Assembly: GCF_024223415.1 (NCBI RefSeq)
Contig: NZ_CP100500.1
Source: Escherichia coli
Lineage (GTDB): Bacteria; Pseudomonadota; Gammaproteobacteria; Enterobacterales; Enterobacteriaceae
Reading direction: 5' to 3' (one strand)
Length of the DNA: 64,000 nt
Shown: piece after piece, positions 1 through 64,000 of the stretch
How positions within the stretch are numbered: position 1 is the first letter of the stretch
Layout of the letters: each line of letters opens with the position of its first letter
Program-made: the position numbers and the translations under genes
The notes under the pieces: model-generated
What the model was told of the DNA's origin: nothing
Database searches by the model: none
Seen by the model: only the letters and a program-made list of their open reading frames with translations

Positions 1-825
1 GACCAGAGATATCCAGTGCACAGCGGGCAAGGCATTCGTCCATCGGCAGCACAAAACCAAAGCGGCAAATACCGCGTTTGTCGCCGAGGGCGATTTTTAA
101 CGCTTCGCCCAGCGCCAGGCCGGTATCTTCGACGGTGTGGTGATCGTCGATATAGAGGTCGCCTTTGACGTTGATTTCCATGCGGAAACCGCCGTGGGTG
201 GCGATCTGATCCAGCATATGATCAAAGAAGCCAACGCCGGTGTTAATCTTGCTGCCACCTTCGCGATCCAGCCACACCTGGACGTCAATTTGCGTCTCTT
301 TGGTGTTGCGCACTACATGGGCGTAACGGTCTCGTTTAGTGAGCTGCTCGCCAATCATTGGCCAGTTCAGGGTTTCGCGGTCATAGCGTAAACCATTAAT
401 GCCCATGTTTTCCGCCAGCTGAATATCGGTCGCGCGATCGCCAATCACATAACTATTGGCACGATCCATCGCTTGCTCAGCGAGATAACGCTCCACCAGT
501 TTTACTTTCGGCTTACGGCAGTCGCACTCATCGGCGGGCAGGTGCGGACAAATCAGCACTTCATCAAACTGCACGCCTTGCGAGGTGAAGAACTGCATCA
601 TCAGGTTGTGCGGGCCATCAAAATCCGCCTGCGGGAAACTTTGTGTTCCCAGACCATCCTGATTAGTGATCATCACCAGCTTGTAGCCCGCTTTTTGCAG
701 CTTCAGCAGCTCCGGGATCACGCCTGGTTCAAAGGCGAGTTTGTCAAAACGGTCCACCTGAAAATCACTCGGCGGTTCGCTAATCAGGGTTCCATCGCGA
801 TCGATAAAAAGATACTTCTGACTCA

Positions 826-826
<1 letters not shown>
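1..826 (-). CDS. hisB: Histidine biosynthesis bifunctional protein HisB, N-terminal ~275 codons; 3' end lies beyond the window start
   Basis: Minus-strand translation from ATG at 826-824 reads [19 protein letters not shown]...; window start translates ...[27 protein letters not shown] overlap with hisC stop. Confidence 0.9.
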
Positions 827-3197
<2,371 letters not shown>

Positions 3198-3202
3198 GGC
3201 GA

Positions 3203-4102
3203 TCACTCCATCATTTTCTCAATCGGCAGCACCAGGATTGAACTGGCACCCAGCGCTTTCAGTTTTTCCATCGTTTCCCAGAACAGGGTTTCGCTACTCA
3301 CCATGTGCATCGCTACGCGCTGTTGATCACCCGCCAGCGGTAGAATAGTTGGGCGTTCGGCACCTGGCAGCAGGGCGATGACTTCATCCAGGCGTTCGGT
3401 CGGTGCGTGCATCATGATGTATTTTGATTCGCGCGCCTGGATCACACCCTGAATACGGGTCAGCAGTTTGTCGATCAGCTGCTGTTTGGATTCTTCCATT
3501 TCGCCATCGCGTTGTATCAGGCAAGCTTTCGAGCGGTAGATAACTTCGACTTCGCGCAGGCCGTTTGCTTCCAGCGTGGCACCGGTGGAAACCAGATCGC
3601 AAATCGCATCCGCCAGTCCGGCGCGCGGGGCGACTTCAACAGAACCGTTCAGTAAGCAGGATTTAAAAGAGATGCCTTTCTGGTCGAGATAACGCTTGAG
3701 CAGGTGAGGATAAGAGGTGGCGATACGTTTACCGTTTAAGGAGAGCGGGCCGTCCCAGGCTTCATCAACCGGCGTTGCCAGCGAAAGACGGCAGCCGCCG
3801 AAATCCAGACGACGCAGGGTAAAGTAGCGTGGATCTTCACCCTGGGCGCGGCGGTTAAGCAGTTCTTCTTCCAGCACGTTTTCGCCGATAATCCCAAGGT
3901 CTACCACGCCGTCCATTACCAGACCGGGAATGTCGTCGTCACGCACGCGCAGAATATCAATCGGCATGTTTTCTGCCATCGCGATCAGGCGCTGGGTGTG
4001 AAGATTGATTTTAATGCCACAGCGCGCCAGTAATTCGCGTGAGTCATCACTTAAACGGCCGGATTTCTGCATAGCTATGCGTAAACGAGTGTTGTCTGTC
4101 AT
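3203..4102 (-). CDS. hisG: ATP phosphoribosyltransferase
   Basis: ORF 3203..4141; 299-aa product if started at [15 protein letters not shown] (4102). Confidence 0.93.
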
Positions 4103-4148
4103 TTTCTTATTCCTCTTTAAACCTGTCTGAACCGTTATCAATCGCGCA

Positions 4149-4184
4149 ATAAAAAAGCCCCCGGAAGGTGATCTTCCGGGGGCT
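4149..4184 (-). terminator. his attenuator terminator (GC-rich hairpin plus U-run) between hisL and hisG
   Basis: Plus strand aaaaaagcccccggaaggtgatcttccgggggct; on minus strand a 12-bp stem followed by a T-run. Confidence 0.85.
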
Positions 4185-4247
4185 TTCTCATGCGTTCATG
4201 CACCACTGGAAGATCTGAATGTCTTCCAGCACACATCGCCTGAAAGA

Positions 4248-4298
4248 CTAGTCAGGATGATGGTGATGATGGTGGTGTTTAAATTGAACGCGTGTCAT
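4248..4298 (-). CDS. hisL: his operon leader peptide with seven consecutive His codons
   Basis: Minus strand ATGACACGCGTTCAATTTAAACACCACCATCATCACCATCATCCTGACTAG = MTRVQFKHHHHHHHPD. Confidence 0.95.
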   Translation of the reverse strand: MTRVQFKHHHHHHHPD

Positions 4299-4336
4299 AA
4301 AAGTCTCTGTGAATGTTTATTCAACTGATGTCTTTT

Positions 4337-4366
4337 AACCTAAACCACTTTCACGTTAGAAAGCAA
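4337..4366 (-). promoter_or_regulatory. his operon primary promoter (-35 TTGCTT, -10 TAGGTT)
   Basis: Minus strand reads gcccTTGCTTtctaacgtgaaagtggttTAGGTTaaaag upstream of hisL. Confidence 0.7.
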
Positions 4367-4547
4367 GGGCTTTTTTATATATTTTATGGCAATGGATTTG
4401 TTTAATGAATGAGCGGGGAAAGGAGGGGGCTAAGAGGACTGTCCTCTAACCTGACGGCACCAAAAATAGCGAAGCCTGGATTTTCGTCTCACTGACAATA
4501 TCTTGATCTACAAACTAATTAATAAATAGTTAATTAACGCCCATCAT

Positions 4548-4565
4548 TGTACAATGAGCTGTACA
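4548..4565 (+). promoter_or_regulatory. Palindromic operator with two TGTACA hexamers in the yefM-yoeB promoter
   Basis: tgtacaatgagctgtaca about 15 bp upstream of yefM ATG; SD gaggag follows. Confidence 0.6.
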
Positions 4566-4580
4566 TAAGAGGAGATTGAT

Positions 4581-4832
4581 ATGCGTACAATTAGCTACAG
4601 CGAAGCGCGTCAGAATTTGTCGGCAACAATGATGAAAGCCGTTGAAGATCATGCCCCGATCCTTATTACTCGTCAGAATGGAGAGGCTTGTGTTCTGATG
4701 TCACTCGAAGAATACAACTCGCTGGAAGAGACGGCTTATCTACTGCGCTCCCCCGCTAACGCCCGGAGATTGATGGACTCAATCGATAGCCTGAAATCTG
4801 GCAAAGGAACGGAAAAGGACATCATTGAGTGA
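4581..4832 (+). CDS. yefM: Antitoxin YefM
   Basis: 83-aa [53 protein letters not shown]...; 4-nt overlap with yoeB. Confidence 0.93.
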
Positions 4833-5083
4833 AACTAATCTGGTCTGAGGAATCATGGGACGATTATCTGTACTGGCAGGAAACAGATAAGCGAATTGTT
4901 AAAAAGATCAATGAACTTATCAAAGATACCCGCAGAACGCCATTTGAAGGTAAGGGGAAGCCAGAACCCCTGAAACATAATTTGTCAGGTTTCTGGTCCC
5001 GACGCATTACAGAGGAGCACCGTCTGGTATACGCGGTTACCGACGATTCACTGCTCATTGCAGCATGTCGTTATCATTATTGA
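4829..5083 (+). CDS. yoeB: mRNA interferase toxin YoeB
   Basis: 84-aa ORF ending ...[26 protein letters not shown]; coupled to yefM. Confidence 0.93.
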
Positions 5084-5165
5084 ACAGATTCATTCATAGA
5101 ATGAATTGTCAGTTTTGATACGCTAGCGTAGCCTTATAGATCTAAGGTGTATCAGGAGATAACGG

Positions 5166-5990
5166 ATGAAAAAGGTCGCAATTGTCGGGTTAGGGTGGTT
5201 AGGCATGCCGCTGGCGATGTCACTTTCAGCGCGAGGCTGGCAAGTCACCGGGAGTAAAACCACACAAGATGGTGTCGAAGCGGCCCGAATGAGTGGCATT
5301 GATAGCTATCTGCTTCGCATGGAGCCTGAGTTAGTTTGCGATTCTGACGATCTGGATGCCCTGATGGATGCCGACGCGCTGGTCATTACGCTTCCGGCAC
5401 GTCGTAGCGGCCCCGGCGATGAGTTCTATTTACAAGCGGTACAAGAGTTAGTGGATAGCGCGCTGGCCCATCGTATTCCCCGCATTATTTTTACCAGCTC
5501 AACGTCTGTCTATGGCGACGCGCAAGGCACGGTGAAAGAAACCACCCCGCGTAATCCGGTAACCAACAGTGGACGAGTATTAGAAGAACTCGAAGACTGG
5601 CTGCACAATTTACCCGGTACTTCGGTCGATATTCTGCGTCTTGCGGGGCTGGTCGGACCGGGACGTCATCCCGGACGCTTCTTTGCCGGAAAAACCGCGC
5701 CTGATGGTGAACATGGTGTTAATTTAGTCCATTTAGAAGATGTTATTGGCGCTATCACTCTGTTGTTACAGGCACCTAAAGGCGGACACATCTATAATAT
5801 ATGTGCGCCAGCTCACCCTGCGCGTAATGTTTTCTATCCGCAGATGGCCCGTTTACTGGGGCTGGAACCTCCGCAGTTCAGAAATAGTCTGGACAGCGGC
5901 AAAGGTAAGATTATTGATGGCAGTCGGATTTGTAATGAACTGGGATTTGAATACCAGTATCCCGATCCGCTGGTAATGCCGCTGGAGTAA
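5166..5990 (+). CDS. yeeZ: NAD-dependent epimerase/dehydratase-family protein
   Basis: 274-aa ORF with N-terminal Rossmann motif VAIVGLGWLGMPLA; synteny. Confidence 0.8.
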   Translation: MKKVAIVGLGWLGMPLAMSLSARGWQVTGSKTTQDGVEAARMSGIDSYLLRMEPELVCDSDDLDALMDADALVITLPARRSGPGDEFYLQAVQELVDSALAHRIPRIIFTSSTSVYGDAQGTVKETTPRNPVTNSGRVLEELEDWLHNLPGTSVDILRLAGLVGPGRHPGRFFAGKTAPDGEHGVNLVHLEDVIGAITLLLQAPKGGHIYNICAPAHPARNVFYPQMARLLGLEPPQFRNSLDSGKGKIIDGSRICNELGFEYQYPDPLVMPLE

Positions 5991-6035
5991 ACGATCACGC
6001 CAGCAGGACGCCGCATACACTGCAAGGGGGCGTGT

Positions 6036-6965
6036 ATGAAACCACTGCTGGATGTGTTGATGATCCTCGATGCCTTAGAAAAAGAAGGTAGTTTTGCGGC
6101 GGCGTCGGCCAAACTCTATAAGACGCCGTCCGCTCTGAGTTACACCGTTCACAAGCTGGAAAGCGACCTTAATATTCAATTGCTTGATCGTAGCGGTCAC
6201 CGCGCTAAATTCACCCGTACCGGAAAAATGTTATTAGAGAAAGGGCGGGAAGTTCTGCATACCGTGCGGGAACTGGAAAAGCAGGCGATCAAACTGCATG
6301 AAGGCTGGGAAAACGAGCTGGTGATTGGCGTGGACGACACGTTTCCTTTTTCTCTGCTTGCGCCACTGATTGAAGCTTTTTATCAACATCATAGCGTGAC
6401 GCGCCTGAAGTTTATCAATGGCGTACTCGGTGGTTCCTGGGATGCCCTGACTCAGGGGCGAGCGGATATTATTGTTGGCGCGATGCATGAGCCACCATCT
6501 TCCAGTGAGTTTGGTTTTTCACGGTTGGGCGATCTGGAACAAGTCTTTGCGGTCGCGCCTCATCATCCGTTAGCCCTGGAAGAAGAGCCGTTAAATCGTC
6601 GTATTATTAAGCGATATCGGGCGATTGTGGTGGGGGATACTGCGCAGGCAGGCGCTTCTACGGCCTCACAACTTCTCGACGAACAAGAAGCCATTACCGT
6701 TTTCGATTTTAAAACCAAGCTGGAGCTGCAAATTAGCGGCCTCGGCTGCGGCTATTTACCCCGTTATCTGGCGCAACGTTTTCTCGATAGTGGCGCGTTA
6801 ATCGAGAAGAAAGTGGTCGCCCAAACTCTCTTTGAACCCGTCTGGATTGGCTGGAACGAACAGACCGCAGGGCTTGCCAGCGGCTGGTGGCGAGATGAAA
6901 TTTTAGCAAATAGTGCGATCGCCGGTGTTTATGCAAAATCTGATGACGGAAAATCAGCCATTTAA
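6036..6965 (+). CDS. yeeY: LysR-family transcriptional regulator
   Basis: 309-aa ORF; N-terminal HTH then LysR substrate-binding region; synteny. Confidence 0.8.
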   Translation: MKPLLDVLMILDALEKEGSFAAASAKLYKTPSALSYTVHKLESDLNIQLLDRSGHRAKFTRTGKMLLEKGREVLHTVRELEKQAIKLHEGWENELVIGVDDTFPFSLLAPLIEAFYQHHSVTRLKFINGVLGGSWDALTQGRADIIVGAMHEPPSSSEFGFSRLGDLEQVFAVAPHHPLALEEEPLNRRIIKRYRAIVVGDTAQAGASTASQLLDEQEAITVFDFKTKLELQISGLGCGYLPRYLAQRFLDSGALIEKKVVAQTLFEPVWIGWNEQTAGLASGWWRDEILANSAIAGVYAKSDDGKSAI

Positions 6966-7231
6966 AGAAAAATTATTATGGCAAGCCTCTCATTCTCTTG
7001 TCATTTCCCCCCCATTTAGGCACAATGCGCCGCTGTCAAAAAATGACTAAAAACCGACGTTTCATCAGCGTCGGTTATTTTTTGCTTCAAACCAATCATT
7101 CATACCAAGAGGCCGGGCTTCGTACCGGATAGATATTTACTAAAAATCGACAGTTGTTGTCGCTGAGGAATCCAAAAAAATGGGGCAATTTTTTGCTTAC
7201 GCGACGGTTATCACCGTAAAGGAGAATGACC

Positions 7232-8590
7232 ATGTCGCATAACGTTACTCCAAACACCTCTCGCGTGGAATTGCGTAAAACGCTTACGTTAGTTCCGGTT
7301 GTAATGATGGGTCTTGCCTATATGCAGCCGATGACGCTGTTTGATACTTTTGGTATCGTTTCAGGCCTCACGGATGGTCATGTGCCGACAGCCTATGCGT
7401 TCGCATTGATTGCGATCCTGTTTACGGCTCTGAGCTACGGGAAGCTGGTTCGCCGCTATCCTTCTGCTGGCTCTGCATACACTTACGCCCAGAAATCCAT
7501 TAGCCCGACTGTCGGCTTTATGGTGGGTTGGTCTTCTCTGCTCGACTATCTGTTCGCGCCGATGATCAACATTCTGCTGGCGAAAATTTATTTTGAAGCT
7601 CTGGTGCCTTCCATCCCATCGTGGATGTTTGTGGTGGCGCTGGTGGCCTTTATGACCGCCTTTAACCTGCGTAGTCTGAAATCTGTAGCGAACTTCAACA
7701 CTGTAATCGTCGTGTTGCAGGTAGTGCTGATCGCGGTGATTCTGGGCATGGTTGTTTATGGCGTATTTGAAGGTGAAGGCGCTGGTACGCTGGCGAGCAC
7801 TCGTCCGTTCTGGTCTGGCGATGCGCATGTTATCCCGATGATTACCGGGGCGACAATCCTGTGCTTCTCCTTTACCGGCTTTGACGGCATCAGCAACCTG
7901 TCGGAAGAAACCAAAGATGCAGAGCGCGTGATCCCGCGTGCGATTTTCCTGACCGCGCTGATCGGCGGCATGATCTTCATCTTTGCAACTTACTTCCTGC
8001 AGCTGTACTTCCCGGATATCTCTCGCTTTAAAGATCCGGATGCGTCACAGCCTGAAATCATGCTGTACGTTGCGGGTAAAGCGTTCCAGGTTGGCGCGCT
8101 GATCTTCTCCACCATTACCGTACTGGCGTCTGGTATGGCGGCGCACGCAGGTGTTGCGCGTCTGATGTACGTAATGGGTCGTGACGGCGTGTTCCCGAAA
8201 AGCTTCTTCGGTTATGTTCACCCGAAATGGCGTACTCCGGCGATGAACATCATCCTGGTTGGCGCGATTGCCCTGCTGGCAATCAACTTCGACCTGGTAA
8301 TGGCAACGGCGCTGATTAACTTTGGTGCGCTGGTGGCGTTCACCTTTGTTAACCTGTCGGTCATCTCGCAGTTCTGGATCCGTGAGAAGCGTAATAAGAC
8401 GCTGAAAGATCACTTCCAGTATCTGTTCCTGCCGATGTGTGGTGCGCTGACCGTTGGTGCGCTGTGGGTTAATCTGGAAGAAAGCTCAATGGTTCTGGGT
8501 CTGATCTGGGCTGCTATCGGTCTGATTTACCTGGCTTGCGTCACCAAGAGCTTCCGTAACCCGGTTCCGCAGTACGAAGACGTAGCATAA
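7232..8590 (+). CDS. plaP: Putrescine importer (APC-family amino acid/polyamine permease)
   Basis: ORF 7226..8590; SD aaggag positioned for ATG 7232 ([10 protein letters not shown]...), giving 452 aa; multi-TM. Confidence 0.88.
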
Positions 8591-8608
8591 TCATCTTTTC
8601 TAATAATC

Positions 8609-8647
8609 AACCGGAGTCGAATGAACAGTTGGCTCCGGTTTTTTTAT
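8609..8647 (+). terminator. Rho-independent terminator after plaP
   Basis: aaccggagtcgaatgaacagttggctccggttttttt. Confidence 0.8.
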
Positions 8648-8768
8648 TCTTTTTTATCGACATCCTCATTAATAACCATTTGTTCTAATTTAGAGAATTT
8701 GGTTATTGGTCTGCATTCCACCAGTCATGAATAATTTCCCTATTAACATTCATCTGGTTAATTAATTT

Positions 8769-9729
8769 ATGTTTTCAATGATATTAAGCGGGCTAATTTG
8801 TGGTGCTCTGCTGGGATTTGTCATGCAGCGTGGGGGTTTTTGCGTTAATTCAGGCGGGCCTACTGACTTACGAAGCCGGGGCGTTCCCGTGGCTTGGTAC
8901 TGTTATAGGTGGGTATATCTTCGGGCTGGGAATTGTTCTGGCGGGTGGATGTGCCACCGGGACCTGGTATCGCGCGGGTGAGGGATTGATCGGCAGTTGG
9001 ATCGCGCTTTTCACTTATATGGTGATGAGTGCGGTGATGCGTTCTCCACACGCCAGTGGTTTAAATCAAACCTTGCAGCACTACACTACTGAACATAACT
9101 CTATTGCTGATACTTTTAATTTGTCTGTGTGGCCGTTGGTTGCCGTTTTGCTGGTGATAACGCTCTGGGTGGTGATGAAAGAGTTGAAGAAGCCAAAACT
9201 GAAAGTCGCGACCTTACCGCCGCGCCGAACCGGGATCGCTCATATTCTGTTTGAAAAACGCTGGCATCCCTTTGTCACTGCTGTACTCATCGGTTTGATT
9301 GCGCTTTTAGCCTGGCCCCTGAGTGAAGCAACCGGACGCATGTTTGGGTTAGGAATCACTTCCCCAACGGCCAATATTCTGCAATTTCTGGTCGCGGGTG
9401 ACGTGAAATACATTAACTGGGGCGTTTTCCTGGTGTTAGGGATCTTCGTGGGGTCATTTATTGCAGCCAAAGCGAGCCGTGAGTTCCGCGTTCGCGCAGC
9501 TGATGCACAAACAACAGTACGTAGCGGGTTAGGTGGTGTACTGATGGGCTTCGGTGCCAGTATTGCAGGTGGTTGCTCTATCGGTAATGGACTGGTTATG
9601 ACTGCAATGATGACCTGGCAGGGCTGGGTTGGCCTTGTATTTATGATTCTCGGAGTCTGGACTGCGTCCTGGCTTGTGTATGTTCGACCGCAGCGTAAGG
9701 CGCGACTGGCAACTGCTGCGGCAAATTAA
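8769..9729 (+). pseudogene. yeeE: YeeE/YedE-family thiosulfate transporter (TsuA) reading frame split by a frameshift or internal deletion
   Basis: ORF 8769..8981 (MFSMILSGLICGALLGFVMQRGGFC...) and ORF 8800..9729 are in different frames; downstream frame carries two GGC(A/S)xG repeat motifs; 961-nt span is not a multiple of 3. Confidence 0.6.
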
Positions 9730-9742
9730 GTAAGGTGTAAAG

Positions 9743-9970
9743 ATGGCGATTAAAAAGCTGGATGTGGTGACGCAGGTCTGTCCGTTTCCACTCATAGAAG
9801 CAAAAGCAGCACTGGCAGAAATGGCCAGCGGCGATAAGTTGGTAATTGAGTTTGATTGCACCCAGGCAACTGAAGCAATCCCACAGTGGGCGGCAGAAGA
9901 AGGACATGCCATCACCGATTATCAGCAGATTGGCGATGCTGCGTGGAGCATCACCGTTCAAAAAGCCTGA
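9743..9970 (+). CDS. yeeD: TusA-like sulfur carrier protein
   Basis: 75-aa ORF with CPFP motif (VCPFPLIEAKAA); follows yeeE. Confidence 0.85.
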   Translation: MAIKKLDVVTQVCPFPLIEAKAALAEMASGDKLVIEFDCTQATEAIPQWAAEEGHAITDYQQIGDAAWSITVQKA

Positions 9971-9981
9971 CCCAACATTGT

Positions 9982-10005
9982 CCTCCGCCGTATCAGCGGC
10001 GGAGG
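9982..10005. terminator. Bidirectional hairpin between convergent yeeD and sbcB
   Basis: cctccgccgtatcagcggcggagg, 8-9 bp GC stem. Confidence 0.6.
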
Positions 10006-10012
10006 CTTCAAA

Positions 10013-11440
10013 CTAGACGATCTCTTCCGCGTACTGCCAAAGCGCTTTTAACAGCGCCACTTTTTCTTTATCGTCGGCATACTGCTGCGCCAGCATCTGA
10101 ATCTCTTCTGCATAGCCTTGTAAAAACTCGGGTGTGAATACCTGGCGGCGGTGCTCCAGCCAACGTTGCTGCTCGGCATAATCCAGCGTCCCCGGGAAGT
10201 TGCGTGCCCGATAATTGAACAACAGCTTTTCAATCCGTTTATCAACAAAAGTGATATCCAGTGCCGGTAAATTACGCGGCTCGGTTTCCAGCACAATTTT
10301 CATTGCTGCACGATCGGCGTCACTGAAAAAGCCGTTATAAAGCTGTGCATCCACGTTATCTGAAGGCGTAAACGGTTCGGCTTCCGCGAATATCGCCACC
10401 ACTTTTTCACGCACTTGCGGATTTTCACGCAGAATTTTTAGGTTATCGAGGCAATGCTGACGATTAATTCCCAGTCGGTCGGCATCTTCCGGGCGTAGCG
10501 TATTCGCCTGGGCCAGTACCGGACATTTATTGATGTGCACCAGCTTAACCGGAACGGCGGCGTTATCGCCAAGATCGGCTTTTGCGGTATATAAACGCTC
10601 GCGCAATGTGTCGCTATCCAGCTCCAGTAATGGCGAAATGTCTCCTGCCAAATCCACCATAATTACGGCATTGCGATTTTCAGGATGCCACGCCAGCGGT
10701 GCCACCCAGCTGGTATTGCCACGCCATGCCCCAAACATTCCGGAAACGTGAACCAGGGGTTTCATCTGCGGAACATCAATCAACGCCATCAGTTTGTGTT
10801 TATTACGATGGGTAAAGAGATAATCAAACAGACGTGGCTGACGCGTTTTTACCAGTTTCGCCATCGCAATAGTGGCGTACACATCAGCCATCGCATCGTG
10901 GGCGTTGCTATGTTCAATACCATTCGCTTTGGTTAAATGCTCAAGGCGAAAGCTCGGTAGACCGTCATCATTTTCAGGCCAGTTTATTCCTTCCGGGCGC
11001 AGGGCATAACAGGCACGCATAACATCCAGTAAATCCCAGCGCGAGTTATCATGCTGCCAGCTCCAGGCGTAAGGATCGTAGAAATTACGATAAAAAACGT
11101 TGCGTGTGACTTCGTCGTCGAAACGCACATTGTTGTAGCCCAGAATACAGGTCTTCGGTACGGTAAAAAGCGAGTGAATACGGGCGGCAAACGTGGCTTC
11201 GTTTTCTCCTTTCGCCCGTGCTTCCTGCGGGGTAATACCGGTAATTAATACTGCTCCAGGCTGGGGTAAATAGTCATCCGCGGGCTTGCAGTAAAAGACT
11301 TCGGGTTCGCCGATGACATTGAATTCGTTATCAGTGCGAATGGCTGCGAACTGTGCAGGGCGATCTAACGCGGGGTGCGTTCCAAAGGTTTCGTAATCGT
11401 GAAACAAAAAGGTAGATTGTTGCTTACCGTCATTCATCAT
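10013..11440 (-). CDS. sbcB: Exodeoxyribonuclease I
   Basis: ORF 10013..11512; product starts MMNDGKQQSTFLFHDYETFG at 11440, giving 475 aa. Confidence 0.93.
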   Translation of the reverse strand: MMNDGKQQSTFLFHDYETFGTHPALDRPAQFAAIRTDNEFNVIGEPEVFYCKPADDYLPQPGAVLITGITPQEARAKGENEATFAARIHSLFTVPKTCILGYNNVRFDDEVTRNVFYRNFYDPYAWSWQHDNSRWDLLDVMRACYALRPEGINWPENDDGLPSFRLEHLTKANGIEHSNAHDAMADVYATIAMAKLVKTRQPRLFDYLFTHRNKHKLMALIDVPQMKPLVHVSGMFGAWRGNTSWVAPLAWHPENRNAVIMVDLAGDISPLLELDSDTLRERLYTAKADLGDNAAVPVKLVHINKCPVLAQANTLRPEDADRLGINRQHCLDNLKILRENPQVREKVVAIFAEAEPFTPSDNVDAQLYNGFFSDADRAAMKIVLETEPRNLPALDITFVDKRIEKLLFNYRARNFPGTLDYAEQQRWLEHRRQVFTPEFLQGYAEEIQMLAQQYADDKEKVALLKALWQYAEEIV

Positions 11441-11642
11441 TAGGTTAAATCCGTTATTTCTGCTGTCTGCCAGAGTATCAAATATCACCGTGCTAATCAG
11501 CTTTAGCGCCACAATTTGGCAGCGAGTGGCAACAGATCATGTCAGATAAAAATGAGAGGGTAGTCACATTTTCTTGCACTTTATTCCAGCCAGTTCATAA
11601 GTATTTCCGTAAAAAGAACAGCTATTTGAAACTCCTGAGGGT

Positions 11643-12815
11643 TTGCTGTTGAAACGCCGTCTTATTATTGCTGCTTCTTTGTTCGTTTTTAACTTATCGT
11701 CTGGTTTTGCGGCGGAAAACATTCCTTTTTCACCTCAGCCTCCAGAGATTCATGCCGGGTCCTGGGTATTGATGGATTACACCACCGGTCAGATCCTCAC
11801 CGCGGTTAATGAGCATCAACAGCGCAATCCCGCCAGCCTGACAAAGCTGATGACGGGTTATGTCGTGGATCGCGCTATCGATAGTCATCGCATTACGCCA
11901 GACGATATTGTCACCGTGGGGCGCAATGCGTGGGCGAAAGATAATCCGGTGTTTGTCGGTTCTTCACTGATGTTTTTGAAAGAGGGCGATCGCGTATCGG
12001 TACGTGATTTAAGCCGTGGTTTAATTGTGGATTCCGGAAATGACGCTTGTGTTGCTCTGGCTGACTATATTGCCGGTGGGCAACGGCAGTTTGTTGAAAT
12101 GATGAACAACTATGCCGAGAAGCTGCATCTCAAGGATACGCATTTTGAAACAGTGCATGGTCTGGATGCACCTGGCCAGCATAGCTCGGCTTATGATTTA
12201 GCTGTGCTTTCTCGCGCTATCATCCACGGCGAGCCCGAGTTTTATCATATGTACAGTGAGAAAAGTCTCACCTGGAACGGTATCACCCAGCAAAACCGTA
12301 ACGGGTTGTTGTGGGATAAAACCATGAATGTTGACGGCCTGAAAACGGGTCATACTTCTGGTGCCGGGTTTAATCTCATTGCTTCGGCTGTAGATGGGCA
12401 GCGTCGTCTCATTGCAGTGGTAATGGGGGCTGACAGTGCAAAAGGTCGTGAGGAAGAGGCAAGAAAATTACTGCGTTGGGGGCAACAAAACTTTACTACG
12501 GTGCAAATTTTGCACCGTGGGAAAAAGGTCGGAACGGAACGCATCTGGTATGGCGATAAAGAAAATATCGACCTGGGAACGGAACAAGAGTTCTGGATGG
12601 TGCTACCGAAAGCCGAAATTCCACATATCAAAGCCAAATATACCCTTAATGGTAAAGAGCTCACCGCGCCAATTAGCGCCCATCAGCGGGTAGGGGAAAT
12701 TGAACTTTACGACCGTGATAAACAGGTGGCGCACTGGCCGCTGGTTACCCTGGAATCTGTCGGGGAAGGCAGCATGTTTTCTCGCCTGAGTGATTATTTC
12801 CACCATAAGGCCTGA
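11643..12815 (+). CDS. dacD: D-alanyl-D-alanine carboxypeptidase (PBP6b)
   Basis: About 390-aa ORF with signal peptide, SxxK motif (ASLTKLM), SGN motif (DSGNDA) and KTG motif (LKTGHT); probable TTG start. Confidence 0.9.
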   Translation: MLLKRRLIIAASLFVFNLSSGFAAENIPFSPQPPEIHAGSWVLMDYTTGQILTAVNEHQQRNPASLTKLMTGYVVDRAIDSHRITPDDIVTVGRNAWAKDNPVFVGSSLMFLKEGDRVSVRDLSRGLIVDSGNDACVALADYIAGGQRQFVEMMNNYAEKLHLKDTHFETVHGLDAPGQHSSAYDLAVLSRAIIHGEPEFYHMYSEKSLTWNGITQQNRNGLLWDKTMNVDGLKTGHTSGAGFNLIASAVDGQRRLIAVVMGADSAKGREEEARKLLRWGQQNFTTVQILHRGKKVGTERIWYGDKENIDLGTEQEFWMVLPKAEIPHIKAKYTLNGKELTAPISAHQRVGEIELYDRDKQVAHWPLVTLESVGEGSMFSRLSDYFHHKA

Positions 12816-12901
12816 CCTTTCTTTTGCAGCAGACTGGCAGGAGTGCGAGTCTGCTCGCATAATCAACACTCATTCCTTGTGGTTTTAATATTGCAACTAT
12901 A

Positions 12902-12917
12902 CTGTATATAAAAACAG
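12902..12917 (+). promoter_or_regulatory. LexA (SOS) box upstream of sbmC
   Basis: CTGTATATAAAAACAG matches CTGT-N8-ACAG, 17 bp upstream of sbmC ATG. Confidence 0.85.
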
Positions 12918-12933
12918 TAATAATGGAGGCGTC

Positions 12934-13407
12934 ATGAACTACGAGATTAAGCAGGAAGATAAACGTACCGTTGCAGGTTTCCATCTCGTTGGCCCGTGGG
13001 AACAGACGGTAAAGAAAGGTTTTGAGCAGTTGATGATGTGGGTAGATAGCAAAAATATTGTGCCGAAGGAGTGGGTTGCTGTCTATTACGACAATCCGGA
13101 TGAAACACCCGCCGAAAAATTACGCTGCGACACCGTCGTGACGGTACCGAATAACTTTACGCTCCCCGAAAACAGTGAGGGCGTCATTCTGACAGAAATT
13201 TCAGGTGGTCAATATGCGGTGGCGGTGGCTCGTGTAGTCGGTGATGATTTTGCTAAACCCTGGTATCAGTTCTTTAATAGCCTCTTGCAGGACAGTGCTT
13301 ATGAAATGTTACCAAAGCCCTGCTTCGAGGTTTACTTGAACAATGGCGCGGAAGATGGGTACTGGGATATCGAAATGTATGTTGCGGTGCAGCCAAAACA
13401 TCACTAA
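12934..13407 (+). CDS. sbmC: DNA gyrase inhibitor SbmC (GyrI)
   Basis: 157-aa [27 protein letters not shown]... Confidence 0.92.
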
Positions 13408-13604
13408 TTCATCTCAGGGCGGTGTGTTGACGCGAAGACCACTCTTTTTTTGAAAACGAAAAGAGTAAGATGCGCCTTTCAATTTTTTCGCTCCTGCCGG
13501 GAAATTACACTGTTCCCGGTTTGTCCGTCGGATAATTCAGAGGCGCGCCTTCTGGCCGACAGATGAGTTATGAGCGCTTTTAATCTTCATTACGGAGTTT
13601 CTGC

Positions 13605-14663
13605 GTGCGTGCCGATAAGTCATTAAGCCCGTTTGAAATCCGGGTATACCGCCATTACCGCATTGTGCATGGTACTCGGGTCGCGCTGGCATTCCTGCTC
13701 ACTTTTCTCATTATCCGCCTGTTTACTATCCCGGAAAGCACCTGGCCGCTGGTCACCATGGTGGTGATTATGGGGCCAATCTCGTTCTGGGGGAACGTTG
13801 TCCCTCGCGCATTCGAACGTATTGGCGGTACGGTGTTGGGGTCGATTTTAGGTCTTATCGCTCTGCAACTGGAGTTAATCTCGTTACCGCTGATGTTAGT
13901 CTGGTGCGCGGCGGCTATGTTTCTTTGCGGTTGGCTGGCGCTGGGCAAGAAACCGTATCAAGGTTTATTGATTGGGGTGACGCTGGCAATTGTTGTTGGT
14001 TCCCCGACAGGTGAAATTAATACGGCGTTATGGCGAAGCGGCGATGTGATCCTCGGCTCTTTACTGGCAATGTTGTTTACCGGTATCTGGCCACAACGGG
14101 CGTTCATCCACTGGCGCATTCAACTGGCGAAAAGTCTGACCGAGTATAATCGGGTCTATCAATCTGCATTCTCACCGAACTTACTCGAACGCCCACGTCT
14201 GGAAAGCCATCTACAAAAACTCCTGACCGATGCCGTGAAAATGCGTGGGCTGATTGCGCCCGCCAGCAAAGAAACCCGTATTCCAAAATCGATATATGAA
14301 GGTATCCAGACCATTAACCGCAATCTGGTTTGTATGCTGGAGTTGCAAATCAATGCGTACTGGGCCACGCGCCCCAGCCATTTCGTGTTATTGAGCGCGC
14401 AAAAACTTCGTGATACCCAGCACATGATGCAGCAAATACTGCTGAGCCTTGTTCATGCGCTGTACGAAGGTAATCCGCAGCCGGTTTTTGCCAATACGGA
14501 AAAATTGAACGATGCTGTGGAAGAGCTGCGTCAGTTGCTCAATAACCACCATGACCTGAAGGTAGTGGAAACACCAATCTATGGTTATGTGTGGCTGAAC
14601 ATGGAAACGGCGCATCAGCTTGAGTTGCTATCGAATCTGATTTGCCGGGCCTTGCGCAAATAA
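13605..14663 (+). CDS. yeeA: Inner membrane protein YeeA (FUSC-like)
   Basis: 352-aa ORF with several hydrophobic helices; synteny. Confidence 0.85.
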   Translation: MRADKSLSPFEIRVYRHYRIVHGTRVALAFLLTFLIIRLFTIPESTWPLVTMVVIMGPISFWGNVVPRAFERIGGTVLGSILGLIALQLELISLPLMLVWCAAAMFLCGWLALGKKPYQGLLIGVTLAIVVGSPTGEINTALWRSGDVILGSLLAMLFTGIWPQRAFIHWRIQLAKSLTEYNRVYQSAFSPNLLERPRLESHLQKLLTDAVKMRGLIAPASKETRIPKSIYEGIQTINRNLVCMLELQINAYWATRPSHFVLLSAQKLRDTQHMMQQILLSLVHALYEGNPQPVFANTEKLNDAVEELRQLLNNHHDLKVVETPIYGYVWLNMETAHQLELLSNLICRALRK

Positions 14664-14834
14664 TTCCTGAACTTCAGAATCATCTTGCTGCTGCTTCGAT
14701 TCAGCAAGGATAAAGGGTATGATAGTGAAAAGGGATAAAAGCATTGTCATCTGCGGCAGCTATGAGTAATGTTGGCCCTAACGAATAGCGGTTGCTTAAA
14801 CGAATCCGACTCTCACATTATCAGGGGTATAAAA

Positions 14835-15164
14835 ATGGAAACTACCAAGCCTTCATTCCAGGACGTACTGGAATTTGTTCGTCTGTTCCGTCGTAAGAAC
14901 AAACTGCAACGTGAAATTCAGGACGTTGAGAAAAAGATCCGTGACAACCAGAAGCGCGTCCTGCTGCTGGACAACCTGAGCGATTACATCAAGCCTGGGA
15001 TGAGCGTTGAAGCAATCCAGGGCATCATCGCCAGCATGAAAGGTGACTATGAAGATCGCGTTGACGATTACATCATCAAAAATGCCGAGCTCTCCAAAGA
15101 ACGCCGCGATATCTCCAAAAAGCTGAAAGCTATGGGCGAAATGAAAAACGGCGAAGCGAAGTAA
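14835..15164 (+). CDS. yeeX: DUF496/UPF0265 protein YeeX
   Basis: ORF 14769..15164; 109-aa product from [23 protein letters not shown] (ATG 14835). Confidence 0.9.
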
Positions 15165-15177
15165 TTCCCGTTTTATT

Positions 15178-15204
15178 CAATGAGGGTTGCCCGGCAACCC
15201 TCAT
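15178..15204 (+). terminator. Palindromic terminator after yeeX
   Basis: aatgagggttgcccggcaaccctcatt, perfect 13-bp arms. Confidence 0.7.
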
Positions 15205-15264
15205 TGCTCATTGATTCTTATCTGTGTATCACCGTCATCATTCTCATCTGAGAACCAATCGAAA

Positions 15265-15495
15265 TTAACAACAGCCTTCTTCTGTATGCAGCAAGGCAAA
15301 AAGTTCTGTAACTCCATTGTTATTAACTGCACTGGTTACTAACACGTTGTGCGCTCCAGCTTCCCGTAACCAACTTTTCACCAAAGATATTTGTTCCATG
15401 CTGGCTAAATCTGCTTTGGTTACTACTCCAATGACCGGGTGATTCATGGCCCGGTAGGGCGTTTTTACCTCTAATTCCTGCTTCAGCACTGAGAT
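15265..15495 (-). pseudogene. 3' fragment of an EutP/PduV-like GTPase gene (island-edge remnant)
   Basis: Minus-strand translation ...GISVLKQELEVKTPYRAMNHPVIGVVTKADLASMEQISLVKSWLREAGAHNVLVTSAVNNNGVTELFALL; no N-terminal P-loop region present. Confidence 0.5.
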
Positions 15496-15504
15496 TCCTG
15501 CTTG

Positions 15505-15677
15505 TTGCCGGAAAAGCAGGCACCTGCCGTCTGAACGGTATCGATCCGGAAGCGTATCTGCGCCATATTCTGAGCATACTGCCGGAATGGCCCTCCAACC
15601 GTGTTGACGAACTCCTGCCATGGAACGTAGTTCTCACCAATAAATAAGCGTCAATACGGTGCTCCGTTGACGCTTAC
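15505..15677 (+). mobile_element. IS66-family 3' remnant: last ~45 codons of the transposase plus terminal inverted repeat ending ...CGCTTAC
   Basis: Translates ...LNGIDPEAYLRHILSILPEWPSNRVDELLPWNVVLTNK*, similar to the C-terminus of the intact copy at 29821..31356; inverted partner at 45289. Confidence 0.75.
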
Positions 15678-15877
15678 TTTAATCCGTTTTCTGAGCTTAG
15701 ATTTTTCTGTTCCTACCCAGACCGTGGATTTGGAATTCATTTTTTGTCAGGTCAATGCTAATCGTTAAAACGGCCATAACGCACCTCCACTGGAAGGTTT
15801 ATCAGTAATATCCTACCGTTGCTTCATGGTCGGGGCGTCCATTCCATTATTATCGGTTTTCCTTTCTGTTTATAAAT

Positions 15878-15905
15878 GAAAACGCCAGCTGTATTCAGGC
15901 TGGCG
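15878..15905 (-). terminator. Hairpin downstream of yeeW (possible terminator)
   Basis: cgccagctgtattcaggctggcg with a short A/T run. Confidence 0.4.
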
Positions 15906-16061
15906 TCAGGGGAAATGAAGCCTGTTGAGTGAGATTCACCGGTTCTGGTGCAGAAGCTGCAGATGGCGCAGGGTAAGGACATCTTCTCTTGCCTGCTTAA
16001 TACAGGACAACAGTGCTGTTTCTGTGGTTAATGGCACTATACCCTGCATCACTGCATTGTC

Positions 16062-16256
16062 TTACAGCAACTGGTGAGGGCTGGCATAAGTTGCCGGTGT
16101 TTCGGTAGAGTCACGGTCATCCACCACGCGGAGTGAATAACCTTTTTCAGCGGCCTTATTAATCAGTTCAGTGATATTAACACCATCAATGTCAACGGCA
16201 ATGTGCCCCATATCCAGCGCCTGTACGTTAACGCTGTCGGCTTCCAGTGTCATCAT
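16062..16256 (-). CDS. yeeW: Small prophage protein YeeW
   Basis: 64-aa ORF directly downstream of cbtA; start overlaps cbtA stop. Confidence 0.7.
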   Translation of the reverse strand: MMTLEADSVNVQALDMGHIAVDIDGVNITELINKAAEKGYSLRVVDDRDSTETPATYASPHQLL

Positions 16257-16626
16257 TTCGCCTCCGGATACTTACCCAGGGTAATGTTATTTACCGTTCT
16301 GTAATTGTCGCGGGTCATCAGGCCGGTCGCCCTGCGAGCCCGGAGGATATCGATGCTGTTTATTAACTGAGAGCGGGTACAGGCGCTGAATCCCGGCTGG
16401 TCGGTAGCACCAGCGCGTATTTTTCCACGAGAAAGTTCACCGCATCACACAGTGAAATGCCTGCCTCAATATGCTGCTCAATCACACGTTCATCGGCAAA
16501 AGGTGTGTCATTCAGTGTGAGGCCATAGTGCTGGTCCAGCAGTCGGGACAGCAGTATCTGCCAGATTTCAACAGGAGACGGGCGAGAACTGGTCGCCTGC
16601 CCGGGTAATACAGGTAATGTTTTCAT
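16253..16626 (-). pseudogene. cbtA: CbtA (YeeV) type IV toxin gene with a frameshift after codon ~80
   Basis: ORF 16363..16626 gives [36 protein letters not shown]...EKYALV then [14 protein letters not shown]; the +1 frame continues [50 protein letters not shown]. Confidence 0.8.
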
Positions 16627-16714
16627 ACTGAAGATTTTCCTGATATGCAGATATAAAAATGGAAAAGTGGCGTGGTGAAAACACCAGGCCGTAGCAGAAG
16701 GCTATTCTGGAGAG

Positions 16715-17083
16715 TTAATTTTTCATTTCGGGCGTCGGATAAACAGCCAGATAAACGTAACCACAACTGCTGAGGGTATCGGCTTTGCAGGTCAGCCCTT
16801 TTGCATACAGCGTGACGGTATGCTGATGGCGGGGATTCAGTTCACCGCTGGTGAGCATGAGTTCCAGTTGTTTCATCAGCAGCGGAAAGGCCTGGTCCAG
16901 GTGGTACGCATCTGCATCGCTGAACAGGCCTCTGATACCGGCGCGGTCGGCAAGGTAATGCAACCGGTTACCCTCCTGCACCAGACGTGCCCCGAAACAG
17001 GGCGTCACGGTGCAGGGCAGCCCCCACCAGGGGCGGTCGTGATTGTCGTCGGGAAGTGTTGTCCCGGGGAGTGTGTCTGACAC
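16715..17083 (-). CDS. cbeA: Antitoxin CbeA (YeeU)
   Basis: 122-aa ORF MSDTLPGTTLPDDNHDRPWWGLPCTVTPCFGARLVQEGNRLHYLADRAG... Confidence 0.9.
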   Translation of the reverse strand: MSDTLPGTTLPDDNHDRPWWGLPCTVTPCFGARLVQEGNRLHYLADRAGIRGLFSDADAYHLDQAFPLLMKQLELMLTSGELNPRHQHTVTLYAKGLTCKADTLSSCGYVYLAVYPTPEMKN

Positions 17084-17156
17084 GATAAAATCCTTACAGA
17101 AAATCGGCTAAGAATGGTCCGGTAGTGGCGATAATTCTGCTCATCAGAATTCCCAC

Positions 17157-17378
17157 TCAGTTCAGGGTGACGCTCATCAGCCGGACATACGGACCAAAAC
17201 TGTCCTTACGGCGTTCAGCAAACACGGCCAGCACACCGGGAATATCCTGCACTTCACGACCGGTATACGCTTCAGCACTGCCGTGCCAGCGGTATTTACC
17301 GGTACAGAACGGAAAAAGACGGGATGTCGGATGTTGTTGGTGAATACGCATGGCTTCACCACGGGTGATAATTTTCAT
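17157..17378 (-). CDS. yeeT: Prophage protein YeeT (DUF987)
   Basis: 73-aa ORF MKIITRGEAMRIHQQHPTSRLFPFCTGKYRWHGSAEAYTGREV... Confidence 0.88.
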   Translation of the reverse strand: MKIITRGEAMRIHQQHPTSRLFPFCTGKYRWHGSAEAYTGREVQDIPGVLAVFAERRKDSFGPYVRLMSVTLN

Positions 17379-17440
17379 AATGGGATACCTCTGAAGACAG
17401 AAGATAAAAGTGAAAACAGGTGTGATGTGGTTGTGAAGGG

Positions 17441-17917
17441 TTAAAGCAGACCATGTTCGGCAAAGGAGAAAACCTGGTTGCCACCGACTATCAGATGGTC
17501 CGGCACCCGGATATCCACCAGGCCCAGTGCCTGTACCAGACGTTCCGTGATAAGGCGGTCTGCCTTACTGGGTGTGACTTCACCGGAGGGGTGATTGTGT
17601 GCCAGCACCACGGCAGCGGCATTGTGGTACAGGGCGCGTTTAATCACTTCCCGGGGATGGACTTCCGTGCGGTTGATGGTGCCGGTAAAGAGGGTTTCAC
17701 CGGCAATCAGTTGATTCTGGTTATTCAGATACAGCACCCGGAATTCTTCACGCTCCAGTCCCGCCATGTTCAGAATCAGCCATTCCCGTGCTGCACGGGT
17801 GGAGGTGAAGGCCACGCCGGGTTCATGAAGATGGCGGTCCAGGGTTTTCAGGGCCCGTTGAATGAGGCTGCGCTCGCCGGGCGTCATCTCTCCGGGCAGA
17901 AAGGAAAGTTGTTGCAT
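17441..17917 (-). CDS. yeeS: RadC-like JAB-domain protein YeeS
   Basis: 158-aa ORF (possible start at MTPGER, 17887); HNHPSGEVTPSKAD JAMM-type motif. Confidence 0.88.
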   Translation of the reverse strand: MQQLSFLPGEMTPGERSLIQRALKTLDRHLHEPGVAFTSTRAAREWLILNMAGLEREEFRVLYLNNQNQLIAGETLFTGTINRTEVHPREVIKRALYHNAAAVVLAHNHPSGEVTPSKADRLITERLVQALGLVDIRVPDHLIVGGNQVFSFAEHGLL

Positions 17918-17932
17918 TGTGCTTCTCTCAAT

Positions 17933-18412
17933 TCAGTCGATGATGCGCATAATGGCGCTGCATTCCGGATGCTGCAGGGCGTAATCCCGCAACCGGTAAT
18001 AATGGACCGTCATGGCATAATTCTCCGTACGACAGGCATGATGACTGTACGTCATCAGACAGGCGGCAATACCGGCGGCTTCCGGGCTCATTTCTGCGCG
18101 GTTACCGTTCATGGCATTGAACAGTACCCATGTTTCGTCATCATCGTCATCCGGTTCGGGTGCCATAAATGCCCCGCCGTTGTTCAGGGTGTACAGATTC
18201 CAGATACCACCGCAGTAGTCTTCGCACAGACGGTCCATCCAGCCGAAGACACGGGGCTCCAGGGTCACCCACTGTGGAATGAGGCCAAAATGCTGCGGCC
18301 AGAAGCTGATGCGCTGTTCATCAGGGACGAGGCTGGCAACCAACTGAGGCGGATTATTCTCTGGTGTTGTAGCTGAATAAATTGTGGGGGTATTCTGAGA
18401 AACGGTTTTCAT
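17933..18412 (-). CDS. Antirestriction protein (KlcA/ArdB/YfjX-like)
   Basis: 159-aa ORF with acidic stretch EPDDDDDETW; sits upstream of radC in the position yfjX occupies in CP4-57. Confidence 0.6.
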   Translation of the reverse strand: MKTVSQNTPTIYSATTPENNPPQLVASLVPDEQRISFWPQHFGLIPQWVTLEPRVFGWMDRLCEDYCGGIWNLYTLNNGGAFMAPEPDDDDDETWVLFNAMNGNRAEMSPEAAGIAACLMTYSHHACRTENYAMTVHYYRLRDYALQHPECSAIMRIID

Positions 18413-18493
18413 GAGATAACTCCTTAAATAACAAATAAATGTGTGTTTTTCAGGAACGAAAGCTGAATGATTCCCTCACTCAGGGAAACGGCA

Positions 18494-19315
18494 TCAGCGC
18501 AGGCTCTCCAGCATCGTTTCTGCCATCACCCACAATGCGCGATTGAGCTTAATGTCGGTATCAATGCTGTGAATGGCCCGGGTATGGATACGTTTTCCTT
18601 TTGCACTGCGACCGGAAATCCCGCCTTTCAGCATATTCTCCTGGATGGTCTGATATGCGCTCCACAGGTCCTTACCGTAATCCTCCCGGCGTCGCGGCGT
18701 CAGAATGTCGGCGGTGGTGACGGGCTGATGTTCGTCACCATAACGGTAAGTCAGTGCCGCCTGTGCCAGCGCCTGGCGTGCCGGTGGCGGCAGGACCAGC
18801 GACTGCATGGCATCACGCTTCTCCTCTATCCGGTCAAACACGCCCACCACCTCGTAAGCCCCTTCAATGACTCTGTCCACCACATTTCCCCGGTGCGGAA
18901 CACGCACTTCCCCCAGAGACTGACCACAGACGCAGCCGTTCTGGCAGACGAACCTGAAGTAACCCGGCAGCATCTGGTAGCTGGAGGTACCGTCATGAGA
19001 GTTGAGCAGAATAATTTCAGGGACATGTTCTCCGTTTATCTCTCCGGCCCGCCGCAGACGCAGCATGTGTTTGGTATATTCCCGGCGGCTCTGGTCGCGC
19101 ACACGGGTCTGGCAGGCGAAGAACGGCTGAAAGCCTTCCCGCTGCAGATTTTCCAGGACGGTAATGGTGGGAATGTACGCATACCGTTCACTGCGGGAGG
19201 TGTGCCGGTCTTCCCCAAAAATACTGGGTACATGGCGTATCAGTTCTTCATGTGTCAGCGGACGGTCACGGCGTATCTGGTTTGCAGCATAACCAAAACG
19301 ACTGGCTAATCGCAT
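18494..19315 (-). CDS. DUF932-family protein (YfjQ/YafZ-like)
   Basis: 273-aa ORF; position and size match the DUF932 gene of CP4-type elements. Confidence 0.6.
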   Translation of the reverse strand: MRLASRFGYAANQIRRDRPLTHEELIRHVPSIFGEDRHTSRSERYAYIPTITVLENLQREGFQPFFACQTRVRDQSRREYTKHMLRLRRAGEINGEHVPEIILLNSHDGTSSYQMLPGYFRFVCQNGCVCGQSLGEVRVPHRGNVVDRVIEGAYEVVGVFDRIEEKRDAMQSLVLPPPARQALAQAALTYRYGDEHQPVTTADILTPRRREDYGKDLWSAYQTIQENMLKGGISGRSAKGKRIHTRAIHSIDTDIKLNRALWVMAETMLESLR

Positions 19316-19535
19316 ACTTTGCTCCTTATCGGTGGTTAAGATTTACTGGTGCAATAAATGAAAAAAGCCGCGTCTCCCGGAGAAGACGCGGCCTGACGGG
19401 TGAAATGAATAAGGTTTATTGTCTGAGAGGCCTTTCACTGGCGAGCCACGCATTAAGCGGCTTTCCGGTAACAATGGCTGGGGCTGTATTTACCTTTGAT
19501 ATTAATAATGTGCAGAGAAACGCATGGTTTACTCC

Positions 19536-19946
19536 TTAGATTTTAAGTTTGTCCTGGGCTACAACGACAGGTTTTCCGGATGTGTCGATGACTCCTACCG
19601 TCGGTACGCCATTTTTGATTTCGAAGAACGGTTTGTTGCTACCTGAGCACAGTTGATTGTCCCCGTATTCAATCATTTGTGCTTTCCCGGTTTTCAGGTT
19701 AACTACCGAGACAGTGTAGTCGTAGCACCAGGCACCACCACGTTCAAGCACGAAAACATAGCTGTTATCTTTATAGTTGAACTGATTCTTTGTCTGGCAA
19801 TTCATACCGTCAATTTCGGTACAGGAAAACGCTTCTGTAGTATTAACGTATTTGATGTTATTTGGCAGTTTTACTTGTTTCGCAGTAGCGAAGACAGAGA
19901 ACAGAATAGTTACAGCAACGAGTAAAGTTTTGATAAAAGTTTTCAT
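19536..19946 (-). CDS. Small secreted protein of unknown function (four Cys)
   Basis: 136-aa ORF with signal peptide MKTFIKTLLVAVTILFSVFATA; AT-rich; SD present. Confidence 0.6.
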   Translation of the reverse strand: MKTFIKTLLVAVTILFSVFATAKQVKLPNNIKYVNTTEAFSCTEIDGMNCQTKNQFNYKDNSYVFVLERGGAWCYDYTVSVVNLKTGKAQMIEYGDNQLCSGSNKPFFEIKNGVPTVGVIDTSGKPVVVAQDKLKI

Positions 19947-19961
19947 GATAGACTCCTTAAA

Positions 19962-20450
19962 TTAGTTAAACGCAGCTACGTAGTTTTTCACCAGATACGC
20001 GAATTCATGCACGCCAATTTCACCGAACCAAACCAGGTAGGCCGGGTCATCTAAACCAAAGTAACGGTAGCCAACAACTTCATGGGTTTTTGGGTTATAG
20101 AGTGTTACGATAAAGTCCCAGCCGCAGGTATTGGCTTTGCAACCGTCGCCCTGGAGCCAGACTGTATCGTTAATGTTTACTGGCGTGATACCTCCACCAG
20201 GGCCATCCATATAGCCGCCTTTACCGAACATGCCGCTCAGTCCGACCGGTTTTAATGCTTTGTCGATAGCGGCTTTGTAGGTAGCGTCACCTTCGTACAA
20301 CTCGTACGTTGATGGACACGCTCCAGGTTGTTCAGCCCAGGCTTCCGGGTTACAACTAAGTGCTTGTTTTACGGTAGCCGCTTCTGCGTTAAAGTTAAAG
20401 CCCGTGAACAGAACCGCCAGAAATAACATAAGGGTATGTAAACGTTTCAT
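19962..20450 (-). CDS. Secreted/periplasmic protein of unknown function
   Basis: Signal peptide MKRLHTLMLFLAVLFTGFNFNAEA with GGAAG SD; ORF track extends in frame to 20753 (263 aa) with a second upstream Met at 20645. Confidence 0.55.
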   Translation of the reverse strand: MKRLHTLMLFLAVLFTGFNFNAEAATVKQALSCNPEAWAEQPGACPSTYELYEGDATYKAAIDKALKPVGLSGMFGKGGYMDGPGGGITPVNINDTVWLQGDGCKANTCGWDFIVTLYNPKTHEVVGYRYFGLDDPAYLVWFGEIGVHEFAYLVKNYVAAFN

Positions 20451-20780
20451 TGTAAATATTCTTCCGTTGTAAATGGCGCTGGAAAATTTCTCATCAGTGA
20501 AACCTTCCGGAAGTTTCCCCCCCTTGTATGATGTATATCGCCAGTATTTTATTTCATCCCGGCTGTAATTTTTATATTCCCCGGCACGTGCAATAACGCT
20601 GACCAGAGATATAAGGCTCATTAATAACTTTACAGGTAATTTCATAATTAAATTTCCAGTGAGTGAATTGACAGGTGAGGGGTAAAACTTTCTCTCAGGT
20701 AATATATATCTGAAAATATTTTCAATAACACCAGACAGGAAAAACACCACCACAGGCGGTGGCGTTTCTTTGGGGCGTCT

Positions 20781-21851
20781 TTATTTAATCCGGGCCATCG
20801 CGTTTCTCAGTGCCAAATCTGCCTCTTCCGTTATATCCAGGCTTTTCTGCAATACCGCCTCTGACCGGGTCAGTGCCTGACGTGCTGCCAAGGGGTTCCG
20901 GATATGCTCCATCGTCAGCATCGTGTCTTCATAGCCCTGCTGACGCCAGATGTCGGTATGTGCCGATGTAAAACTGAGCAGACCGCCACTTTTGCCTTCT
21001 TCCCCTGTGTGTTTCAGCCTTTTCCGGGGACGGATTTCAAGGATTGTGGTGTCCGGAAAAGCCCGGCGATCCCATAAAGAACCGTCACTCAGATGCGTCA
21101 CAATCACCATATTGCATCCGGCATCGACCAGAGGCGTTACAGGGGTATTTCCCTGCATATTTCGCCATCCTCCCATCCCACCATCACCGAACATTGTCCC
21201 CTGAACCTCACGGGGATGGAACAACAGGGGCAGTGCGGCTGACGCAAGCAGAGCCTCTTTCTGCTGTCCGCGGGGCAGACTCTGGATATGCTGAAAAACG
21301 GCGTTTTTCGTGGTTCCGGCACCCAGTTCAGCACGAATGCAGTCAATAATATCCTGCATGCCCCCTTCTGTGGGGTACAGCGACACATACAGCGGTAGCC
21401 CGTCTGCCAGAGCATCAGTATCAAGATAATGATCCATCAGCGCTGTCAGAGGCTCATCTGACAACAGCGGCTGAGCCATCGGATTGTCGAAGCCGTTGAT
21501 TATCGATATATGGCGAAGAAGTATCGTAAGCAGTGCTCCTGCACGTCCGGGGATCTGGCAGAGGTTCATTGCCTGGAACAATTTTTTCAGCAATGAAAAG
21601 TAAACCGATCGGTTTACCGACAGCACCTGATTATTCCCCAGATGATCCCAGAGCGCCTCCAGGCGTACGGCAGCTTCTGACAGATCGGGAGAGGCCGCGA
21701 TAATGGCACCATTGAATGCGCCAATGCTGGCCCCTGAAACCATGCTGATCTGTGTACCACACTCTGCCAGTGCCTTAACCACTCCCGCCTGATAAGCGCC
21801 CACCGCCCCGCCACCGGACAGCACCAGCCCCGTTTTCATTTCTGTACTCAT
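20781..21851 (-). CDS. Patatin-like phospholipase
   Basis: 356 aa; oxyanion-hole motif LSGGGAVGAYQAG, GxSxG nucleophile elbow (GASIGA), DGG motif (FGDGGMGG); ATG overlaps stop of upstream gene. Confidence 0.8.
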   Translation of the reverse strand: MSTEMKTGLVLSGGGAVGAYQAGVVKALAECGTQISMVSGASIGAFNGAIIAASPDLSEAAVRLEALWDHLGNNQVLSVNRSVYFSLLKKLFQAMNLCQIPGRAGALLTILLRHISIINGFDNPMAQPLLSDEPLTALMDHYLDTDALADGLPLYVSLYPTEGGMQDIIDCIRAELGAGTTKNAVFQHIQSLPRGQQKEALLASAALPLLFHPREVQGTMFGDGGMGGWRNMQGNTPVTPLVDAGCNMVIVTHLSDGSLWDRRAFPDTTILEIRPRKRLKHTGEEGKSGGLLSFTSAHTDIWRQQGYEDTMLTMEHIRNPLAARQALTRSEAVLQKSLDITEEADLALRNAMARIK

Positions 21852-22753
21852 GCAGCCCCCTTCTGAAATATTTCATCGACCATACTTTCAGAGAGGCGTT
21901 CTGCAGAGCAGAGGCGAGGCATGCGAACCGGTAAGTGTTCTGCAGCCTGCGTGGTTGACCAGATCACCGGATGCTGCTCTTCACTGCACCAGTCTCCCAG
22001 CCAGTTAATCGCGTCATGCCACTCGTTATCTGCCTGCTCCCGGCCCTGACCACCAAGCCAGTCCAGAGTGTTCAGACGCACGGTTGCACTACCGCCACTC
22101 TCCTGTGCCATCTGCGTTAATGCTTTATGTCTGAGAATATCCAGTAGCTGGTTAACCTGGCCTGTTTCGCTCTGACGTATCACATCACCAAACGCGCCCC
22201 AGCGAAGCTCTTCAAGTGCCACATAACAACGTCCGGCAGGGGAAAATGACGCATATCGCCCGGCGCTCCACCATGAGAATATCTGCTCAAGATGTAACTG
22301 CGCCCGCTGAACCTGGTCAACACGGTGGAGTTTTTCTTCAAGATGATTCAGTTTATGGTGAACCTGATCGGCCAGGGTGAGTAACTGCTCCCGCGTATCT
22401 GCGGAATAATGCGCCAGCCTGGCTGTATCACTGACCAGTGAACTGACCCTGTCGTTTACCCGGGTAATCGCGTAGTTTGTGGTGGCAAGTGACGTTGTCA
22501 TCTCCGTCAGCCAGCGCAGGGACGCCTCAACGCCCTGTGCAAGCGACGCATTGATGGCATTCTGCCGTGCAGCGCCTTCGCCGGTCAGCCCCTCTTTTAA
22601 ACGCCGGAAGAACGTGCGCTCTCCGGCCGTGCGGATATGCTCCTGTGCAACATCGATTCCGTTTGCGAAATCAACCACAAATTTTTCAGGAAGACAGGTG
22701 AGTACCTGACATACCCGGTTATCAGCAATTTGTTGAATAAATGGTGAAGTCAC
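21848..22753 (-). CDS. Hypothetical 301-aa helical protein, middle gene of the GTPase-patatin operon
   Basis: No P-loop; likely GTG start overlapping the GTPase stop (GTGA) and stop overlapping patatin start (ATGA). Confidence 0.6.
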   Translation of the reverse strand: MTSPFIQQIADNRVCQVLTCLPEKFVVDFANGIDVAQEHIRTAGERTFFRRLKEGLTGEGAARQNAINASLAQGVEASLRWLTEMTTSLATTNYAITRVNDRVSSLVSDTARLAHYSADTREQLLTLADQVHHKLNHLEEKLHRVDQVQRAQLHLEQIFSWWSAGRYASFSPAGRCYVALEELRWGAFGDVIRQSETGQVNQLLDILRHKALTQMAQESGGSATVRLNTLDWLGGQGREQADNEWHDAINWLGDWCSEEQHPVIWSTTQAAEHLPVRMPRLCSAERLSESMVDEIFQKGAA

Positions 22754-25146
22754 AGCATTGTCTCCAGCTCTTCCCTCAGCGCCTTACTGTCAGTAATGAG
22801 CTCAGGAACCCTTTCATTTAATGCCTGAAGTCGCCCGGTAAGTCGTTCCTGCGCCTGCTGATCGCGTTTATGATCTTCAGAGCTCTGAATCAGCGTGTTA
22901 CGCAGTTGTTCAACTTTCTCCCTGAATGCGCAGAAAAAGGCATCGATTTCCTGGCGGACGGGCTGGTTAATATCCTGCTCAATGGATGCCTGCAGCTCCC
23001 CGAAATATGCCCGGGTCAGTGACATAACTTCCTCTCTGACCTTGTTGATATTGATCACGCTGCGACTCACATCCTCGTCATAGTTTTCCCAGCCCAGGTC
23101 ACTGGTGCCAAACCATCGACAAACGGTTCCCCATACGCCACTCTGCCGACGGCGACGGGTGACGGTCTCCGTTCTTTCCTCCATAAGCGCACTCAGATTT
23201 ATTTTTACCGCGAGCCGGGTCTGTAACTGGCTGACTGCCGGAAAACTGATTTTTACGGTAAAGCCCTCATCCTCCAGGCGGGCATTGATGCGACCGGCAA
23301 TGTTTTCTGTGGCGTACAGGGCCGTGCCACGAAAACCTGTTTCAATCCCGCTGACGATTTTCTCCAGCTCAGGCCGGAACTGTGCTTCAGCCTCACGGTG
23401 CAGGCTGGTCACGGTCGATTCGATTTGCGTCATCAGTTCAAGGGCTTCCCTGCGATCACTGAATTTTATTTCGGGGCTGTCCGGGGCAAAATCTCGTTTC
23501 CTGTAATCCTCCCGGCCCTGGTTGTTGATACCGGACCATTGAGAAATTTTCCCCCATAATCCGGACTGAGACCTTCGTTGTTCTGCGTCTTCTTCCTCCA
23601 GCATTTGCTGTTCTTTGCGTTTACCGCTTCTGAAATAGTCATTCAGCTCCTCTTCCAGTGAGGTGCAGACCCCCGTCAGTAATTCCCGGGTTTTAGTATC
23701 GATCTCCTCCATGGCCATTCTGACATCAGTGGTCATCTGCTCCTGACAGTCCGCGATTTCCCGGATATCCGCAAGCAGGCTGGTGATATGCGACTGCAGT
23801 GACTGAATGCTTTGCTGTAGCCCCTGATGGCGTAACAACAGGTATTCACTGATATTTTCTGCATTCTGCATCAGTTTTGCGGCGGCAGAGTCAACCGCCA
23901 GTGCCGCAGCTCTGGAATGTGAGCTCTGTATGACTTCCGTTATCAGTTGATCGATAAGTGAGCCTTCCCACAGGTCTGTCGCCCCTTCAGTTGCCAGTTC
24001 ACTGTCTTTACAGACGTATTCTTTTTTCATGCAACCGAAGGCACCTCTGATAAAATCATCGACCCAGGCTTCATCAACAGGAAGGGTTCCGTTTTTCCGT
24101 AACTCATGAAGCGCACGGTTAGCCAGGTATGCCTGGCGTGAGGATCCGGGATAAACGCGGGAGGCGGGCAGCACATCGCTGTTCAGCATTGCCGGAACTT
24201 TCTGGCGTACGGCATCTGCCCCATCGCCATTGCGGTCTTTCTCATCAAATTTATTGACCAGTACAAACAGGCGGCCGGCTGATACGTCAGCAATGGCATT
24301 AAGCTCTTTACGGACGTCTTCATCCGCTTTTGAGTTCATCTGGGTGTAATCCATCACAGCCAGAACCGCAGAGGCTTTCTGCAGTTGATCCCGCATCATC
24401 ACTTCCATCTGCGGTTGTCCGGCCTCATTAGGGCCGGGGGTATCCAGCAGTGTGAGTGTTCCCTGGCATGCATCCATCCCCACCAGATGGCTGAATTCCA
24501 CGTCGATCACCGGCAGTTTCTGCACTTCTGCGTATTCATCAAAAGGAAATTCAGTCCCCATTGCCGCAGCAAGACGAACCAGATCGTTTAACGATGCCAG
24601 TCCGGTAAAGATTTCCTCCTCCCCGTGGTATTCATTTTTGAGCCAGCCATCATCCGTCAGAATATCCAGCAGTTCGCGGGTATCCCCGGTTTGCTGCAGG
24701 GTCTGTGCGACCTGCTGTCCTGCCGGGGTGGCGAGTTTTTCCTGCAGTGTGATTAATAAATTGCGGACAGGCTGAATATGTTCCAGATGGAGAACCGGCT
24801 CAGTTTTTCCGGGAACGTGGCGGATGAGCGTCGGTACAGAGGTCATGGGGCGGTTACGGTTAGGCAGAATTTCCTGCCCCACAATGGCGTTGATGGTGGT
24901 TGATTTGCCTGCTTTCATCGTGCCGACAACAGCCAGCACCATCTCCCTGCGGGCGGTTTTGATTTGTTCGCCCTCCAGCTCCTCAATTCTTTTCAGTGCT
25001 TTCTGTTTATCAAAAAGCAGTCTGTTTTCGTTCTTACTGTCAGATAACACATCTGGCTCCTCAACCATTTGCCGGAGCAGATTAATGTTCAGTTGCAAAA
25101 GTCGGTCGGCTTCATCACAAAGCAGGGCGATGTTCTTTTCGTGCAT
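22750..25146 (-). CDS. Large dynamin-like GTPase (798 aa)
   Basis: P-loop GTMKAGKST, switch II DTPG, G4 NKFD, then ~450 aa of predicted helical region; SD AGGAAGG upstream of ATG 25146. Confidence 0.75.
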   Translation of the reverse strand: MHEKNIALLCDEADRLLQLNINLLRQMVEEPDVLSDSKNENRLLFDKQKALKRIEELEGEQIKTARREMVLAVVGTMKAGKSTTINAIVGQEILPNRNRPMTSVPTLIRHVPGKTEPVLHLEHIQPVRNLLITLQEKLATPAGQQVAQTLQQTGDTRELLDILTDDGWLKNEYHGEEEIFTGLASLNDLVRLAAAMGTEFPFDEYAEVQKLPVIDVEFSHLVGMDACQGTLTLLDTPGPNEAGQPQMEVMMRDQLQKASAVLAVMDYTQMNSKADEDVRKELNAIADVSAGRLFVLVNKFDEKDRNGDGADAVRQKVPAMLNSDVLPASRVYPGSSRQAYLANRALHELRKNGTLPVDEAWVDDFIRGAFGCMKKEYVCKDSELATEGATDLWEGSLIDQLITEVIQSSHSRAAALAVDSAAAKLMQNAENISEYLLLRHQGLQQSIQSLQSHITSLLADIREIADCQEQMTTDVRMAMEEIDTKTRELLTGVCTSLEEELNDYFRSGKRKEQQMLEEEDAEQRRSQSGLWGKISQWSGINNQGREDYRKRDFAPDSPEIKFSDRREALELMTQIESTVTSLHREAEAQFRPELEKIVSGIETGFRGTALYATENIAGRINARLEDEGFTVKISFPAVSQLQTRLAVKINLSALMEERTETVTRRRRQSGVWGTVCRWFGTSDLGWENYDEDVSRSVININKVREEVMSLTRAYFGELQASIEQDINQPVRQEIDAFFCAFREKVEQLRNTLIQSSEDHKRDQQAQERLTGRLQALNERVPELITDSKALREELETML

Positions 25147-25207
25147 TATTTAACCTTCCTAAGACGCATTTTCATGACAACCACGGAGGAGGTCATTTAC
25201 TACAAAC

Positions 25208-25242
25208 GATCGTTTATAACGATCGATATGATAGTAACGATC
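25208..25242. promoter_or_regulatory. Cluster of three GATC (Dam) sites within repeated AACGATCG motifs in the leader of the GTPase operon
   Basis: aaacGATCgtttataacGATCgatatgatagtaacGATCgatac; GATC at 25208, 25221, 25239. Confidence 0.5.
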
Positions 25243-25363
25243 GATACATTCTATTAACTTGAGAAACACAACGCAAGGGGACAACCCGGGTATGGCTGCG
25301 TTTGCATAGTGTTTTCATGGAGTTAAAAATCTGTAACAACAGCCTGGTACATCACCACCGGGT

Positions 25364-26241
25364 TCAGAAGAAAATCCAGTTCCATACCGCGCGGGCAACA
25401 GAGACCACCGAGTCACGGACGGCGCGCAGAACCGTGCGTGCAACAGAGGCAATGCAGACGCTCTCCGCCGTGTCAAATATCCGGTCCACCGCACCGGTAA
25501 ACTGTTCACGGGCCTGAGACCGGACAGACTCCGTGCGCAGCTCGTCCTGCAGGCGGGTCATCAGGGGACTGGCGGCATGGTCGGGAAGTGCTGTCATGAG
25601 CGCACTGACCAGCGTATCCAGTTCCCAGCCGGTGCGGGCCGATACGGCAACAACCCGATGTACGGGCCGGAACAGACGGAATACCGCCTCCGTTTTTTCG
25701 CGAATGTTCTGTGCCTGTGCGGGAGAAGGCTGAATACCGGCCATATCCCATTCATGGCAGGGCTCCGTTTTATCGGCCTGCATCACCACAAACAGTACCC
25801 GCTGATGTCCCCGGTGCAGGATGTGTCGCCAGAAATACTCATCCACAGACAGGGCACGGTCATCGGCTTTAATCAGCCACAGTACCAGGTCCAGTTCGAG
25901 CAGAATGTCACGGTACAGGGCTTCATACTCTGCATCCCTGTCCCGGCTCTCGCCCACCCCACCCCGGGCAGGTCAGTGATAACCATGCTGTGACCATGGC
26001 CATTCAGACGGAAGCGCTGCACTTCCCGGGGGCCGGCGTGAACATCACTGACCGGGGTGACCTCCCCCTGAAACAGCGCATTACAGAGTGAGGATTTACC
26101 GGCCCCGCTTTTACCCATAATGCCAGGCACGGGTTCGTGACTGGTGAGTTTGCGCAGATGTTCCAGGATGTGACGGGAAAGTGAGTAAGGCAGGGAGGAG
26201 AGCGGTTTTTCAATTGCCTCAATGGCATCAGACGGATTCAT
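25364..26241 (-). pseudogene. yeeP: YeeP/YfjP/YkfA-family GTPase split by a 5-bp tandem duplication
   Basis: ORF 25873..26280 (P-loop GIMGKSGAGKSSLCNALF ... ITDLPGVGW) and ORF 25364..25957 (GESRDRDAEYEALY...) in different frames; junction reads cccggggtgggGTGGGcgagagc. Confidence 0.75.
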
Positions 26242-26324
26242 ACATGTATTCCCGGTGAAAAAAGACAAAACCCCGCGCACCGGAAAGGTGGCGGGGGATT
26301 CACGGAAATAATATCTGTCTGAAA

Positions 26325-27488
26325 TTATCTGGAATCGATTTGGCTGTTCTGCCTGGTTGCCACCAAATCATGGTACGCCTGCTCAATCATTTCATTCAGC
26401 AGTTTTTTTGGGAGGACACCACGACTTCGGGCAATACTTTCAAGCTGTTTGTGGATTTTTCCGGACAGTTTCAGAGGGACGGAACCATCAGCACGTTCAT
26501 CACGCCTTTTTTGTTGCTCCCGGGCACTTTTCAGCTCATCAAGAAGAATCGCTTTATGCTGAATCCTGGGGGCCTGGAAGGAGACCTGCGTAAACTTCGC
26601 TCTGTTCCGTCTGGGATTACTTTCCAGTAAAAACTGTACCTGTTGCTCATTCCAGCCCTCCCAGTTATCAAACGTGGCGCAGGCAAACCAGTATTTCTGC
26701 TCCGGGGTAAGGGGATTCAGCGGGGTTCCCACACACCGGACCTGCATGGCGTTCCATAACCAGTCACACTGTTCACTGTCCCTGCTGTCCACCCACGAAA
26801 AGGGGGAGGGGTAATCATTGTTTATGCTGGCCCATTCAGAGAATACTGAGTTGATAATCGTCCTCGTAGCCTCTGGTCCGGATTTCAGCAGGTAACTGGA
26901 GCAGAACCATATAATTTCACGGTAGATTTTATCCGGATGCACGGTGCGCATCGGCTTTTCTCTGGGACCGGCAATCTTCGGTTGCGATGGAAACCCCGTG
27001 GCAAACCGCAGATGTTCCGGGGGCATTCCTGAACGTTTTTCAGGAATGGGTGTGAGTCCTGCGTTTCTGGTCTTTTCCGCTTGTCCGGTATTGCCTCCGG
27101 CCGGAGTGTTGTCGGGAGTATCTTCCGGAGGCGAGGTGTTTTCATTAGTTGGGGGAACAACAGCAGAACTGTCCATCTCCGGAATGGGTTGAGGGGCATA
27201 ATCACTGTGGTAGCCAGGGGAAAGCGTTAAGTCCCGAAGGGTGACATCAGGTTCCGGGCAGTGAGTGCCACCGGGAGTGAACGGGAGTTGTTGCTTTTGG
27301 GAGAAAAATGTATTGTGAATGCGGGTATACAGCTGGAACAGAAAAAAATAAGATGCCCGTGGTTCTTTTTTTAACCACTGTGTATATTCCTCTATGGCAC
27401 CGAGCTGTTGTTTGTGCCGTTTTACAGCATCGATATACGGACAGCTGGTGCAGATATCATCCAGTTCCTTTCCCACAATACACCTCAC
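26325..27488 (-). CDS. Hypothetical 387-aa island protein with a Pro/Thr-rich linker
   Basis: Long ORF with no recognised motif; sits between the island GTPase and the IS66 insertions. Confidence 0.45.
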   Translation of the reverse strand: MRCIVGKELDDICTSCPYIDAVKRHKQQLGAIEEYTQWLKKEPRASYFFLFQLYTRIHNTFFSQKQQLPFTPGGTHCPEPDVTLRDLTLSPGYHSDYAPQPIPEMDSSAVVPPTNENTSPPEDTPDNTPAGGNTGQAEKTRNAGLTPIPEKRSGMPPEHLRFATGFPSQPKIAGPREKPMRTVHPDKIYREIIWFCSSYLLKSGPEATRTIINSVFSEWASINNDYPSPFSWVDSRDSEQCDWLWNAMQVRCVGTPLNPLTPEQKYWFACATFDNWEGWNEQQVQFLLESNPRRNRAKFTQVSFQAPRIQHKAILLDELKSAREQQKRRDERADGSVPLKLSGKIHKQLESIARSRGVLPKKLLNEMIEQAYHDLVATRQNSQIDSR

Positions 27489-29043
27489 CTGCTTTTCTCA
27501 CATTTGCAGATTTTAAAAAAGCAAACAAAAACCTCCGTACATGATGTACAGAACAATCTACCAGGTAGTGGCGTCAGAAAACCCCCGGGCCGCCTGCACT
27601 TTCCAGAATGCGCCGGTTATGAAAAACCGGAAATTCAGTCTCTGTTGTAAGATGTACCCTCTGATACTACGTTTTCTCTGTGTATTTAACTCACTGTATT
27701 TATTGTCTTTTTAAGCTTGACTGATATTCTCCGGTCATAGTGTGCCGGATATACATCCCGTAAACTTCTCATTTTTATATAAAAATACCTGCACTCTCTT
27801 CAGCGCATCTGTCTCCTTTAAGTAAAAAATGTTTTCACGTATTGCTGTAAATTCATTTTAAATCAGTATATTACCTTGATATTGCTGTCTCCTGGTTTGA
27901 TGCGTAATCGTTCTGCCTTTCTGGATGATTCTGGTGCTTCCGGGTGCATTCTCCTCTGCACATGCAACAGTTCGTCATCGCCACGCTCCCAAAAAGCATA
28001 TAAAAACGAATCGAATTTGATATTTTTTTCAATCGTTTTTCATAGGAATTTCGTAGGGTATTCTCCGCTATAACCTCCATATTTGCTGCCTTTTTCTCCA
28101 TAAATCGTATGCAATATAGCCTGTCTGTCAAGACCTCTTCTCTGCTGTTGAGGAGACGATCTCATTTTTGGTCTTTTCCGGGAGAGAGGCTGTCAGATGA
28201 GCGAGCCGGATATACTGTCAGAGGTACACCCCGTAGCAGACCTGTGCTCCCATTTCCGCGATCCGGAACCAACAACACCCTACGGTTAATACCATTTGAA
28301 GCGTCAGGTACTGCAGGAAGTTCCCCCCTGCGCGGACATCGGTTCCTGCCGACATCTCACAATACGGCCAGACTGTCATGCAGTAACACCCGCATGCGGT
28401 CTGCGGTTTTAAGCGCACTCTCCCGTTTTCAGTGCACCGATAATGCGTCATAGTAAGTCTGGGGGAAGTTACGGAATGCCTGTTAAGTGGTGCCGTGGGT
28501 GGAGACAGCTTACTTTTCTACAGCAACTGCAGTCATTCAGGATGATCAGGAGATATTCTGTCAATGTCACGATCCTGCCATTTTCGTACCCGCTAAGATA
28601 CTTCCGTTACTGATGCTGTCCGCTTTTCACCATTTCATCCTCACTGACAGGCGTTGCGTTTTGGGTCATCACCACAGCTTTACGTTTCTCTTTTAACCGG
28701 TAACGCTCTCCTTTGATATTCAGCGTGGTTGAGTGATGCAGCAGTCAATCCAGGAGCGCTGTTGTCCGGCAACCACCATATCAACTTCTTCCCGGGTGTG
28801 GCGGAGAGGTGGTATCCTGGCTGAGTTTCGAAGCGAACCGTTCTTTTTGACGGGCGCATTTTACGTCCGGGCTGAATGTAGTAACGCGGCATGGAACGTC
28901 GGCCCGTATACCATTGCCTTAATCTCCGCAAAGATAACCTCGTCATTCCGGACATTCTCTGTAAGCGTCGTCTGAGTACCGTCTGGTCCCGAATCCAGGA
29001 TCCTGTAACTTAAGCACCCACTTATTTTGCAGGTGGACACCTC

Positions 29044-29427
29044 ATGCGCGCTAAAGAAAGACTTCCCCGGAAACACTATTCCCCTGAATTCAAAATGGAA
29101 CTGGTCAGGCTGGCTCTTGAAGAAGAAGGCAGTATTGCCGCACTGGCCCGGAAACATGACGTCAATGATAACCTGCTCTTTAAATGGATAAGGCTCTGGC
29201 AGCGTGAAGGGCGGGTCTGTCGGCCCCGAAAAAACTCATCGTCGCTTCCTGCCCTGATACCCGTGCAGCTTCAGGCGGGCTCTTCTCTCCCAACCTTCGA
29301 ACTACCATCCTGCTCTCCTCCCGCTACCTGCCACATAAAATGTCGGGGAGGAGAAATAACACTGACTCATCCCTCTGCTGAACTCATGAGCACTGTCCTG
29401 CGCGAACTGATGCGGGGGCCTGTATGA
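29044..29427 (+). CDS. IS66-family accessory protein TnpA (orfA)
   Basis: 127-aa ORF with HTH-like N-terminus; first of three IS66 ORFs. Confidence 0.8.
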   Translation: MRAKERLPRKHYSPEFKMELVRLALEEEGSIAALARKHDVNDNLLFKWIRLWQREGRVCRPRKNSSSLPALIPVQLQAGSSLPTFELPSCSPPATCHIKCRGGEITLTHPSAELMSTVLRELMRGPV

Positions 29428-29771
29428 TAAATCTTCCCGCAGGCACAAAAATCTGGCTGGTTGCCGGTATCACCGATATGCGCAACGGCTTCAATGGCCT
29501 CGCCGCAAAGGTGCAGACCGCGCTGAAAGATGACCCGATGTCCGGCCACGTCTTCATCTTCCGGGGACGCAGCGGCAGTCAGGTAAAACTGCTCTGGTCC
29601 ACCGGCGATGGTCTGTGCCTGCTGACAAAGCGACTAGAACGTGGTCGCTTCGCCTGGCCCTCAGCCCGCGATGGCAAAGTGTTCCTGACGCTGGCGCAAC
29701 TGGCGATGCTGATGGAAGGTATCGACTGGCGACAGCCAAAGCGGTTACTGACATCCCTGACCATGTTGTAG
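29424..29771 (+). CDS. IS66-family TnpB (orfB)
   Basis: 115-aa [33 protein letters not shown]...; 4-nt overlap with orfA. Confidence 0.85.
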   Translation: MINLPAGTKIWLVAGITDMRNGFNGLAAKVQTALKDDPMSGHVFIFRGRSGSQVKLLWSTGDGLCLLTKRLERGRFAWPSARDGKVFLTLAQLAMLMEGIDWRQPKRLLTSLTML

Positions 29772-29820
29772 CGCTCTTTATCCTGGTTGTCGCAGAATAA
29801 GCCTGGTAAAATACAGGCTT

Positions 29821-31356
29821 ATGAACGACACCTCTTCTGACGACATCCTTCTGCTGAAACAGCGCCTGGCCGAACAGGAAGCGTTGATCCACGCCCTGCA
29901 GGAAAAGCTGAGCAACCGGGAACGCGAAATAGACCATCTGCAGGCGCAACTGGATAAGCTGCGCCGGATGAACTTCGGCAGTCGTTCCGAAAAGGTATCC
30001 CGCCGTATCGCGCAAATGGAAGCTGACCTGAACCTGCTGCAGCAGGAAAGCGATACGCTGACCGGCCGGGTGGATGACCCGGCAGTGCAGCGCCCGCTGC
30101 GTCAGACCCGCACCCGCAAACCGTTCCCTGAGTCACTCCCACGGGATGAGAAGCGGCTGCTGCCGACTGAGCCGTGTTGCCCGGAGTGCGGTGGTTCGCT
30201 GAGTTACCTGGGTGAGGATGCCGCCGAACAGCTGGAGCTGATGCGCAGCGCCTTCCGGGTTATCCGGACAGTCCGTGAAAAGCATGCCTGCCGTCGGTGC
30301 GATCGCATCGTTCAGGCCCCGGCTCCTTCGCGCCCCATCGAACGGGGGATCGCCGGACCGGGGCTGCTGGCCCGAGTGCTGACCTCAAAGTATGCAGAGC
30401 ACATACCGCTGTATCGCCAGTCGGAGATCTATGCCCGCCAGGGTGTAGTGTTGAGTCGTTCTGTACTGTCGGGCTGGGTGGATGCGTGTTGTCGTCTGCT
30501 GGCACCGCTGGATGAAGCCCTTCAGCACTATGTCCTGACCGACGGCAAACTCCATGCTGACGATATGCCTGTCCCGGTGCTGTTGCCGGGCAATAAGAAG
30601 ACGAAGACCGGGCGCTTATGGACGTACGTTCGAGACGACCGCAACGCCGGATCAGCGCTGGCCCCCGCAGTGTGGTTCGCTTACAGCCCGGACAGAAAAG
30701 GTATCCACCCTCAGACCCATCTTGCAGGCTTCAGTGGCGTACTGCAGGCTGATGCCTACGCCGGGTTCAACGAGCTCTACCGCGACGGCCATATAAAGGA
30801 AGCCGCGTGCTGGGCCCATGCCCGCCGAAAAATCCACGATGTTCACGTCCGTACCCCGTCAGCCCTGACGGAGGAGGCGCTGAAACGGATCGGCGAGCTG
30901 TATGCCATCGAGTCGGAGCTCAGAGGTAAAAGAGCAGAGGAACGGCAGGCAGTCCGGCACCAAAAAGTGCTGCCGCTGCTGGCGTCACTGGAGGGGTGGC
31001 TGCGGGAGAAACAGAAAACCCTCTCAAGGCACTCAGAACTGGCGAAGGCGTTCGGGTATGCGCTGAACCAGTGGCCGGCGCTGACCCGCTATGCAGAAGA
31101 TGGCTGGGTGGAGGTGGATAATAACATTGCCGAAAACGCCCTACGACTGGTCAGTCTGGGGAGAAAAAACTGGCTGTTCTTCGGCTCGGATCATGGTGGT
31201 GAGCGCGGTGCGTCACTGTACAGTCTTATCGGGACGTGCAAATTAAACGGCGTGGATCCGGAACGCTATCTGCATCATGTACTTGATGTCATCGCCGACT
31301 GGCCTGTGAACCGGGTGGGTGCTCTGCTCCCGTGGCGGGTTACTCTGCCTGCCTGA
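29821..31356 (+). CDS. IS66-family transposase TnpC
   Basis: 511-aa ORF with N-terminal leucine zipper, CPECGG zinc motif and DDE region. Confidence 0.88.
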   Translation: MNDTSSDDILLLKQRLAEQEALIHALQEKLSNREREIDHLQAQLDKLRRMNFGSRSEKVSRRIAQMEADLNLLQQESDTLTGRVDDPAVQRPLRQTRTRKPFPESLPRDEKRLLPTEPCCPECGGSLSYLGEDAAEQLELMRSAFRVIRTVREKHACRRCDRIVQAPAPSRPIERGIAGPGLLARVLTSKYAEHIPLYRQSEIYARQGVVLSRSVLSGWVDACCRLLAPLDEALQHYVLTDGKLHADDMPVPVLLPGNKKTKTGRLWTYVRDDRNAGSALAPAVWFAYSPDRKGIHPQTHLAGFSGVLQADAYAGFNELYRDGHIKEAACWAHARRKIHDVHVRTPSALTEEALKRIGELYAIESELRGKRAEERQAVRHQKVLPLLASLEGWLREKQKTLSRHSELAKAFGYALNQWPALTRYAEDGWVEVDNNIAENALRLVSLGRKNWLFFGSDHGGERGASLYSLIGTCKLNGVDPERYLHHVLDVIADWPVNRVGALLPWRVTLPA

Positions 31357-31999
31357 CCAGCTTCACTTCGTCAATACGGTTCTCACTGCACGCTTACCAT
31401 TCTCTGCCAGGCATATGTCGATGTAATCCATAAACGATTTCAGCTTACCCCTTTTGTGGCCAGTCTTTCTGGCTGGCGGTTCAGGGGATGTTTTCTGGTT
31501 ATCGTGTACCACAAAGCAGGGATATTGCCCCGATAGTCACATTTCAGATTGATCGCGGTCTGAAGATGTGGCACTGAGGTAACGTGCTGGTGTCACTGGT
31601 ATTGCTGAAGTTATGGTTTTTCGGGGTCAGGTGAGCCTGTTGTGTGTATGCTTTTTGTTCAGGTCAGAGGGGGACTGTGTGGACAGCGGCTTTTGTCTCC
31701 GGGCATTCACGCCTGAACGATGAATGCGATTTTCAGCAATATTTGTCTTTGTGACACTCTCTGGTTGAGAAGCTAATGCGCGCCCCTGTTTCCACAGAGA
31801 ATGAGGCTTGCCATCAGCCGAAACATCAGTATTCCACGCCATACAGACGGCGCCTGACCATGTGCTGATGCAGGTAAAATGTTTCACTACAACTGTTCGG
31901 GTTGCTATGCAACGAAACAGCGATTCTCACGATCTTTAACTGCAACGTTTTTCCGCCTGAAAGTAAGCGTACAGCGAGGGCCGTATTGACGGGGATGTG

Positions 32000-33538
32000 T
32001 TATTCAGCTGGCAGTGCTATGCGCCACGGAAGCAGTTCGCTGACCCGGTTGACCGGCCAGTCTGCTATGACGCCAAGCACATGGCGAAGGTAGCTTTCTG
32101 GATCCACGTCATTCAGTTTGCACGTCCCTATCAGGCTGTACAGTAGCGCTCCCCGCTCACCACCATGGCCAGAGCCGAAGAACAGGAAGTTTTTACGACC
32201 CAGACTTACCGCCCGCAGGGCATTTTCAGCGATGTTGTTGTCGATTTCCACCCAGCCATCGTTCGCATAGTACGTCAGTGCCGGCCACTGGTTAAGTGCG
32301 TACGCGAACGCCTTCGCCAACTCTGAGTGTCGCGACAGGGTCTTCATCTTTTCACGCAACCAGCTTTCCAGGGATTTCAACAGCGGTTTCGTTTTTCGCT
32401 GACGTTCAGCAAGCCGCTGCTCTGCCGGCATTCCCCTTATATCCGCCTCTATGGCGTACAACTGACCGATCTGCTCCAGGGCTTCTTCCGTCAGTGCTGA
32501 CGGGATGCGGACGTGCACATCGTGGATCTTTCGGCGGGCATGAGCCCAGCAGGCAGCTTCCGTTATCCCACCATTGCGATACAGCTCGTTGAACCCGGCG
32601 TACGCATCCGCTTGCAGCACACCGCTGAAGCAAGCAAGATGAGTCTGCGGATGGATGCCTTTTCTGTCCGGGCTGTAAGCGAACCACACTGCAGGTGCCA
32701 ACGCTGACCCGGCATTGCGGTCATCACGAACATACGCCCACAACCGCCCGGTCTTCGTCTTCTTATTACCCGGCATCAGTACCTGGACCGGGGTATCATC
32801 GGCATGGAGTTTGCCGTCAGTCATGACATAGCCATGAAGCGCCTCTTCCAGCGGAGACAGCAGCCGGCAGCATGCATCCACCCAGCCCGACAGCAGTGAA
32901 CGGCTCAGCTCCACACCTTGCCGGCCGTATATTTCTGACTGGCGATACAGCGGGGTGTGCTCTGCATACTTCGAGGTCAGCACGCGGGCCAGCAGCCCCG
33001 GTCCGGCGATACCCCGCTCGATGGGCCGCGAAGGTGCAGGTGCCTGCACGATGGCATCGCACTGAGTACAGGCATGTTTTTCCCGTACCGTCCGGATAAC
33101 CCGGAAGGCGCTACGCATCAACTCCAGCTGTTCGGCGGTATCCTCGCCCAGATAGCTCAGTGAACCGCCGCAGTTCGGGCAGCACGGCGCCGCAGGCAAC
33201 AGTCGCTTTTCGTCACGGGGTAGTGATTCAGGGAACGGCTTACGGATGCGGGTCTGACGCAACGGACGCTGTACTGCCGGGTCATACACCCTACCAGTCA
33301 GCGTATCGCTCTCTTTCTGAAGCTGGTTCAGATCGGCTTCCATTTGTGCGATACGGCGGGAGACTTTTTCGGAACGACTGCCGAAGTTCATCCGGCGGAG
33401 TTTATCCAGCTGCGCCTGCAGATGGTCTATTTCGCGCTCCCGGTTGCTCAGCTTTTCCTGCAGGGCGTGGATCAGCGCTTCCTGTTCGGCCAGGCGCTGT
33501 TTCAGCAGGAAGATGTCGTCAGAAGAGATGTCGTTCAT
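32000..33538 (-). CDS. IS66-family transposase TnpC (second copy, diverged from the first)
   Basis: 512-aa [33 protein letters not shown]... Confidence 0.88.
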
Positions 33539-33587
33539 AAGCCCGTATTTTACCGGGCTTATTCTGTGACAACCAGGATAAAGAGAT

Positions 33588-33935
33588 TTACAGCATGGTC
33601 AGGGAGGTCAGCAGCCGCTTAGGCTGTCGCCAGTCGATACCTTCCAGCAGCATCGCCAGCTGCGCCTGTGTAAGGAACACTTTGCCATCACGGGCTGACG
33701 GCCAGGCGAAGCGCCCACGCTCCAGCCGTTTGGTCAGGAGGCACAGTCCGTCACCGGTGGACCACAGCAGTTTAACCTGACTGCCGCTGCGGCCCCGGAA
33801 AATGAAAACATGGCCGGACATGGGATCGTCTTTCAGCGCCGTCTGTACTTTCGCAGCCAGGCCGTTGAAGCCATTTCTCATATCGGTGATACCGGCAACC
33901 AGCCAAATTTTGGTCCCGGAAGGTAAAGGGATCAT
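33588..33935 (-). CDS. IS66-family TnpB (second copy)
   Basis: 115-aa ORF nearly identical to 29424..29771. Confidence 0.85.
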
Positions 33936-34333
33936 CGCTTCAGTTCCTGTATCAGCAGAGTCAGGAGCTTTTCGCTGACATTGCCATTGAAGCGGAGCGT
34001 CCCGTGCCGGAACGTTACCTCACAGCTGATACTGAGGGTTTCCGGGTCCTCTGCGAGCGATTCTGGCTGTTCGGCAGCTGCATCGAGAGTCACAGGAAGT
34101 AGCTGGGGGCTCTCTGAAGAAGGTAATAGCAGCTTTCCCTCGCGCCATTGTTGTCGCCATTTGAACAACAGATTGGCGTTAATGCCATTTTCAAGAGCAA
34201 GTTTTGAGATGGATATCCCGGGTTCACAGGAGGCAGCAACGAGCTGCTGTTTAAATTCGGGAGGATAATTAGGGCAGCCTTTTCGCCTGCCGGGAGTCAC
34301 ATTTTTCTGCATATCTGACACTTTGGTTCCCAC
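33932..34333 (-). CDS. IS66-family TnpA (second copy, diverged)
   Basis: 133-aa ORF overlapping orfB by 4 nt. Confidence 0.75.
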   Translation of the reverse strand: MGTKVSDMQKNVTPGRRKGCPNYPPEFKQQLVAASCEPGISISKLALENGINANLLFKWRQQWREGKLLLPSSESPQLLPVTLDAAAEQPESLAEDPETLSISCEVTFRHGTLRFNGNVSEKLLTLLIQELKR

Positions 34334-34764
34334 TACTTATTTGGTGGACACCACTTTGTCTAATTCGTCAGATTCTGACCAGACGGTTCAGGCTGTACGC
34401 TTACGCCTGAAAGCTGACTGCCTCCTGCTGAGGTGGGAGGCTATGATTCAGTGCGTTTATAGTCTCCGGGGTATGCATGTACCGGAGCATACCATTTCTG
34501 GTGGATAACAAGCCGGCACATTCAGACTGCAGTGAAGATGGAGGCACCTGGTTGTGAAGAACGTTTCTGCCCGTGGCTGCTTCGCATCATCAATGGTATT
34601 CATACCCGCTCAGAAATGACCGGGTGCTGAAGCCCTCCGTTATCGCGCAGTATAATGACGTATATGATCTGTGGACGAGTGAGCGGCGTGCCTGATGTAC
34701 GCCGCTATTACTGTATTTTACCACAGGGCTGGTTTTCTGCTGCCAGCCCTGTGGTTCTCAGACA

Positions 34765-35382
34765 TCAACTGTGAGCGGCATCAACCGATGTACGGTATGC
34801 CATAAGCACGTACTGATCCATCAGATTTGTCAGTGGTTCACTCTGACCCTGACGTGCAATGATCCATTGCTCCAGATCTTTTTCTGATTTGTGTTTCAGG
34901 TTTTTCGTCCAGTCGTCAAGGCTGTTTCCGGTCATTAAGTCAAGCCAGCAGAGCCAGACCAGTTTGAGACGTAACTCCGTGCCGCCAAACTGACGGAAGA
35001 GGCTGATCAGTTTGTTTGCCAGAGAATGTTGCTTCAGGCGCTCACATTCAGACAGCAGGATCCCTTCCAGCATCGGATGATGAACCAGCAGGTGTTCGCT
35101 GGTGCATAAATTCACCACCAGATCATCATCCAGGGACGGGGAGCTCCGTTTGTCCGGACCATAAATCAGCCGGTGCAGACTCTGGGGAACGATGGCAATC
35201 TCCGGTTTTTCGCCATTGAATGACACCCACCCGGGCGTCAGATTATGGAAATAGTAGATATTCGGATGACACACGCCCCATGATACGGCGTGCCGGGTGA
35301 AGCCGGTCAGCCATTTCTGGTAGTTTTCATGGAGCAGCTCGTAACGGGTCTGATACTGTTGTTTCATTTTCATATTCCTCAC
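34765..35382 (-). CDS. Hypothetical 205-aa island protein
   Basis: ORF downstream of alpA on the same strand; two hairpins follow its stop (34690-34754). Confidence 0.45.
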   Translation of the reverse strand: MRNMKMKQQYQTRYELLHENYQKWLTGFTRHAVSWGVCHPNIYYFHNLTPGWVSFNGEKPEIAIVPQSLHRLIYGPDKRSSPSLDDDLVVNLCTSEHLLVHHPMLEGILLSECERLKQHSLANKLISLFRQFGGTELRLKLVWLCWLDLMTGNSLDDWTKNLKHKSEKDLEQWIIARQGQSEPLTNLMDQYVLMAYRTSVDAAHS

Positions 35383-35460
35383 GGGGGATAACAGGCAGCA
35401 GAGCGCCGCCGGCAGGCCGGAGATTGCGTCTGCTGTGGGCGAAGGGTTAGTGGTTAAAAA

Positions 35461-35667
35461 TTACGGACGGGACTGTGCAATACGCGCCTGCAGCCAGGCT
35501 TCCACTTCACTTTTCAGCCAGCGGGAGCTGCGCCCCATTTTGATGGGCGCAGGAAAGCCCCCATCTTTGATGAGTTTGTCAAACCACTTATCGGTTAGGC
35601 CGGTCAGTTGAGTGATAAACGCCATGTCGACCATCTGGTCATCCATCAGCGAAACTGGGGTAGCCAT
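35461..35667 (-). CDS. alpA: AlpA-family prophage transcriptional regulator
   Basis: ORF 35461..35739; about 68-aa product from MATPVSLMDDQMVDMAFITQLTGLTDKWFDKLIKDGGFPAPIKMGRSSRWLKSEVEAWL. Confidence 0.75.
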   Translation of the reverse strand: MATPVSLMDDQMVDMAFITQLTGLTDKWFDKLIKDGGFPAPIKMGRSSRWLKSEVEAWLQARIAQSRP

Positions 35668-36792
35668 GAGAATGTTCCTCCGGATGTTGTTAAACCAGCC
35701 GGTGTGGTCATGAAAACAGCGCGCCACCTTCACCGGCATAACAACCGGGGAGAAACGTAAAAAATAATCGGGAATGTGGCTGTCCGGAGATAAACGGGGG
35801 GATTGCGATGGCAGAGCCGTAGCGGAATCCCGGAGGGGGGTGTTGCAAAAGATGCTTCCGCACGCACGCGCGATAAAGAGGGGATAGTTTTCGTGAGGAC
35901 AGGGAGAGAAGCAGGCGTTCTGATAATTGCAGAGTTGTTTTCGGAGGTGGTTACAGTGAGTCAGCCCGTTCCTGGCGAGCAGGAGACTGATATCACCGAT
36001 GGGATAAGGTTGTCTGATTGGTATTATAAATATAAGAAGTCATCAGAGAGTAACGTAAAGGATTTGCCAGAATAACCTAAGAGAGTAAATCTCTCCGGTA
36101 ACAGAGCGCTATGAAGCATTCTGTATCAGAGTGCAGATACATGAACGCTGATGCGTAAAATCAGCAGTGACACGCCAGCTCCCCCTATGCCCATTCCTGT
36201 ATAAGACATGAACTGAGTGTATTAATGCTTCTGCCCTGAGACTGAGCCGGTGAGTGAGGGGCTGAGAAATCCCTCTTGACACAGCTCTAACCAGAAATAC
36301 TTCCCCGGTTGTTGCGGTGCGTCCGGATCCCCGATAACGGAACACTAAGGCTGTATTGCGGGACACCGGGTAAGTAGCAGCCCGTAAGGCGTTCTGTCAA
36401 CGCCAGAAAAAATGATTTCCCACACGCGTTATAGACTCACTCCTGTGGACCTGGAAGCCCGTAACTCTGCGGTTGCCCACTGACTGACGGAACTGACCGC
36501 AAATTTTACGAGTGCGTGCTGGGCTTCAGTCTGGTCACCTGAGCGTTCGGTAACGGAGGCGCGGGCGGTAATAGGCTGATTTTCAGGTATTACCGGCTTA
36601 CAGCGTGTGGTTGATATTGAGGGGCTGTGAGTTTCGCGTATTTGTCAGAAACCCAGACGAGTTTTCCTGTATGGGACGAAATAAGGCAGCGGCAATACCT
36701 GGAAAAATTTAATATGGTATGAAGGAGAACCTGTCGGTTACGCTTAATATACCCGGTACACTGTCAGCTCAGGGGATACATGAACCGTTATC

Positions 36793-36996
36793 TCACCAGC
36801 TACACAGTATATACACACTGACGCTGACAGTAGTCAGCAGGACCACAATAATCAGTGCCAGCAGTATGGTAACGATACGGTCTGTATTCCGGTAATAGCC
36901 GAAGGGGTCGACAGAACCACAATACGGGCAACACACTGTATTATGAGTAATCGCGTTTCCACAGTCCCTGCACTTCTTTTTGCGTATCACCATCAC
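36793..36996 (-). CDS. Small zinc-ribbon membrane protein (CxxC...CxxC then one TM helix)
   Basis: 67-aa ORF KKKCRDCGNAITHNTVCCPYCGSVDPF ... IVTILLALIIVVLLTTVSVSVYILCSW. Confidence 0.4.
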   Translation of the reverse strand: MMVIRKKKCRDCGNAITHNTVCCPYCGSVDPFGYYRNTDRIVTILLALIIVVLLTTVSVSVYILCSW

Positions 36997-37192
36997 TCCC
37001 TCCTCACAGCCTTACCCGTAACCGGTTTTTTACATTAAAAAAACAACGCTGAAAATTCAACCGTCAGTCCGGAGACGACCGTTCGGGTTATCACAGAGTG
37101 CCTGAGACAGTGTCCTGCCGGAGGTCACTTCAGGGACTCTGCGCATTTTTTACGACGTGGCTATTCCGTATGAACCATACGGAGATTTAACC

Positions 37193-37762
37193 ATGACCTA
37201 CAAATACAACCCCTTCTGGCAGCAACGTATTCGTGAGACGGTGCGGCACGCACTGAATGTTCATCCCCGCCTGACGGCATTGCGGGTTGACCTGCGTTTC
37301 CCGGATGTACCGGCAGCAACGGACGCAGCTGTGATATCCCGCTTCATCAATGCCCTGAAAGCCCGAATCGACGCTTACCAGAAACGTAAGCATCGGGAAG
37401 GTAAACGCGTGCATCCCACCACCCTGCATTACGTCTGGGCCCGGGAGTTTGGGGAGTGCAAAGGTAAAAAACACTATCACCTGATGCTGCTGGTTAACCG
37501 GGATACCTGGTGTCGTGCCGGTGATTACCGTGCTCCGGGATCACTGGCCGGGATGATTAAACAGGCGTGGTGCAGTGCCCTGGGAGTGGATGTCGGGTGC
37601 CATGCCACGCTGGTGCATTTTCCGGCCTGGCCGGCGGTGTGGCTGGAACGCGATGATGACACTGGCTTTCAGCAGGTGCTGGAACGTGCTGACTATCTGG
37701 CGAAGGAACATACCAAAGCTCACTGCACCGGTGAGCGCAATTTTGGCTGTAGCCGGAGTTGA
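37193..37762 (+). CDS. Hypothetical island protein, possibly YagK/YfjJ (inovirus Gp2-like) family
   Basis: ORF 37157..37762; SD ggaga precedes ATG 37193 (MTYKYNPFWQQRIRETV...). Confidence 0.45.
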   Translation: MTYKYNPFWQQRIRETVRHALNVHPRLTALRVDLRFPDVPAATDAAVISRFINALKARIDAYQKRKHREGKRVHPTTLHYVWAREFGECKGKKHYHLMLLVNRDTWCRAGDYRAPGSLAGMIKQAWCSALGVDVGCHATLVHFPAWPAVWLERDDDTGFQQVLERADYLAKEHTKAHCTGERNFGCSRS

Positions 37763-38015
37763 GCACGACTGGCGCGCCAATATCCGGCAAACCAAAAGTA
37801 TGGGTTGTTGTCTGGCGGCAACGATGTATCCACTCGCCCACTGACTGTTTTTTACGTCAGTGTTCCATTGTGTGACAACCACAGTGCTGTAACAGCAACC
37901 AGCCTGCTTTACCCAAACTCCAGTCCAGATTTTAACTGAACCGCCATTCACACCCTGACCACGCTGCCCGTACCGGGACGGCTGTTGCCTGCGTGTCGTC
38001 TGGCGGCTGAGGAAT

Positions 38016-38423
38016 ATGACTATGTACGCAAAATCCTTTATCGCTCTTGATGGCAACGGACGTCTGACGGGCGCCCGTACTGCACAGGCCGCACCTTATG
38101 CTAACTACACCTGCCACTTGTGTGGCAGTGCACTCAGATACCATCCGCAATACGACACTGAACTTCCCTGGTTTGAACACACTGACGACAGGCTGACAGA
38201 GCACGGTCAACAGTGCCCTTATGTCAGGCCGGAGCGCAGAGAAATACAGTTGATTAAACGTCTGCAGCAATTCGTACCGGATGCCTTACCCGTGGTGCGT
38301 AAAGCCAGCTGGCACTGCAGACAATGTCACCACGATTATTATGGGGAGCGGTACTGCACACACTGCCAGACCGGAGGATTCAGTATTCCCCGGACAACTC
38401 AGGAGGAAATATGCGAATTCTGA
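38016..38423 (+). CDS. Cys-rich zinc-ribbon protein, paralog A (unknown function)
   Basis: 135 aa with CHLCG...PWFEH...CRQCHHDYYGERYCTHCQTGG. Confidence 0.5.
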   Translation: MTMYAKSFIALDGNGRLTGARTAQAAPYANYTCHLCGSALRYHPQYDTELPWFEHTDDRLTEHGQQCPYVRPERREIQLIKRLQQFVPDALPVVRKASWHCRQCHHDYYGERYCTHCQTGGFSIPRTTQEEICEF

Positions 38424-38821
38424 ACTGTTATATGGCGAATGACAGCAAAGGCCATTTTGTTACGGCGAAAGAAGCAGCGAAGCACAACCGCCAGGACGTT
38501 TTGTGCTGTGTGTCCTGTGGATGCCCGTTAACACTTCAGCGGGGCAATGACGGACAACCACCGTGGTTTGAACATGACCAGATGACTGTCGCTGAGAAAA
38601 TCCTGCTGCGATGCACCTGGCTTGACCCGGCAGAGAAAGAGGCCCGTCGTTTGCATCTGCAGGGTATGACGGTTCCGGATTATACGGTGAAGGTGAGAAA
38701 GTGGTTTTGTGTGATGTGTGACGAAGATTATGAAGGAGAAAAGTGCTGCCCGCGTTGTGGTACCGGGGTATACAGCAGGGAGGGGGGGCTGCAGGAAGGC
38801 AACTGGAAGGATAGGAACTGA
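38411..38821 (+). CDS. Cys-rich zinc-ribbon protein, paralog B (unknown function)
   Basis: ORF 38324..38821; perfect SD aggagg before ATG 38411 (MRILNCYMAND...); CCVSCGC...PWFEH...CVMCDEDYEGEKCCPRCGTG mirrors paralog A. Confidence 0.5.
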   Translation: MRILNCYMANDSKGHFVTAKEAAKHNRQDVLCCVSCGCPLTLQRGNDGQPPWFEHDQMTVAEKILLRCTWLDPAEKEARRLHLQGMTVPDYTVKVRKWFCVMCDEDYEGEKCCPRCGTGVYSREGGLQEGNWKDRN

Positions 38822-39006
38822 GCGGTTCAGTCGCGGAAATCAGTTGCAGAGCTGTAATGATATCTCCGGGAGTGCTGCGTTGGTAGGGGCATCCCGGGAT
38901 AGAGAAATTTTAGCACTTTGCCCTGAATGATTGTAGACGTTCCGAGTACTCGTACCGGTCTGAGTTATTACAGTTAGATATTCACTTTTTCTCCCGCATA
39001 CTTCAC

Positions 39007-40790
39007 ATCTGTCAACGACGGATGAAAAGTGGTTCTTCCGCAACCTGGGTGGAAGAAAATGGATGAAACTTTCTGGCGAACAAGGATCTAAGCTGTTTTA
39101 AGTTATGGGCAACGCAATGCACTCTCTTAAGACACTTCTACAGTTACCTTGCGGATGGCGATGCAGTCGACAAATTATTAGCTCTGACGGTATAACCCTC
39201 CATCTCCACGGAAAACGCAAAACAGCACAATGTCCTGAATGCTTTAAGCGTAGCGACTCTGTTCATAGTTGTCGTCGGCGCCGGATACAGCATCTACCCT
39301 GCTCAGGGCAGACGCTATGGCTTGTATTTTCCGTCCGCCACTGGTACTGCCGTAACCCGGCTTGTTCACGTAAAATTTTTGCCGAGTCGCTTGCTCCCTT
39401 CGCCGGTTCACACCAGCAGTCTTCACAGGCGTTACAAAATTTACAACGTCAACTGGGATTAATAGCTGGAGGTGAGGCTGGAAAACGGGCTGCAACGGCA
39501 GCGGGTCTCCGTTGCAGTGCTGATACTCTTCTTCGCAGGGTATCAATACCCCGGAGACGAAACAGTCAGGCGCGCCTCATGTCGGTATTGATGAGTGGGC
39601 GTGGCATCGGGGCCACTGCTGCGGTATGTTAATAGTCAATCTTGATACTCACCGTCCCCTCGTCCTGCTTCCCGGCCGTGATCAGCGTACGCTGGCGACC
39701 TGGTTCAGAAAATATCCGGAAATACAGGTTGTCTCGCGTGATCGCAGTGGAGTCTATGCGACAGCAGCACGTGAAGGTGCACCTCAGGCCAGACAGGTGG
39801 CCGATCGATGGCACCTGCTAAAAAATATTGGTGATGAGCCTGAACGAATGATGTACAGACATATGCCTCTGATACGTCTTGTTGTCAGAGAGTTATCACT
39901 GAAGAAATCACCTGAGCCAGAAATATCTGTGCCTGTAGCATCGCTCCGTCGTCTGGAACGCCTTAAACAGCACATCCGCAAAAAACGGCATCAGCGTTGG
40001 ACAGAGGTTATGGCCCTGCATAACAAGGGATGTAGTTTCAGGGAAATATCCCGTATTACAGGCCTGTCGCGAGTGACAGTCAGTCGCTGGGTGGGTTCAG
40101 GAACATTCCCTGAAATGTCAACTAGGCCTCCAAAGCGAGGGCTTCTGGACCCATGGAGGGAGTGGTTAAAAGAGCAACGAGAATGTGGTAATTATAACTC
40201 CGGCCGGATATGGCGGGAAATGGTGGCCAGGGGGGTTACAGGCAGTGAAACCATCGTCAGGGATGCTGTTGCCAAATGGCGTAAAGGCTGGATCCCACCG
40301 GTTACTACTGCCGCAAGACTTCCTTCAGTGTCCCGGGTAAGCCGCTGGTTGATGCCCTGGAGAATAATCAGGGGTGAAGAAAATTATGCTTTCCGATTTA
40401 TTAGTCTGATGTGTGAAAAAGAACCGGAGTTGAAAATAGCGCAGCAACTGGTACTCGAGTTCTACCGTATTCTGAAAACCTAAAATAAATCACAGCTAAG
40501 CAGCTGGTTCACTCGGGTCCACGAAAGCGGCTCAGCAGAACTTCGGTGCGTAGCTGCGGGGATGGAAGCTGATGCTGCGGCTATATGTGAGGCAATCAGC
40601 AGTCGCTGGAGTACTGGTGTTGTCGAAGGTCATGTAAATCGCCTGAAGGTGCTGATACGCCAGATGTATGGTCGAGCCGGACTTGAACTACTTAGGCGGA
40701 GGGTAATGAGTCCACTGGCATGAAAATCTTCACCCAGGTTGCGGAAGAGCCACTTTTGCACTGTTCGTGACAGTATGGCCTTTATGTACT
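39007..40790 (+). mobile_element. ISL3-family-like insertion sequence with a frameshifted transposase; ends approximate
   Basis: Imperfect terminal inverted repeats containing GG(T/C)TCTTCCGCAACCTGGGTG at 39031 and (reverse) 40751; transposase split into frames 39105..39632, 39626..40483 and a C-terminal piece ending ...EGHVNRLKVLIRQMYGRAGLELLRRRVM (~40722). Confidence 0.5.
39105..40483 (+). pseudogene. Disrupted ISL3-like transposase (at least two frameshifts)
   Basis: Zinc-finger N-terminus (CPECFKRSDSVHSCRRRRIQHLPCSGQ), ADRWHLLKN segment and HTH-like segment lie in different frames. Confidence 0.5.
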
Positions 40791-40793
40791 CAC

Positions 40794-41095
40794 TTTGTTA
40801 CCGGTAGCTGGATCATCACTACCGTGCTGCAAATGGTGGTGAACAGCATCAATTGTGGAATGAATGTTGCCGAAGCGACCAATGCGCCTCGTTTCCACTA
40901 TCAGTGGTTGCCGGACGAGCTGCGTGTTGAAAAGGGTTTAGTCCGGATACGCTCAAGCTGCTGGATGCAAAAGGTCAGAAAGTGGCGCTGAATGAGGCGA
41001 TGGGCAGCACGCAAAGCATTATGGTTGGGTCGGATGGTGAGTTGTACGGCGCATCCGACTCGCGCTTGGTGGATGATTTAACGGCGGGGTATTAA
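40794..41095 (+). pseudogene. ggt: 3' remnant of a gamma-glutamyltranspeptidase gene with an internal frameshift
   Basis: Translates ...VTGSWIITTVLQMVVNSINCGMNVAEATNAPRFHYQWLPDELRVEKG then, after a frameshift, SPDTLKLLDAKGQKVALNEAMGSTQSIMVGSDGELYGASDSRLVDDLTAGY*. Confidence 0.7.
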
Positions 41096-41134
41096 TTGAC
41101 ATCCCCCGGCGCAATGTGCCGGGGGATAATGGTT

Positions 41135-42169
41135 TTATGCGGTCAATAATCGTCCGGGATTATCGATACAGAGTTTTTTGAGGATCGTTTTATCGACGCC
41201 GCGCTCCGCCAGATAGGCCAGAAAAACATCTGGAACAAATCCCCAGCCATTACCGCCATTTTTAGCCCACATTTGTTTAAGGAAGACATCGTGGCTGAGA
41301 ACAAGCTGATCGGCGTATCCCAACTCAATGAGATGAGCGACGGCATCGGCAGTCTCCTGCACCCCTGGCGCTATTCCCTCTTTCGGGAAGGTAATGTCTA
41401 GGCCAATCATGTCGAATTCCAGCCAGACACCTTTATCAAGCATTTTCCGCTGATACGCCACGTCTTTTCCTGACGGATCCGAGTGTGCGAGAGAGACTTT
41501 ATTTGGCGAGACGCCCATTTCACCTAACACAATGTCGAGTACTTCATCACCGCGACGAAGCCAGCCCGGCATGTGAATATTCATCGCCACATGAGGATTG
41601 TTAATCTGTGCCAGCGAGGCAGCCCGCAAGCTGTTATGCTCGGCTTCGGTAAATGTCGGTGAAACACCTATTTCACCGATCATTCCGGCACGAATATCCG
41701 TATCGCCAATCCCTTGATTCAATTCTTTATCGATCGTTGTCGCCAGTTCATCAACCGTTTTATGAATTCTCTGGCTTTCAAATTTTTCCAGGTAGGGACC
41801 GGAGGAAGCAACAATATTCAGACCTGTTTTTAATGCGACTTCTCGTAATGCCTGCGCATCTCGTCCGATAGACTCAGACCCTGTGGCATCAATAATGGTG
41901 CGACCACCGAGCGAGATAAAGTTATTGATTTCGAAGATCACATCTTCAATAGGTTTGCGGTCCATATTATCAGCGCAGCAATAAGGATCGTGTTTTAATG
42001 CCCACTGGATTTCTGCCGTGACTTTTTTATCAACAAGCCGTTGTGAAAAAGGATAGCAAGGAGCATCCACAACAGAGGAAAGATCGTTGAACAGATGTTC
42101 ATGAGGAAGTGTTAGCCCCATATCTTCACGGGCGACGGGGCCCGTCACAGTTTGTAGATAATCTTTCAT
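41135..42169 (-). CDS. Phosphotriesterase-family (PTE/PHP-like) metal-dependent hydrolase
   Basis: 344 aa; N-terminal GLTLPHEHL metal-binding signature. Confidence 0.7.
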   Translation of the reverse strand: MKDYLQTVTGPVAREDMGLTLPHEHLFNDLSSVVDAPCYPFSQRLVDKKVTAEIQWALKHDPYCCADNMDRKPIEDVIFEINNFISLGGRTIIDATGSESIGRDAQALREVALKTGLNIVASSGPYLEKFESQRIHKTVDELATTIDKELNQGIGDTDIRAGMIGEIGVSPTFTEAEHNSLRAASLAQINNPHVAMNIHMPGWLRRGDEVLDIVLGEMGVSPNKVSLAHSDPSGKDVAYQRKMLDKGVWLEFDMIGLDITFPKEGIAPGVQETADAVAHLIELGYADQLVLSHDVFLKQMWAKNGGNGWGFVPDVFLAYLAERGVDKTILKKLCIDNPGRLLTA

Positions 42170-42171
42170 GA

Positions 42172-43137
42172 TTATACCTCCATTTTCTTCATTGTTTTCG
42201 AGGTTCTGTATTCCGGAATAGTGGTAACAATTGCACCGACCAGTGCAAACAGTGTTCCGATGATCGTGACCAGATAAACGCTATTGCCCAGCGATGGAAT
42301 TAATACGTCAATCAATACTGATCCCAGTAACTGGCCCGCCGTTGAAGCAACCCCCAGCATCAGTAACCCCAGACCTCTGACCAAAATGGCCATTAAACCG
42401 ATAGACATTAGTCCAAGCGGGCCGCCAAGATACATCCACCAGACATCTGGTAATTGAACAGTGACGTGCCCTAATGCGACACGAATAGCAAGCGCTGTGC
42501 CTAAAACACAAAATCCAACGATGAAATTCTAGGTGATTGAAACCAGCATGGATCCCGTAGCTTCAGCTACTTTTGCATTTCCAGCGGGCTGCCATCCTGC
42601 AAGCAAACCAGCTAAGAACGGAAGAATGGCAAGTAAGATGAAAGAGGTAGAATGCCACTGAGGTGACACAACAAAAATCGTAGCAATAACCGCAAATAAT
42701 GCACCGATGATGCAATAAGGGGTAAAGTATTTTTTCTCGTCGACACCGATACCAAAGCGATCGCAAAGTAAACCAGACAGCAATAGCGCGGAGATCAGTG
42801 CGGTTTGAAACGTTGCGACCCCGAGTGCGCTGGCTGATGCGCCTTCAGAAAATACCACCATCGCTCCACAGAGACCGGCAAACCAGTTCCAGAGAGGAAC
42901 TTTTCGGTTTTTAATCAGAGAAGGAATTGCCGCAAATTGTTGCCGGGTTTCTTTTCGCGCCATAATAATAAAAAACATCACGACTAAACCACTGGCAAAG
43001 GAGATAACTGCGCATGCATTACCATCCTGTAACCAGTGACCTAATTGACCATTCACCGCTGATTGCATAGGGGAGAGCATACCCGCAAGAATCGTGGCAA
43101 GCATCCATAAGGGAGTTGAGTACTTATTCTTTTTCAT
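42172..43137 (-). pseudogene. Inner-membrane transporter gene interrupted by one in-frame amber codon (TAG at 42529-42531)
   Basis: ORFs 42529..43137 and 42172..42435 share a frame; membrane-like sequence continues straight across the TAG (...LVSIT*NFIVGFCVLGTALAIRVALGHVTVQLPDVWWMYLGGPLGLM...). Confidence 0.7.
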
Positions 43138-43193
43138 ACATCAATCCTTCTATTATAGTAAATGGAGTAACTGGAGTTACCCCATTATTATTA

Positions 43194-43952
43194 TTATCTT
43201 GCAATATGAGTCAGTATATTTACCCACAACGCGGTATAGAACGGCCAGGACATAAACTGCTGTGTACCCCAGTGCGGTGAACAGTCACTCATAAAGCAGG
43301 CTATTTTCCCGTTGTGATAGTTACCAAAGACCAGTAATGGAGCGTTGTTTATTGTTAATACCACCTCAGCATTTTCTTTAGCGATCGCCCGGTTATAACC
43401 TAGGAAAAAAGGATATTCAGAGAACCCTTTAATAACTGGATGTTCAGGTTGTGATGGCTGTGCAATAACACCCTCTGGTTTTTCGACACGATCGTCACCA
43501 TCTAACATCGTAACCGGGAGCACATCAGCCAGAACTGTATTTTTATAATTGGCTTTTGCTTCAATTCCCATGAATGAGAGATAGCCGCCAATCATCAATA
43601 ACCCACCACCGTTATTCACATATTCTTTAATCAGTTCGAGAGCGTTTGGTTTTATGCGAAGCTGATAAAAAGTATCATTTTGTAGCAGGAAAGTATTACT
43701 ACCAATATCACTAATAACGATGGCATCATATTGTTCTAACTGTGCCACATCTTCAGGGAAGGCAATTTGTACCGTATGTGCTGGCATATAGGTGACATCT
43801 ACCTGACTATTTTTCAGACACTGGAGTAACCAGGTCGCACCTTCTTCATATTTACTTGAGGTAAAACTGTCATATCCTTTTGAATGAATCATATGAATAT
43901 GCCAGGATTCCCCAATAAAGAGCACTTTTAGTGATTTTTTGGTGTTATTCAT
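43194..43952 (-). CDS. Class-I glutamine amidotransferase-like/ThuA-like domain protein
   Basis: 252-aa ORF; fold assignment by weak recollection only. Confidence 0.4.
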   Translation of the reverse strand: MNNTKKSLKVLFIGESWHIHMIHSKGYDSFTSSKYEEGATWLLQCLKNSQVDVTYMPAHTVQIAFPEDVAQLEQYDAIVISDIGSNTFLLQNDTFYQLRIKPNALELIKEYVNNGGGLLMIGGYLSFMGIEAKANYKNTVLADVLPVTMLDGDDRVEKPEGVIAQPSQPEHPVIKGFSEYPFFLGYNRAIAKENAEVVLTINNAPLLVFGNYHNGKIACFMSDCSPHWGTQQFMSWPFYTALWVNILTHIAR

Positions 43953-43965
43953 TCTCTGTCCCTTC

Positions 43966-45180
43966 TTAATGCGTAAAAATAGTTTGCTGATAATGTATAC
44001 TCTGAATTCGATGTATCACAGATTCATGTTCAGGCATGTCGGAAGCATTGCTTGTCTCCACCGCTAGGGATGCAAAGGCGCTGGCATAACACAGTGCTGA
44101 TTCCAGTGATTTTCCTTTCGCAAGTCCTGATGCCAGAGAGCCGTTAAACGCATCCCCGGCTCCTGCCGTATTTTTAACGACCGCTGGAAACGCTGGCGAA
44201 TGAATGAATTTTTTGCCATCAAATGCGAGCGAGCCCTTGCTACCGAGCGTGATAACCGTGTTTTTTACCCCTTTATTGTGGATAGCTTCTGCAGCTCGTT
44301 TAGCTGATTCAAGATCGTGTACGTCTATGCCGGACAGTAAACCAGCTTCTGTTTCATTGGGGGTGATATAATCAACATCCTGAATAAGTTCGTTGACGAT
44401 ATCATTATAGGGTGCCGGGTTAATAATGACCGGGATACTGTTTTTTTGCGCCAATGTGATCGCTTGTTGCAGAGCGGTATAATTTGTTTCGAGCTGCAGA
44501 AGTATGACATCAGAATTAATAATCGCTTCTTTCTGAATAGTTATTTCATCGGACGACATTGTCATGTTGGCACCGGGATAGATCGCAATAACATTATCGC
44601 CAGTACCTTCATTAACAAGGATCGTGGCAGTTCCGGTTTGCGTTTCTTTCGTTTGATAAATTATACTTTTATAAATCTTAGACGAATTCATAAAGTTGAT
44701 CGCATAATCACTAAAGTGATCTGTACCTACTTTTGTTATGAAATAAACATCAGTATCGGCAAAGCTTGCTGCCAGCGCCTGGTTACAGCCTTTTCCCCCC
44801 GGTGAAAATATAAAATTACTTGCCAGAAGCGATTCTCCGATAGTGGGAAGCCTCGGCAAATAACTGATGATATCAACATTAAACGAACCAATAACGCATA
44901 CTTGACTTTTCATAGTTGAGTGGCCTTTTTTTATTCCCTGGGCTGTATCATAATTTTCAAGCGCATAAGCGATTTCATTTTTCGCAATAGTATCAAGCGA
45001 GTCTAGGACGATAAAAGCACCGCCATGACATCGAGTCAGATAGCCAAGCCTGGCAAGTTCATTAAGATCTGAACGAATAGTTTCTTTCGTTACATTGAGG
45101 CTATTGGACAGATCGGATACTTTTACAGAACCGAATTTACTGAGTCGTTTCAATATTTCATGATGGCGTTCAAATTTCAT
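43966..45180 (-). CDS. DeoR-type HTH regulator fused to a PfkB/ribokinase-family sugar kinase
   Basis: 404 aa; N-terminal DeoR HTH (MKFERHHEILKRLSKFGSVKVSDLSNSLNVTKETIRSDLNELARLGYL); C-terminal PfkB signature DTAGAGDAFNG. Confidence 0.7.
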   Translation of the reverse strand: MKFERHHEILKRLSKFGSVKVSDLSNSLNVTKETIRSDLNELARLGYLTRCHGGAFIVLDSLDTIAKNEIAYALENYDTAQGIKKGHSTMKSQVCVIGSFNVDIISYLPRLPTIGESLLASNFIFSPGGKGCNQALAASFADTDVYFITKVGTDHFSDYAINFMNSSKIYKSIIYQTKETQTGTATILVNEGTGDNVIAIYPGANMTMSSDEITIQKEAIINSDVILLQLETNYTALQQAITLAQKNSIPVIINPAPYNDIVNELIQDVDYITPNETEAGLLSGIDVHDLESAKRAAEAIHNKGVKNTVITLGSKGSLAFDGKKFIHSPAFPAVVKNTAGAGDAFNGSLASGLAKGKSLESALCYASAFASLAVETSNASDMPEHESVIHRIQSIHYQQTIFTH

Positions 45181-45288
45181 GCTTCACCTCACTTCAGTTA
45201 CGTTAATATCTATCGATGTATATTGATGTGATAATCACCATAAAGTGGCGGGGAAAAGCAAAAAAAAGCAAAAATAGCCTGAGAAAAG

Positions 45289-45700
45289 GTAAGCGTTAAT
45301 GGAGAATCATATTGATGCTTATTTATTGGTGAGAACTACGTTCCATGGCAGGAGTTCATCAATACGGTTGGAAGGTTATTCCGGCAGTACGCTCAGGATA
45401 TGGCGCAGATACGCTTCCGGATCAATGTCGTTCAGAAGGCAAGTGCCGATAAGCCCATACAACAGTGCACTGCGCTCGCCGCCGAAGAACATAAAGTTTT
45501 TATTTCCGAGACAGATGGCACAAAGGGCTTTTTCCGCGGCATTATGTCTGCCTCCGCCTGACCGTCAACACTGTAATAACAGAGTGCGCCCCACTGATTC
45601 AGTACACAGCTGAACCATTCTCCCAGTCTGGATTTTTGGATAGCGTGGCATTTTTCTCCACCATGCATGCAGTGAGTCCAGTAACAGTTTGCTCTTCTTC
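45289..45700 (-). mobile_element. Degraded IS66-family 3' remnant (terminal IR GTAAGCG at 45289, decayed tnpC 3' region), inverted copy of the 15505-15677 fragment
   Basis: Reverse complement of 45289-45430 aligns base-for-base with 15541-15677 (about 90 percent identity by eye); ORF fragments 45432..45791 and 45565..45840 retain ...LNQWGAL... like tnpC. Confidence 0.7.
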
Positions 45701-47230
45701 TGCCTGACCACAAGATGTGCTGGACTGGTAAACGATGGGGATACCTGCTTACGCGAGAGCAATAAGTGGCTGGCCACAATTCTCGGTACAAAACTCTGCT
45801 GAATAGCAGCGATTTTCCCAGCGTGGTGCGTCGTTTTCATTTTACTGGTTCTAAGTTAACAATTATCTGTTCACTAATGACTACTCTAAAAACTTGTATC
45901 AGGACTATCACTTATTTAAGTGATATTGGTTGTCTGGAGATTCAGGGGGCCAGTCTATAAACTTTTTACAAAAGGATGAATGCAGAAGGTTACTCTAATG
46001 GCCAGAGTGATGACAATGATGGTCAGACGTTGACCTGCAGAAACTGCATTTTAATTGGTCTATAAAGTCTGCAAGAGGAATCAGGGTCAGATCAGTGAGT
46101 CTTATCGCGGCCCGAAGCTATGACTGAAAGAAGGCTGGATACAGAATTGCAACAATTTGGCAATGTCAGAACACAGAAGCTTTGCAAGCAGGTGAAAGGT
46201 TATGTCTAGCAAAAGGAGTATATCAGAATACATCTACTGATGTACAAAACACAACAATAGCTTCATGATATATAAATACGTGATGACGAGTGGTACTCCG
46301 CATGGTTATTTAACTTCTCAGCACCACTAATGATCCTGAGCAACTTCGTATTTGGGCCATTGCCATGGAGTAGAAAGCTGTGTCTGAGAATGCAGAATTT
46401 GAGAAAAGAATTCGCTTTCTTGGAGAGCTTCTGAAAATGGCACGCTAACAACGTTTTGTTAAAAAATGTGAATCACTTGCCGGGGCTGCATTTTCTATTC
46501 GAGGAGAATGTTGACGTAGATATTACAGAAATCTCAGCGCATCAGGATAAACTGCTACCTTAGGTCAACCACCAAAAGAAAATACAATACGTCCAGTTTG
46601 TATGCCTTTAATAACACATCTTCTAAATGTTGAAGAATTATCCCGCCTGCTGAAGAACGTTGCTCTGAGTGTGATAAACCTTTTTATTCTTGATGATGTC
46701 AGCGAGAAGATGGAATATATCCCCGACTGGGTCGTGGTTACCCGGTTAAACATCTGGTGGCGCTAATAAATCTGGCAAGTCACATTCTGTTGAATGCTGT
46801 GACAGTGCCTTACCGAGAGAGCGAAATTGTGGTGTTCTAGTGCATAGTCGCCACCATTCCGGATAATTCTATTGCGTTGTTTTACAAGTTCTTTTACAGC
46901 GCAGATCTGTTGCTGACGTTGAATCAATAGCCTGGATTTCAGAACACAATGCCCGTTTGCTGGTTGGTCCGGCAGTAGCATTAATTCATTATCTGAATGA
47001 AATGTGTCAATCCACAGAAACCGCTGTCAATGACACATTTTGTCGGACGTTAACACGAGAAAGTCTGGCTATTCCGTAATGCCATCTTATTTCGTAATGG
47101 ATTGAGAATGCTGGATTTTTAATTATATTACGCGCAGTATTAATCGCGTAAATGTTTTGCGGTCAGCAACGGTGGGGGATCCATTGTTCTGTTCAATGAA
47201 TACCATCATACATTTGAATCAGGAGTCGGT

Positions 47231-47776
47231 ATGATGATTTTGGTGACGGGGGGCGCACGGAGCGGGAAGAGTCGCCACGCAGAGGCGCTTATTGGGGACT
47301 CTTCACAGGTTCTGTATATCGCTACCTCGCAAATCCTTGATGATGAGATGGCTGCACGGATAGAACATCATCGGCAAGGCCGCCCGGAGCACTGGCGCAC
47401 AGTGGAGCGCTGGCAACATCTTGATGAATTAATTCATGCAGACATTAACCCGAATGAGGTTGTGTTGCTGGAATGCGTTACCACAATGGTGACTAATCTG
47501 TTGTTTGATTATGGCGGCGATAAAGACCCTGATGAATGGGATTATCAGGCGATGGAACAGGCGATTAATGCTGAGATTCAGTCGTTGATTGCTGCCTGCC
47601 AACGTTGCCCCGCAAAGGTTGTATTAGTGACTAACGAAGTGGGAATGGGGATTGTGCCGGAGAGTCGTCTGGCACGACATTTTCGTGATATTGCCGGGCG
47701 GGTAAATCAGCAGTTGGCCGCTGCGGCAAATGAAGTATGGCTGGTGGTTTCGGGTATTGGAGTAAAAATCAAATGA
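47231..47776 (+). CDS. cobU: Adenosylcobinamide kinase/adenosylcobinamide-phosphate guanylyltransferase
   Basis: 181 aa with P-loop [15 protein letters not shown] overlap with cobS. Confidence 0.93.
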
Positions 47777-48516
47777 GTAAATTATTTTGGGCGATGCTCT
47801 CATTTATTACGCGTCTGCCTGTACCGCGTCGCTGGTCCCAGGGACTGGATTTCGAGCATTATTCTCGCGGTATTATTACTTTTCCTTTAATTGGATTATT
47901 GCTTGGCGCGATTAGCGGGCTGGTCTTCATGGTGCTGCAGGCATGGTGTGGCGTACCACTGGCGGCACTGTTTAGCGTACTTGTGCTGGCGCTGATGACC
48001 GGGGGATTCCACCTGGACGGCCTCGCCGATACCTGTGATGGCGTATTTTCTGCACGTAGCCGCGATCGCATGTTGGAAATCATGCGTGATAGCCGTTTAG
48101 GCACCCATGGCGGTCTGGCATTGATTTTTGTTGTACTGGCAAAGATTCTGGTATTAAGCGAGTTGGCTCTGCGTGGCGAACCGATCCTTGCATCGCTGGC
48201 GGCAGCATGTGCGGTCAGCCGCGGGACTGCCGCATTATTGATGTATCGTCATCGTTATGCGCGGGAAGAAGGGCTTGGCAATGTGTTCATTGGCAAAATT
48301 GATGGGCGACAAACCTGCGTCACACTCGGCTTAGCCGCTATTTTTGCTGCCGTATTATTGCCGGGTATGCATGGTGTGGCTGCTATGGTGGTGACGATGG
48401 TGGCGATTTTCATCCTCGGTCAGCTTCTCAAACGTACGCTGGGCGGGCAAACCGGCGATACGCTGGGAGCTGCTATAGAGCTTGGTGAACTGGTCTTCCT
48501 GCTGGCACTGCTATAA
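47773..48516 (+). CDS. cobS: Adenosylcobinamide-GDP ribazoletransferase (cobalamin synthase)
   Basis: ORF 47737..48516; 247-aa product from [18 protein letters not shown] (47773). Confidence 0.92.
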
Positions 48517-48527
48517 AGAGACGTGAC

Positions 48528-49607
48528 ATGCAAACACTTGCCGATTTACTGAATACGATCCCTGCTATCGATCCTGCCGCTATGTCGCGTGCACAACGGC
48601 ATATTGACGGGTTACTCAAACCTGTTGGTAGCCTGGGAAGGCTGGAGGCGCTTGCCATACAACTGGCGGGAATGCCGGGGTTGAATGGCATACCGCATGT
48701 GGGCAAAAAAGCGGTACTGGTTATGTGTGCCGATCACGGCGTCTGGGAGGAAGGGGTCGCTATTTCCCCAAAAGAAGTGACAGCCATTCAGGCTGAAAAT
48801 ATGACCCGCGGAACAACCGGCGTGTGTGTGCTGGCAGCACAAGCGGGCGCTAACGTCCACGTAGTTGATGTTGGTATTGATAGTGCTGAGCCTATCCCCG
48901 GGCTTATCAACATGCGTGTCGCACGAGGTAGCGGCAATATTGCTTCAGCTCCGGCAATGAGTCGCCGTCAGGCTGAAAAGTTGCTTTTGGACGTCATATG
49001 TTATACGCGGGAGCTGGCAAAAAACGGTGTCACGCTGTTTGGTGTAGGTGAACTGGGGATGGCAAACACGACACCGGCAGCGGCAATAGTCAGCACAATC
49101 ACTGGCCGGGATCCTGAAGAAGTGGTTGGGATTGGCGCAAACCTGCCGACAGATAAACTGGCTAATAAAATTGATGTTGTGCGCCGGGCGATTACGTTGA
49201 ATCAACCAAATCCGCAGGATGGCGTTGATGTCCTGGCAAAAGTGGGTGGATTTGATTTGGTCGGAATGGCTGGCGTGATGTTAGGCGCTGCTTCCTGCGG
49301 TTTACCCGTGTTGCTGGATGGATTTCTTTCTTATGCTGCCGCGCTCGCAGCCTGCCAGATGTCTCCTGCAAACAAACCGTATCTCATTCCTTCTCACCTG
49401 TCGGCAGAAAAAGGGGCGCGTATTGCGCTGTCGCATTTGGGGCTGGAGCCTTATCTCAATATGGAGATGCGTTTAGGTGAGGGGAGTGGCGCAGCTCTGG
49501 CGATGCCCATCATCGAAGCTGTCTGTGCGATATATAACAACATGGGCGAACTTGCTGCCAGTAATATTGTTCTACCGGGGAATACGACTTCTGATTTGAA
49601 CAGTTAA
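48528..49607 (+). CDS. cobT: Nicotinate-nucleotide--dimethylbenzimidazole phosphoribosyltransferase
   Basis: 359-aa [43 protein letters not shown]... Confidence 0.93.
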
Positions 49608-49668
49608 AAACGAAAAGTCTGATAAAAGCTATACTTAACGGATAGCTTTCGCGACTTAGGAAAGGGAC

Positions 49669-50604
49669 ATGATGCGTCGTGTAAATATTTTTTGCTCATT
49701 TGCTCTGCTTTTTGCCAGCCAAAATAGCCTGGCGGTAACTTATCCATTACCTCCAGAGGGTAGCCGTTTAGTGGGGCAGTCGCTTACTGTAACTGTTCCT
49801 GATCACAATACTCAGCCGCTGGAGACTTTTGCCGCACAATACGGGCAAGGGTTAAGTAATATGCTGGAAGCGAATCCGGGCGCTGATGTTTTTTTGCCGA
49901 AGCCTGGCTCACAACTCACCATTCCGCAGCAACTGATTTTGCCCGCCACTGTTCGTAAAGGGATTGTGGTTAACGTCGCTGAAATGCGTCTTTATTACTA
50001 TCCGCCAGACAGTAATACAGTGGAAGTCTTTCCTATTGGTATCGGCCAGGCTGGGCGAGAAACCCCGCGTAACTGGGTGACTACCGTTGAACGTAAACAA
50101 GAAGCACCAACCTGGACGCCAACGCCGAACACCCGGCGCGAATATGCGAAACGAGGGGAGAGTTTGCCCGCATTTGTTCCTGCGGGGCCCGATAACCCCA
50201 TGGGGCTGTACGCGATTTATATTGGCAGGTTGTATGCCATCCACGGTACCAATGCCAATTTTGGTATTGGGCTCCGTGTAAGTCAGGGCTGTATTCGTCT
50301 GCGTAATGACGATATCAAATATCTGTTTGATAATGTTCCTGTAGGCACTCGTGTACAAATTATTGATCAGCCAGTGAAATACACAACGGAACCGGATGGT
50401 TCAAAGTGGCTGGAAGTTCATGAGCCGCTGTCGCGCAATCGTGCAGAATATGAGTCTGACCGAAAAGTGCCATTGCCGGTAACCCCATCTTTGCGGGCGT
50501 TTATCAACGGGCAAGAAGTTGATGTAAATCGCGCAAATGCTGCGTTGCAACGTCGATCGGGAATGCCTGTGCAAATTAGTTCTGGTTCAAGACAGATGTT
50601 CTAA
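49669..50604 (+). CDS. ldtA: L,D-transpeptidase LdtA (ErfK)
   Basis: 310/311-aa ORF with signal peptide and YkuD-domain catalytic motif HGT...SQGCIRL. Confidence 0.9.
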
Positions 50605-50630
50605 GAGCGTTGATAATTAGAAAGTAAAAA

Positions 50631-50654
50631 GCCTGCTCGAAAGCAGGCTTTTTT
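50631..50654. terminator. Hairpin terminator between ldtA and tRNA-Asn
   Basis: gcctgctcgaaagcaggctttttt. Confidence 0.75.
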
Positions 50655-50659
50655 GAATT

Positions 50660-50735
50660 TGGCTCCTCTGACTGGACTCGAACCAGTGACATACGGATTA
50701 ACAGTCCGCCGTTCTACCGACTGAACTACAGAGGA
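50660..50735 (-). tRNA. asnV: tRNA-Asn (anticodon GUU)
   Basis: Reverse complement is TCCTCTGTAGTTCAGTCGGTAGAACGGCGGACTGTTAATCCGTATGTCACTGGTTCGAGTCCAGTCAGAGGAGCCA; -35 TTGACA / -10 TAATAT upstream on minus strand. Confidence 0.95.
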
Positions 50736-50990
50736 ATCGTGTGAACGGGGCGCATATTAATGGCAGTGCATGGTGATGTCAAAGGGTGAAATGCATTTTT
50801 TTGTTTGTTTGCTGCCAATTTCAACAAAGTGGTGAGCTTTCAATCTTATTGGGTAATGAACCATCGTGGTGCATACCCTCCTTTTATAGGGCAGGTGAAT
50901 GCGACTGCAGATAAAAAGAGCCAATGACGAATCTATCATAATCTCTTATTTGACAGTTGGTTAGCTTGCGCATCAACGCCAAAATAGAAC

Positions 50991-51006
50991 TGGCAAGCAT
51001 CTTGCA
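50991..51006 (+). promoter_or_regulatory. Sigma-54-type promoter element upstream of nac
   Basis: TGGCAagcatcTTGCA matches GG-N10-GC, about 55 bp upstream of nac ATG. Confidence 0.7.
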
Positions 51007-51061
51007 TTCTGGTTGTAAGTAATGGCGGCACTTGGGCCGACTCTTAAAAACCGGAGGCAAC

Positions 51062-51979
51062 ATGAACTTCAGACGCCTGAAATACTTCGTAAAAATTGTA
51101 GATATTGGTAGCCTGACCCAGGCTGCTGAAGTATTGCATATCGCACAACCAGCGCTCAGCCAGCAGGTTGCCACACTGGAAGGTGAGTTTAATCAACAAC
51201 TTTTGATTCGCACAAAACGGGGCGTTACGCCAACTGACGCCGGAAAAATTCTCTATACCCATGCGCGGGCCATTTTACGTCAGTGTGAGCAGGCCCAACT
51301 GGCGGTGCATAACGTTGGTCAGGCATTATCGGGGCAAGTCTCGATTGGCTTTGCGCCAGGAACCGCTGCGTCATCCATCACCATGCCCTTATTACAGGCG
51401 GTTCGCGCTGAATTCCCGGAGGTCGTTATCTATCTTCATGAAAATAGCGGTGCAGTGCTTAACGAAAAACTGATAAATCACCAACTCGATATGGCGGTGA
51501 TTTATGAGCATTCCCCTGTGGCTGGTGTATCCAGTCAGGCTTTACTGAAAGAAGATCTTTTCCTGGTAGGGACTCAAGATTGTCCGGGGCAAAGCGTTGA
51601 TGTTAATGCTATTGCGCAAATGAACCTCTTTCTTCCCAGTGATTACAGTGCTGTTAGACTTCGTGTTGATGAGGCTTTTTCCCTACGGCGACTCACGGCA
51701 AAAGTCATTGGTGAAATTGAGTCTATTGCCACGCTTACCGCAGCGATTGCCAGCGGCATGGGCGTTGCAGTATTACCCGAATCGGCCGCGCGTTCGTTAT
51801 GTGGCGCAGTAAACGGGTGGATGTCACGCATTACCACACCTTCCATGAGTCTCTCTTTGTCATTAAATTTACCCGCCAGAGCGAACTTATCACCACAGGC
51901 ACAGGCAGTGAAAGAGTTGTTAATGTCAGTGATGAGTTCTCCAGTGATGGAAAAAAGGCAGTGGCAATTGGTGAGCTAA
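51062..51979 (+). CDS. nac: Nitrogen assimilation control protein (LysR family)
   Basis: ORF 51032..51979; 305-aa product from MNFRRLKYFVKIVDIGSLTQAAEVLHIAQPALSQQV. Confidence 0.93.
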   Translation: MNFRRLKYFVKIVDIGSLTQAAEVLHIAQPALSQQVATLEGEFNQQLLIRTKRGVTPTDAGKILYTHARAILRQCEQAQLAVHNVGQALSGQVSIGFAPGTAASSITMPLLQAVRAEFPEVVIYLHENSGAVLNEKLINHQLDMAVIYEHSPVAGVSSQALLKEDLFLVGTQDCPGQSVDVNAIAQMNLFLPSDYSAVRLRVDEAFSLRRLTAKVIGEIESIATLTAAIASGMGVAVLPESAARSLCGAVNGWMSRITTPSMSLSLSLNLPARANLSPQAQAVKELLMSVMSSPVMEKRQWQLVS

Positions 51980-52080
51980 GCGTTATATCGGGATGGAATA
52001 AGATGCGGGTTTTTATTATTTGTTATGCCGGGCATTAGACTTTAACAATAACGGAAAATCTGAACTGCCCGGAGTTTACC

Positions 52081-53031
52081 GTGAATTTCCAACAACTAAA
52101 GATAATCCGCGAGGCTGCACGTCAGGATTACAACCTGACAGAGGTTGCGAATATGCTTTTTACCTCACAGTCCGGCGTCAGCCGTCATATTCGGGAACTG
52201 GAGGATGAACTTGGCATCGAAATATTTGTTCGACGAGGTAAGCGACTGCTGGGCATGACTGAACCGGGCAAAGCATTACTGGTCATTGCTGAACGTATTC
52301 TGAATGAAGCCAGTAATGTTCGTCGGCTTGCAGACCTGTTTACCAACGATACGTCTGGCGTTCTCACTATTGCAACGACGCATACTCAGGCACGTTATAG
52401 TTTGCCAGAGGTCATTAAATCTTTTCGCGAACTTTTCCCGGAGGTTCGGCTCGAGCTAATCCAGGGGACGCCACAGGAAATTGCGACGTTGTTGCATAAT
52501 GGTGAAGCTGATATTGGTATCGCCAGCGAGCGTTTGAGTAATGACCCGCAGCTCGTCGCCTTCCCGTGGTTTCGTTGGCACCATAGTTTGCTTGTTCCAC
52601 TCGATCATCCCTTGACGCAAATTACACCATTGACGCTGGAATCAATAGCGAAGTGGCCGTTAATCACTTACCGACAGGGGATTACGGGGCGCTCACGTAT
52701 TGATGACGCATTTGCCCGCAAAGGTTTGCTGGCAGATATTGTATTAAGTGCGCAGGATTCTGATGTCATTAAAACCTATGTTGCTCTTGGGCTTGGGATC
52801 GGAATAGTTGCCGAACAATCCAGCGGTGAACAAGAGGAAAAGAATTTAATCCGCCTGGATACGCGGCATCTTTTTGATGCTAATACTGTCTGGTTGGGAC
52901 TGAAGCGAGGACAACTTCAGCGTAACTATGTCTGGCGCTTTCTGGAACTTTGTAATGCAGGGCTTTCAGTTGAGGATATCAAGCGGCAGGTGATGGAAAA
53001 CAGTGAAGAGGAAATTGATTATCAGATATAG
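52081..53031 (+). CDS. cbl: CysB-like LysR-family regulator Cbl
   Basis: 316-aa ORF MNFQQLKIIREAARQDYNLTEVANMLFTSQSGVSRHIRELE... Confidence 0.93.
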   Translation: MNFQQLKIIREAARQDYNLTEVANMLFTSQSGVSRHIRELEDELGIEIFVRRGKRLLGMTEPGKALLVIAERILNEASNVRRLADLFTNDTSGVLTIATTHTQARYSLPEVIKSFRELFPEVRLELIQGTPQEIATLLHNGEADIGIASERLSNDPQLVAFPWFRWHHSLLVPLDHPLTQITPLTLESIAKWPLITYRQGITGRSRIDDAFARKGLLADIVLSAQDSDVIKTYVALGLGIGIVAEQSSGEQEEKNLIRLDTRHLFDANTVWLGLKRGQLQRNYVWRFLELCNAGLSVEDIKRQVMENSEEEIDYQI

Positions 53032-53068
53032 CAAAAAGCCCGCTATAAAAGCGGGCTTTTCAGAAATT

Positions 53069-53144
53069 TGGCTCCTCTGACTGGACTCGAACCAGTGACA
53101 TACGGATTAACAGTCCGCCGTTCTACCGACTGAACTACAGAGGA
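53069..53144 (-). tRNA. asnU: tRNA-Asn (anticodon GUU)
   Basis: Identical 76-nt tRNA-Asn sequence on minus strand; terminator hairpin of cbl directly upstream at 53034-53062. Confidence 0.95.
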
Positions 53145-53304
53145 ATCGCTGTTGAGGCACATCTTAACGGCGAAAAATCTTTTGTCAAACCCGATTTTTA
53201 ATTTTCCCAACTGTTTGCCGTTTCTATCAACAGTTTGTTGCATTTGCAGACAATTTGTTGGCGAAAATCTTTGCAGCTTTGCTGATTCTCCCTCATTATT
53301 TGAA

Positions 53305-54792
53305 ATGTGGTTTCACTTTCTGCAATTAAGGTCGGCTTTGAATATCTCCTCTGCTTTACGCCAGGTTGTTCACGGCACTCGCTGGCACGCTAAACGCAAG
53401 AGCTACAAAGTGTTGTTCTGGCGCGAGATAACCCCGCTTGCTGTTCCTATCTTCATGGAGAATGCCTGTGTCCTGTTGATGGGGGTTCTGAGCACTTTTC
53501 TGGTCAGCTGGCTGGGAAAAGATGCGATGGCCGGCGTGGGATTGGCGGACAGCTTCAATATGGTCATTATGGCTTTTTTTGCTGCTATCGATCTTGGTAC
53601 TACTGTCGTTGTGGCATTTAGTCTCGGTAAGCGGGATCGACGACGAGCGAGGGTGGCGACGCGGCAGTCATTGGTGATCATGACGTTGTTTGCCGTACTG
53701 TTGGCAACGATTATTCATCATTTTGGCGAGCAAATTATTGATTTTGTCGCGGGTGATGCCACGACAGAAGTTAAAGCACTGGCGTTGACTTATCTGGAGC
53801 TGACGGTACTCAGTTATCCAGCAGCTGCCATCACTTTGATTGGTAGCGGGGCACTTCGTGGTGCAGGGAATACGAAAATACCGCTACTGATTAACGGTAG
53901 CCTGAATATTCTTAATATTATTATTAGCGGCATATTGATTTACGGCCTTTTCTCCTGGCCGGGACTGGGATTTGTCGGGGCTGGGTTGGGGTTAACCATT
54001 TCTCGTTATATTGGCGCAGTGGCAATTTTGTGGGTGCTGGCGATTGGTTTTAATCCTGCGCTAAGGATTTCGTTAAAGAGCTATTTTAAACCGCTGAATT
54101 TTAGCATTATCTGGGAAGTCATGGGGATTGGTATTCCCGCGAGTGTCGAATCAGTGTTATTTACCAGTGGTCGGTTATTAACCCAAATGTTCGTTGCCGG
54201 GATGGGGACCAGTGTTATTGCCGGAAATTTTATCGCGTTTTCAATTGCGGCTCTTATCAACTTACCCGGAAGTGCGCTCGGCTCTGCTTCTACGATCATT
54301 ACAGGCCGAAGGTTGGGTGTAGGACAGATAGCGCAAGCAGAGATTCAGTTGCGGCATGTGTTCTGGCTTTCCACTCTTGGATTAACGGCCATCGCCTGGC
54401 TAACGGCTCCCTTTGCCGGGGTTATGGCATCGTTTTACACCCAGGATCCACAGGTTAAACATGTCGTTGTGATTCTGATTTGGCTAAATGCTTTATTTAT
54501 GCCTATTTGGTCTGCCTCATGGGTGCTACCCGCTGGATTTAAGGGTGCTCGCGATGCACGTTACGCCATGTGGGTTTCTATGTTGAGCATGTGGGGTTGC
54601 CGGGTTGTAGTCGGTTATGTGCTGGGAATCATGCTTGGCTGGGGTGTGGTTGGTGTCTGGATGGGAATGTTTGCCGACTGGGCTGTGCGGGCCGTGCTGT
54701 TTTACTGGCGAATGGTTACTGGACGTTGGCTGTGGAAATATCCTCGACCTGAGCCGCAAAAGTGTGAAAAAAAGCCAGTTGTGTCGGAATAA
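53305..54792 (+). CDS. yeeO: MATE-family multidrug/flavin efflux transporter YeeO
   Basis: ORF 53152..54792; 495-aa product from MWFHFLQLRSALN (53305); multi-TM. Confidence 0.85.
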   Translation: MWFHFLQLRSALNISSALRQVVHGTRWHAKRKSYKVLFWREITPLAVPIFMENACVLLMGVLSTFLVSWLGKDAMAGVGLADSFNMVIMAFFAAIDLGTTVVVAFSLGKRDRRRARVATRQSLVIMTLFAVLLATIIHHFGEQIIDFVAGDATTEVKALALTYLELTVLSYPAAAITLIGSGALRGAGNTKIPLLINGSLNILNIIISGILIYGLFSWPGLGFVGAGLGLTISRYIGAVAILWVLAIGFNPALRISLKSYFKPLNFSIIWEVMGIGIPASVESVLFTSGRLLTQMFVAGMGTSVIAGNFIAFSIAALINLPGSALGSASTIITGRRLGVGQIAQAEIQLRHVFWLSTLGLTAIAWLTAPFAGVMASFYTQDPQVKHVVVILIWLNALFMPIWSASWVLPAGFKGARDARYAMWVSMLSMWGCRVVVGYVLGIMLGWGVVGVWMGMFADWAVRAVLFYWRMVTGRWLWKYPRPEPQKCEKKPVVSE

Positions 54793-54845
54793 ACGACAAA
54801 GTGCAGATTATTTCAGCAAACGATTTCAAATTTAAAAAACAGGCT

Positions 54846-54874
54846 TTGACATTGTGGATGAGCGTCGCTAATAT
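54846..54874 (+). promoter_or_regulatory. Sigma-70 promoter of tRNA-Asn (TTGACA-17-TAATAT)
   Basis: TTGACAttgtggatgagcgtcgcTAATAT about 19 bp upstream of the tRNA 5' end. Confidence 0.75.
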
Positions 54875-54892
54875 TCGCCTCGTTCTCACGAT

Positions 54893-54968
54893 TCCTCTGT
54901 AGTTCAGTCGGTAGAACGGCGGACTGTTAATCCGTATGTCACTGGTTCGAGTCCAGTCAGAGGAGCCA
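54893..54968 (+). tRNA. asnW: tRNA-Asn (anticodon GUU)
   Basis: TCCTCTGTAGTTCAGTCGGTAGAACGGCGGACTGTTAATCCGTATGTCACTGGTTCGAGTCCAGTCAGAGGAGCCA. Confidence 0.95.
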
Positions 54969-55423
54969 AATTTTAGTTTTGAGATATCTCTATAAGTCTC
55001 AAAACAGTTAAAAAATAAAAATTATTTTTACCCGGCCGCTTTGTAAAAAAAAGTGGCCGGGTTTTTTGATTTCTGTGTTTCGTGCGCTTAATCGAGTCTC
55101 ACGCTTCAGTGAGCAAATTGCCCCTCCCCAACAGACATCACGATTCACAGGGTCAAAAATTCTGTTCCATGAAGTACCGTACAAAGATAAAGAGAAAAAT
55201 GCCTTATGCGGGATGTAGCTGTCGCGTCTTTATCGGGAAACTATACGTAATTGCCACTTTGTCTTCGGTAATCAGAAAAAGAAGACCTGGAATTTTAATA
55301 AATATTATTTCTCTGGGGGCGGTATTTTTATAATCAATATGACGAGTTGAACATTATATTTATTATAAGAATTATATGAAATTAAAGAAATCTGCCATAA
55401 AGACAGATTTCTTTAAAATATAA

Positions 55424-56140
55424 TTAGAGATTTGCGACGTTATGATAAACTTTTTGAACATCGTCGTCATCTTCAAGGGCATCAACAAGCCCTTCAAAGA
55501 TTTCTAAATCTTCTGGGGAAAGCTCAACTTCAGATTGAGCAATCATTTCTAATTCTGTTGTTGAGAACTCAGTGATTCCAGCAGCTTTTAGAGCCGCGAT
55601 TCCTTTATGAAGGTCAGTAGGTTCAGTATAAATAACAATATTACCTTCTTCTTCAGTTACATCACGAACATCAACTTCAGCTTCAAGTAAAATTTCAAAA
55701 ATATGGTCAGGGTCTGTTCCTTTAAATACAATCACACCCGTATTGTCAAACATATAGCTGACAGAACCTGCCGCTCCGATATTGCCGCCTTTTTTATTGA
55801 AAATTGTGCGAACGTTAGCAATCGTACGGTTAACATTTGAAGTCAAGGTCTCGGCGATAATCATTGAGCCATTAGGACCAAAGCCTTCATAACGGCCCTG
55901 CACGAACGTTTCATCTCCGCCGCCTTTGGCTTTATCAATTGCTTTATCAATAACATGCTTTGGAACTTGTGCCTGCTTTGCTCGTTCAATAACGAATTTT
56001 AAAGATGTGTTTAATTCTGGATCGGGTTCACCTTGTTTGGCAGCAGCATAGATTTCTACACCGAATTTTGCATAAATTTTAGACGTCGCACCGTCTTTAG
56101 CCGTTTTTTTAGCAACAATATTGGCCCATTTACGTCCCAC
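55424..56140 (-). CDS. yeeN: YebC/PmpR-family probable transcriptional regulator YeeN
   Basis: 238-aa [47 protein letters not shown]... Confidence 0.9.
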
Positions 56141-56481
56141 TGGAATGATCTCCTCGAAAATTTATTTACATTACTGGTAAATCGTTAACATGTGTTAATT
56201 CGGCATATTATATCATAACAGGAAAAATCTCGTCTATTAGAAATAAAAATATTCTAAATCCATAATCTTATATTTAATCTCATAAAAACTAATGTTGTTG
56301 GCGGATTTTTTTATAATTGTGTTTTGAAAGCATACTTGCTTTTAATATGTGGAAATCATTAAGGCTATAATAAAACTCGCATCTGCCCAAGGAAGCAAAC
56401 AGCCTGCTTTATTGCAGGCTATTTGCTGGATGACTTACTAAATCCTTCACATCTATTCCTGATAAAAAGGAACAGAACTTA

Positions 56482-57936
56482 TTACCGGAACGGCGGTTCA
56501 TTAAAGGTTCGTAATTTACGTGAATGCAGTCGGTCGCCTTCTGCGCGCAGCAAATCGATCGCCCGAATGCCAATTTGCAGGTGTTCGGAAATAGCGCCTT
56601 CATAAAAACGGTTAGCCTGACCGGGAAGTTTAATCTCACCATGCAACGGTTTATCTGAAACACACAGTAGTGTCCCGTATGGCACGCGGAAACGATATCC
56701 TTGCGCGGCAATGGTTGCACTTTCCATATCAATTGCTACGGCCCGGCTTAAGTTAAAACGAAGTGCAGAAGCTGAGTAACGTAATTCCCAGTTCCTGTCA
56801 TCTGTGGTTACCACAGTGCCAGTACGTAGCCGCTGTTTAACTTCCTCACCGGGCCTGCCGCTGACTAACTTGGTAGCGTCATAAAGCGCACGTTGCACTT
56901 CAGCAATGCTCGGAATAGGAATATCGGGCGGCAGTACCGCATCAAGAACGTGGTCATCGCGTAAATAAGCGTGTGCAAGTACATAATCTCCAATGGCCTG
57001 GCTTTCACGTAAGCCACCACAGTGACCAATCATCAACCAGACATCCGGGCGTAGTACTGCCAGATGATCGCAGATGGTTTTAGCATTTGACGGTCCCACG
57101 CCAATATTCACCAGAGTAATACCCTGACCATCGGCGGTAATTAAATGCCATGCTGGCATCTGGTGTTTTTTCCATGCAAGGTCGGAAATGGCTTCTTCTG
57201 GCGCTTCGGTTTCGGCGGTGATCCAGTTCCCGCCAGCACAAGAAAGGGCAATGTAGGGACTATCAGGATCGAGGATCTGGCTGCATCCCCAACGAACGAA
57301 TTCATCCACATAACGTGTGTAGTTGGTAAACAAGACGAACGGCTGAAAATGTTCAACTGGCGTACCGGTATAATGGCGCAACCGCGCGAGGGAAAAATCG
57401 ACGCGGCGCGCATCAAAATGCGATAGCGGGGAGAATTCCGTTGGATGATAAATGCCGTCTGCAGTTTCATCGCCAATTTGCGCCAGTTCTGTTGTCGGGA
57501 AGTAGCGAGTTAACCCAGCGCTCATTGAGCGATCAAGGGTCAATTCTGAGCCATCGATGACATAAGGATAAGGGATTTCATGCTGCGAGGGTTGCACCGA
57601 GATATGCGCACCATAATCCTGATACAGCAACGTAAGTTGTTCATTGAGATACGAACGAAAGAGAGTAGGGCGAGTAATCGTGGTGGTGTAGCTGCCTGCG
57701 TGGGTAAAACGACCAAATGCGCGCGTTTTGGGGGGATTGGTTGTGCTACCGTCCCAGGTTACGGTCAGTGATGGATAGACAAAAAGACCTTGTTTGCGGG
57801 CGTTTTCATCAGGTAATTCGCCACTTTTAATATATTTGCCAATGGCGTTGCGTAAAGCGACTACAGATTGCTCATACAGCGCGTCGAGTTTATCCAGTGC
57901 CTGAGCTGGGGTCAGACCGGAGCCCTTATTATTCAT
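56482..57936 (-). CDS. amn: AMP nucleosidase
   Basis: ORF 56482..58092; 484-aa product from MNNKGSGLTPAQALDKLDALYEQ (57936). Confidence 0.92.
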   Translation of the reverse strand: MNNKGSGLTPAQALDKLDALYEQSVVALRNAIGKYIKSGELPDENARKQGLFVYPSLTVTWDGSTTNPPKTRAFGRFTHAGSYTTTITRPTLFRSYLNEQLTLLYQDYGAHISVQPSQHEIPYPYVIDGSELTLDRSMSAGLTRYFPTTELAQIGDETADGIYHPTEFSPLSHFDARRVDFSLARLRHYTGTPVEHFQPFVLFTNYTRYVDEFVRWGCSQILDPDSPYIALSCAGGNWITAETEAPEEAISDLAWKKHQMPAWHLITADGQGITLVNIGVGPSNAKTICDHLAVLRPDVWLMIGHCGGLRESQAIGDYVLAHAYLRDDHVLDAVLPPDIPIPSIAEVQRALYDATKLVSGRPGEEVKQRLRTGTVVTTDDRNWELRYSASALRFNLSRAVAIDMESATIAAQGYRFRVPYGTLLCVSDKPLHGEIKLPGQANRFYEGAISEHLQIGIRAIDLLRAEGDRLHSRKLRTFNEPPFR

Positions 57937-58037
57937 GTGTGTCTCCTGTTCCATACAATTACCGCACATCCGATAGTATGTCACAGGAATGTGAAACAAA
58001 AGTGTAAGGCGAAGATCGGATGATCTTCGCCAGGCTA

Positions 58038-59354
58038 TTAAGCGCGTTGATTGTCTTTCATCAACAAAGCGGTCATTGCGGAAATCAGGCATCCAGCCAG
58101 CAAATAAATGGCGACGCTATGCCAGTTCCCCGCAAAGTAAGTGATGAGTGCAGCGGCAATGAAAGGTGTAAATCCACCGCCAACCACACTGGCAACCTGA
58201 TATCCGACTCCAGCGCCACTATAGCGATAACTGGCACCAAACATTTCGGTAAACATCGGTTGTTGTACACACACCACCATGTCATGCGCAATGTTTGCCA
58301 GCATTATGGAGAAGAAAACTATCCAGAAAATAGATTGTGCTTCAAGCGCCATAAAGAAAGGAAATGCGCTCAACGTTCCGATTAACGCACCTGTGATATA
58401 AACCCTGCGGCGACCAAAACGATCGGCAAGCCAGGCAAAACAGGGAATTGTCAGGCAGCTTAATCCACCTACCAGCAAACCAATATTGAGGAAAAGTTCG
58501 CGCGGTAACCCCATATTCTGGGTTGAATAATTAAGTGCGAAGGCGGTAACGATGTACATCGTCAGCAACTCGCACAGTCGTAGCGCAATAATCTTCAGGA
58601 AAGCACCGGGATGTCGTAATAGTGCTTCGATAACCGGGATGCGTTTTTTCGCGGCCGCTTGATTATGTTGCTGTTGTTCAAATTCCGCGGACTCCTCCAT
58701 GCCATTACGCACCCACAATGCTCCCAGTACCAGTACGATGCTAAACAGGAAAGGAATGCGCCAGCCCCAGCTTAAAAACTGTTCGTCAGTCGTCATCATA
58801 CTGATCAATGAAACCAGTCCGGTTGAAAGCAGTAAACCTACACCGTAGCCAACTTGTACACCGCTACTGTAAAAGGCTTTTTTATTTTTCGGAGCACTTT
58901 CAACGGAAAGCAACGCTGCGCCTCCCCATTCGCCGCCGACGGCAAATCCCTGAATGGCACGCAGCGTCACCAGTAAAATGGGGGCCCACCACCCAATGGT
59001 CGAGAAGGAAGGAAGAATACCAATCAAGGCTGTCGCGATACCCATCATCCAGACGGTCAGCATTAACATGCGTTTACGTCCCAGTCGGTCGCCAAAGTGA
59101 CCGAAAATGACACCGCCGAGCGGACGGAACAGGAATCCGACACCAAAGGTGGCAAATGCGGCGAGCGTTCCCATAGCAGGGCTTACTTGCGGGAAAAACT
59201 CGCGATTAAACACCAGTGCGGCGGTAATGCCATAGAGTAAAAAATCATACCAGTCGACGACGGCACCAGCGAAACTGCCTAACGCAGCTCGTCGGGCGCG
59301 ACTTAACGAAAGCGTCCCTTCATCGGGACGAGTGGAGATGAGCGTGGAGTCCAT
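58038..59354 (-). CDS. shiA: Shikimate transporter (MFS)
   Basis: 438-aa multi-TM ORF MDSTLISTRPDEGTLSLSRARRAALGSFAGAVVDWYDFLLYG... Confidence 0.92.
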   Translation of the reverse strand: MDSTLISTRPDEGTLSLSRARRAALGSFAGAVVDWYDFLLYGITAALVFNREFFPQVSPAMGTLAAFATFGVGFLFRPLGGVIFGHFGDRLGRKRMLMLTVWMMGIATALIGILPSFSTIGWWAPILLVTLRAIQGFAVGGEWGGAALLSVESAPKNKKAFYSSGVQVGYGVGLLLSTGLVSLISMMTTDEQFLSWGWRIPFLFSIVLVLGALWVRNGMEESAEFEQQQHNQAAAKKRIPVIEALLRHPGAFLKIIALRLCELLTMYIVTAFALNYSTQNMGLPRELFLNIGLLVGGLSCLTIPCFAWLADRFGRRRVYITGALIGTLSAFPFFMALEAQSIFWIVFFSIMLANIAHDMVVCVQQPMFTEMFGASYRYSGAGVGYQVASVVGGGFTPFIAAALITYFAGNWHSVAIYLLAGCLISAMTALLMKDNQRA

Positions 59355-59659
59355 AATGATCCTGTTTGTACTGTCTTTTTATAATTAGTATGGAAAAGGT
59401 AACTCACATTGCCGTCGATCTATAAACGAACCTTATGAGACTACCTCGACAGAGCGCATCTGCAAATGATTTTATGGCTGATTAACGGCAACATGAAAAA
59501 TTCGATGGAAGATGAAAGCGCAGGAGTTGCATAAGGATTAAGCAGGGCACCTACAGTTTTGAGATATGAAACATAAAAGTCCGCATATGCACAAAATTGC
59601 CCCCTGATGATTCTGATAGACTGCATTGCATTATAACCAGTAGGGAGGCGAGGTTAATT

Positions 59660-60712
59660 ATGTTTTTAGCATCATTGTTGAGACGTATTGCATTTAGTTA
59701 CTACGATTATAAAGCTTATAATTTCAATATTGAAAAAACAGACTTTGTTGTTATCCATATTCCCGATCAAATTGGCGATGCTATGGCCATCTTTCCAGTT
59801 ATTCGGGCGCTTGAAATGCATAAAATTAAGCGTCTTTTAATTGTTACTTCGACAATTAATTTAGAAGTCTTTAATACGCTCAAACTTGAACAGACTAAAT
59901 TAACATTAGTCACAATGACTATGCAGGATCACGCAACATTAAAAGAAATAAAAGATTTAGCGAAGAACATAACACAGCAATACGGTACGCCGGATCTTTG
60001 TATAGAGGCGATGCGTAAAAAGAACCTGAAAACGATGTTATTTATCAGTCAGTTGAAAGCAAAAACGAATTTTCAGGTAGTCGGTTTAACCATGCAGTGC
60101 TATTCCCCTTTGTGTAAGAACGCGTCCCGGATGGATCAGCATCTCAGGGCTCCCGTACCCATGACATGGGCATTTATGATGCGTGAGGCGGGTTTTCCAG
60201 CAGTCAGGCCAATATATGAATTGCCATTAAGCGAGGATGTACTCGATGAGGTGCGCGAGCAAATGCGATCGTTAGGATCTTACATTGCGCTTAATTTAGA
60301 AGGTAGCTCGCAGGAGCGTACATTTTCATTATCGATTGCAGAAAATCTAATAGCAAAAATTCAAAGTGAAACAGATATGCCAATAGTGATCGTTCATGGA
60401 CCCAAAGGGGAAGATAAAGCCAGGGTATTAGTGGATTGTTATAATAATGTCTTCCGTTTATCCTTATCATCCTCGATTAAACGTTCGGCAGCAATCATAA
60501 AAGATGCTTATATCGCAATAACTCCTGACACCTCAATATTACATATGGCAAGTGCCTATAATACCCCCGTTGTTGCAATTTATGCTGATTACAAAACGCG
60601 ATGGCCCGCAATGGCCGATGTCTCGGAGTCAGTCGTCGTTGGACAAAAAATTGACAATATAAGTCTGGATGAATTCGCAAAGGCATTAAAAAGTGTTTTG
60701 TCGAGAATATGA
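59660..60712 (+). CDS. yeeL: Glycosyltransferase family 9 (heptosyltransferase-like) protein, uninterrupted frame
   Basis: ORF 59597..60712; SD ggaggcgagg precedes ATG 59660 (MFLASLLRRIAFSYYDYKAYNF...), 350 aa. Confidence 0.7.
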   Translation: MFLASLLRRIAFSYYDYKAYNFNIEKTDFVVIHIPDQIGDAMAIFPVIRALEMHKIKRLLIVTSTINLEVFNTLKLEQTKLTLVTMTMQDHATLKEIKDLAKNITQQYGTPDLCIEAMRKKNLKTMLFISQLKAKTNFQVVGLTMQCYSPLCKNASRMDQHLRAPVPMTWAFMMREAGFPAVRPIYELPLSEDVLDEVREQMRSLGSYIALNLEGSSQERTFSLSIAENLIAKIQSETDMPIVIVHGPKGEDKARVLVDCYNNVFRLSLSSSIKRSAAIIKDAYIAITPDTSILHMASAYNTPVVAIYADYKTRWPAMADVSESVVVGQKIDNISLDEFAKALKSVLSRI

Positions 60713-60971
60713 GGAGTACTTATGCATAGTAGTACCGAACTGTTATGAACGGTGGTGTCATCAATACTCTGAGGCTGGTCAATCATCACAGAAAGCCAGC
60801 CTTTGGATCAAAGCAATACTCACCAAATACGATCATAGTCACACCGAACGCGATTCAGGTGGTGCCGTATTGTTATTTATTCATTTTCTTTGAGAGAGGG
60901 CAAGCTCTATAGTGGGAATGTAAAAAAGAGTGCCCCGAATGGAGCACTCTTTAAGAAATTATAGCGGAAAA

Positions 60972-63900
60972 TCAGAGGTTTTTATAACATGTCGCATAAG
61001 CAAACCCAAGCTTTTCAAATACGCTTTGATCACCTGTTGCCAGGGAAACTACGTATTGTTCGCTTGAGTTTGCGGGACTAGATGACCAATACATATTTGA
61101 TTGAAAACCAGCTTCAGTCGTGTAATGCCCCATATCTCCCCATTCACTGTACAGTGACCCGATGCCTCGGGAACGACTATGGTTTAAATGGTCTGCACGG
61201 GGAAGTGTGTAGCCATTGCTACTGCAAAAATTTTCAGCAAGGCTGTATATCATGAAAGCATCGCCGGCGTTCACCCACCAACTCTTCACACGGATTTCGT
61301 ATACATAGCTAGGGCCTCCTGATTTTGGCGTCGCCGTAATCCTTTCCCAATTGCTGCCGACATTTTTAAATGTCACTTTACCGGTAGCATCAACATCGAC
61401 CCAGGAGGCAGAGCTTGAAAACTCATAATCAGCCGCCGTTTTTCCTGGGGCAAAGTTGTCATTATTCAACTGATAATACGCCCCAGTGAACCCCTGCGAA
61501 GGGAATGTAGTTGTCGGTAGGTCAGTACCATTGACTGATACTGTACCGCTCATTATTTTGTCTTCTGCGCGAGTGAATTGTATTGTGGTACTCAGACCAG
61601 CTTGATGAACACCATTCAATACAGGGATCAGCGTTGCGATACCCTCTCCGCCGCCTGTAACAGTGGCTTTGTAATCACCGTTGATATTTAGACTGTAATC
61701 AATTGCGCTAATTTTTATATAGGGCACGTTAGTACCTGATTGCACAAATTCCATCCCTTCAGAAACTTTGATCGGATTGCCTGATATATCGTGCAGAACA
61801 AGACGTAATTCAGCACTATCGGTATAGTCCCCTTTCAGTGATGACCGATTGCTCTTAAGGACGGACTGCGAGGTGTCTGCCGGGCCAGCCACCAGCGTTA
61901 TATCTACTGTTTGCATTCCACCAGCGGTCGTGACTGCGCTTACCGTGACGCTACCTGTCATCGCTCCTTTCACGCTTGTTGTCGCGATTCCGTTTTGATC
62001 GGTCACCGCTGTTAATGACGTTAATGTGGCAGAGCCGCTTTTTAAGGCGAAGTACACAGTTAGACCTTCGATCAGGTTACCACTGCCATCCTCAACCGTT
62101 GCCTTTAAGGTACTTAAATCAGTGTTGGTGGCGGCGATAGTCGATGGATCAGCGATAAAGCTAGCAACATGTGCGGTGCTTGAGTTGCCAGTGACTTTCA
62201 CGGTTGTCTGTGTCTGTATTGTTACGCCGTTATGGAACGATGCAGTCACCGTATATGTACCGACTTTATTGCTGGTCAGAACGACTGGTGCCTGACCTGA
62301 AGAGTTGGTTCTCACTTTTCCGCCACTTAACGTTGCACCTTCTGGCGTTACGCTAAAGTTGATGACCTGACCCTCCACTGGCGTGCCATTTGCAGAAGTT
62401 AGCGTTGCCGTCAGAGTTGCACCTGTTGGGGAATTGACACCGATAAGCGGGCTGGACGCCGTGAGTGTCAGTTTTTCATCAATAGCCTCCAGTTGTTTCT
62501 CAATTGAGGCTCCATTCGCCAGGGATGCTTTCACCATATACGAACCGTTTCTTTCGGGCGTCATGGTGACCTCGGCTACACCCTGCGTATTAGTAGAGAC
62601 CGTATTCTGGCTGATGATCATTTGCGAGGATGGCTCTGCACTGAATGTCACGGGTTGATGCGCAACCGGGTTGCCAAACTGGTCGTTAACGTGAGCTTTA
62701 ACTGCTACGTCTTGTGCGACCATTACCTGACCTTCAGGTATCTCCAGACTGGTAATCGTCGCAGAATTAACATCTGCACTGGCATTCAGTAATCGCGAGA
62801 TGACTTCAGTAGGTTTATCTGCCAGAGAGGCTGAAACTGTTTTCAGTCCGACCTCGGTGCTTGTCACAAGAATTTCAGCGAATCCCTGACTATCCGTTTC
62901 AACGCTGGTGCTGCTTAGCGTGACGGAGGTTCCGCGGAAATTAACTTTTATGCCTTCTACCGGGTTGCCGTTAGCGTCAGTGACGCTTACCGTCATGGTT
63001 GCGCCCTCGGTCGTGCTGACGACGAATGAGTATACAGAGGTTAAGGAGGTCAGTTGAGCGGTACCCGGATCGCCAATCAACGTCACCTGTTTCGTATCAC
63101 TGACACCATAATTGATCACGCTAACTGTCACGGGATAGGTACCGGATTTGGTACCGCTCAGAGTAACTTCAGCCTTGCCGTTGATATCAGTAATGGCGGA
63201 ACCGCCTTGTCCGAGAGTGAAGCTTGCGCTCACATCTGCCGGTAGCGTGAATGTCACCGCCTCATTGGCGAATGGGTTGCCGTTTCCATCAGTCACTGTT
63301 GCCTGAAGTTTGGTCATCCCAATGTTATTGGCGATGAAATTGTCCTCGGTAACGTTAAGATTAACCTGCGCAGTGAGCGTATCCGCAGTAAAGTTCACCA
63401 TCAGTTGTCCGCTCTTACTGCCAGCCATCGATGCTGTAACAGTATGAGCGCCTGCTTTTGTACCTTTCAGCGTGACTTTCGCTTTGCCTTCAGTATCAGT
63501 AATCGCTTTACCGCCATCGCTCAGCGTGAAGTTCGCCCTCACATCTTCCGGCAGAGTAAATGTTACCCCAGTGTTGGCTATCGCATTGCCCTCTGTATCA
63601 GCGACTGTTGCTGTTAGTGTCGTGAGATCGTTATTGTCGGCAATCACCGGATCCTTCGAGGCTGCCAGCGTGATTTCAGCATTCGCGACGTTCGGCACAT
63701 AGGTCACTGTTTGTTGCATCGAATCGCCATTGTCGAGGGTTGCCGTCACTTGATAAACCCCGGCTTTTGTAGCGGTCATGCTTGCGTATAAATAGCCGTC
63801 GTGGTTGGTAGTATTTATACCGTTATTACTGAGGGTCACGCCTTCACTCGGCGAAACGCTGAGGGTTACCTGATGCAGGGGTACACCATTGCCGTAATTA

Positions 63901-64000
63901 TCATTCACCGTAATGTAGAGAGTGGTATCGTCGCCTGCCAATTGTGTGTCATAAAGTGTATATAGCGAGGTGAGATGTGCCGTAGACGCATCAGCGTCGA
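60972..64000 (-). CDS. yeeJ: Inverse-autotransporter adhesin YeeJ, C-terminal ~1000 codons (5' part beyond window end)
   Basis: Open frame to the window edge; repeated ~95-aa Ig-like modules (...TFTLPADV...FTL..GG.AITD..GKA.VTL.GTK.G...VT.S) then a C-terminal lectin-like domain. Confidence 0.85.
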   Translation of the reverse strand, partial: DADASTAHLTSLYTLYDTQLAGDDTTLYITVNDNYGNGVPLHQVTLSVSPSEGVTLSNNGINTTNHDGYLYASMTATKAGVYQVTATLDNGDSMQQTVTYVPNVANAEITLAASKDPVIADNNDLTTLTATVADTEGNAIANTGVTFTLPEDVRANFTLSDGGKAITDTEGKAKVTLKGTKAGAHTVTASMAGSKSGQLMVNFTADTLTAQVNLNVTEDNFIANNIGMTKLQATVTDGNGNPFANEAVTFTLPADVSASFTLGQGGSAITDINGKAEVTLSGTKSGTYPVTVSVINYGVSDTKQVTLIGDPGTAQLTSLTSVYSFVVSTTEGATMTVSVTDANGNPVEGIKVNFRGTSVTLSSTSVETDSQGFAEILVTSTEVGLKTVSASLADKPTEVISRLLNASADVNSATITSLEIPEGQVMVAQDVAVKAHVNDQFGNPVAHQPVTFSAEPSSQMIISQNTVSTNTQGVAEVTMTPERNGSYMVKASLANGASIEKQLEAIDEKLTLTASSPLIGVNSPTGATLTATLTSANGTPVEGQVINFSVTPEGATLSGGKVRTNSSGQAPVVLTSNKVGTYTVTASFHNGVTIQTQTTVKVTGNSSTAHVASFIADPSTIAATNTDLSTLKATVEDGSGNLIEGLTVYFALKSGSATLTSLTAVTDQNGIATTSVKGAMTGSVTVSAVTTAGGMQTVDITLVAGPADTSQSVLKSNRSSLKGDYTDSAELRLVLHDISGNPIKVSEGMEFVQSGTNVPYIKISAIDYSLNINGDYKATVTGGGEGIATLIPVLNGVHQAGLSTTIQFTRAEDKIMSGTVSVNGTDLPTTTFPSQGFTGAYYQLNNDNFAPGKTAADYEFSSSASWVDVDATGKVTFKNVGSNWERITATPKSGGPSYVYEIRVKSWWVNAGDAFMIYSLAENFCSSNGYTLPRADHLNHSRSRGIGSLYSEWGDMGHYTTEAGFQSNMYWSSSPANSSEQYVVSLATGDQSVFEKLGFAYATCYKNL

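Follow-up and report, generated by a model that had tools for sequence, protein, structure and literature searches.

Two different IS66-family elements, very probably inserted independently, in a CP4-44-type island of Escherichia coli

The terminal inverted repeats of IS66-family elements are reportedly imperfect, about 20-30 bp long and begin with GTAAGCG, and IS66 and IS679 are the members with which the family was founded and its function studied; the transposition of IS679 is said to need all three genes. The target-site duplication of IS66 comprises 8 bp (PMC6778807). The two elements described here, which lie in inverted orientation in a 64,000-nucleotide stretch of E. coli contig NZ_CP100500.1 (the window), resemble IS66 and IS679 in the gene order tnpA-tnpB-tnpC, the DDE type of TnpC, and the 8-bp duplication, but they represent other lineages. 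Element 1 shares its body, namely tnpB, tnpC, the right inverted repeat (25 of 30 positions), the 49-bp gap between tnpB and tnpC, the ATGA overlap of tnpA and tnpB, and the 8-bp duplication, with elements of the ISEc8/ISEc22 clade, whereas its left ~480 bp, which comprise the left inverted repeat and tnpA, are non-homologous to theirs at the DNA level. Element 2, assigned by us as ISEc8, differs from other ISEc8 copies solely in its insertion site, which is missing from all 5426 complete genomes searched. Nested insertion sequences (ISs) are known from decaying E. coli islands of the CP4-44 type, and the presence of element 1 in an IS21-like istA fragment fits this pattern with nothing unusual about it. 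The extents and orientations of both elements and the distance between them, as given in an initial annotation of the window, proved correct to the base (Table 1).

Table 1. Features of the two IS66-family elements and of their surroundings (positions in the window)
Feature	Position	Strand	Remarks
IS21-like debris hit by element 1	28576..28960	-	
Element-1 target-site duplication CATTCTCT, left copy	28953..28960	.	
Element 1, complete IS66-family IS of ISEc8 clade, left end probably foreign	28961..31397	+	2437 bp
Element 1 IRL, starts GTAAGCGTCGTCTGAGTACCGTCTGGTC	28961..28990	+	20/30 match to own IRR
Element 1 tnpA, 127 aa, HTH_Tnp_1	29044..29427	+	
Element 1 tnpB, 115 aa, TnpB_IS66	29424..29771	+	start overlaps tnpA stop (ATGA)
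Element 1 tnpC, 511 aa, DDE transposase	29821..31356	+	
Element 1 IRR	31368..31397	-	
Element-1 target-site duplication CATTCTCT, right copy	31398..31405	.	
Spacer, ancestral orientation	31398..31962	.	565 bp; 31406-31489 = istA fragment, remainder without annotated gene
ISEc8 target-site duplication GCCTGAAA, left copy	31955..31962	.	
Element 2, complete, assigned as ISEc8	31963..34404	-	2442 bp
ISEc8 tnpC, 512 aa	32000..33538	-	
ISEc8 tnpB, 115 aa	33588..33935	-	
ISEc8 tnpA, 133 aa from GTG	33932..34333	-	125/126-aa versions on record too
ISEc8 target-site duplication GCCTGAAA, right copy	34405..34412	.	

Both elements carry the complete gene set of the family, as the initial annotation had it: in each of them three open reading frames of one strand, with the ATGA overlap and the 49-bp gap in both, encode products with the Pfam domains of TnpA, TnpB, and TnpC (E-values from 1e-12 to 1e-107). 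Both TnpC proteins contain DDE_Tnp_IS66, zf-IS66, LZ_Tnp_IS66, and DDE_Tnp_IS66_C; the E-values for PF03050 are 7e-104 and 9e-107, and the matches to PF13005, PF13007, and PF13817 are above the curated cut-offs. The TnpB proteins match PF05717, which represents the Orf2 type of IS66 and is unrelated to TnpB of IS605, with E-values of 4e-38 and 1e-38. The motifs HADD, QADAY, and CWAHARR and a ten-residue motif, located in TnpC of element 1 at 245, 309, 330, and 433, respectively, occupy equal positions in both TnpC proteins, and presumably the catalytic residues can be assigned to them. In the case of element 1 tnpA, the start called by PGAP varies, and a shorter, 110-aa version is sometimes annotated. 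As a separate observation, a stem-loop over the tnpC start codon, in element 1 in the region of 29797-29823, is present in several lineages with compensatory changes, which suggests translational gating of the transposase.

Terminal inverted repeats were recovered on both elements, and all four ends open with GTAAGCGT. The repeats are imperfect, with 8 perfect bases and then 20 of 30 positions matching overall in element 1, and with 13 perfect bases and then 22 of 30 positions matching overall in element 2. The flanking 8-mers, when re-read, turned out to be exact direct repeats, as had been claimed for them. The duplications and the shared ends are beyond chance, since the probability of an 8-bp match at the fixed positions is 1.5e-5 per element and the window contains GTAAGCGT 10 times versus an expectation of 1.5. 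Both elements also show population signs of movement, namely occupied and empty sites and several chromosome and plasmid locations.

Element 2 is identical over its full length (100%) to many chromosomal and plasmid copies, and exact sequences of its TnpC and TnpA are found in about 900 contigs each. Its assignment as ISEc8 rests on the RefSeq label of these identical copies ("IS66-like element ISEc8 family transposase"). The ISfinder threshold for giving an element the name of a reference is at least 95% nucleotide identity. In the case of element 1, the copies in Combat11I9 and 181.1 are 100% identical to it, and the PGAP/RefSeq annotation provides no specific IS name but only the generic "IS66 family transposase". 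The exact element-1 proteins sought in 15 billion sequences were labelled only "IS66 family transposase/TnpA", and a literature search likewise gave no name.

The origin of the pair was approached by in-silico excision, in which each element was removed together with one repeat copy and the rejoined sequence was sought in other genomes, the population sample being 5426 complete genomes that do not include the source strain. The rejoined site of element 1 (a 600-mer) is 100% identical to unbroken sequence and is present as a single uninterrupted piece in 410 of the 5426 genomes; an alignment to IS21 istA passes straight across the rejoined junction. The rejoined site of element 2 has exact matches in two comparison loci (L001 and L002), and its empty state is also implied by spans of 6994 bp (9444 - 2442 - 8) in other genomes. 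As a separate target duplication flanks each element, and as other genomes have a separate empty site for each, the two are best explained as independent simple insertions of different IS66 variants, as the initial annotation had proposed. We regard it as very probable that the pair reflects two unrelated transposition events of two different IS66-family ISs into selectively neutral DNA, and none of the results of our analysis contradicts this. An assembly artefact is ruled out, as the duplications are perfect and the empty sites exact, both of which speak for genuine insertions, and 17% divergence and a different tnpA rule out that element 2 is a duplicate of element 1.

The two insertions differ in age. 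Element 1 occupies exactly this site in 294 of the 5426 genomes, among them those of strain 55989 and of O104:H4 strains, and is therefore an older, inherited insertion. Since it was inherited, its intact repeats, which have simply not decayed, do not show recency. In contrast, ISEc8 occupies the element-2 site in 0 of the 5426 complete genomes, and because of this, and of the 100% identity of this copy to many others, element 2 is a recent insertion private to the strain, in the sense of being absent from the 5426-genome collection. Thus, the earlier reading of intact duplications as a sign of recent transposition holds for element 2 and not for element 1. The left module of element 1 is full-length in 463 genomes versus the 294 with element 1 at this site, and the exact element 1 TnpA is encoded on plasmids of Klebsiella, Citrobacter, and Salmonella; these occurrences indicate that element 1 is mobile. 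Genes of both elements are under purifying selection (dS ~0.84; omega of 0.03 for tnpB and 0.09 for tnpC).

The host region is a CP4-44-type island, a prophage remnant. On the chromosome of E. coli, it is bordered by cobU on one side and by tmaR/yeeA/sbmC/dacD/sbcB on the other, and it contains yeeS, yeeT, cbeA, cbtA, yeeW, and a gene for a YeeP-like GTPase; the same genes are present between cobU and tmaR/yeeA in CP4-44 of K-12. The surroundings of the elements had been described as gene-poor. Intact genes are indeed lacking, but the DNA is actually IS21 debris, which we identified by DNA and protein comparison with IS21 of strain S17-1. Positions 28576-28764 match the 3' end of IS21 and amino acids 214-265 of IstB (90.5%), and positions 28761-28960, continuing at 31406-31489, correspond to istA codons 41-134 (87.4% over 286 bp). 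A Pfam search of the rejoined flank fragments gave a weak match to the C-terminal part of IstB (E = 5e-4), and a search of Rfam with positions 28400-35000 revealed no known RNA families. In other strains, this stretch carries other sets of ISs.

The initial annotation regarded the proteins of the two elements as related but clearly diverged. They do differ, but unevenly: the identity between element 1 and ISEc8 is 96.5% for TnpB, 87% for TnpC, and 32-40% for TnpA. At the DNA level, the first ~480 bp are unalignable, the remaining 1929-1956 bp are 83% identical in inverted orientation, and the switch point is the tnpA/tnpB boundary. Our comparison set comprised ISEc8, an ISEc22-family element (L010), and an element of Klebsiella quasipneumoniae (L006), which are 92-98% identical to each other in TnpA, 94-97% in TnpB, and 89-93% in TnpC. 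The corresponding values for element 1 versus these three are 38-40%, 93-97%, and 87%. Such an uneven pattern argues for a swapped left module rather than for uniform divergence. Element 1 is thus probably a natural chimera, in which a foreign left inverted repeat and tnpA would have been joined to tnpB, tnpC, and the right inverted repeat of the ISEc8 clade, and which appears to be still mobile and to have spread across chromosomes and plasmids of Enterobacterales. The DNA matches of 90-95% found in a search for a donor of the left module all trace to a deleted island variant, in which this left end survives as truncated remnants, and nearly all other TnpA homologues on plasmids are less than 60% identical to that of element 1.

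The same left end could also have arisen by very fast evolution of tnpA and the left inverted repeat in place, with no replacement of a module. Synonymous divergence of element 1 from ISEc8 is high, an unconstrained tnpA could in principle drop to ~35-45% amino acid identity in equal time, and an identity step at the gene boundary is predicted by both models. However, it is TnpC that varies more within the clade (89% identity vs. 98% for TnpA between ISEc8 and the ISEc22-family element), and TnpA of element 1 is as distant from that of ISEc8 as are the TnpA proteins of elements with only 59-63% identity in TnpC. Moreover, it is an intact 127-aa HTH_Tnp_1 protein, the exact sequence of which is present in hundreds of records across genera, which is at odds with a decaying gene. 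We therefore consider evolution in place unlikely.

The proximity of the two insertions might reflect a preference of IS66-family transposases for DNA near resident IS66-family ends. Such a preference would account for the position of ISEc8 at 565 bp from the right end of element 1, for IS66 elements of the ISCro1 family that other strains have in this island at a distance of 1-5 kb, and for two further IS66-family end remnants in the window. The stretch also gathers IS3, IS21, IS100, ISL3, and a group II intron, however, which fits a neutral sink that tolerates any insertion; the insertion near element 1 is a single event, and the two target 8-mers have no common motif. Targeting is, in our opinion, quite unlikely.

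The inverted pair could in turn serve as an invertible switch, in which homologous recombination flips the spacer and the inner parts of both ISs. Within the inverted homology of 1929-1956 bp at 83% identity, eight stretches of 25 bp or more are identical, and about 25 bp is reportedly the shortest length at which RecA-dependent exchange occurs in E. coli. Copies of IS66 are known to mediate homologous rearrangements, as exemplified by the deletion in pAt15955 (PMC6778807). Against a switch, the spacer is oriented as in the ancestral locus, the only orientation found in this one assembly, and both duplications are intact; the spacer also lacks a promoter-gene arrangement that could be switched. 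With 17% divergence, identical runs reach at most 37 bp, and mismatch repair is said to strongly suppress recombination between such diverged sequences. These features make a switch very improbable, and the earlier view that no recombination has occurred since the insertions agrees with the intact duplications and with the colinearity of the spacer with the ancestral locus.

That element 1 and ISEc8 form a composite transposon moving the 565-bp spacer as a unit, or did so on arrival, has a practically negligible probability: two IS66-family elements are inverted around a short segment, and cross-recognition is conceivable, given GTAAGCGT at all four ends and right ends alike at 25 of 30 positions, but the duplications are separate and perfect, with differing outer flanks (CATTCTCT vs. 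GCCTGAAA) in place of one outer duplication, the spacer has no gene and is, like both flanks, colinear with the ancestral locus, which is seen with element 1 alone or with neither element, and the pair occurs in no other genome (best cover of the 9.4-kb query of at most 83%; ISEc8 junction in 0 of 5426 genomes). The differing outer 8-mers and the ancestral spacer exclude arrival as a composite unit.

Returning to two independent simple insertions, we propose that element 1 would have inserted first into the istA fragment, duplicating CATTCTCT, and would later have been inherited by many strains. Much later, and only in the lineage of the source strain, ISEc8 would have inserted ~550 bp rightward in the opposite orientation, duplicating GCCTGAAA. 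Each element presumably relied for its movement on a DDE transposase of its own, TnpC, and on the helix-turn-helix protein TnpA and TnpB as accessory proteins; the transposase would act on the terminal inverted repeats of ~25-30 bp and make staggered cuts 8 bp apart in the target. We infer this mechanism from the known biology of the family, and the insertion footprints are seen here directly. No later interaction of the two elements, be it inversion, deletion, or joint movement, is seen. As to the origin of element 1 itself, its tnpB, tnpC, and right end belong to the ISEc8/ISEc22 clade, and its left ~480 bp probably derive from a distant IS66-family lineage.

The biology of the pair is already known and represents ordinary IS accumulation. 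The locus cleanly and fully documents how nested ISs build up in a decaying island, as the empty sites of both elements are present in other genomes, and the private ISEc8 insertion could be used as a strain-specific typing marker. The probable left-end chimera and the tnpC hairpin are of specialist interest only, and neither changes the current view of the family. If element 1 is indeed a chimera, the left end together with TnpA would constitute an exchangeable module in IS66-family elements, and TnpB and TnpC would be able to work with a TnpA that is ~35-40% identical to their usual partner.

Both IS66-family insertion sequences, element 1 and the inversely oriented element 2, contain three open reading frames in the order tnpA, tnpB, tnpC, with the tnpA stop and the tnpB start overlapping in ATGA and a gap of 49 bp between tnpB and tnpC. 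Their products match, far over curated cut-offs, the Pfam families HTH_Tnp_1 (TnpA), TnpB_IS66 (TnpB), and DDE_Tnp_IS66, zf-IS66, LZ_Tnp_IS66 and DDE_Tnp_IS66_C (TnpC). All four termini start with GTAAGCGT, beyond which the end-to-end match is 20/30 bases in element 1 and 22/30 in element 2; this motif occurs ten times in the window (1.5 expected), four of these being the element ends. Both elements have every sequence-verifiable defining feature of the IS66 family, and the coordinates, lengths, repeats and gap reported in the initial annotation are exact, as re-read from the sequence.

Features of the two elements and of related loci (positions in the window unless preceded by a locus of another strain)
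Feature	Position	Strand	Length	Basis
Element 1	28961-31397	+	2437 bp	sequence inspection
Element 2	31963-34404	-	2442 bp	sequence inspection
Spacer between elements 1 and 2			565 bp	sequence inspection
Element-1 flanking 8-mer CATTCTCT	28953-28960, 31398-31405			direct repeat
Element-2 flanking 8-mer GCCTGAAA	31955-31962, 34405-34412			direct repeat
IS21-like debris, total	28576-28960, 31406-31489
IS21 3' end, IstB residues 214-265	28576-28764			IS21 comparison
istA codons 41-134	28761-28960, resuming 31406-31489			IS21 comparison
IS66-family right-end remnant	15519-15677	+
IS66-family right-end remnant	45289-45714	-
ISCro1-family insertions	L002:2789-5414, L003:487-3102, L004:789-3404
Element-1 left-end remnant (CAVP814)	L014:3501-3666		166 bp
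tnpC-start stem-loop, element 1	29797-29823	+
tnpC-start stem-loop, element 2	~33536-33562	-
tnpC-start stem-loop, Klebsiella element	L007:3761-3788
tnpC-start stem-loop, Enterobacter element	L009:3741-3767
tnpC-start stem-loop, L004	L004:~2346-2372	-

Each element was excised in silico with one repeat copy, and the product was sought in other genomes. The rejoined element-1 site (600 bp) is present as a 100% identical, uninterrupted piece in 410 of 5426 complete E. coli genomes, and its alignment to IS21 istA (87.4% over 286 bp) is unbroken across the junction. The rejoined element-2 site has exact matches in strains ET490 and CS18F, while the 9.4-kb locus query matched dozens of genomes at 99.8-100% with a span of 6994 bp, that is, 9444 - 2442 - 8, the locus without element 2. 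The CATTCTCT and GCCTGAAA pairs are real target duplications, as had been proposed, demonstrated directly and with no need of a probability argument. With its own duplication and its own empty site, each element represents an independent insertion, also as proposed.

The intactness of these duplications had been taken to indicate recent transposition, which holds for only one element. Since the element-1 left junction occurs at exactly the same site in 294 genomes, among them strain 55989 and the lineage of the O104:H4 outbreak, this insertion is an inherited rather than a recent one, and the intactness of its duplication means no more than that it has been left undisturbed. The ISEc8 junction at the element-2 site was found in none of the 5426 genomes, the locus query retrieved no genome with both elements together, and the closest relative, Combat11I9, has the site without ISEc8 between flanks of 99.9-100% identity. 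Judged by this collection, ISEc8 inserted here recently and in the source strain alone.

The elements have not exchanged sequence, as the initial annotation held: the spacer retains the orientation of the ancestral locus, and neither duplication is disrupted. Its further suggestions, that the pair could invert the spacer or mobilise it as a composite, find no support. The pair cannot have arrived as a composite unit, because its outer 8-mers are not the same and the spacer is that of the ancestral locus. The inverted homology amounts to 83% across ~1.9 kb, with a longest identical run of 37 bp and only eight runs of at least 25 bp. From what is established about RecA-dependent recombination and mismatch-repair editing, the spacer could invert, but such events are expected to be very infrequent. 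The inference of IS66 recombination from matched versus swapped 8-mers is illustrated in PMC6778807.

Element 2 is, by the RefSeq labels of identical copies, ISEc8: over its full length it shows 100% identity to numerous copies on chromosomes and plasmids, the transposase of which is labelled in RefSeq as 'IS66-like element ISEc8 family transposase', and its exact proteins occur in ~900 contigs each. Element 1 is a rarer IS, a relative that is nonetheless widespread and has been annotated before. Its best match reaches 99% identity or better in 494 records, its unique left part is full-length in 463 genomes (mostly one per genome), and its exact TnpA is also found on plasmids of Klebsiella, Citrobacter and Salmonella; its proteins bear only generic names in RefSeq and other sources.

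The elements are related, as described initially, but their divergence is uneven. At the DNA level they share 82.7% identity over the 1956 bp between element-1 position 482 and the right terminus, while the first ~480 bp of element 1 cannot be aligned to element 2; protein identities are 96.5% (TnpB), 87.1% (TnpC) and 32-40%, depending on alignment (TnpA). With dS of ~0.84 for tnpB and tnpC and omega of 0.03 and 0.09, respectively, the two lineages are old, and purifying selection on these genes is strong. Five further IS66-family elements were compared, asking whether tnpA merely evolves fast. Among themselves, ISEc8, an ISEc22-family element and a Klebsiella element from L006 share 92-98% (TnpA), 94-97% (TnpB) and 89-93% (TnpC); in this clade TnpC is as a rule no better conserved than TnpA. 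Element 1 shares with these three 93-97% of TnpB and 87% of TnpC but only 38-40% of TnpA, a TnpA distance as large as that of elements with a TnpC identity of just 59-63%. Most simply, element 1 would be a chimera, its left end (IRL and tnpA) replaced from a distant IS66 lineage with the breakpoint at the tnpA/tnpB junction. No donor was identified among plasmid TnpA homologues and left-end DNA matches. In strain CAVP814, a left-end remnant (94.6% identical) joined to an ISL3 element lies in a version of this island that has undergone deletion, which shows that element 1 decayed later in some lineages.

The window belongs to the E. coli chromosome, and both elements lie within a CP4-44-type island carrying yeeS, yeeT, cbeA, cbtA, yeeW and genes for a dynamin-like protein, a YeeP-like GTPase and an AlpA regulator, bordered by cobU on one side and tmaR/yeeA/sbmC/dacD/sbcB on the other. 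The stretch described as gene-poor and ~2 kb long is ~2.4 kb without the elements and holds IS21-like debris. This debris is internally deleted and frameshifted, the istA part almost directly abutting the IstB part; its source element was 87-91% identical to IS21, and the same debris is shared by thousands of E. coli genomes and also found on plasmids. Element 1 inserted within the istA fragment, and ISEc8 ~470 bp past it, in unannotated DNA. The same few kb in other strains contain ISCro1-family IS66 elements, IS3, IS100, ISL3 and a group II intron; insertions of every type are tolerated there. Independent ISCro1-family insertions in three other strains are situated 1-5 kb left of element 1, with IS3, IS100, ISL3 and the intron nearby; one breaks the YeeP-like GTPase gene, one a dynamin-family gene, and the third lies between the GTPase gene and a neighbouring hypothetical gene. 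Either insertions accumulate in this stretch as in a neutral IS sink, or IS66-family elements target it preferentially. Two further right-end remnants, each a TnpC C-terminal fragment with an IRR starting with GTAAGCGT, mark both borders of the ~29.6-kb island, the IRR tips pointing toward each other. They share 88.7% identity over 159 bp, only 56-62% amino acid identity with element-1 TnpC, and their adjoining 8-mers are unrelated.

A stem-loop covers the tnpC start codon in element 1 (AUAAGCCUG-GUAAAAUA-CAGGCUUAU(G)) and in ISEc8 (AUAAGCCCG-...-CGGGCUUAU(G)), the ISEc8 stem differing from that of element 1 by one compensatory pair change (U-A to C-G). Against shuffled controls, the folding of both is more favourable (z = -3.2 and -3.0, respectively). 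In unrelated IS66-family lineages this position is occupied by other stems: a 10-bp one in the Klebsiella element of L007 (z = -5.2) and, in the Enterobacter element of L009, one with a compensatory A-U to G-C change (z = -3.0); ISEc22-family and ISCro1-family elements have weak versions only. The hairpin, which matches no Rfam family, suggests a putative translational gating of the transposase. The arrangement as a whole is one of ordinary nested, independent IS insertions of an already known kind; the putative left-end chimera and the recurrent tnpC-start hairpin are of minor, specialist significance.

Follow-up and report, generated by a model that had tools for sequence, protein, structure and literature searches.

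The RfaH ops element has the consensus GGCGGTAGnnTG, and the small RNA IsrC of Escherichia coli is encoded in CP4-44. Control by antitermination has been described for AlpA of Pseudomonas aeruginosa, where an AlpA-binding element lies in the promoter and a terminator lies downstream (PMC7969949, PMC9371919); the element reads GGGACG-N5-GGTA and sits between -35 and -10 (PMC7969949). For the conjugation operon of pLS20, a 456-nt multi-switch leader is reported (PMC13401043). Esr41 of OI-43 is encoded in the interval from z1181 to z1182, and its terminator is GC-rich (PMC8565820).

Here we analyzed positions 27489-28960 of a stretch of 64,000 nucleotides of E. coli DNA (contig NZ_CP100500.1; the whole stretch is called the window). 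A sequence-only reading had treated these 1.5 kb as a single gene-poor, AT-rich feature carrying a palindrome upstream of a 387-aa island gene, and had proposed a regulatory or operator region, a decayed gene or possibly a small RNA. The region is in fact composite, consisting of an old IS21-type wreck and about 1 kb of non-coding DNA located 5' of an uncharacterised island gene. We tentatively favor, with something short of even confidence, the view that the non-coding part would be a long regulated leader in which a hairpin formed by the palindrome may act as a weak terminator or pause site.

Results and discussion

Composition and distribution of the region

The left part, 27489-28558, corresponds to 1070 bp of island DNA that is unannotated in nearly all carrier genomes. 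This 1.1-kb segment was found in 2,092 of the 5,426 complete E. coli genomes (about 40%), in identity tiers of 99, 97, 94 and 87%, and further variants at 84.5, 80.5 and 76% identity were recovered via protein homologues. Most carrier genomes hold copies at least 94% identical, with up to four copies per genome, and carriers include O104:H4, O145, O103 and one O157 strain. The phage collection gave no match to the 1070 bp, and the plasmid collection gave three records only, which were uninformative. The region belongs to the backbone of CP4-like islands, which deliver cargo such as Ag43 and dynamin-like GTPases.

The 1070 bp are conserved in related islands, and the identity of non-coding DNA among variants is highest at 27990-28200, with the best-conserved block at 27990-28150. 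The description as AT-rich applies to about 27550-28150 (40% GC) and fails for the stretch as a whole (46% GC vs 50% for the window); 28151-28960 has 50-52% GC. We also considered an insertion of about 470 bp between T-rich near-repeats at 28004 and 27531 and dropped it, as terminal repeats are missing and the proximal leader differs too. Features are collected in Table 1.

Table 1. Features of the region and its flanks, with positions in the window.
Feature	Positions	Strand	Remarks
387-aa island gene, orphan family	26325-27488	-	longest-ORF GTG start at 27488
TAAAAT, possible -10 hexamer	27510-27515	-	just 3' of the H3 U-run; no recognisable -35
Hairpin H3 (palindrome extended)	27523-27553	-	UCUGUACA-UCA-UGUACGGA (27533-27553), then GUUUUUGUUU (27523-27532); terminator/attenuator-like
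9-bp unit ATGTACAGA	27544-27552	+	single here, tandemly doubled in L003 and L004 (alignment)
Hairpin H2	27780-27807 (stem 27790-27807)	-	UGCGCU-GAAGAG-AGUGCA, then GGUAUUUUUA; terminator-like; -7.9 kcal/mol
100-codon orphan frame "MRSSPQQQ..."	27863-28165	-	in-frame TGA at 28040-28042; not a functional gene
Hairpin H1, AU-rich	28002-28040	-	13 pairs, 1 bulge, 12-nt loop; U-rich tract to 27991
Conserved motif CCTACGAAATTCCTATG	28041-28057	-	core direct repeat CTACG-N6-CTAYG (28041-28056), half-sites 11 bp apart
Sigma-70-like promoter TTGACA-16-TACGAT	28104-28131	-	10/12 consensus matches; predicted start near 28097
Variable spacer	28151-28558	.	52% GC, many indels; window-type lineages only, absent from L014-type islands
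IS21-family remnant	28559-28960	-	terminal repeat, istB 3' end, istA fragment; PGAP annotation of identical DNA
IS66-family element (tnpA, tnpB, tnpC)	28961-31397	+	inserted in the istA fragment; GTAAGCG...CGCTTAC termini, 8-bp target duplication

An IS21-family remnant hit by an IS66-family element

The view of the 1.5 kb as one unit did not hold, as its right end is the remnant of an IS21-family element. Its terminal repeat, beginning TGTCAATGTCACGAT, together with 48 nt to the istB stop, occupies 28559-28606 and is followed by the last 138 nt of istB (28607-28744), by an internal deletion and by a fragment of istA (28759-28960) that resumes at 31398, past the IS66-family element. The istA and istB fragments are 88% identical in nucleotides to IS21. 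From 28559, TGTCAATGTCACGAT aligns with TGTCAACGCCACGAT, the IS21 right end at the tandem (IS21)2 junction, and the remnant carries a terminal inverted repeat of the IS21 type (TGTCA...), which places it in the family. On identical DNA in other genomes, PGAP calls just two IS21 pseudogene fragments. As only fragments of istA and istB are present, the remnant is non-functional. It occupies this site in all window-type variants examined (down to about 80% identity) and is absent from L014-type islands. An end at 28508, suggested by H70, was rejected: H70 is an IS26 truncation of the same island, and the true terminus is at 28559.

The earlier reading had placed an IS66 insertion in the stretch, and this was confirmed between 28960 and 28961, with CATTCTCT duplicated at 28953-28960 and 31398-31405. 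The comparison with islands lacking the insertion, which that reading had called for, yielded insertion-free alleles in L004 and L026. Carriers without the IS66 insertions also include ABU 83972, ATCC 25922 and an O104:H4 strain. Since 28559-28960 is an IS21-family remnant, the target of the insertion was a dead IS and not unique intergenic DNA. Historically, the right-hand part is what is left of the right end of an inactive IS21-family element, and in this strain an IS66-family element later landed in it.

The island gene and its AlpA-family neighbor

The 387-aa gene has a Shine-Dalgarno-like sequence, AGGTGAGGTG, at 27482-27491, and PGAP starts the identical gene in other genomes at 27476. 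Its product has no Pfam or NCBIfam match and few homologues, of which the distant ones are about 30% identical. By eye, its C-terminus gives the impression of a strand-helix-helix DNA-binding module. A ribbon-helix-helix or other DNA-binding fold was not confirmed for this protein, as no Pfam or PDB sequence match was obtained and the low-confidence AlphaFold model (pLDDT 57) had no significant Foldseek match. In every relative, a small AlpA-named HTH protein is encoded beside the homologue of the 387-aa gene, and its gene is divergent from that homologue in Citrobacter, Cronobacter, Serratia and L020-L022. The island AlpA-family protein has a Phage_AlpA domain; among PDB chains it found only 8c3t ("AlpA family phage regulatory protein") and TorI, both weakly (E about 0.06-0.1).

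Absence of coding potential

The region has no coding potential, in agreement with the earlier statement that it holds no convincing ORF: PGAP calls only the IS21 fragments, and every ORF of at least 56 aa tested on either strand of the stretch is disrupted in some variant. The only exception, an ORF of 41 codons, is broken in the L014 type, and its changes are mostly non-synonymous.

A further candidate is the 100-codon "MRSS" frame, and we asked whether it could be the decayed remnant of a formerly functional protein-coding gene. Several variants keep its 100 codons continuous but for one TGA, and an allele with CGA at this place (P0002, P0003) gives an open 100-aa ORF in some strains. Nevertheless, this explanation is very improbable. 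The TGA occurs in all 8 of the 8 diverged variants, with extra frameshifts or stops in L004, L013 and L014, and the substitutions in this segment are mostly non-synonymous and favor no codon position in any of the three frames, with no coding signature. Among 5.8 billion proteins the frame has relatives only at the same E. coli locus, most of them frameshifted assemblies or read-through translations, and it has no Pfam or NCBIfam match. The suggestion of a decayed gene thus applies to the right-hand 400 bp, where what decayed is an IS21-type element, and not to any island gene.

A promoter-like site and a family-wide repeat

As for a regulatory region, conservation supports this for the left 1070 bp, and the strongest signal lies about 500 nt from the palindrome, at the promoter-like site and the CTACG repeat. 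Among 7 variants, the promoter-like site varies at 6 of its 16 spacer positions and at none in either hexamer; we calculate a probability of C(16,6)/C(28,6) = 0.02 for such a confinement of all 6 variable sites to the spacer by chance. Chance alone gives about 3 promoter-like matches of such quality in 1.8 kb. With the L014-type island, the most divergent, homology starts at about 28148, just upstream of the -35 hexamer.

Of the 25 loci fetched, 19 have a single exact copy of the direct repeat CTACG-N6-CTAYG, always on the gene strand, and L005 has one mismatch. Wherever a homologue of the 387-aa gene was retrieved together with its upstream DNA, that DNA contains the repeat in exact or relaxed form. 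The loci include five distant ones (about 30% protein identity; Citrobacter koseri and Cronobacter sakazakii among them), where the repeat stands 143-164 nt before the start codon, and Serratia and Hafnia have the relaxed form CTACA-N6-CTACR. The degenerate pattern is expected by chance 0.1-0.2 times per locus. Full-text searches with the motif and palindrome sequences found no papers. Near the motif (about 150 nt from the start codon), the distant relatives have no equivalent promoter or hairpins; therefore, the architecture with a 600-nt leader is specific to the E. coli type.

The palindrome as part of a probable RNA hairpin

The perfect palindrome GTACATGATGTAC (GTACAT-G-ATGTAC) was located at 27537-27549, as reported before, and its distance of about 49 nt to the gene corresponds to 48 nt to the longest-ORF GTG and 60 nt to the PGAP start. 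Taken alone, it is within chance expectation: a 6+1+6 repeat occurred in 31% of dinucleotide shuffles, and the 5 perfect 6-bp inverted repeats of the region (spacers of 0-10) compare with 3.9 +/- 2.3 in the shuffles.

Extension of the palindrome gives hairpin H3, which ends 35 nt before the GTG. The minus-strand form has a free energy of -8.7 kcal/mol (z -2.9 against shuffles) and the plus-strand form one of -4.3, and the stem of 8-9 pairs, only 3 of them G-C, is weaker than in typical terminators. The extended stem needs G-U pairs, and therefore it exists only as minus-strand RNA. All 8 core pairs persist in the 7 variants compared, the most divergent of which is about 76% identical. Two core pairs have changed on both sides; a similar change at the ninth pair, outermost and weak, is unreliable, and two further pairs show wobble or one-sided changes. 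In this small sample of 7 variants, 92% of cells are paired vs 21-57% with the partners slid, and only 3 of 500 shuffles reached the covariation score. On the gene-sense strand, the U-run GUUUUUGUUUGCUUUUUU is kept in 7 of 7 variants, even where the surroundings are only about 55% identical.

The earlier reading had taken the palindrome for an operator. In a specific form of this idea, GTACA-N3-TGTAC would be bound as DNA by a dimeric regulator, for which the 387-aa protein and the island AlpA-family protein are conceivable; with TAAAAT as the -10 hexamer, the centre of the site would lie about 40 bp 5' of the transcription start, and the regulator would activate or repress the gene from there. 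The palindrome is indeed present in window-type variants, its spacing to TAAAAT would resemble that of a class II activator site, and L014 changes both half-sites symmetrically, as is also expected from co-evolution with a binding protein; the look of the 387-aa C-terminus would fit as well. On the other hand, L009 alters one half-site only, and to a G-U-compatible base, and the conserved U-run directly follows a stem that forms only in gene-sense RNA. TAAAAT is kept in the window-type variants L003, L004, L005, L009 and L013 and is missing from L014 and L017, which favors a promoter upstream of H3. Considering also the chance-level palindrome, the compensatory changes and the lack of a confirmed DNA-binding fold in the 387-aa protein, a protein-binding operator is distinctly unlikely, and the best reading of the palindrome is a small, conserved hairpin in RNA with a U-tail, possibly a weak terminator.

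Hairpins H1 and H2 and the question of a small RNA

Two further hairpins with U-runs lie between the promoter-like site and H3. H1 (-8.3 kcal/mol, z -1.5) has all cells paired in 7 variants, with one-sided changes only at 3 pairs; H2 has 92% of cells paired in 7 variants, and its changes are likewise one-sided only. All three hairpins are weak (-8 to -9 kcal/mol, at most 3 G-C pairs), and H1 and H2 lack the both-sided compensatory changes. Folding z-scores were +0.4 and +0.3 for the two strands of 27775-28100 and -1.0 for 27470-27790; thus the leader folds no better than shuffles, and there is no evidence of structured RNA.

These data bear on the possibility that the conserved core encodes a small RNA that starts at the promoter-like site, measures about 100 nt if it ends at H1 or about 315 nt if it ends at H2, and acts in trans or on the adjacent gene. 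Horizontally acquired islands of E. coli are known to encode small RNAs (PMC8565820), and the promoter-like site, the 100 nt or so that follow and a hairpin with a U-rich tail make up exactly the segment best conserved against the 76% variant, with no coding signature. However, a scan with the covariance models of Rfam 15 gave no match at E<=1 in 25000-31000 and none here at the gathering score in a search of the whole window. Shuffled sequences fold just as stably, neither H1 nor H2 makes a good terminator, and distant relatives keep the motif but not the hairpin, which points to a DNA-level element. The caution of the earlier reading about a small RNA stands to this extent, and we give the idea little credence.

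A tentative model

In the leader model that we favor, the non-coding DNA of 27489-28558 belongs to the 387-aa gene as its upstream region and would be read on the minus strand. Transcription would start at the sigma-70-like promoter and cross CTACG-N6-CTAYG, a putative site of an island-encoded regulator. The transcript would continue as an AT-rich leader of about 600 nt with the three weak hairpin-plus-U-run elements, and H3, whose stem is the palindrome, would serve for weak intrinsic termination or for pausing, 35-45 nt ahead of the start codon. In this position, H3 may limit or gate read-through into the 387-aa gene. The sample behind the model is small, seven or eight related E. coli variants, among which recombination between copies could create conservation peaks.

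The variant L005 retains the upstream region despite the deletion of most of the 387-aa gene, an observation that speaks against the leader model. It would be expected if the non-IS DNA were a neutral relic, its conservation reflecting recent horizontal spread and recombination and its promoter, hairpins and palindrome having arisen by chance. Taken singly, the features are close to what chance would give; the copies in most genomes are at least 94% identical, and with up to four of them per genome gene conversion is possible. Yet CTACG-N6-CTAYG survives across genera whose proteins are only about 30% identical and whose other intergenic DNA has diverged, H3 shows compensatory changes, and the promoter hexamers are invariant while their spacer varies. 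A neutral relic is therefore unlikely, although it deserves some weight.

The family-wide DNA repeat, the probable promoter and the conserved hairpin offer concrete, inexpensive targets for asking how these islands turn on backbone genes. Apart from those targets, the region is ordinary IS debris and leader DNA and opens no long-standing question. A bolder and highly speculative proposal is that the promoter, the repeat and the three sense-strand hairpins form an attenuation or antitermination switch for the 387-aa gene, operated by an island protein (the AlpA-family HTH protein being the candidate), or else that the first 100 nt are a new island small RNA.

Comparison with known systems

The right-hand part resembles the IS21 family by its IS21-type terminus, its istB 3' end, its istA fragment and an identity of about 88%; it differs in that the remnant here is dead, has an internal deletion estimated to be of the order of 1.4 kb and is split by an IS66-family element.

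For the left-hand part, an RfaH/ops-dependent leader was rejected, since the ops consensus is absent from the region at up to one mismatch. The region is not Esr41 either, which is located elsewhere in OI-43. It shares with Esr41 and IsrC a short conserved intergenic unit on a mobile island, in which a promoter-like site is combined with a hairpin and U-run, whereas the hairpins here are AU-rich and the region has no Rfam match.

Leaders with terminators or attenuators before acquired genes, such as that of pLS20 (PMC13401043), share with this region a long untranslated AT-rich stretch from a promoter-like site to a gene and sense-strand hairpins with U-runs. Compared with such leaders, the hairpins here are weak, and no antiterminator, leader peptide or alternative structure was identified.

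AlpA of P. aeruginosa offers the remaining comparison. Its element GGGACG-N5-GGTA is absent from 27489-28558 at up to 2 mismatches, and the repeat found here lies downstream of the promoter-like site and not between -35 and -10. In common are an AlpA-named HTH gene adjoining the target, a short conserved element near a promoter and terminator-like hairpins before the gene. If the proposed switch were true, it would be a second, sequence-unrelated case of AlpA-style control, in widespread CP4-like islands of E. coli.

Origin and composition of the stretch

The stretch 27489-28960 combines two ordinary things, a dead insertion sequence and a conserved putative leader. It belongs to a genomic island on the E. 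coli chromosome, between the his leader and three tRNA-Asn genes (50.6-55 kb), a neighbourhood where K-12 carries the degraded CP4-44 element (yeeP-flu). The island backbone, read on the minus strand, consists of an AlpA-family HTH gene, a 200-aa gene, the stretch itself, the 387-aa gene (26325-27488), a YeeP-like GTPase gene, and genes for a dynamin-family protein, an RdcB-family protein and a patatin-like phospholipase. The description of the stretch as AT-rich clearly holds only for 27550-28150 (40% GC), the whole having 46% GC vs 50% for the window.

Coordinates of features in the stretch and its surroundings
Feature	Coordinates	Strand	Remarks
H1, AU-rich hairpin with U-rich tail	28040-28002	sense (minus)	
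H2, hairpin with U-rich tail	27807-27790	sense (minus)	
H3, UCUGUACA-UCA-UGUACGGA, then GUUUUUGUUUGCUUUUUU	27553-27533	minus (gene-sense)	terminator scan; palindrome at its centre
Promoter-like TTGACA-16-TACGAT	28131-28104	minus	
Motif CCTACGAAATTCCTATG	28057-28041	minus	
C-terminal fragment of AAA ATPase (IstB)	28607-28744		PGAP, genomes with 99.9% identical DNA
Frameshifted IS21-family transposase fragment	28759-28965		PGAP, genomes with 99.9% identical DNA
his operon leader	4149-4272		
sRNA STnc240	7011-7085		
Three tRNA-Asn genes	50660-54968		

The right-hand ~400 bp of the stretch shares ~88% DNA identity with IS21 and is IS21-family debris. Alignment to the tandem (IS21)2 junction places the remnant terminus, TGTCAATGTCACGAT, from 28559; an apparent IS21 end at 28508 (H70) was rejected, since it is IS26 that truncates the same island there. 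The remnant occupies the same position in every window-type variant examined, down to 80% identity, and it is old. With GTAAGCG at 28961 and CGCTTAC at 31397 as its two ends, the IS66-family element lies between copies of the duplication CATTCTCT; two related islands (L004, L026) lack it. The sequence-only reading had named the stretch as the target of this insertion, which is right in position, the actual target being the dead IS21 copy. A second IS66-family element (31963 to ~34400, inverted orientation, ~83% identical to the first) is missing from L001, a related locus that elsewhere matches the window at 98.6-99.7%.

Among 5,426 complete E. coli genomes, 2,092 have the other 1070 bp (27489-28558), with few exceptions on the chromosome, and in nearly all of them this DNA lacks annotation. 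By identity, 945 records fall at >=99%, 159 at 95-99%, 808 at 90-95% and 182 at 80-90%. A phage collection gave no match, and a plasmid collection gave three, one being a 1-Mb "plasmid". A record of this size (NZ_CP079635.1, 1,039,047 bp, labelled as a Klebsiella pneumoniae plasmid, with only 5 annotated features) includes DNA that is 99.5-100% identical to the E. coli island; mislabelling or contamination of the assembly may explain this. More divergent variants were reached via homologues of the 387-aa protein: L009-L011 (84.5%), L013 (80.5%), and L014, L017 and L018 (76%). In this last, L014 type, homology to the window begins only at ~28148; an unrelated pseudogene lies upstream and the IS21 remnant is not there. 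Only four of the 5,426 genomes have the form of the island (L014 1777-3337, L018 2639-3141) in which the remnant is replaced by ~1.5 kb of G+C-rich DNA, which PGAP calls a frameshifted, unnamed protein fragment.

Coding potential

The most gene-like frame ("MRSSPQQQ...") has 100 codons on the minus strand, from 28165 to 27863, with one in-frame TGA at 28040-28042. It has 33 matches among 5.8 billion proteins, and the dozen inspected are all versions of the same E. coli locus, many of them frameshifted or read-through translations; two (P0002, P0003) carry an open CGA allele. The translations of P0001, P0004, P0007, P0018 and P0033 cross stop codons (TGA as W) or change frame; these "proteins" are gene-calling artefacts, from error-prone assemblies or alternative genetic codes, and not real homologues.

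A decayed island gene is unlikely here: the TGA is found in all eight diverged variants, with extra frameshifts in L004 and L013 and an extra stop in L014; substitutions are mostly non-synonymous and, whichever of the three frames is used, fall evenly on the codon positions; and the frame has no Pfam or NCBIfam match. Each ORF of at least 56 aa tested in the stretch is disrupted in at least one variant, and a 41-codon ORF, intact in six variants, is disrupted in L014. The earlier statement that there is no convincing ORF is thus upheld, and the suggested decayed gene survives only as the IS21 debris.

A conserved direct repeat beside a promoter-like site

Comparison with related islands placed the highest non-coding identity at ~27990-28200, where variants of 76-87% overall identity reach 92-98% (L005 and L009), 86-96% (L013) and 71-79% (L014), vs 45-80% in 28250-28560 and, for L014, 45-62% in 27500-27990. 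The peak includes the promoter-like site, the motif CCTACGAAATTCCTATG and H1. Across seven variants, all 12 hexamer positions of the promoter-like site are invariant while 6 of the 16 spacer positions vary, a split whose probability is 0.02 by our own calculation.

The pattern CCTACGAATTnnCTAyG is invariant in the five distant loci L012 and L019-L022, 143-164 nt 5' of the start codon, in otherwise divergent intergenic DNA, and Serratia and Hafnia have the relaxed form CTACA-N6-CTACR. The exact pattern occurs in 19 of the 25 loci retrieved for this count, as a single copy always on the gene strand; L005 has one mismatch, and the other non-matching loci lack the region or have the relaxed form. 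Chance expectation for the degenerate form is 0.1-0.2 per locus. At the core, two half-sites repeat in the same direction at a distance of 11 bp, about one turn of the helix. Such an arrangement is typical of protein-binding sites, and we consider this direct repeat a putative one. Distant loci have the motif without the hairpins and the promoter, so it most likely functions at the level of DNA.

The palindrome as the centre of a probable weak terminator or pause hairpin

The palindrome GTACAT-G-ATGTAC lies at 27537-27549 as described, 48 nt before the GTG of the longest ORF (27488) and 60 nt before the PGAP start of the identical gene (27476). The stretch with it had been proposed as a regulatory or operator region. 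Perfect 6-bp inverted repeats with spacers of 0-10 number 5 in the stretch vs 3.9 +/- 2.3 in dinucleotide-preserving shuffles, and a 6+1+6 repeat is present in 31% of such shuffles, so the palindrome alone is no signal; the outer pairs of the stem moreover require G-U. An operator at this position is therefore probably not the explanation.

As RNA, H3 folds at -8.7 kcal/mol on the minus strand (z -2.9), the plus strand giving -4.3. The eight core pairs persist across the seven variants compared. L013 changes a U-G pair to C-G and L009 an A-U to G-U; L014 has two-sided changes at two pairs (U-A to C-G, A-U to G-C), and L017 has only the first of these, with one unpaired cell. Counting nine pairs, 92% of cells are paired vs 21-57% with partners slid, and the covariation score is matched by 3 of 500 shuffles. 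The U-run after H3 is kept though L014 is only ~55% identical across the segment, while a possible -10 (TAAAAT, 27515-27510) just 3' of H3 is not conserved in L014. These features suggest that the palindrome probably belongs to the leader of the 387-aa gene, where it would be a weak, conserved hairpin of the intrinsic-terminator or pause type; an operator is less favoured.

H1 and H2 keep their pairing across variants through one-sided changes only, and the leader as a whole does not fold more stably than shuffles. Neither an Rfam match nor an RfaH ops element was found in the region. Most likely, transcription would start at the putative promoter (28104-28131), and the transcript would cross the direct repeat and a 600-nt AT-rich leader, with attenuation at H1-H3 ahead of the 387-aa gene; promoter, attenuation and binding protein are what we infer from sequence. 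The sequence-only reading was thus partly confirmed in its observations and partly supported in its interpretation: the regulatory part stands on the conserved repeat and promoter-like site, and the operator at the palindrome probably does not stand.

The 387-aa family and its neighbours

Relatives of the 387-aa protein are few (~30% identity in Citrobacter koseri, Cronobacter sakazakii and three further assemblies; 27% in Serratia quinivorans and Hafnia paralvei). This very small family has a variable low-complexity middle and a conserved C-terminus, VPLKLSGKIHKQLESIARSRG...LLNEMIEQAY, which looks like strand-helix-helix. Nothing in Pfam, NCBIfam or PDB matches the protein, nor did its AlphaFold model (pLDDT 57, low confidence) give a significant structural match.

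Downstream of the gene, before the GTPase gene, lies a terminator-like hairpin that is G+C-rich and has a T-run (~26271-26285, within 26262-26335); the 387-aa gene may therefore be transcribed as a unit by itself. Adjoining this hairpin is a 36-bp element (26300-26335) whose counterparts, 92% identical, lie upstream of GTPase genes: at 6140-6175 of L012 in Citrobacter, and at 1241-1276 of L004, by a second GTPase copy. The proteins on either side share only ~30% identity. In the window strain the GTPase gene is a pseudogene, since a 5-bp insertion (CCCAC, 25953-25957), relative to the otherwise near-identical L001, splits it into ORFs 25364-25957 and 25873-26280.

Gene calls in five distant loci (L012, L019-L022) place the AlpA-family and 197-199-aa genes divergent from a 370-aa gene with ~500 bp between; in L022 the 197-199-aa gene runs off the contig end, and the same layout in Serratia (L023) comes from an ORF list. 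In all E. coli variants, by contrast, these genes are co-oriented with the 387-aa gene, and the junction is occupied by the IS21 remnant or a different pseudogene, which suggests an old inversion separating the two arrangements. In Citrobacter koseri (L012 1-1837), an OLD-type TOPRIM ATPase and UvrD-like helicase gene pair adjoins the island module, a pair that we take to resemble a Gabija-type defence system.

Against solved structures, the island AlpA-family protein matched only 8c3t ("AlpA family phage regulatory protein") and TorI, both weakly. The AlpA-binding element of P. aeruginosa was sought in the region as published (PMC7969949) and was not found, so the E. coli island differs in this from the P. 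aeruginosa AlpA system; the sole moderately interesting element here is the direct repeat, conserved across the family beside a promoter-like site.

Follow-up and report, generated by a model that had tools for sequence, protein, structure and literature searches.

At the CP4-44 locus of Escherichia coli, two short overlapping genes specify cysteine-rich proteins of similar layout, and they raise the questions of what these proteins are, whether they represent a new kind of system, and what they might do for the integrative element that carries them. The genes were studied in a window of 64,000 nucleotides (the whole stretch of DNA that was analysed), in which the locus is recognisable as CP4-44 by its neighbours, flanked as it is by the stretch from the his operon to tmaR and, at the opposite end, by cobUST, yeeO and three tRNA-Asn genes. 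They are here called ZnR-A and ZnR-B, ZnR being our own label for any member of the protein family that combines the domains DUF7828 and Zn_ribbon_11. An original prediction for this DNA had described them as tandem paralogs of no recognised family within the backbone of an integrative element, and had proposed profile searches, structure models of each protein and a survey of CP4-like elements as checks. The features discussed below are collected in Table 1.

Table 1. The ZnR genes, their translation signals and neighbouring features (positions are those of the window).
Feature	Position	Strand	Remarks
AlpA-family HTH gene	35461..35667	-	PGAP annotation and locus comparison
YagK/YfjJ "inovirus Gp2 family" gene	37193..37762	+	ORF opens at GTG 37157, PGAP start 37193; phrog_25019, E 6.5e-41; first gene of the module
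Leader of ZnR-A, ~95 nt	37927..38021	+	near-invariant in an alignment of E. coli copies
GAGGA ribosome-binding site of ZnR-A	38009..38013	+	8 nt ahead of ATG 38022, 2 nt ahead of ATG 38016
ZnR-A	38022..38423	+	133 aa; DUF7828 at residues ~2-87 (CoiA_N-like, predicted C2HC), Zn_ribbon_11 at ~94-126 (predicted C4)
Shine-Dalgarno AGGAGG (perfect) of ZnR-B	38401..38406	+	4-nt spacer to ATG 38411; within the 3' end of ZnR-A
ZnR-A/ZnR-B overlap, 13 nt	38411..38423	+	geometry fits translational coupling; ZnR-A stop TGA at 38421-38423
ZnR-B	38411..38821	+	136 aa; paralog of ZnR-A with the same two-domain architecture; variable second-position member
ISL3-family transposase pseudogene	39105..40724	+	directly downstream; marks the eroded cargo/integrase side

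Gene structure and family assignment

The two proteins show the same order of motifs, read directly from the sequence as CHLCG..PWFEH..CRQC..YYGERYCTHCQTG in ZnR-A and CVSCG..PWFEH..CVMC..YEGEKCCPRCGTG in ZnR-B. They share 31% identity over 125 aa with a BLASTP E value of 3e-16, far beyond chance, so that the paralogy seen in the original prediction is real, and its picture of a duplicated, small, cysteine-rich and presumably metal-binding module is borne out. The start of ZnR-B at ATG 38411, its perfect AGGAGG and the 13-nt overlap were likewise found as described, all being readable from the sequence. As for the coordinates first given for the pair, those of ZnR-B and both ends stand, but the start of ZnR-A at 38016 does not, as translation most likely begins at ATG 38022 (MYAKSF...). 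The latter start is favoured by its spacing from the GAGGA ribosome-binding site, by the PGAP call at 38022, by the MYAKSF N-terminus of all ZnR-A orthologs compared, and by strain PSS-15, which in the alignment lacks an upstream ATG equivalent to 38016.

Judged by their Pfam matches (E ~1e-31 each), the dN/dS of ZnR-A (0.14–0.30 among E. coli copies) and the occurrence of A-to-B pairs in at least seven other genera, ZnR-A and ZnR-B are genuine coding genes and not chance ORFs. The original prediction had named a lack of conservation in related islands, or a noncoding region, as grounds against it; the orthologous pairs across genera and the dN/dS of ZnR-A reveal a region that is both conserved and coding. 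Upstream of ZnR-A, the leader of about 95 nt is near-invariant among E. coli copies, and the rest of the spacer between the Gp2-like gene and ZnR-A has diverged and is rich in indels. This leader may be a promoter or operator. It has no significant RNA fold (z −0.40), promoter and terminator scans gave background levels only, and local repeats were chance-like.

The view that no known family could be recognised had to be abandoned. DUF7828 (PF25165) matches ZnR-A with an E value of 2.8e-31 over positions 1–87 of its 87-position model and ZnR-B with 7.9e-31 over positions 2–86, and Zn_ribbon_11 (PF11682, formerly DUF3279) matches them with E values of 1.3e-9 and 5.7e-18, respectively, making both proteins full-length members of the DUF7828 + Zn_ribbon_11 family; across the two proteins the matches span residues ~4–89 and ~93–128. 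A DUF7828 match at E ≤ 0.001 was also found in 47 of 48 aligned relatives. Identical proteins are already named in RefSeq (WP_000270974.1 and WP_001221617.1; "putative zinc ribbon protein" and "zinc-ribbon domain-containing protein"), where the upstream neighbour gene goes under the name "inovirus Gp2 family protein". On these matches, the pair consists of members of an already catalogued Pfam/RefSeq domain-of-unknown-function family and is not a new kind of system. NCBIfam gave no significant match for ZnR-A or ZnR-B, and a full-text literature search found no paper mentioning DUF7828 or Zn_ribbon_11 (formerly DUF3279). Some members of the family carry the TrEMBL name "DNA-directed RNA polymerase beta subunit/140 kD", which looks like a propagated misannotation.

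In the alignment of 48 members, within which mean identity is 29%, the residues C31, C34, F51, H53 and C99 (ZnR-A numbering) are invariant, C65, C102, C112 and C115 are at least 98% conserved, and W97 and G108 at least 94%. These conserved residues point to a predicted C2HC site (CxxC...WFEH...C) followed by a C4 ribbon (WxCxxC...YxGxKxCxxCxTG), and the ZnR proteins can be described as predicted two-zinc-site proteins, in which we infer zinc from the conserved ligands only; the AlphaFold2 (AF2) model carries no metal. Built with the same alignment, the model of ZnR-A reached a mean pLDDT of 85 and contains two confident domains. The N-domain (pLDDT 88–95 per 10-residue block) is composed of a beta-beta-alpha unit, a knuckle, a beta-hairpin and a short helix, and is followed by a helix at residues 72–84, a low-confidence stretch (pLDDT 58–75) and the ribbon (pLDDT 84–94). 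The pTM of 0.58 fits a pair of domains that are flexibly tethered. ZnR-B was modelled from six sequences and the result is weaker, with a pLDDT of 70.7. The family has a median pI of 7.4 with a net charge of about zero for each domain, and Pfam, NCBIfam and PDB searches detected no catalytic domain in ZnR-A or ZnR-B.

Distribution and island context

The 806-nt ZnR pair is present in 3818 of 5426 complete E. coli genomes (~70%), at a median of two and a maximum of seven places per genome, and a longer segment of 1.8 kb that comprises the Gp2-like gene, ZnR-A and ZnR-B is found in 3806 of the same 5426 genomes, being 100% identical in S88 and many others. The survey of CP4-like elements extended the distribution to at least seven other Enterobacterales genera, and all family members matched in AFDB50 come from this order (Salmonella, Citrobacter, Klebsiella, Serratia, Pectobacterium, Enterobacter, Cedecea, Yersinia, Brenneria and Budvicia). 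When 1.84 billion representative proteins were searched with a profile of the family, only 260 clusters matched at E ≤ 0.001, and nearly all of these are stand-alone proteins of 120–160 aa. Many truncated or chimeric family members are also held in the databases. A tblastn search with ZnR-A against 50,697 phage records (INPHARED) gave no match, PHROGs gave none for ZnR-A and a single, non-credible match for ZnR-B (E 0.039), and among 72,556 plasmid records only 33 carry the family, several of these being 0.8–4.9 Mb long. Its absence from phages and rarity on plasmids indicate a chromosomal-island gene family.

Related loci were gathered by looking up identical proteins, by a species-wide scan of genomes and from the matches in E. 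coli and on plasmids. In all 24 fetched loci with upstream sequence (at least ~0.6 kb in each), a Gp2-like gene and alpA lie ahead of the ZnR gene or genes, although these loci are not independent, some contigs being nearly identical and several loci being copies from E. coli. The module begins with the Gp2-like gene and alpA, in either order, continues with one to three ZnR genes and sometimes a second Gp2-like gene, and is followed by variable cargo and a tyrosine integrase. The location in the backbone of an integrative element, as originally proposed, was thus recovered at every such locus, and ZnR genes are a fixed backbone component of CP4-type integrative islands of Enterobacterales. 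The cargo seen includes OLD+UvrD (Gabija-like), Kiwa and type I RM systems, SMEK/CTD10 conflict genes, an ars operon and an RND efflux pump. A divergent operon encodes a ~300-aa unknown protein, a YeeP-like GTPase, an HTH/WYL protein, an antirestriction protein, DUF932 and RadC/CbtA-CbeA; the GTPase, DUF932 and antirestriction genes of the window lie at 17.9–26.3 kb.

In E. coli copies, alpA is found upstream on the opposite strand and is separated from the Gp2-like gene by an Hha-like gene and a small membrane zinc-ribbon ORF; in most other genera it is on the same strand, between the Gp2-like and ZnR genes. First-position Gp2-like proteins keep an HUH-like motif (HYHxxLL) and the motif Y-L-x-K, seen as HYH and Y-L-A-K in the window copy; both motifs are lost from second-position copies. 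In four loci the second Gp2-like gene directly follows ZnR-B. A nuclease activity of YagK/YfjJ is something that we infer only from these motifs. In the literature searched, YagK/YfjJ and the island backbone turned up only as annotations, apart from one preprint on genomic islands of Pseudomonas; in islands of that genus, intY, alpA, an inovirus Gp2-like protein and RadC have been described as likely core genes of a widespread class (preprint 10.1101/2024.08.29.610337). In K-12, the CP4-44 pseudogenes yoeG and yoeH were considered as ZnR remnants and rejected, as neither blastn nor tblastn found similarity.

The island in the window is eroded, with IS66 and ISL3 elements and pseudogenes around the module and no integrase seen, and this state, along with the numerous truncated or chimeric relatives in databases, could be taken to mean that ZnR-A and ZnR-B are themselves decaying, functionless remnants in a cryptic, integrase-less island. 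Such an interpretation is very improbable given that both frames are intact and identical in many genomes, that dN/dS of ZnR-A lies at 0.14–0.30, that zinc-ligand residues are conserved across genera, and that the Shine-Dalgarno sites and the overlap have been kept in distant genera.

Duplication and exchange of the second ZnR gene

Tandem A-to-B arrangements were found in Tenebrionibacter, Siccibacter, an uncultured Enterobacteriaceae MAG, Trabulsiella (where B is disrupted), Serratia, Yersinia proxima, Budvicia and a plasmid island of Klebsiella. The overlap of 13 nt recurs in Tenebrionibacter, Siccibacter, the MAG and the Klebsiella plasmid island, and other ZnR pairs of E. coli overlap by 4 nt. 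Judged from this distribution, the tandem is old and has been retained. In a neighbour-joining tree the first-position A proteins form a clean clade, and at least three types of protein occupy the second position. Within E. coli the A proteins are 86–91% identical to each other, and the second gene is either B1, the form carried by this window, or B2, which is 31–35% identical to B1. The second position is evidently swapped between island copies. Among E. coli copies, dN/dS is 0.14–0.30 for ZnR-A and 0.15–0.17 for the Gp2-like gene, and by this measure ZnR-A is under clear purifying selection; the value for ZnR-B against its nearest allele is 0.73, calculated from 22 differences only. Many islands have a single ZnR gene, so a heterodimer cannot be obligatory. 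In strain NRZ14408, an A protein of the same type (89% identity) stands behind a Gp2 of only 24% identity, so that the co-variation of A with the Gp2 ahead of it is not tight.

Variation of this sort might be expected of conflict proteins, that is, protein-binding zinc modules with an anti-defence or a helper/host-manipulating role that would inhibit some host, phage or plasmid function, and whose targets would drive their diversification and changes in copy number. Consistent with this are the one to three tandem paralogs per island, the cassette-like second position (B1 and B2 occupying otherwise similar E. coli modules), the dN/dS of ZnR-B (with its 22 differences), the low mean identity of the family (29%), and neighbouring cargo that includes defence systems (Gabija-like OLD+UvrD, Kiwa, type I RM). 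We nevertheless regard a conflict role as rather improbable. PADLOC had no match for ZnR-A and only a non-significant one for ZnR-B (PDC-S64, E 0.067), and the phage and PHROG searches described above were equally without a credible match. The recognisable anti-restriction genes (Antirestrict/ArdB-like, DUF932, RadC) sit in the other, divergent operon, and the clear purifying selection on ZnR-A also speaks against it.

Distant likenesses and a possible role in the island module

The ZnR N-domain has a possible remote resemblance to the N-terminal putative zinc finger of CoiA, as judged by profile comparison. In hhalign comparisons over 50 columns with the N-terminus of Bacillus CoiA, which carries CoiA_N, the two CoiA sequences used gave probabilities of 93.8% (E 1.7e-7) and 73.5% (E 3e-5), and an RPB9 control gave 36%. 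Pfam matches to CoiA_N itself (PF25164) are weak and all sub-threshold, occurring in 9 of the 48 members with a best value of 1.3e-3. Within the N-terminal ~50 residues, the two share a beta-beta-alpha unit, CxxCG, a leucine, (H/W)F(A/E)H and a cysteine, although the first histidine of the CoiA HFAH is replaced by tryptophan in ZnR. In CoiA, the small putative zinc finger lies ahead of the PD-(D/E)XK domain of an ssDNA endonuclease (preprint 10.1101/2024.02.06.579203). ZnR proteins, by contrast, lack both the PD-(D/E)XK nuclease domain and the CoiA C-terminal domain, and have a helix and a C4 ribbon instead: no match to the nuclease domain PF06054 was found in ZnR-A, ZnR-B or the 48 relatives, and the proteins end about 45 residues past the linker. 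The genetic settings also differ, CoiA belonging to a competence regulon and ZnR to an integrative island of Enterobacterales.

RNA polymerase subunits of the RPB9/TFS type have a comparable layout of two zinc-binding hairpin modules with a linker of about 30 residues between them, but the first site of ZnR is C2HC and there is an extra N-terminal beta-beta-alpha unit. Homology to RPB9 was rejected, with a PDB profile match that is marginal (E 0.02), the hhalign value of 36%, and Foldseek probabilities of 0.02 or less for RPB9 chains, and the resemblance is treated as a shared layout of two zinc hairpins rather than homology.

Ogr of phage P2 and Delta of P4 are zinc-finger activators of late genes, and Delta is built from a tandemly duplicated Ogr module. 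By analogy, ZnR proteins could be transcription regulators of the island, zinc-finger activators or repressors that would act with AlpA, or downstream of it, on cargo genes, integrase/excision genes or the divergent operon. Like Ogr and Delta they are small, non-catalytic, cysteine-rich zinc proteins of P4-related elements, in this case with two Cys/His clusters, and the duplication in Delta is echoed by the tandem ZnR genes. The ZnR genes adjoin alpA, in most genera within the same operon, and lie at the border of the variable cargo; the near-invariant leader ahead of ZnR-A and the marginal two-zinc-ribbon likeness to RPB9 would also fit a regulatory function. The cysteine spacing is different, however (CxxC-x22-CxxxxC in Ogr_Delta), as are the operon context and the number of zinc sites, two in ZnR against one. 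No Pfam match to Ogr_Delta was found for ZnR-A, ZnR-B or any of the 48 members, nor did these members match any other transcription-factor family of Pfam. The proteins have no HTH and are near-neutral, the RPB9 signal is below significance with the low Foldseek probabilities given above, and a regulatory role would leave the fusion to Gp2-like domains (described below) and the adjacency to them unexplained. We consider it possible but somewhat unlikely.

The original prediction had suggested a possible regulatory, anti-defence or nucleic-acid-binding role. By their context, the ZnR genes look more like part of the Rep-like/AlpA module than of the anti-restriction operon across the island. We tentatively propose, as a possibility short of a probability, that the ZnR proteins serve the excision/replication module of the island as zinc-dependent accessory or specificity factors, binding island DNA and/or the Gp2-like protein. 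This reading draws on the strict synteny with the Gp2-like and alpA genes, on the adjacency and one fusion to Gp2-like domains, on the possible likeness to CoiA_N, a finger of this type accompanying an ssDNA nuclease in CoiA, and on the overlap and Shine-Dalgarno site, whose geometry fits translational coupling. In such a scheme, AlpA would first switch the island on, and ZnR proteins would then bind DNA of the island, which close to a nicking protein of the HUH type might be expected to be single-stranded or structured; alternatively or additionally, they might bind the Gp2-like protein itself, and so direct or license its action. The conserved A in first position would serve as the common subunit, with the cassette-like B in second position as its variable partner, and the overlapping frames would keep the two in fixed proportion.

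Several observations tell against this accessory role. The near-neutral charge is atypical of strong DNA binders, and in NRZ14408 A does not follow the divergence of its Gp2. Support for the Gp2 link is also weakened by the nature of the fusion, P0200, in which a ZnR protein is joined to a YagK/YfjJ-like C-terminus (phmmer 3e-12): it comes from one sample, where a single short contig carries it, and the Gp2-like portion is degenerate and lacks the HUH and Tyr motifs.

The accessory role can be given a more specific form, in which the ZnR pair would be the specificity component of a rolling-circle-type machinery, a zinc-dependent A/B hetero-oligomer recruiting or licensing the YagK/YfjJ protein with its HUH motif at an island origin after AlpA-driven excision. 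This is unlikely, but if it were true, CP4-type islands regarded as "cryptic" could replicate or be mobilised, and a swappable second subunit could set incompatibility or specificity among the island copies that reside in one E. coli genome.

Among the genes found on CP4-type islands are those for adhesins, toxin-antitoxin pairs, anti-restriction and phage defence, and the Klebsiella plasmid copy has RND efflux cargo. Some 70% of complete E. coli genomes have at least one copy of the ZnR module. The interest that remains in this catalogued family lies in its being a very prevalent backbone module with a possible link to an HUH-type protein, and should ZnR proteins indeed cooperate with AlpA and the Gp2-like HUH protein, they would offer an experimental handle on the excision, replication and movement of these islands. 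Duplication within the family has also occurred inside a single protein, as in the fusion P0084, which is present on several contigs, is made up of two DUF7828 domains followed by a ribbon, and is itself preceded by another ZnR.

Second YagK/YfjJ-like genes

The second ZnR gene, ZnR-B (ZnR being the DUF7828 + Zn_ribbon_11 family), is often followed by a second YagK/YfjJ-like gene (Gp2'), and in protein P0200, from one contig, a domain of this kind is fused to a ZnR. Alignment of the L016 and L027 genes with the fused domain of P0200 revealed that the HUH-like histidine pair and the YxxK tyrosine are gone from all three; the Gp2-like genes at the first position of the module retain both. This loss suggests that the second gene is an inactive paralog. 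The 456-aa product of the first gene of the divergent operon in L029, located upstream of the GTPase gene, also matches the ad hoc Gp2-like HMM, a hint of a possible relationship between YagK/YfjJ and the unknown genes of about 300 aa found in this place.

Coordinates of features in the window and in related loci
Feature	Locus	Coordinates	Strand	Remark
His operon leader	window	4149-4272	-	Rfam
STnc240, enterobacterial sRNA	window	7011-7085	+	Rfam
CP4-44-type island	window	17185-45723
GTPase block of island	window	about 20.8-26.3 kb		mapped from strain S88
CxxC...CxxC ORF	window	36793-36996	-	67 aa; hydrophobic C-terminal helix after Cys motifs
ZnR-A leader	window	37927-38021		~95 nt; directly upstream of ZnR-A
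ZnR-B, allele B1	window	38411-38821		starts MRILNCYMAND...
ZnR-B, allele B2	L026	9384-9809		starts MNGIKTGLGITP...
ZnR-B, allele B2	L027	9387-9812		starts MNGIKTGLGITP...
Second YagK/YfjJ-like gene	L016	7906-8454
Second YagK/YfjJ-like gene	L027	10284-10850
Second YagK/YfjJ-like gene	L033	12900-13466
YagK/YfjJ-like domain fused to ZnR	P0200	residues 141-454
First gene of divergent operon	L029	4547-5917	-
Three tRNA-Asn genes	window	50660-54968
Island copy L033	plasmid pRWS291.s3	63209-87610		Klebsiella pneumoniae; IncFIB/IncHI1B

Variation and naming of the ZnR genes

In E. coli islands the second ZnR gene occurs as at least two very different alleles, B1 and B2 (31-35% identical), preceded by a ZnR-A that hardly varies. 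B2/B1 chimeras forming a graded series (P0023, P0030, P0032, P0038 and P0039) are also found in databases; they could reflect gene conversion between island copies, or else assembly artefacts. Among AFDB50 matches, many TrEMBL family entries bear the name 'DNA-directed RNA polymerase, beta subunit/140 kD subunit', which looks like a propagated misannotation, and one is called 'Competence protein', a name that reflects similarity to CoiA_N, the putative zinc finger domain of the competence nuclease CoiA.

The ZnR-A leader is almost unchanged among E. coli copies, while the rest of the Gp2-A spacer has diverged, with about 90 nt of indel difference. An RNA fold test of the leader gave nothing significant (z -0.40); the leader is a possible promoter or operator. 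The 67-aa ORF, annotated in strain C11 as 'zinc-ribbon domain-containing protein', is kept in E. coli copies just upstream of the Gp2-like gene, in divergent orientation, and is unrelated to DUF7828.

The island in the window and on a plasmid

The island in the window has both the Gp2-like and ZnR genes, whereas these are wholly missing from K-12 CP4-44. It is full of IS66 and ISL3 elements and pseudogenes, has no integrase, and also encodes a patatin-like phospholipase, an RdcB-family protein and a dynamin-family protein. The His operon leader, STnc240 and the tRNA-Asn genes are ordinary core-genome context.

The whole island backbone is also present on plasmid pRWS291.s3, in the order cbtA...DUF932...WYL and then, divergently, Gp2, AlpA, ZnR-A/B, Gp2' and DUF2913. 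This copy carries an RND efflux operon as cargo, and the operon has been flagged as a predicted resistance gene.

Follow-up and report, generated by a model that had tools for sequence, protein, structure and literature searches.

The window, a 64,000-nucleotide stretch of Escherichia coli DNA, contains upstream of cobUST a dead insertion sequence (IS) followed by a short remnant of the gamma-glutamyltransferase gene ggt. The locus is flanked by a CP4-like island carrying inovirus-Gp2-family and zinc-ribbon genes on one side and by a four-gene cluster on the other. Both features are already pseudogenes in the NCBI annotation, and together they are a non-functional scar: RefSeq labels positions 39105-40723 'ISL3 family transposase, frameshifted; internal stop' and positions 40803-41095 'gamma-glutamyltransferase, frameshifted; incomplete; missing N-terminus'. 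The parts of the locus, with the evidence on which each assignment is based, are the following.

39010..40772, plus strand: decayed ISEc38 copy (ISL3 family), 1763 bp, running from TGTCAACG to CGTGACA (shared ends, 95.5% identity, occupied/empty pair)
about 39010..39051, plus strand: left terminal inverted repeat, with its inner 21 nt, GGTTCTTCCGCAACCTGGGTG, at 39031-39051 (inverted-repeat search, cross-copy comparison)
39105..40723, plus strand: transposase pseudogene, 539 codons when intact (open reading frame pieces 39105-39632, 39626-40483 and 40562-40723)
about 40731..40772, plus strand: right terminal inverted repeat, with its inner 21 nt, CACCCAGGTTGCGGAAGAGCC, at 40731-40751 and the outer 21 nt beyond them (inverted-repeat search, cross-copy comparison)
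40773..40796, no strand assigned: 24-bp spacer GTATGGCCTTTATGTACTCACTTT that separates the IS end from the ggt homology (no ggt likeness)
40797..41095, plus strand: ggt 3' remnant corresponding to K-12 Ggt residues 477-580, stop codon at 41093-41095 (alignment, Pfam)
41101..41127, plus strand: GC-rich terminator-like hairpin between the converging ggt' and phosphotriesterase-related gene (comparable hairpin after native ggt in Salmonella and Citrobacter)
41135..42169, minus strand: intact phosphotriesterase-related gene (PTE; STM3550 homologue), first gene of the stump-bearing block (annotation, species scan, synteny)
42172..45275, minus strand: remainder of the block after PTE, including about 95 bp upstream of rikA (Citrobacter/Salmonella homology ends at 45275)
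42172-43137, minus strand: DMT transporter, with an internal stop in the window strain (annotation)
43194-43952, minus strand: glutamine amidotransferase (GATase) (annotation)
43966-45180, minus strand: rikA PfkB kinase (NCBI name) (annotation)
45376-45714: IS66 fragment beyond the block

The scar is widespread. The 2.3-kb region around the IS and the ggt stump is 100% identical in E. coli Combat11I9 and 181.1, and there is a one-base difference to S88, 55989, the O104:H4 outbreak strains and numerous further genomes. Among 5426 complete E. coli genomes, 80% or more of the region is present in 2588, and about half share both junctions.

The element had been described from its sequence as a decayed ISL3-like IS, and this assignment holds. 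Its open reading frame pieces match the Pfam families Zn_ribbon_ISL3 (E = 1e-7) and DDE_Tnp_ISL3 (E = 2e-11 and 4e-8), the RefSeq pseudogene label is found in identical E. coli genomes, and the transposase of an intact relative scores 376 bits against the NCBIfam model NF033550 (ISL3 family transposase), for which the cutoff is 180. In addition to this DDE transposase homology, inverted repeats surround an element with a single transposase, and the inner 21 nt of the repeats contain GGYTCTTC, a motif typical of the ISL3 family. Compared over 1763 bp with an intact 1764-bp ISEc38, the window copy shows 95.5% nucleotide identity (80 substitutions), and it has the same ends as the intact copies, which NCBI names 'ISL3-like element ISEc38 family transposase'. 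By this full-length identity to copies annotated as ISEc38 family, the window element is ISEc38. It differs from the intact elements in being dead, with a frameshift and a nonsense codon, and in having no target duplication.

Intact ISEc38 copies encode a transposase of 539 residues, which exceeds the length of most ISL3 transposases. The intact protein has a helix-turn-helix (HTH) insert at residues about 303-398, corresponding to about 40000-40300 in the window, that divides the DDE_Tnp_ISL3 match in two and shows weak likeness to the IS21 transposase N-terminus and to resolvase-type HTH domains. Alignment of the window copy with an intact copy reveals two lesions: a 1-bp deletion at about 39540, which changes GGGTTATC to GGGTATC, and an in-frame nonsense mutation of codon 460 from CAA to TAA at 40481-40483. 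The transposase had been thought to be split over at least three frames; there are indeed three pieces, but they occupy two frames and reflect one deletion and one in-frame stop. The nonsense mutation at codon 460 is common to the S88, CFSAN027350 and window copies, and its presence in the copies of several lineages indicates that the insertion and its inactivation are old. Among the matches listed, the deletion at ~39540 is found only in the two window-identical genomes, and it is absent from the many whose match is one base longer (2302 vs 2301 bp).

Comparison of copies placed the ends of the element further out than the repeats suggest. The imperfect inverted-repeat arms are 43 nt long (39009-39051 and 40731-40773) and 81% complementary, and the 21-nt motif GG(T/C)TCTTCCGCAACCTGGGTG that had been proposed to bound an element of ~1.75 kb is found within them at 39031-39051 and 40731-40751. 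The repeat is real, but it is subterminal by 21 bp at each end, and the full unit measures 1763 bp in the window and 1764 bp in intact copies. The same ends are common to about seven independent insertion contexts, those compared being an ST131 plasmid, an E. albertii plasmid, a 74%-identical Klebsiella relative, a mouse-strain chromosome and three further plasmids.

An occupied/empty pair proves both the 1764-bp ends and a 5-bp target duplication for ISEc38. In pUTAK-3, the occupied site reads GTGCAGTAC, then the 1764-bp IS, then AGTACAGCC, with AGTAC on both flanks, and the empty site in p16F5M1D101 (GTGCAGTACAGCC) has AGTAC once. Three intact copies are present on a plasmid of E. coli M8; one has CATGG on either flank, and CCCGG and GTAAT are swapped between the other two, an exchange typical of two simple insertions that have recombined with each other. 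All ISEc38 duplications seen (AGTAC, CATGG, CCCGG and GTAAT) are 5 bp in length. The target duplication usual in the ISL3 family is 8 bp, a trait that ISEc38 does not share; since the family assignment rests on the transposase, we treat the 5-bp duplication as a variant trait that does not exclude ISEc38 from ISL3. The chromosomal copy of the mouse strain was also considered as a source for the duplication and was rejected, as this copy is rearranged and its right flank is an IS66 end. In the window, the element is flanked by ACATC on the left and GTATG on the right, so the 5-bp target duplication is absent. This indicates that at least one flank was rearranged after insertion and that at least one of the two junctions is secondary.

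The IS copy at this locus is already in a published table, and as a feature it is known and ordinary. The table, for strain 28Eco12, lists the same chromosomal copy as ISEc38 with a length of 1722 bp and an 'inverted TSD AAAAGT/ACTTTT' (PMC6963479). Its coordinates fall 21 bp inside the ends found here, and by our comparison of copies the 'inverted TSD' is part of ISEc38's own 43-nt ends. It seems, then, that the ends and target duplication commonly used for ISEc38 are set wrongly (1722 bp vs 1764 bp with a 5-bp duplication), which affects automated calls of IS boundaries and duplications. ISEc38 might conceivably be an atypical ISL3 element in which a 1722-bp core bounded by GGYTCTTC lies within 21-bp outer arms, in either orientation, with the 1764-bp unit transposing and generating the 5-bp duplication, although we hold this to be quite improbable. 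If true, such two-layered ends would hint at unusual end-processing or end-exchange in transposition, and the ggt stump would merely mark one frozen element.

Beyond the right end of the IS lies what had been recognized as the last ~100 codons of a truncated, frameshifted ggt, and alignment to E. coli ggt confirms this. The stump is 92.3% identical in nucleotide sequence to the 3' end of K-12 ggt (b3447), up to the stop codon; a database match to ggt covers 295 bp at 92% identity (E = 1e-116), and the Pfam family G_glu_transpept (PF01019) is matched at profile positions 420-465 of 512. What is kept is the final 18% of ggt, and its frame is that of the native gene save for one A missing from the run at 40930-40933, in agreement with the RefSeq call. 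The ggt homology starts at 40797 if a 12-bp deletion is assumed and at 40803 otherwise; such a deletion, of PGGS codons, probably occurred between 40808 and 40809. Only residues 477-580 of the Ggt precursor are represented, frameshifted, and the start codon, the large subunit and the threonine of autoprocessing and catalysis (Thr391 in E. coli) are missing. The stump is a gene fragment and encodes no enzyme. With a ggt match of this strength and an IS that is 95-100% identical to thousands of copies, the probability that the inverted repeats or the resemblance to ggt came about by coincidence is negligible, and we rejected chance similarity because the identities are far too high.

The ggt remnant had been placed immediately downstream of the IS. 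The two are neighbors, but the 24 bp at 40773-40796 that intervene are not ggt sequence. A search for the origin of this spacer in the window, in the retrieved loci and in the K-12, Citrobacter and Salmonella ggt upstream regions gave no match above chance, and in the window and the retrieved loci that were compared, copies of the spacer occur solely at the same locus in other strains.

E. coli genomes with the stump have an intact native ggt as well, which means that ~300 bp were copied or imported and not moved. Using parsimony with four outgroups, the 22 substitutions that separate stump and native gene fall on the stump branch in 13 cases and on the native branch in 6, with 3 ambiguous. 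There are 6 synonymous and 7 nonsynonymous changes on the stump branch and 5 synonymous and 1 nonsynonymous on the native branch; the counts are small, and the pattern fits that of a decaying copy, but the 6 and 7 changes on the stump branch are too sparse to part an imported functional ggt from an old duplication followed by neutral decay. States specific to the stump and common to the window and CFSAN027350 alleles include N and C in 'SINCGMNV'. The downstream contexts of the two also differ. Homology to the native E. coli ggt locus ends exactly at the stop codon, after which the native locus has a different hairpin and then yrhB.

What follows the stump instead resembles the ggt locus of other genera. 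Collinear homology with the Citrobacter and Salmonella loci extends over window positions 40802-45275 at ~76% identity, from the interior of ggt to a point some 95 bp upstream of rikA, and takes in the position of the intergenic hairpin; a comparable GC-rich hairpin follows the native ggt stop codon in Salmonella and Citrobacter. Termination of the rikA-operon transcript by the hairpin at 41101-41127 would be the one plausible role left to the stump region. The order and orientation of the genes are the same in the window as in the Salmonella STM3547-STM3550 (rikA) cluster and in Citrobacter, with ggt converging on a PTE-DMT-GATase-rikA operon. In three Citrobacter genomes a full-length ggt, whose product has 92% amino-acid identity to K-12 Ggt, adjoins the PTE gene in convergent orientation with yhhA beyond ggt, and S. 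diarizonae has the same ggt-PTE junction. In Salmonella and Citrobacter, then, ggt is complete and resident with yhhA on its other side, whereas the E. coli block has 300 bp of ggt and lies upstream of cobUST amid IS fragments. A scan of one genome per species found the operon in Citrobacter, Salmonella diarizonae, Budvicia, Klebsiella spallanzanii, Providencia and Proteus, and none of the Escherichia species representatives, again one genome per species, carries the PTE gene. Salmonella RikA (STM3547) has been characterized, and the STM3547-STM3550 cluster is conserved in Citrobacter and Escherichia (PMC13432705). In the window strain, the internal stop in the DMT transporter gene splits its product into pieces of roughly 202 and 87 aa; the gene is intact in S88 and other strains, indicating that the rikA operon is eroding in some lineages.

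One strain shows that both parts of the scar can be overwritten. In E. coli Z1322HEC0010, at the same locus as window 39010-41172, both junctions are identical to those of the window, yet the IS interior is 99-100% identical to active-type ISEc38 with an intact transposase, and over its distal ~200 bp the stump has exactly the native ggt sequence, without the frameshift. Gene conversion is the best reading of both changes, the donors being an active IS copy for the first and native ggt for the second. Since conversion of the stump by native ggt occurs, past conversion may have inflated the similarity of the stump to E. coli ggt and blurred the signal of its donor. Conversion between native ggt and an ectopic stump, even in one strain, is also a reason for caution in read mapping and SNP calling in ggt.

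The tail-to-tail arrangement of ggt with the same operon in Salmonella and Citrobacter (yhhA and ggt facing STM3550 through rikA) suggests that the stump is most likely a synteny relic and not a decayed resident paralog. We consider it probable that the ggt remnant beside the dead ISEc38 is the edge of a 4.5-kb ggt'-PTE-DMT-GATase-rikA block and that it came with the operon, in which case no complete second ggt need ever have been present here. The ISEc38 copy was inactivated by the nonsense mutation shared across E. coli lineages, to which the window strain adds its 1-bp deletion. In the order of events that we infer, the operon would have entered the IS-rich region upstream of cobUST by copying or import, the end of ggt travelling along with it. 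Citrobacter and Salmonella ggt resemble the stump much less (80-82%) than E. coli ggt does (92%), which argues for an Escherichia-like source, and the donor was most likely an Escherichia-like lineage with a ggt a few percent off that of E. coli; no donor genome with a stump-type ggt allele beside the operon was found. The presence of ISEc38 at the border of the block without a duplication suggests that a later IS-associated rearrangement shaped the left junction, and the cut in ggt, being 24 bp from the IS, is not attributable to ISEc38.

The original prediction was that an insertion followed by an adjacent deletion had removed most of a local ggt paralog: an intact second ggt would once have been present here, ISEc38 would have inserted, and a deletion from the IS end would have taken the 5' 1.4 kb. 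This mechanism is possible, and part of it stands, in that an ISEc38 copy without its normal 5-bp duplication is what an IS-adjacent deletion would leave and does point to a rearranged flank. The region is also rich in IS debris, and IS-mediated erosion continues in other E. coli strains, which at this locus show further erosion only, with IS66, IS30 and IS3 elements that cut deeper. A deletion from the IS end would, however, fuse the IS straight to ggt, whereas 24 bp of non-ggt sequence separate the IS terminus from the breakpoint, which is therefore not the direct product of a deletion starting at that terminus. Genomes with an intact paralog at the site were sought for comparison, and in none of the 5426 complete E. 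coli genomes did a chimeric query running from K-12 ggt through the stump to the PTE gene find a longer copy; similarly, a query made by joining the two IS flanks found 0 matches across the junction, and hence no empty site, in the same 5426 genomes. The exact PTE protein in public assemblies gave a consistent result, with 10 of the 10 contexts listed showing the cobU/zinc-ribbon setting and no full ggt. Because the stump is more simply explained as the edge of a rikA block that natively lies tail-to-tail with a resident ggt in Citrobacter and Salmonella, the idea of a decayed local paralog did not hold up well; we regard insertion and deletion as unlikely, and not as the best account.

The stump could also have arisen locally, by segmental duplication of the 3' end of the ggt that E. 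coli itself carries, and be unrelated to the adjoining operon. Its nearest relative is indeed E. coli ggt (92%), and the two copies have undergone ectopic conversion in Z1322HEC0010. Under such an origin, however, the duplicated sequence would have come by chance to lie against the one operon that natively neighbors ggt, a juxtaposition that is very unlikely, and the end of native-locus homology at the stop codon, beyond which a hairpin and PTE follow as in Salmonella and Citrobacter and not yrhB, would be unexplained. With homology ending there and downstream synteny of the Salmonella type, we rejected duplication of the E. coli ggt locus, to which we assign only a very small probability.

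The significance of the scar is small in that both features are routine RefSeq pseudogene calls. Our analysis adds a probable origin for the stump, as a synteny relic that the rikA operon brought along, and a correction of the ISEc38 ends with their 5-bp duplication. If the stump did arrive with the operon, it would show that the rikA-STM3550-like cluster of E. coli came by transplantation from a site next to ggt, which is useful for the study of this still uncharacterized operon.

Some further observations concern ISEc38 and the surroundings of the scar. In the M8 plasmid copy with the clean CATGG duplication, the two outer 21-bp arms have changed places with respect to the core, the right-type arm lying upstream of the transposase and the left-type arm downstream, and a copy of ISEc38 on plasmid p720632_94 has left-type arms at both ends; core and arms seem to be able to change their relative orientation or to undergo conversion. 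ISEc38 is intact and multi-copy in the mouse-derived strains RSHH22, SK6988 and M8, with 8-10 copies per chromosome in RSHH22 and SK6988, and in other strains most of the copies examined are single ones, each dead through a nonsense mutation that differs between copies. One ISEc38 copy in the mouse strains lies within a zinc-ribbon paralog and directly borders the final 78 bp of an IS66-family element. At window positions 46739-47079, just upstream of cobU, a cobalamin biosynthesis (cbi) gene is present as a 144-bp C-terminal stump beside an IS4-family fragment, a second case of the pattern seen for the IS and the ggt stump; this is presumably the site at which E. coli lost the cbi-pdu region.

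Follow-up and report, generated by a model that had tools for sequence, protein, structure and literature searches.

An island-borne Escherichia coli copy of the rikA-STM3548-STM3549-STM3550 cluster, with probable loss of its permease through a clonally inherited amber codon

Introduction

The closest described relative of the locus studied here is the rikA(STM3547)-STM3548-STM3549-STM3550 cluster of Salmonella enterica LT2 (McCormick, Jabbar & Escalante-Semerena, Mol Microbiol 2026; PMC13432705). That work demonstrated ribokinase activity for Salmonella RikA, detected the protein solely as its 35-kDa Met90 isoform under the conditions tested, and considered the activity a possible moonlighting function (PMC13432705). 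Our literature search found nothing on STM3548, STM3549 or STM3550 beyond this paper. In Salmonella and Citrobacter the cluster lies at the chromosomal yhhY-ggt site with all four genes intact. Proteus carries the same four-gene context around Pmi1525, a metal-dependent esterase of Proteus mirabilis with known structures (PDB 3rhg, 4qsf), for which promiscuous hydrolysis of esters and methylphosphonate esters is reported (PMC5341072).

RikA, a fusion of a helix-turn-helix (HTH) domain to a PfkB-type kinase, shares its architecture with E. coli YeiI, to whose NCBIfam model (PRK09954) the protein studied here has a weak match (43.6 bits). NadR, which combines an HTH with an NMN adenylyltransferase and a ribosylnicotinamide kinase, likewise carries an N-terminal DNA-binding domain on a kinase. 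RikA is not an equivalog of either protein; its HTH is of the DeoR type, and DNA binding by it is putative.

Here we describe the E. coli copy of this accessory cluster. Very probably it is an island-borne version of rikA-STM3548-STM3549-STM3550, a module for a sugar conjugate whose permease was lost through an amber codon that arose once. The lesion itself is ordinary and already known, and as a routine pseudogene in a described cluster it matters little by itself.

Results and Discussion

The four genes and their products

The window, by which we mean the whole analysed stretch of 64,000 nucleotides of E. coli contig NZ_CP100500.1, contains four minus-strand open reading frames at 41135-45180. 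They encode a DeoR-HTH::PfkB kinase, a PF07090 protein, a YdcZ-type DMT transporter and a phosphotriesterase (PTE)-family hydrolase. A preliminary description, made from the DNA letters alone, had placed a four-gene minus-strand cluster at exactly these coordinates, and Pfam matched the domains. Gene number, order and orientation are those of the Salmonella cluster, with 80-92% protein identity and 75.8% DNA identity over window positions 45275-40812.

The gene for the PF07090 ('GATase1_like') protein, the STM3548 ortholog, is intact (43194..43952, minus strand; 252 aa; Pfam E 1e-111), and PDB 2gk3 matches its product with E 7e-145. The protein had been described as ThuA/GATase1-like. The second half of this label holds, as PF07090, and the first does not, no Pfam match to ThuA (PF06283) being found at E<=0.01. 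It is annotated as a glutamine amidotransferase, but we rejected a true class I enzyme of this kind: the nucleophilic Cys of the Cys-His-Glu triad is not conserved, and among 67 PF07090 homologues no Cys is conserved at 95% or more, which leaves membership of the PF07090 fold family only. NCBIfam holds no model for this protein or for the transporter.

The hydrolase gene (41135..42169, minus strand), the STM3550/Pmi1525 ortholog, is also intact and encodes 344 aa of the amidohydrolase superfamily. Its assignment to the phosphotriesterase family on the strength of an LPHEHL motif is borne out by a PF02126 match (E 9e-47, 160.3 bits) and by the motif itself, which reads LTLPHEHLF. The protein is 73% identical to Pmi1525 (E 5e-174 against the PDB chain), and the metal ligands H23, H25, H199, H229 and D294 are at least 95% conserved in 49 homologues. 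Against the equivalog model for E. coli Php (NF007373) it scored 108.6 bits, below the cutoff of 486. The GGAGG ribosome-binding site of the hydrolase gene falls within the 3'-terminal part of the transporter gene, and polarity from the amber codon of the latter may lower expression of the downstream hydrolase.

The amber codon in the transporter gene

The transporter gene, the STM3549 ortholog, is a pseudogene of 321 codons (42172..43137, minus strand) broken at codon 203. The single in-frame TAG reported earlier at 42529-42531 is present on the minus strand of the window sequence; a G-to-A substitution at 42530 created it from TGG (Trp203). PF04657 (DMT_YdcZ) matches the gene product in two stretches (151.7 bits against a cutoff of 24), one in each half, and hydropathy predicts about 10 hydrophobic segments. 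The protein is thus a fused two-repeat YdcZ-type DMT, truncated at codon 203. Homologues of 315-339 aa span both halves, which was the point on which the earlier reading could have failed, and an alignment of 11 full-length homologues that reaches from E. coli to Lactobacillaceae has Trp throughout the amber column. These full-length homologues and their Trp rule out two separate genes or a chance junction of reading frames.

Hydropathy and the internal repeat place the stop where the second helix of repeat 2 begins. It removes 4 of the 5 helices of this repeat and leaves about 6 of 10 membrane helices; a stop at the boundary between the repeats was considered and rejected. Transport is almost certainly lost through the amber, as judged from these sequence features. 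The earlier claim of a knocked-out transporter therefore stands, given an amber at an invariant Trp, the loss of most of repeat 2 and pseudogene status in the PGAP annotation. That status is already known, since PGAP/RefSeq lists a 'DMT family transporter, internal stop' in identical or nearly identical strains. The intact allele, WP_000739817.1, occurs in ATCC 25922. The window carries a second damaging change in the same gene, R142C (CGC to TGC; 42712..42714, minus strand), at a position that is Arg almost without exception; of the other loci sampled, only that of strain Combat11I9 has it.

We considered whether the 202-aa N-terminal product, which comprises repeat 1 and one further helix, might work by pairing with itself as a half-transporter, in the manner of single-domain YdcZ proteins; the TAG would then have made a split or half transporter of a fused one. 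The DMT family goes back to a duplicated five-helix unit, repeat 1 covers the whole 140-position YdcZ profile, and gene calling gave a 202-aa protein in 685 member sequences (P0109). However, the stop falls inside repeat 2 and off the repeat boundary, the next in-frame start past the TAG is Met235, so that a complete second half is impossible, and the fused 10-helix form is kept in all 60-plus homologous loci. In addition, repeat 1 aligns to repeat 2 with only 24% identity, so it is unlikely to substitute for it. A working half-transporter is therefore very unlikely, and we retain loss of transport as the preferred reading.

Allele frequencies and decay in E. coli

The alleles were surveyed in 5426 complete E. 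coli genomes, in which 2038 records carry the transporter site. TAG was found in 599 of these, TGG in 1428 and another sequence in 11, so that about 29% of islet-bearing records have the amber allele and 70% have TGG. The variants 42661T, 42281G and 41720T are linked to the amber in each of the 10 TAG loci sampled. This pattern indicates that the amber arose once and was inherited on a single haplotype, and that it is not peculiar to the source strain. A 101-mer of the window around the amber, which includes a private synonymous SNP at 42490, matched none of the 5426 genomes exactly, which places the source strain outside this collection. A sequencing or assembly error would require a change of only one base from the sense codon, but an identical 61-mer with the TAG recurs in 599 independently assembled complete genomes, where the codon is linked to three other haplotype-specific SNPs, and an error is scarcely conceivable.

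The TAG clade bears further lesions, namely frameshifts in rikA, IS3 and IS1 events and R142C, although some frameshifts in the sampled assemblies may be sequencing errors. One strain outside this clade has an IS5 in the gene for the PF07090 protein, and a second amber, at codon 81 of rikA (Q81), was found in 220 of 1967 records (11%). All four genes were intact in 6 of 12 evenly spaced records. These lesions indicate that decay of the islet is wider than the uptake step and comprises several independent inactivations. The cluster is dispensable; E. coli does not need it.

The preliminary description had left room for a functional transporter in a host that suppresses amber codons. Readthrough by a suppressor tRNA or by near-cognate decoding could in principle yield enough full-length permease for the module to work: the other three islet genes are intact in the window, and past the TAG the frame continues without a stop and differs little from the intact allele. 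Against this, a tRNA scan of the window gave three tRNA-Asn genes only and no suppressor, and the allele is passed on in diverse natural isolates (599 genomes), among which amber suppressors are rare. The R142C change, IS insertions and frameshifts gathered by the clade are, moreover, the pattern expected after loss of function. The gene does not qualify as an amber-suppressed or recoded one, with no suppressor tRNA in the window and with TGG in all homologues and in 70% of E. coli copies, and we regard readthrough as extremely improbable. The lesion, read as a true loss, belongs with the lineage-specific nonsense pseudogenes of E. coli accessory islands, which are likewise clonal, single-base, flagged by PGAP and followed by decay. 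Nothing sets it apart from them.

RikA and its upstream element

The rikA ortholog (43966..45180, minus strand) is intact and shows all hallmarks of Salmonella RikA, to which its product is 80-82% identical: a length of 404 aa, an N-terminal DeoR HTH (HTH_DeoR, residues 5-56, followed by PfkB at residues 92-382), the catalytic Asp343 in GAGD (D343; 44152-44154) and the internal Met90 (M90; 44911-44913). The DeoR HTH and PfkB fusion of the preliminary description was thus upheld; the motif that it gave as DTAGAGDAFNG actually reads NTAGAGDAFNG. RikA fell below the ribokinase equivalog cutoffs of NCBIfam (TIGR02152, 284.2 bits against 299.65; NF008353, 253.4 against 341). By these profile scores the window RikA is a member of a PfkB subfamily that is related to but distinct from the bacterial ribokinase RbsK. 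That the E. coli protein phosphorylates ribose would be consistent with the activity of its Salmonella ortholog, from which it is carried over by analogy.

Upstream of rikA lies a T-rich element, TTTTTGCTTTTTTTTGCTTT (45255..45274, minus strand), 75-94 nt from the ATG; the Salmonella cluster has this element as well. The window holds a single copy, against 0 expected in shuffles, and this copy overlaps a putative -35 hexamer (TTGCTT). A promoter consensus scan returned 10 sites where 9.5 were expected, and an Rfam scan of 40600-45800 (E<=1) gave no riboswitch or other ligand-naming RNA. The element could be aligned in 15 Enterobacterales upstream regions, the flanks of which are otherwise unalignable. 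It stands upstream of every HTH::PfkB locus with upstream sequence examined, at one of them (L011) by alignment only; about 35 loci whose regulator is of the LacI or AraC type lack it. This restriction to HTH-kinase fusion loci appears to be new, and we infer that the element serves as a promoter or operator-like site.

The HTH region of rikA showed dN/dS values of 0.06-0.25 in the divergent pairs tested, which indicates that the HTH is under purifying selection. Together with the strictly co-occurring element, this argues that the full-length RikA fusion is real, even though Salmonella yielded only the Met90 isoform. Met90 is absent from RikA of Proteus and Providencia.

The core module in other species and its proposed function

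Homologous loci were found in about 66 species (GTDB representatives) of three phyla, and the core and its regulators were compared over 64 GTDB species loci. A core of PF07090 protein, YdcZ-type DMT permease and hydrolase recurs in them, preceded by a lineage-specific regulator, which in Enterobacterales is the DeoR-HTH::ribokinase fusion RikA. The hydrolase is of the PTE family in Proteobacteria and most Actinomycetota, and of the CBAH family in Lactobacillaceae and Bifidobacterium. All-against-all clustering of neighbouring open reading frames at the about 66 loci revealed no further conserved partner genes. This regulator-GATase1_like-YdcZ-hydrolase core appears to be new. That the regulator is exchangeable and that PTE and CBAH hydrolases interchange could help those who work on the function of rikA-STM3550, and for phenotype screens E. 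coli provides natural isogenic-like sets, with strains that have all four genes intact, lack the permease or carry a truncated HTH.

In the mechanism that we propose, the permease would import a conjugated sugar, with ribose or another pentose as the probable sugar part. The hydrolase, perhaps with the PF07090 protein, would release the sugar from the conjugate, RikA would phosphorylate it, and the HTH of RikA would probably also control the promoter through the conserved T-rich element. The sugar-utilisation module proposed earlier is consistent with the ribokinase activity of Salmonella RikA and with the LacI, AraC and DeoR regulators and PfkB kinases of the homologous loci; a lactone, the other substrate named earlier, stays a conjecture.

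It is unlikely, though less so than the readings of the stop codon discussed above, that the module is not catabolic at all. YdcZ would then be an exporter in detoxification or secretion, the RikA kinase would be incidental, and the amber would affect efflux rather than uptake. Pfam labels PF04657 a 'putative inner membrane exporter', the relatives Pmi1525 and Rsp3690 are promiscuous esterases (PMC5341072), and the authors of the RikA work allow for moonlighting (PMC13432705). The regulators at homologous loci, on the other hand, are of the sugar-catabolism types LacI, AraC or DeoR, a PfkB kinase recurs at 35 of about 66 loci (as a stand-alone protein at 9 of these), and at one Succinivibrionaceae locus rpiB and transketolase genes come next. 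Uptake and catabolism of a sugar conjugate thus remain our preferred function.

A more far-reaching version is doubtful. In it, the module would be a widely transferred catabolic pathway for a ribose-containing ester or amide conjugate, spread over three phyla among bacteria of the gut and of fermentations. Full-length RikA would be a one-component sensor, with a kinase domain that reads the sugar and a DeoR HTH that binds the TTTTTGC-repeat and so controls the operon, and W203am of the permease (29%) and Q81am of rikA (11%) would be adaptive losses and not neutral decay. If so, the gain could lie in keeping out a toxic analogue or in a kinase uncoupled from the repressor.

Genomic setting and composition

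Unlike the Salmonella cluster, that of E. coli is part of an island bounded by IS elements, in the neighbourhood of cobUST and the asn tRNA genes; it has a stub of ggt and, in the window, a nonsense codon in the transporter gene. An ISL3-family transposase pseudogene (39105..40723, plus strand; from open reading frames and PGAP annotation) forms the left border and an IS66-family transposase remnant (45376..45714, minus strand; PGAP annotation) the right, before which homology to Salmonella stops, at 45275. The gene span of 41135-45180 given earlier holds; the homologous block is slightly larger, about 40803-45275, as it takes in the 3' relic of ggt and about 95 nt of promoter region.

The relic of this gamma-glutamyltransferase gene (40803..41095, plus strand; PGAP 'frameshifted, incomplete') points towards the PTE gene. 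A full ggt occupies this position in Salmonella and Citrobacter and faces the PTE gene in the same convergent way; the relic marks the donor gene order. Its ~290 nt share about 92% identity with native E. coli ggt and 82-85% with ggt of Salmonella and Citrobacter. Among GTDB species representatives no other Escherichia species has the cluster, and no donor for the 92% relic was found there. Between the relic and the 3' end of the PTE gene, a GC-rich hairpin of 12 pairs (41101..41127) looks like a bidirectional terminator.

Of 5426 complete E. coli genomes, 2037 carry the islet. This patchy distribution, the IS borders, the atypical GC content and the foreign ggt relic all agree with the horizontal acquisition suggested earlier; the cluster would have entered a degenerate genomic island together with the stub of the donor's neighbouring ggt. 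As also claimed before, the islet is AT-richer than its flanks, with 43.8% GC against 50.2% in the rest of the window (rikA 41.6%, PF07090 gene 39.9%, DMT gene 46.4%, PTE gene 47.5%), and only 6% of 4-kb windows fall below its value. The low-GC stretch extends beyond the islet to ~47250, through IS debris.

Gene content and identity of the islet

The ORF listing and its translation gave four genes in succession on the minus strand of the window, from 45180 to 41135. Pfam assigned an HTH_DeoR domain (residues 5-56) and a PfkB domain (residues 92-382) to the rikA-like product, PF07090 GATase1_like (E 1e-111) to the second product (GAT gene; 43194-43952, minus strand), DMT_YdcZ in two stretches to the transporter (43137-42172, minus strand) and PF02126 PTE to the fourth product, also on the minus strand. 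The GC content of the rikA, GAT, DMT and PTE genes was 41.6%, 39.9%, 46.4% and 47.5%, respectively, and that of the islet was 43.8%, compared with 50.2% in the remaining window; only 6% of 4-kb windows had a lower value. The AT-rich stretch extends on to ~47250. These results confirmed the four minus-strand genes of low GC content reported in the preliminary description, whose interpretation of the islet was essentially right overall. Two details were revised: the kinase motif reads NTAGAGDAFNG rather than DTAGAGDAFNG, and the second protein, previously described as ThuA/GATase1-like, belongs to PF07090 rather than to ThuA.

The islet is a known cluster, and its pseudogene allele is likewise known, annotated and common. 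A 2026 study (PMC13432705) identified Salmonella STM3547 (RikA) as a ribokinase with the catalytic residue D343, and the sole form detected under the conditions tested was a Met90-initiated, 35-kDa protein. The same study reported that rikA-STM3548-STM3549-STM3550 is kept in Citrobacter, Escherichia, Budvicia and Proteus, described STM3548, STM3549 and STM3550 as uncharacterised, and made no mention of an operator or of pseudogenes. The window protein (404 aa) is 80-82% identical to Salmonella RikA and, like it, has both D343 and M90. The second protein matched STM3548 (PDB 2gk3), and the fourth matched Proteus Pmi1525 (PDB 3rhg/4qsf; E 5e-174), described as a metal-dependent esterase of the PTE family (PMC5341072). 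Salmonella also has a paralogue of the PF07090 protein, STM1381, with a solved structure (PDB 3soz). Many E. coli genomes contain chromosomal DNA at least 99% identical to the 4.4-kb block, and in the strains nearest to the window the annotation marks the transporter as an "internal stop" pseudogene.

An amber codon interrupts the transporter

The transporter frame (43137-42172) comprises 321 codons, and its sole interruption is the TAG at 42531..42529. All 11 full-length homologues aligned, from E. coli, Citrobacter, Salmonella, Klebsiella, Pectobacterium, Proteus, Anaerobiospirillum, Bifidobacterium and Lentilactobacillus, have Trp at this position within SITWNFIVGF, and the lesion is therefore a TGG to TAG change (W203am). 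As these homologues span both halves, we rejected the reading that the halves are unrelated proteins; both belong to one transporter. Hydropathy and the internal repeat, in which W83 of repeat 1 aligns with W234 of repeat 2, show that the second helix of repeat 2 begins at codon 203, and the product therefore retains repeat 1 and one helix. The next in-frame start past the TAG is Met235. Nothing points to recoding or to another unusual mechanism. The window allele also carries R142C, at a nearly invariant Arg. At window position 42490 there is a private synonymous SNP (Leu216 CTT, compared with CTA in every sampled E. coli), and the 101-mer of the window had no exact match among the complete genomes of the collection.

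Allele frequencies and erosion in E. coli

Alleles were counted by exact match of 61-mers centred on the codon, in 2038 records from 2037 of 5426 genomes. The TGG version was found in 1428 of the 2038 records and the TAG version in 599, with neither in 11. Among 21 fetched loci and the window, every TAG copy shared 42661T, 42281G and 41720T, and these linked variants indicate that the TAG allele arose once. Within the TAG clade, TOE3 and EC130 have rikA frameshifts, which may be assembly errors, A14 and NCTC9064 carry IS3 insertions, in CM2010-0578 an IS1-mediated deletion removed rikA together with half the GAT gene, and Combat11I9 shares R142C with the window. Among the TGG copies, one fully intact haplotype was common to ATCC 25922 and four sampled strains; two others, S1-IND-02-A and CAVP814, were likewise intact, and one strain had IS5 within the GAT gene. 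Another TGG lineage (loci L082, L083, L094 and L095) carries an amber at rikA codon 81 (Q81am; window 44938-44940), and this CAG to TAG change was present in 220 of 1967 E. coli records. Codon 81 sits between the HTH and Met90, so the amber would abolish the HTH isoform while possibly sparing the Met90 kinase isoform. When 12 records were sampled at even steps through a ranked list, all four genes were intact in six; three had the transporter TAG, two the rikA amber and one IS5. Taken together, the further lesions and the record sample showed that the cluster is dispensable and eroding in E. coli, and that the TAG is one common allele of this erosion.

Origin and borders of the islet

In Salmonella and Citrobacter, the cluster has a yhhY-like acetyltransferase gene on one side and, on the other, a full-length ggt that converges on it. 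The Salmonella locus aligned with window 45275-40812 at 75.8%, a stretch that starts ~95 nt before rikA and reaches into the final ~290 nt of ggt. The islet carries a 3' stub of ggt (gamma-glutamyltransferase; 40803-41095, plus strand), an arrangement that matches the PTE-ggt convergence of Salmonella and Citrobacter, and a strong hairpin (41101-41127) lies between this stub and the PTE gene. With native E. coli ggt the stub shares ~92% identity, and with Salmonella/Citrobacter ggt 82-85%, which suggests that the donor was more closely related to Escherichia than to Salmonella or Citrobacter. Such an Escherichia-like donor was not found among the GTDB species representatives. The borders, an ISL3 pseudogene and an IS66 remnant, are the same in TAG and TGG strains, which indicates a single acquisition followed by the transporter mutation.

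In Klebsiella oxytoca (L005 / L006 10162-16110), the cluster adjoins relaxase, NikA-like, DUF932 and hok genes and is therefore part of a mobilisable element or next to one; L005 has its rikA homologue divided into two ORFs. Elsewhere in the window, three tRNA-Asn genes are grouped within 4.3 kb (50660-54968), downstream of cobUST and ldtA, and a tRNA cluster of this kind is a typical hotspot at which the surrounding island could integrate.

The HTH-kinase fusion and a conserved upstream element

A 20-nt T-rich direct-repeat element, TTTTTGCTTTTTTTTGCTTT (window 45255-45274, minus strand), is kept at 75-94 nt ahead of rikA in species ranging from E. coli to Providencia, with unalignable flanks. 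The window contains a single copy, against 0 expected in shuffles, and the element precedes the HTH::PfkB genes in all Enterobacterales loci examined with the upstream region covered (L004 5862, L013 5756 and 5787, and L014 4867, among others). Several Proteus and Providencia loci have it twice, 31 nt apart, and it was found in none of the homologous loci with LacI or AraC regulators. Its 3' end may form a putative -35 hexamer, with a -10-like hexamer of conserved position 18 nt away. The element is a candidate for the operator of the RikA HTH or for a -35/UP region.

The dN/dS of the HTH was 0.06-0.25 in the divergent pairs compared, and rikA of Proteus and Providencia (L013, L019 and L033) encodes Ala, Val or Leu in place of Met90; in these genera the kinase domain can only be produced as part of the HTH fusion or from a non-ATG start. 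The low dN/dS and the replacement of Met90 argue that, in Proteus and Providencia at least, the fusion is a genuine protein under selection.

The module across species

The module was surveyed at 64 GTDB loci plus others. The order GATase1_like, DMT_YdcZ, hydrolase was found at every complete locus. The hydrolase is PTE in Proteobacteria and most Actinomycetota; in Lactobacillaceae and Bifidobacterium, a CBAH-family (choloylglycine hydrolase-like) Ntn hydrolase occupies its position (L007, L009, L041-L055, L071, L074 and L075), a non-homologous replacement. The regulator is DeoR-HTH::PfkB in Enterobacterales, AraC in Succinivibrionaceae and LacI in Gram-positives. A PfkB kinase was present at 35 of ~66 loci, standing alone at nine, and no further conserved neighbour gene was found at the ~66 loci. 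In an alignment of 67 homologues of the PF07090 protein (window 43194-43952, minus strand), the conserved residues were Asp, Glu, His, Trp, Tyr and Ser; since there was no conserved Cys, the annotation as "glutamine amidotransferase" is probably wrong. The features of the module fit the catabolism of a sugar conjugate.

In a Succinivibrio MAG (L056 6998-9013), the transporter and PTE hydrolase form one continuous ORF, which reflects either fusion in nature or faulty assembly. On an Anaerobiospirillum-type contig (L010 10787-14502), rpiB and a split transketolase lie directly downstream of AraC-GAT-DMT-PTE, which at this one locus fits a pentose-phosphate product.
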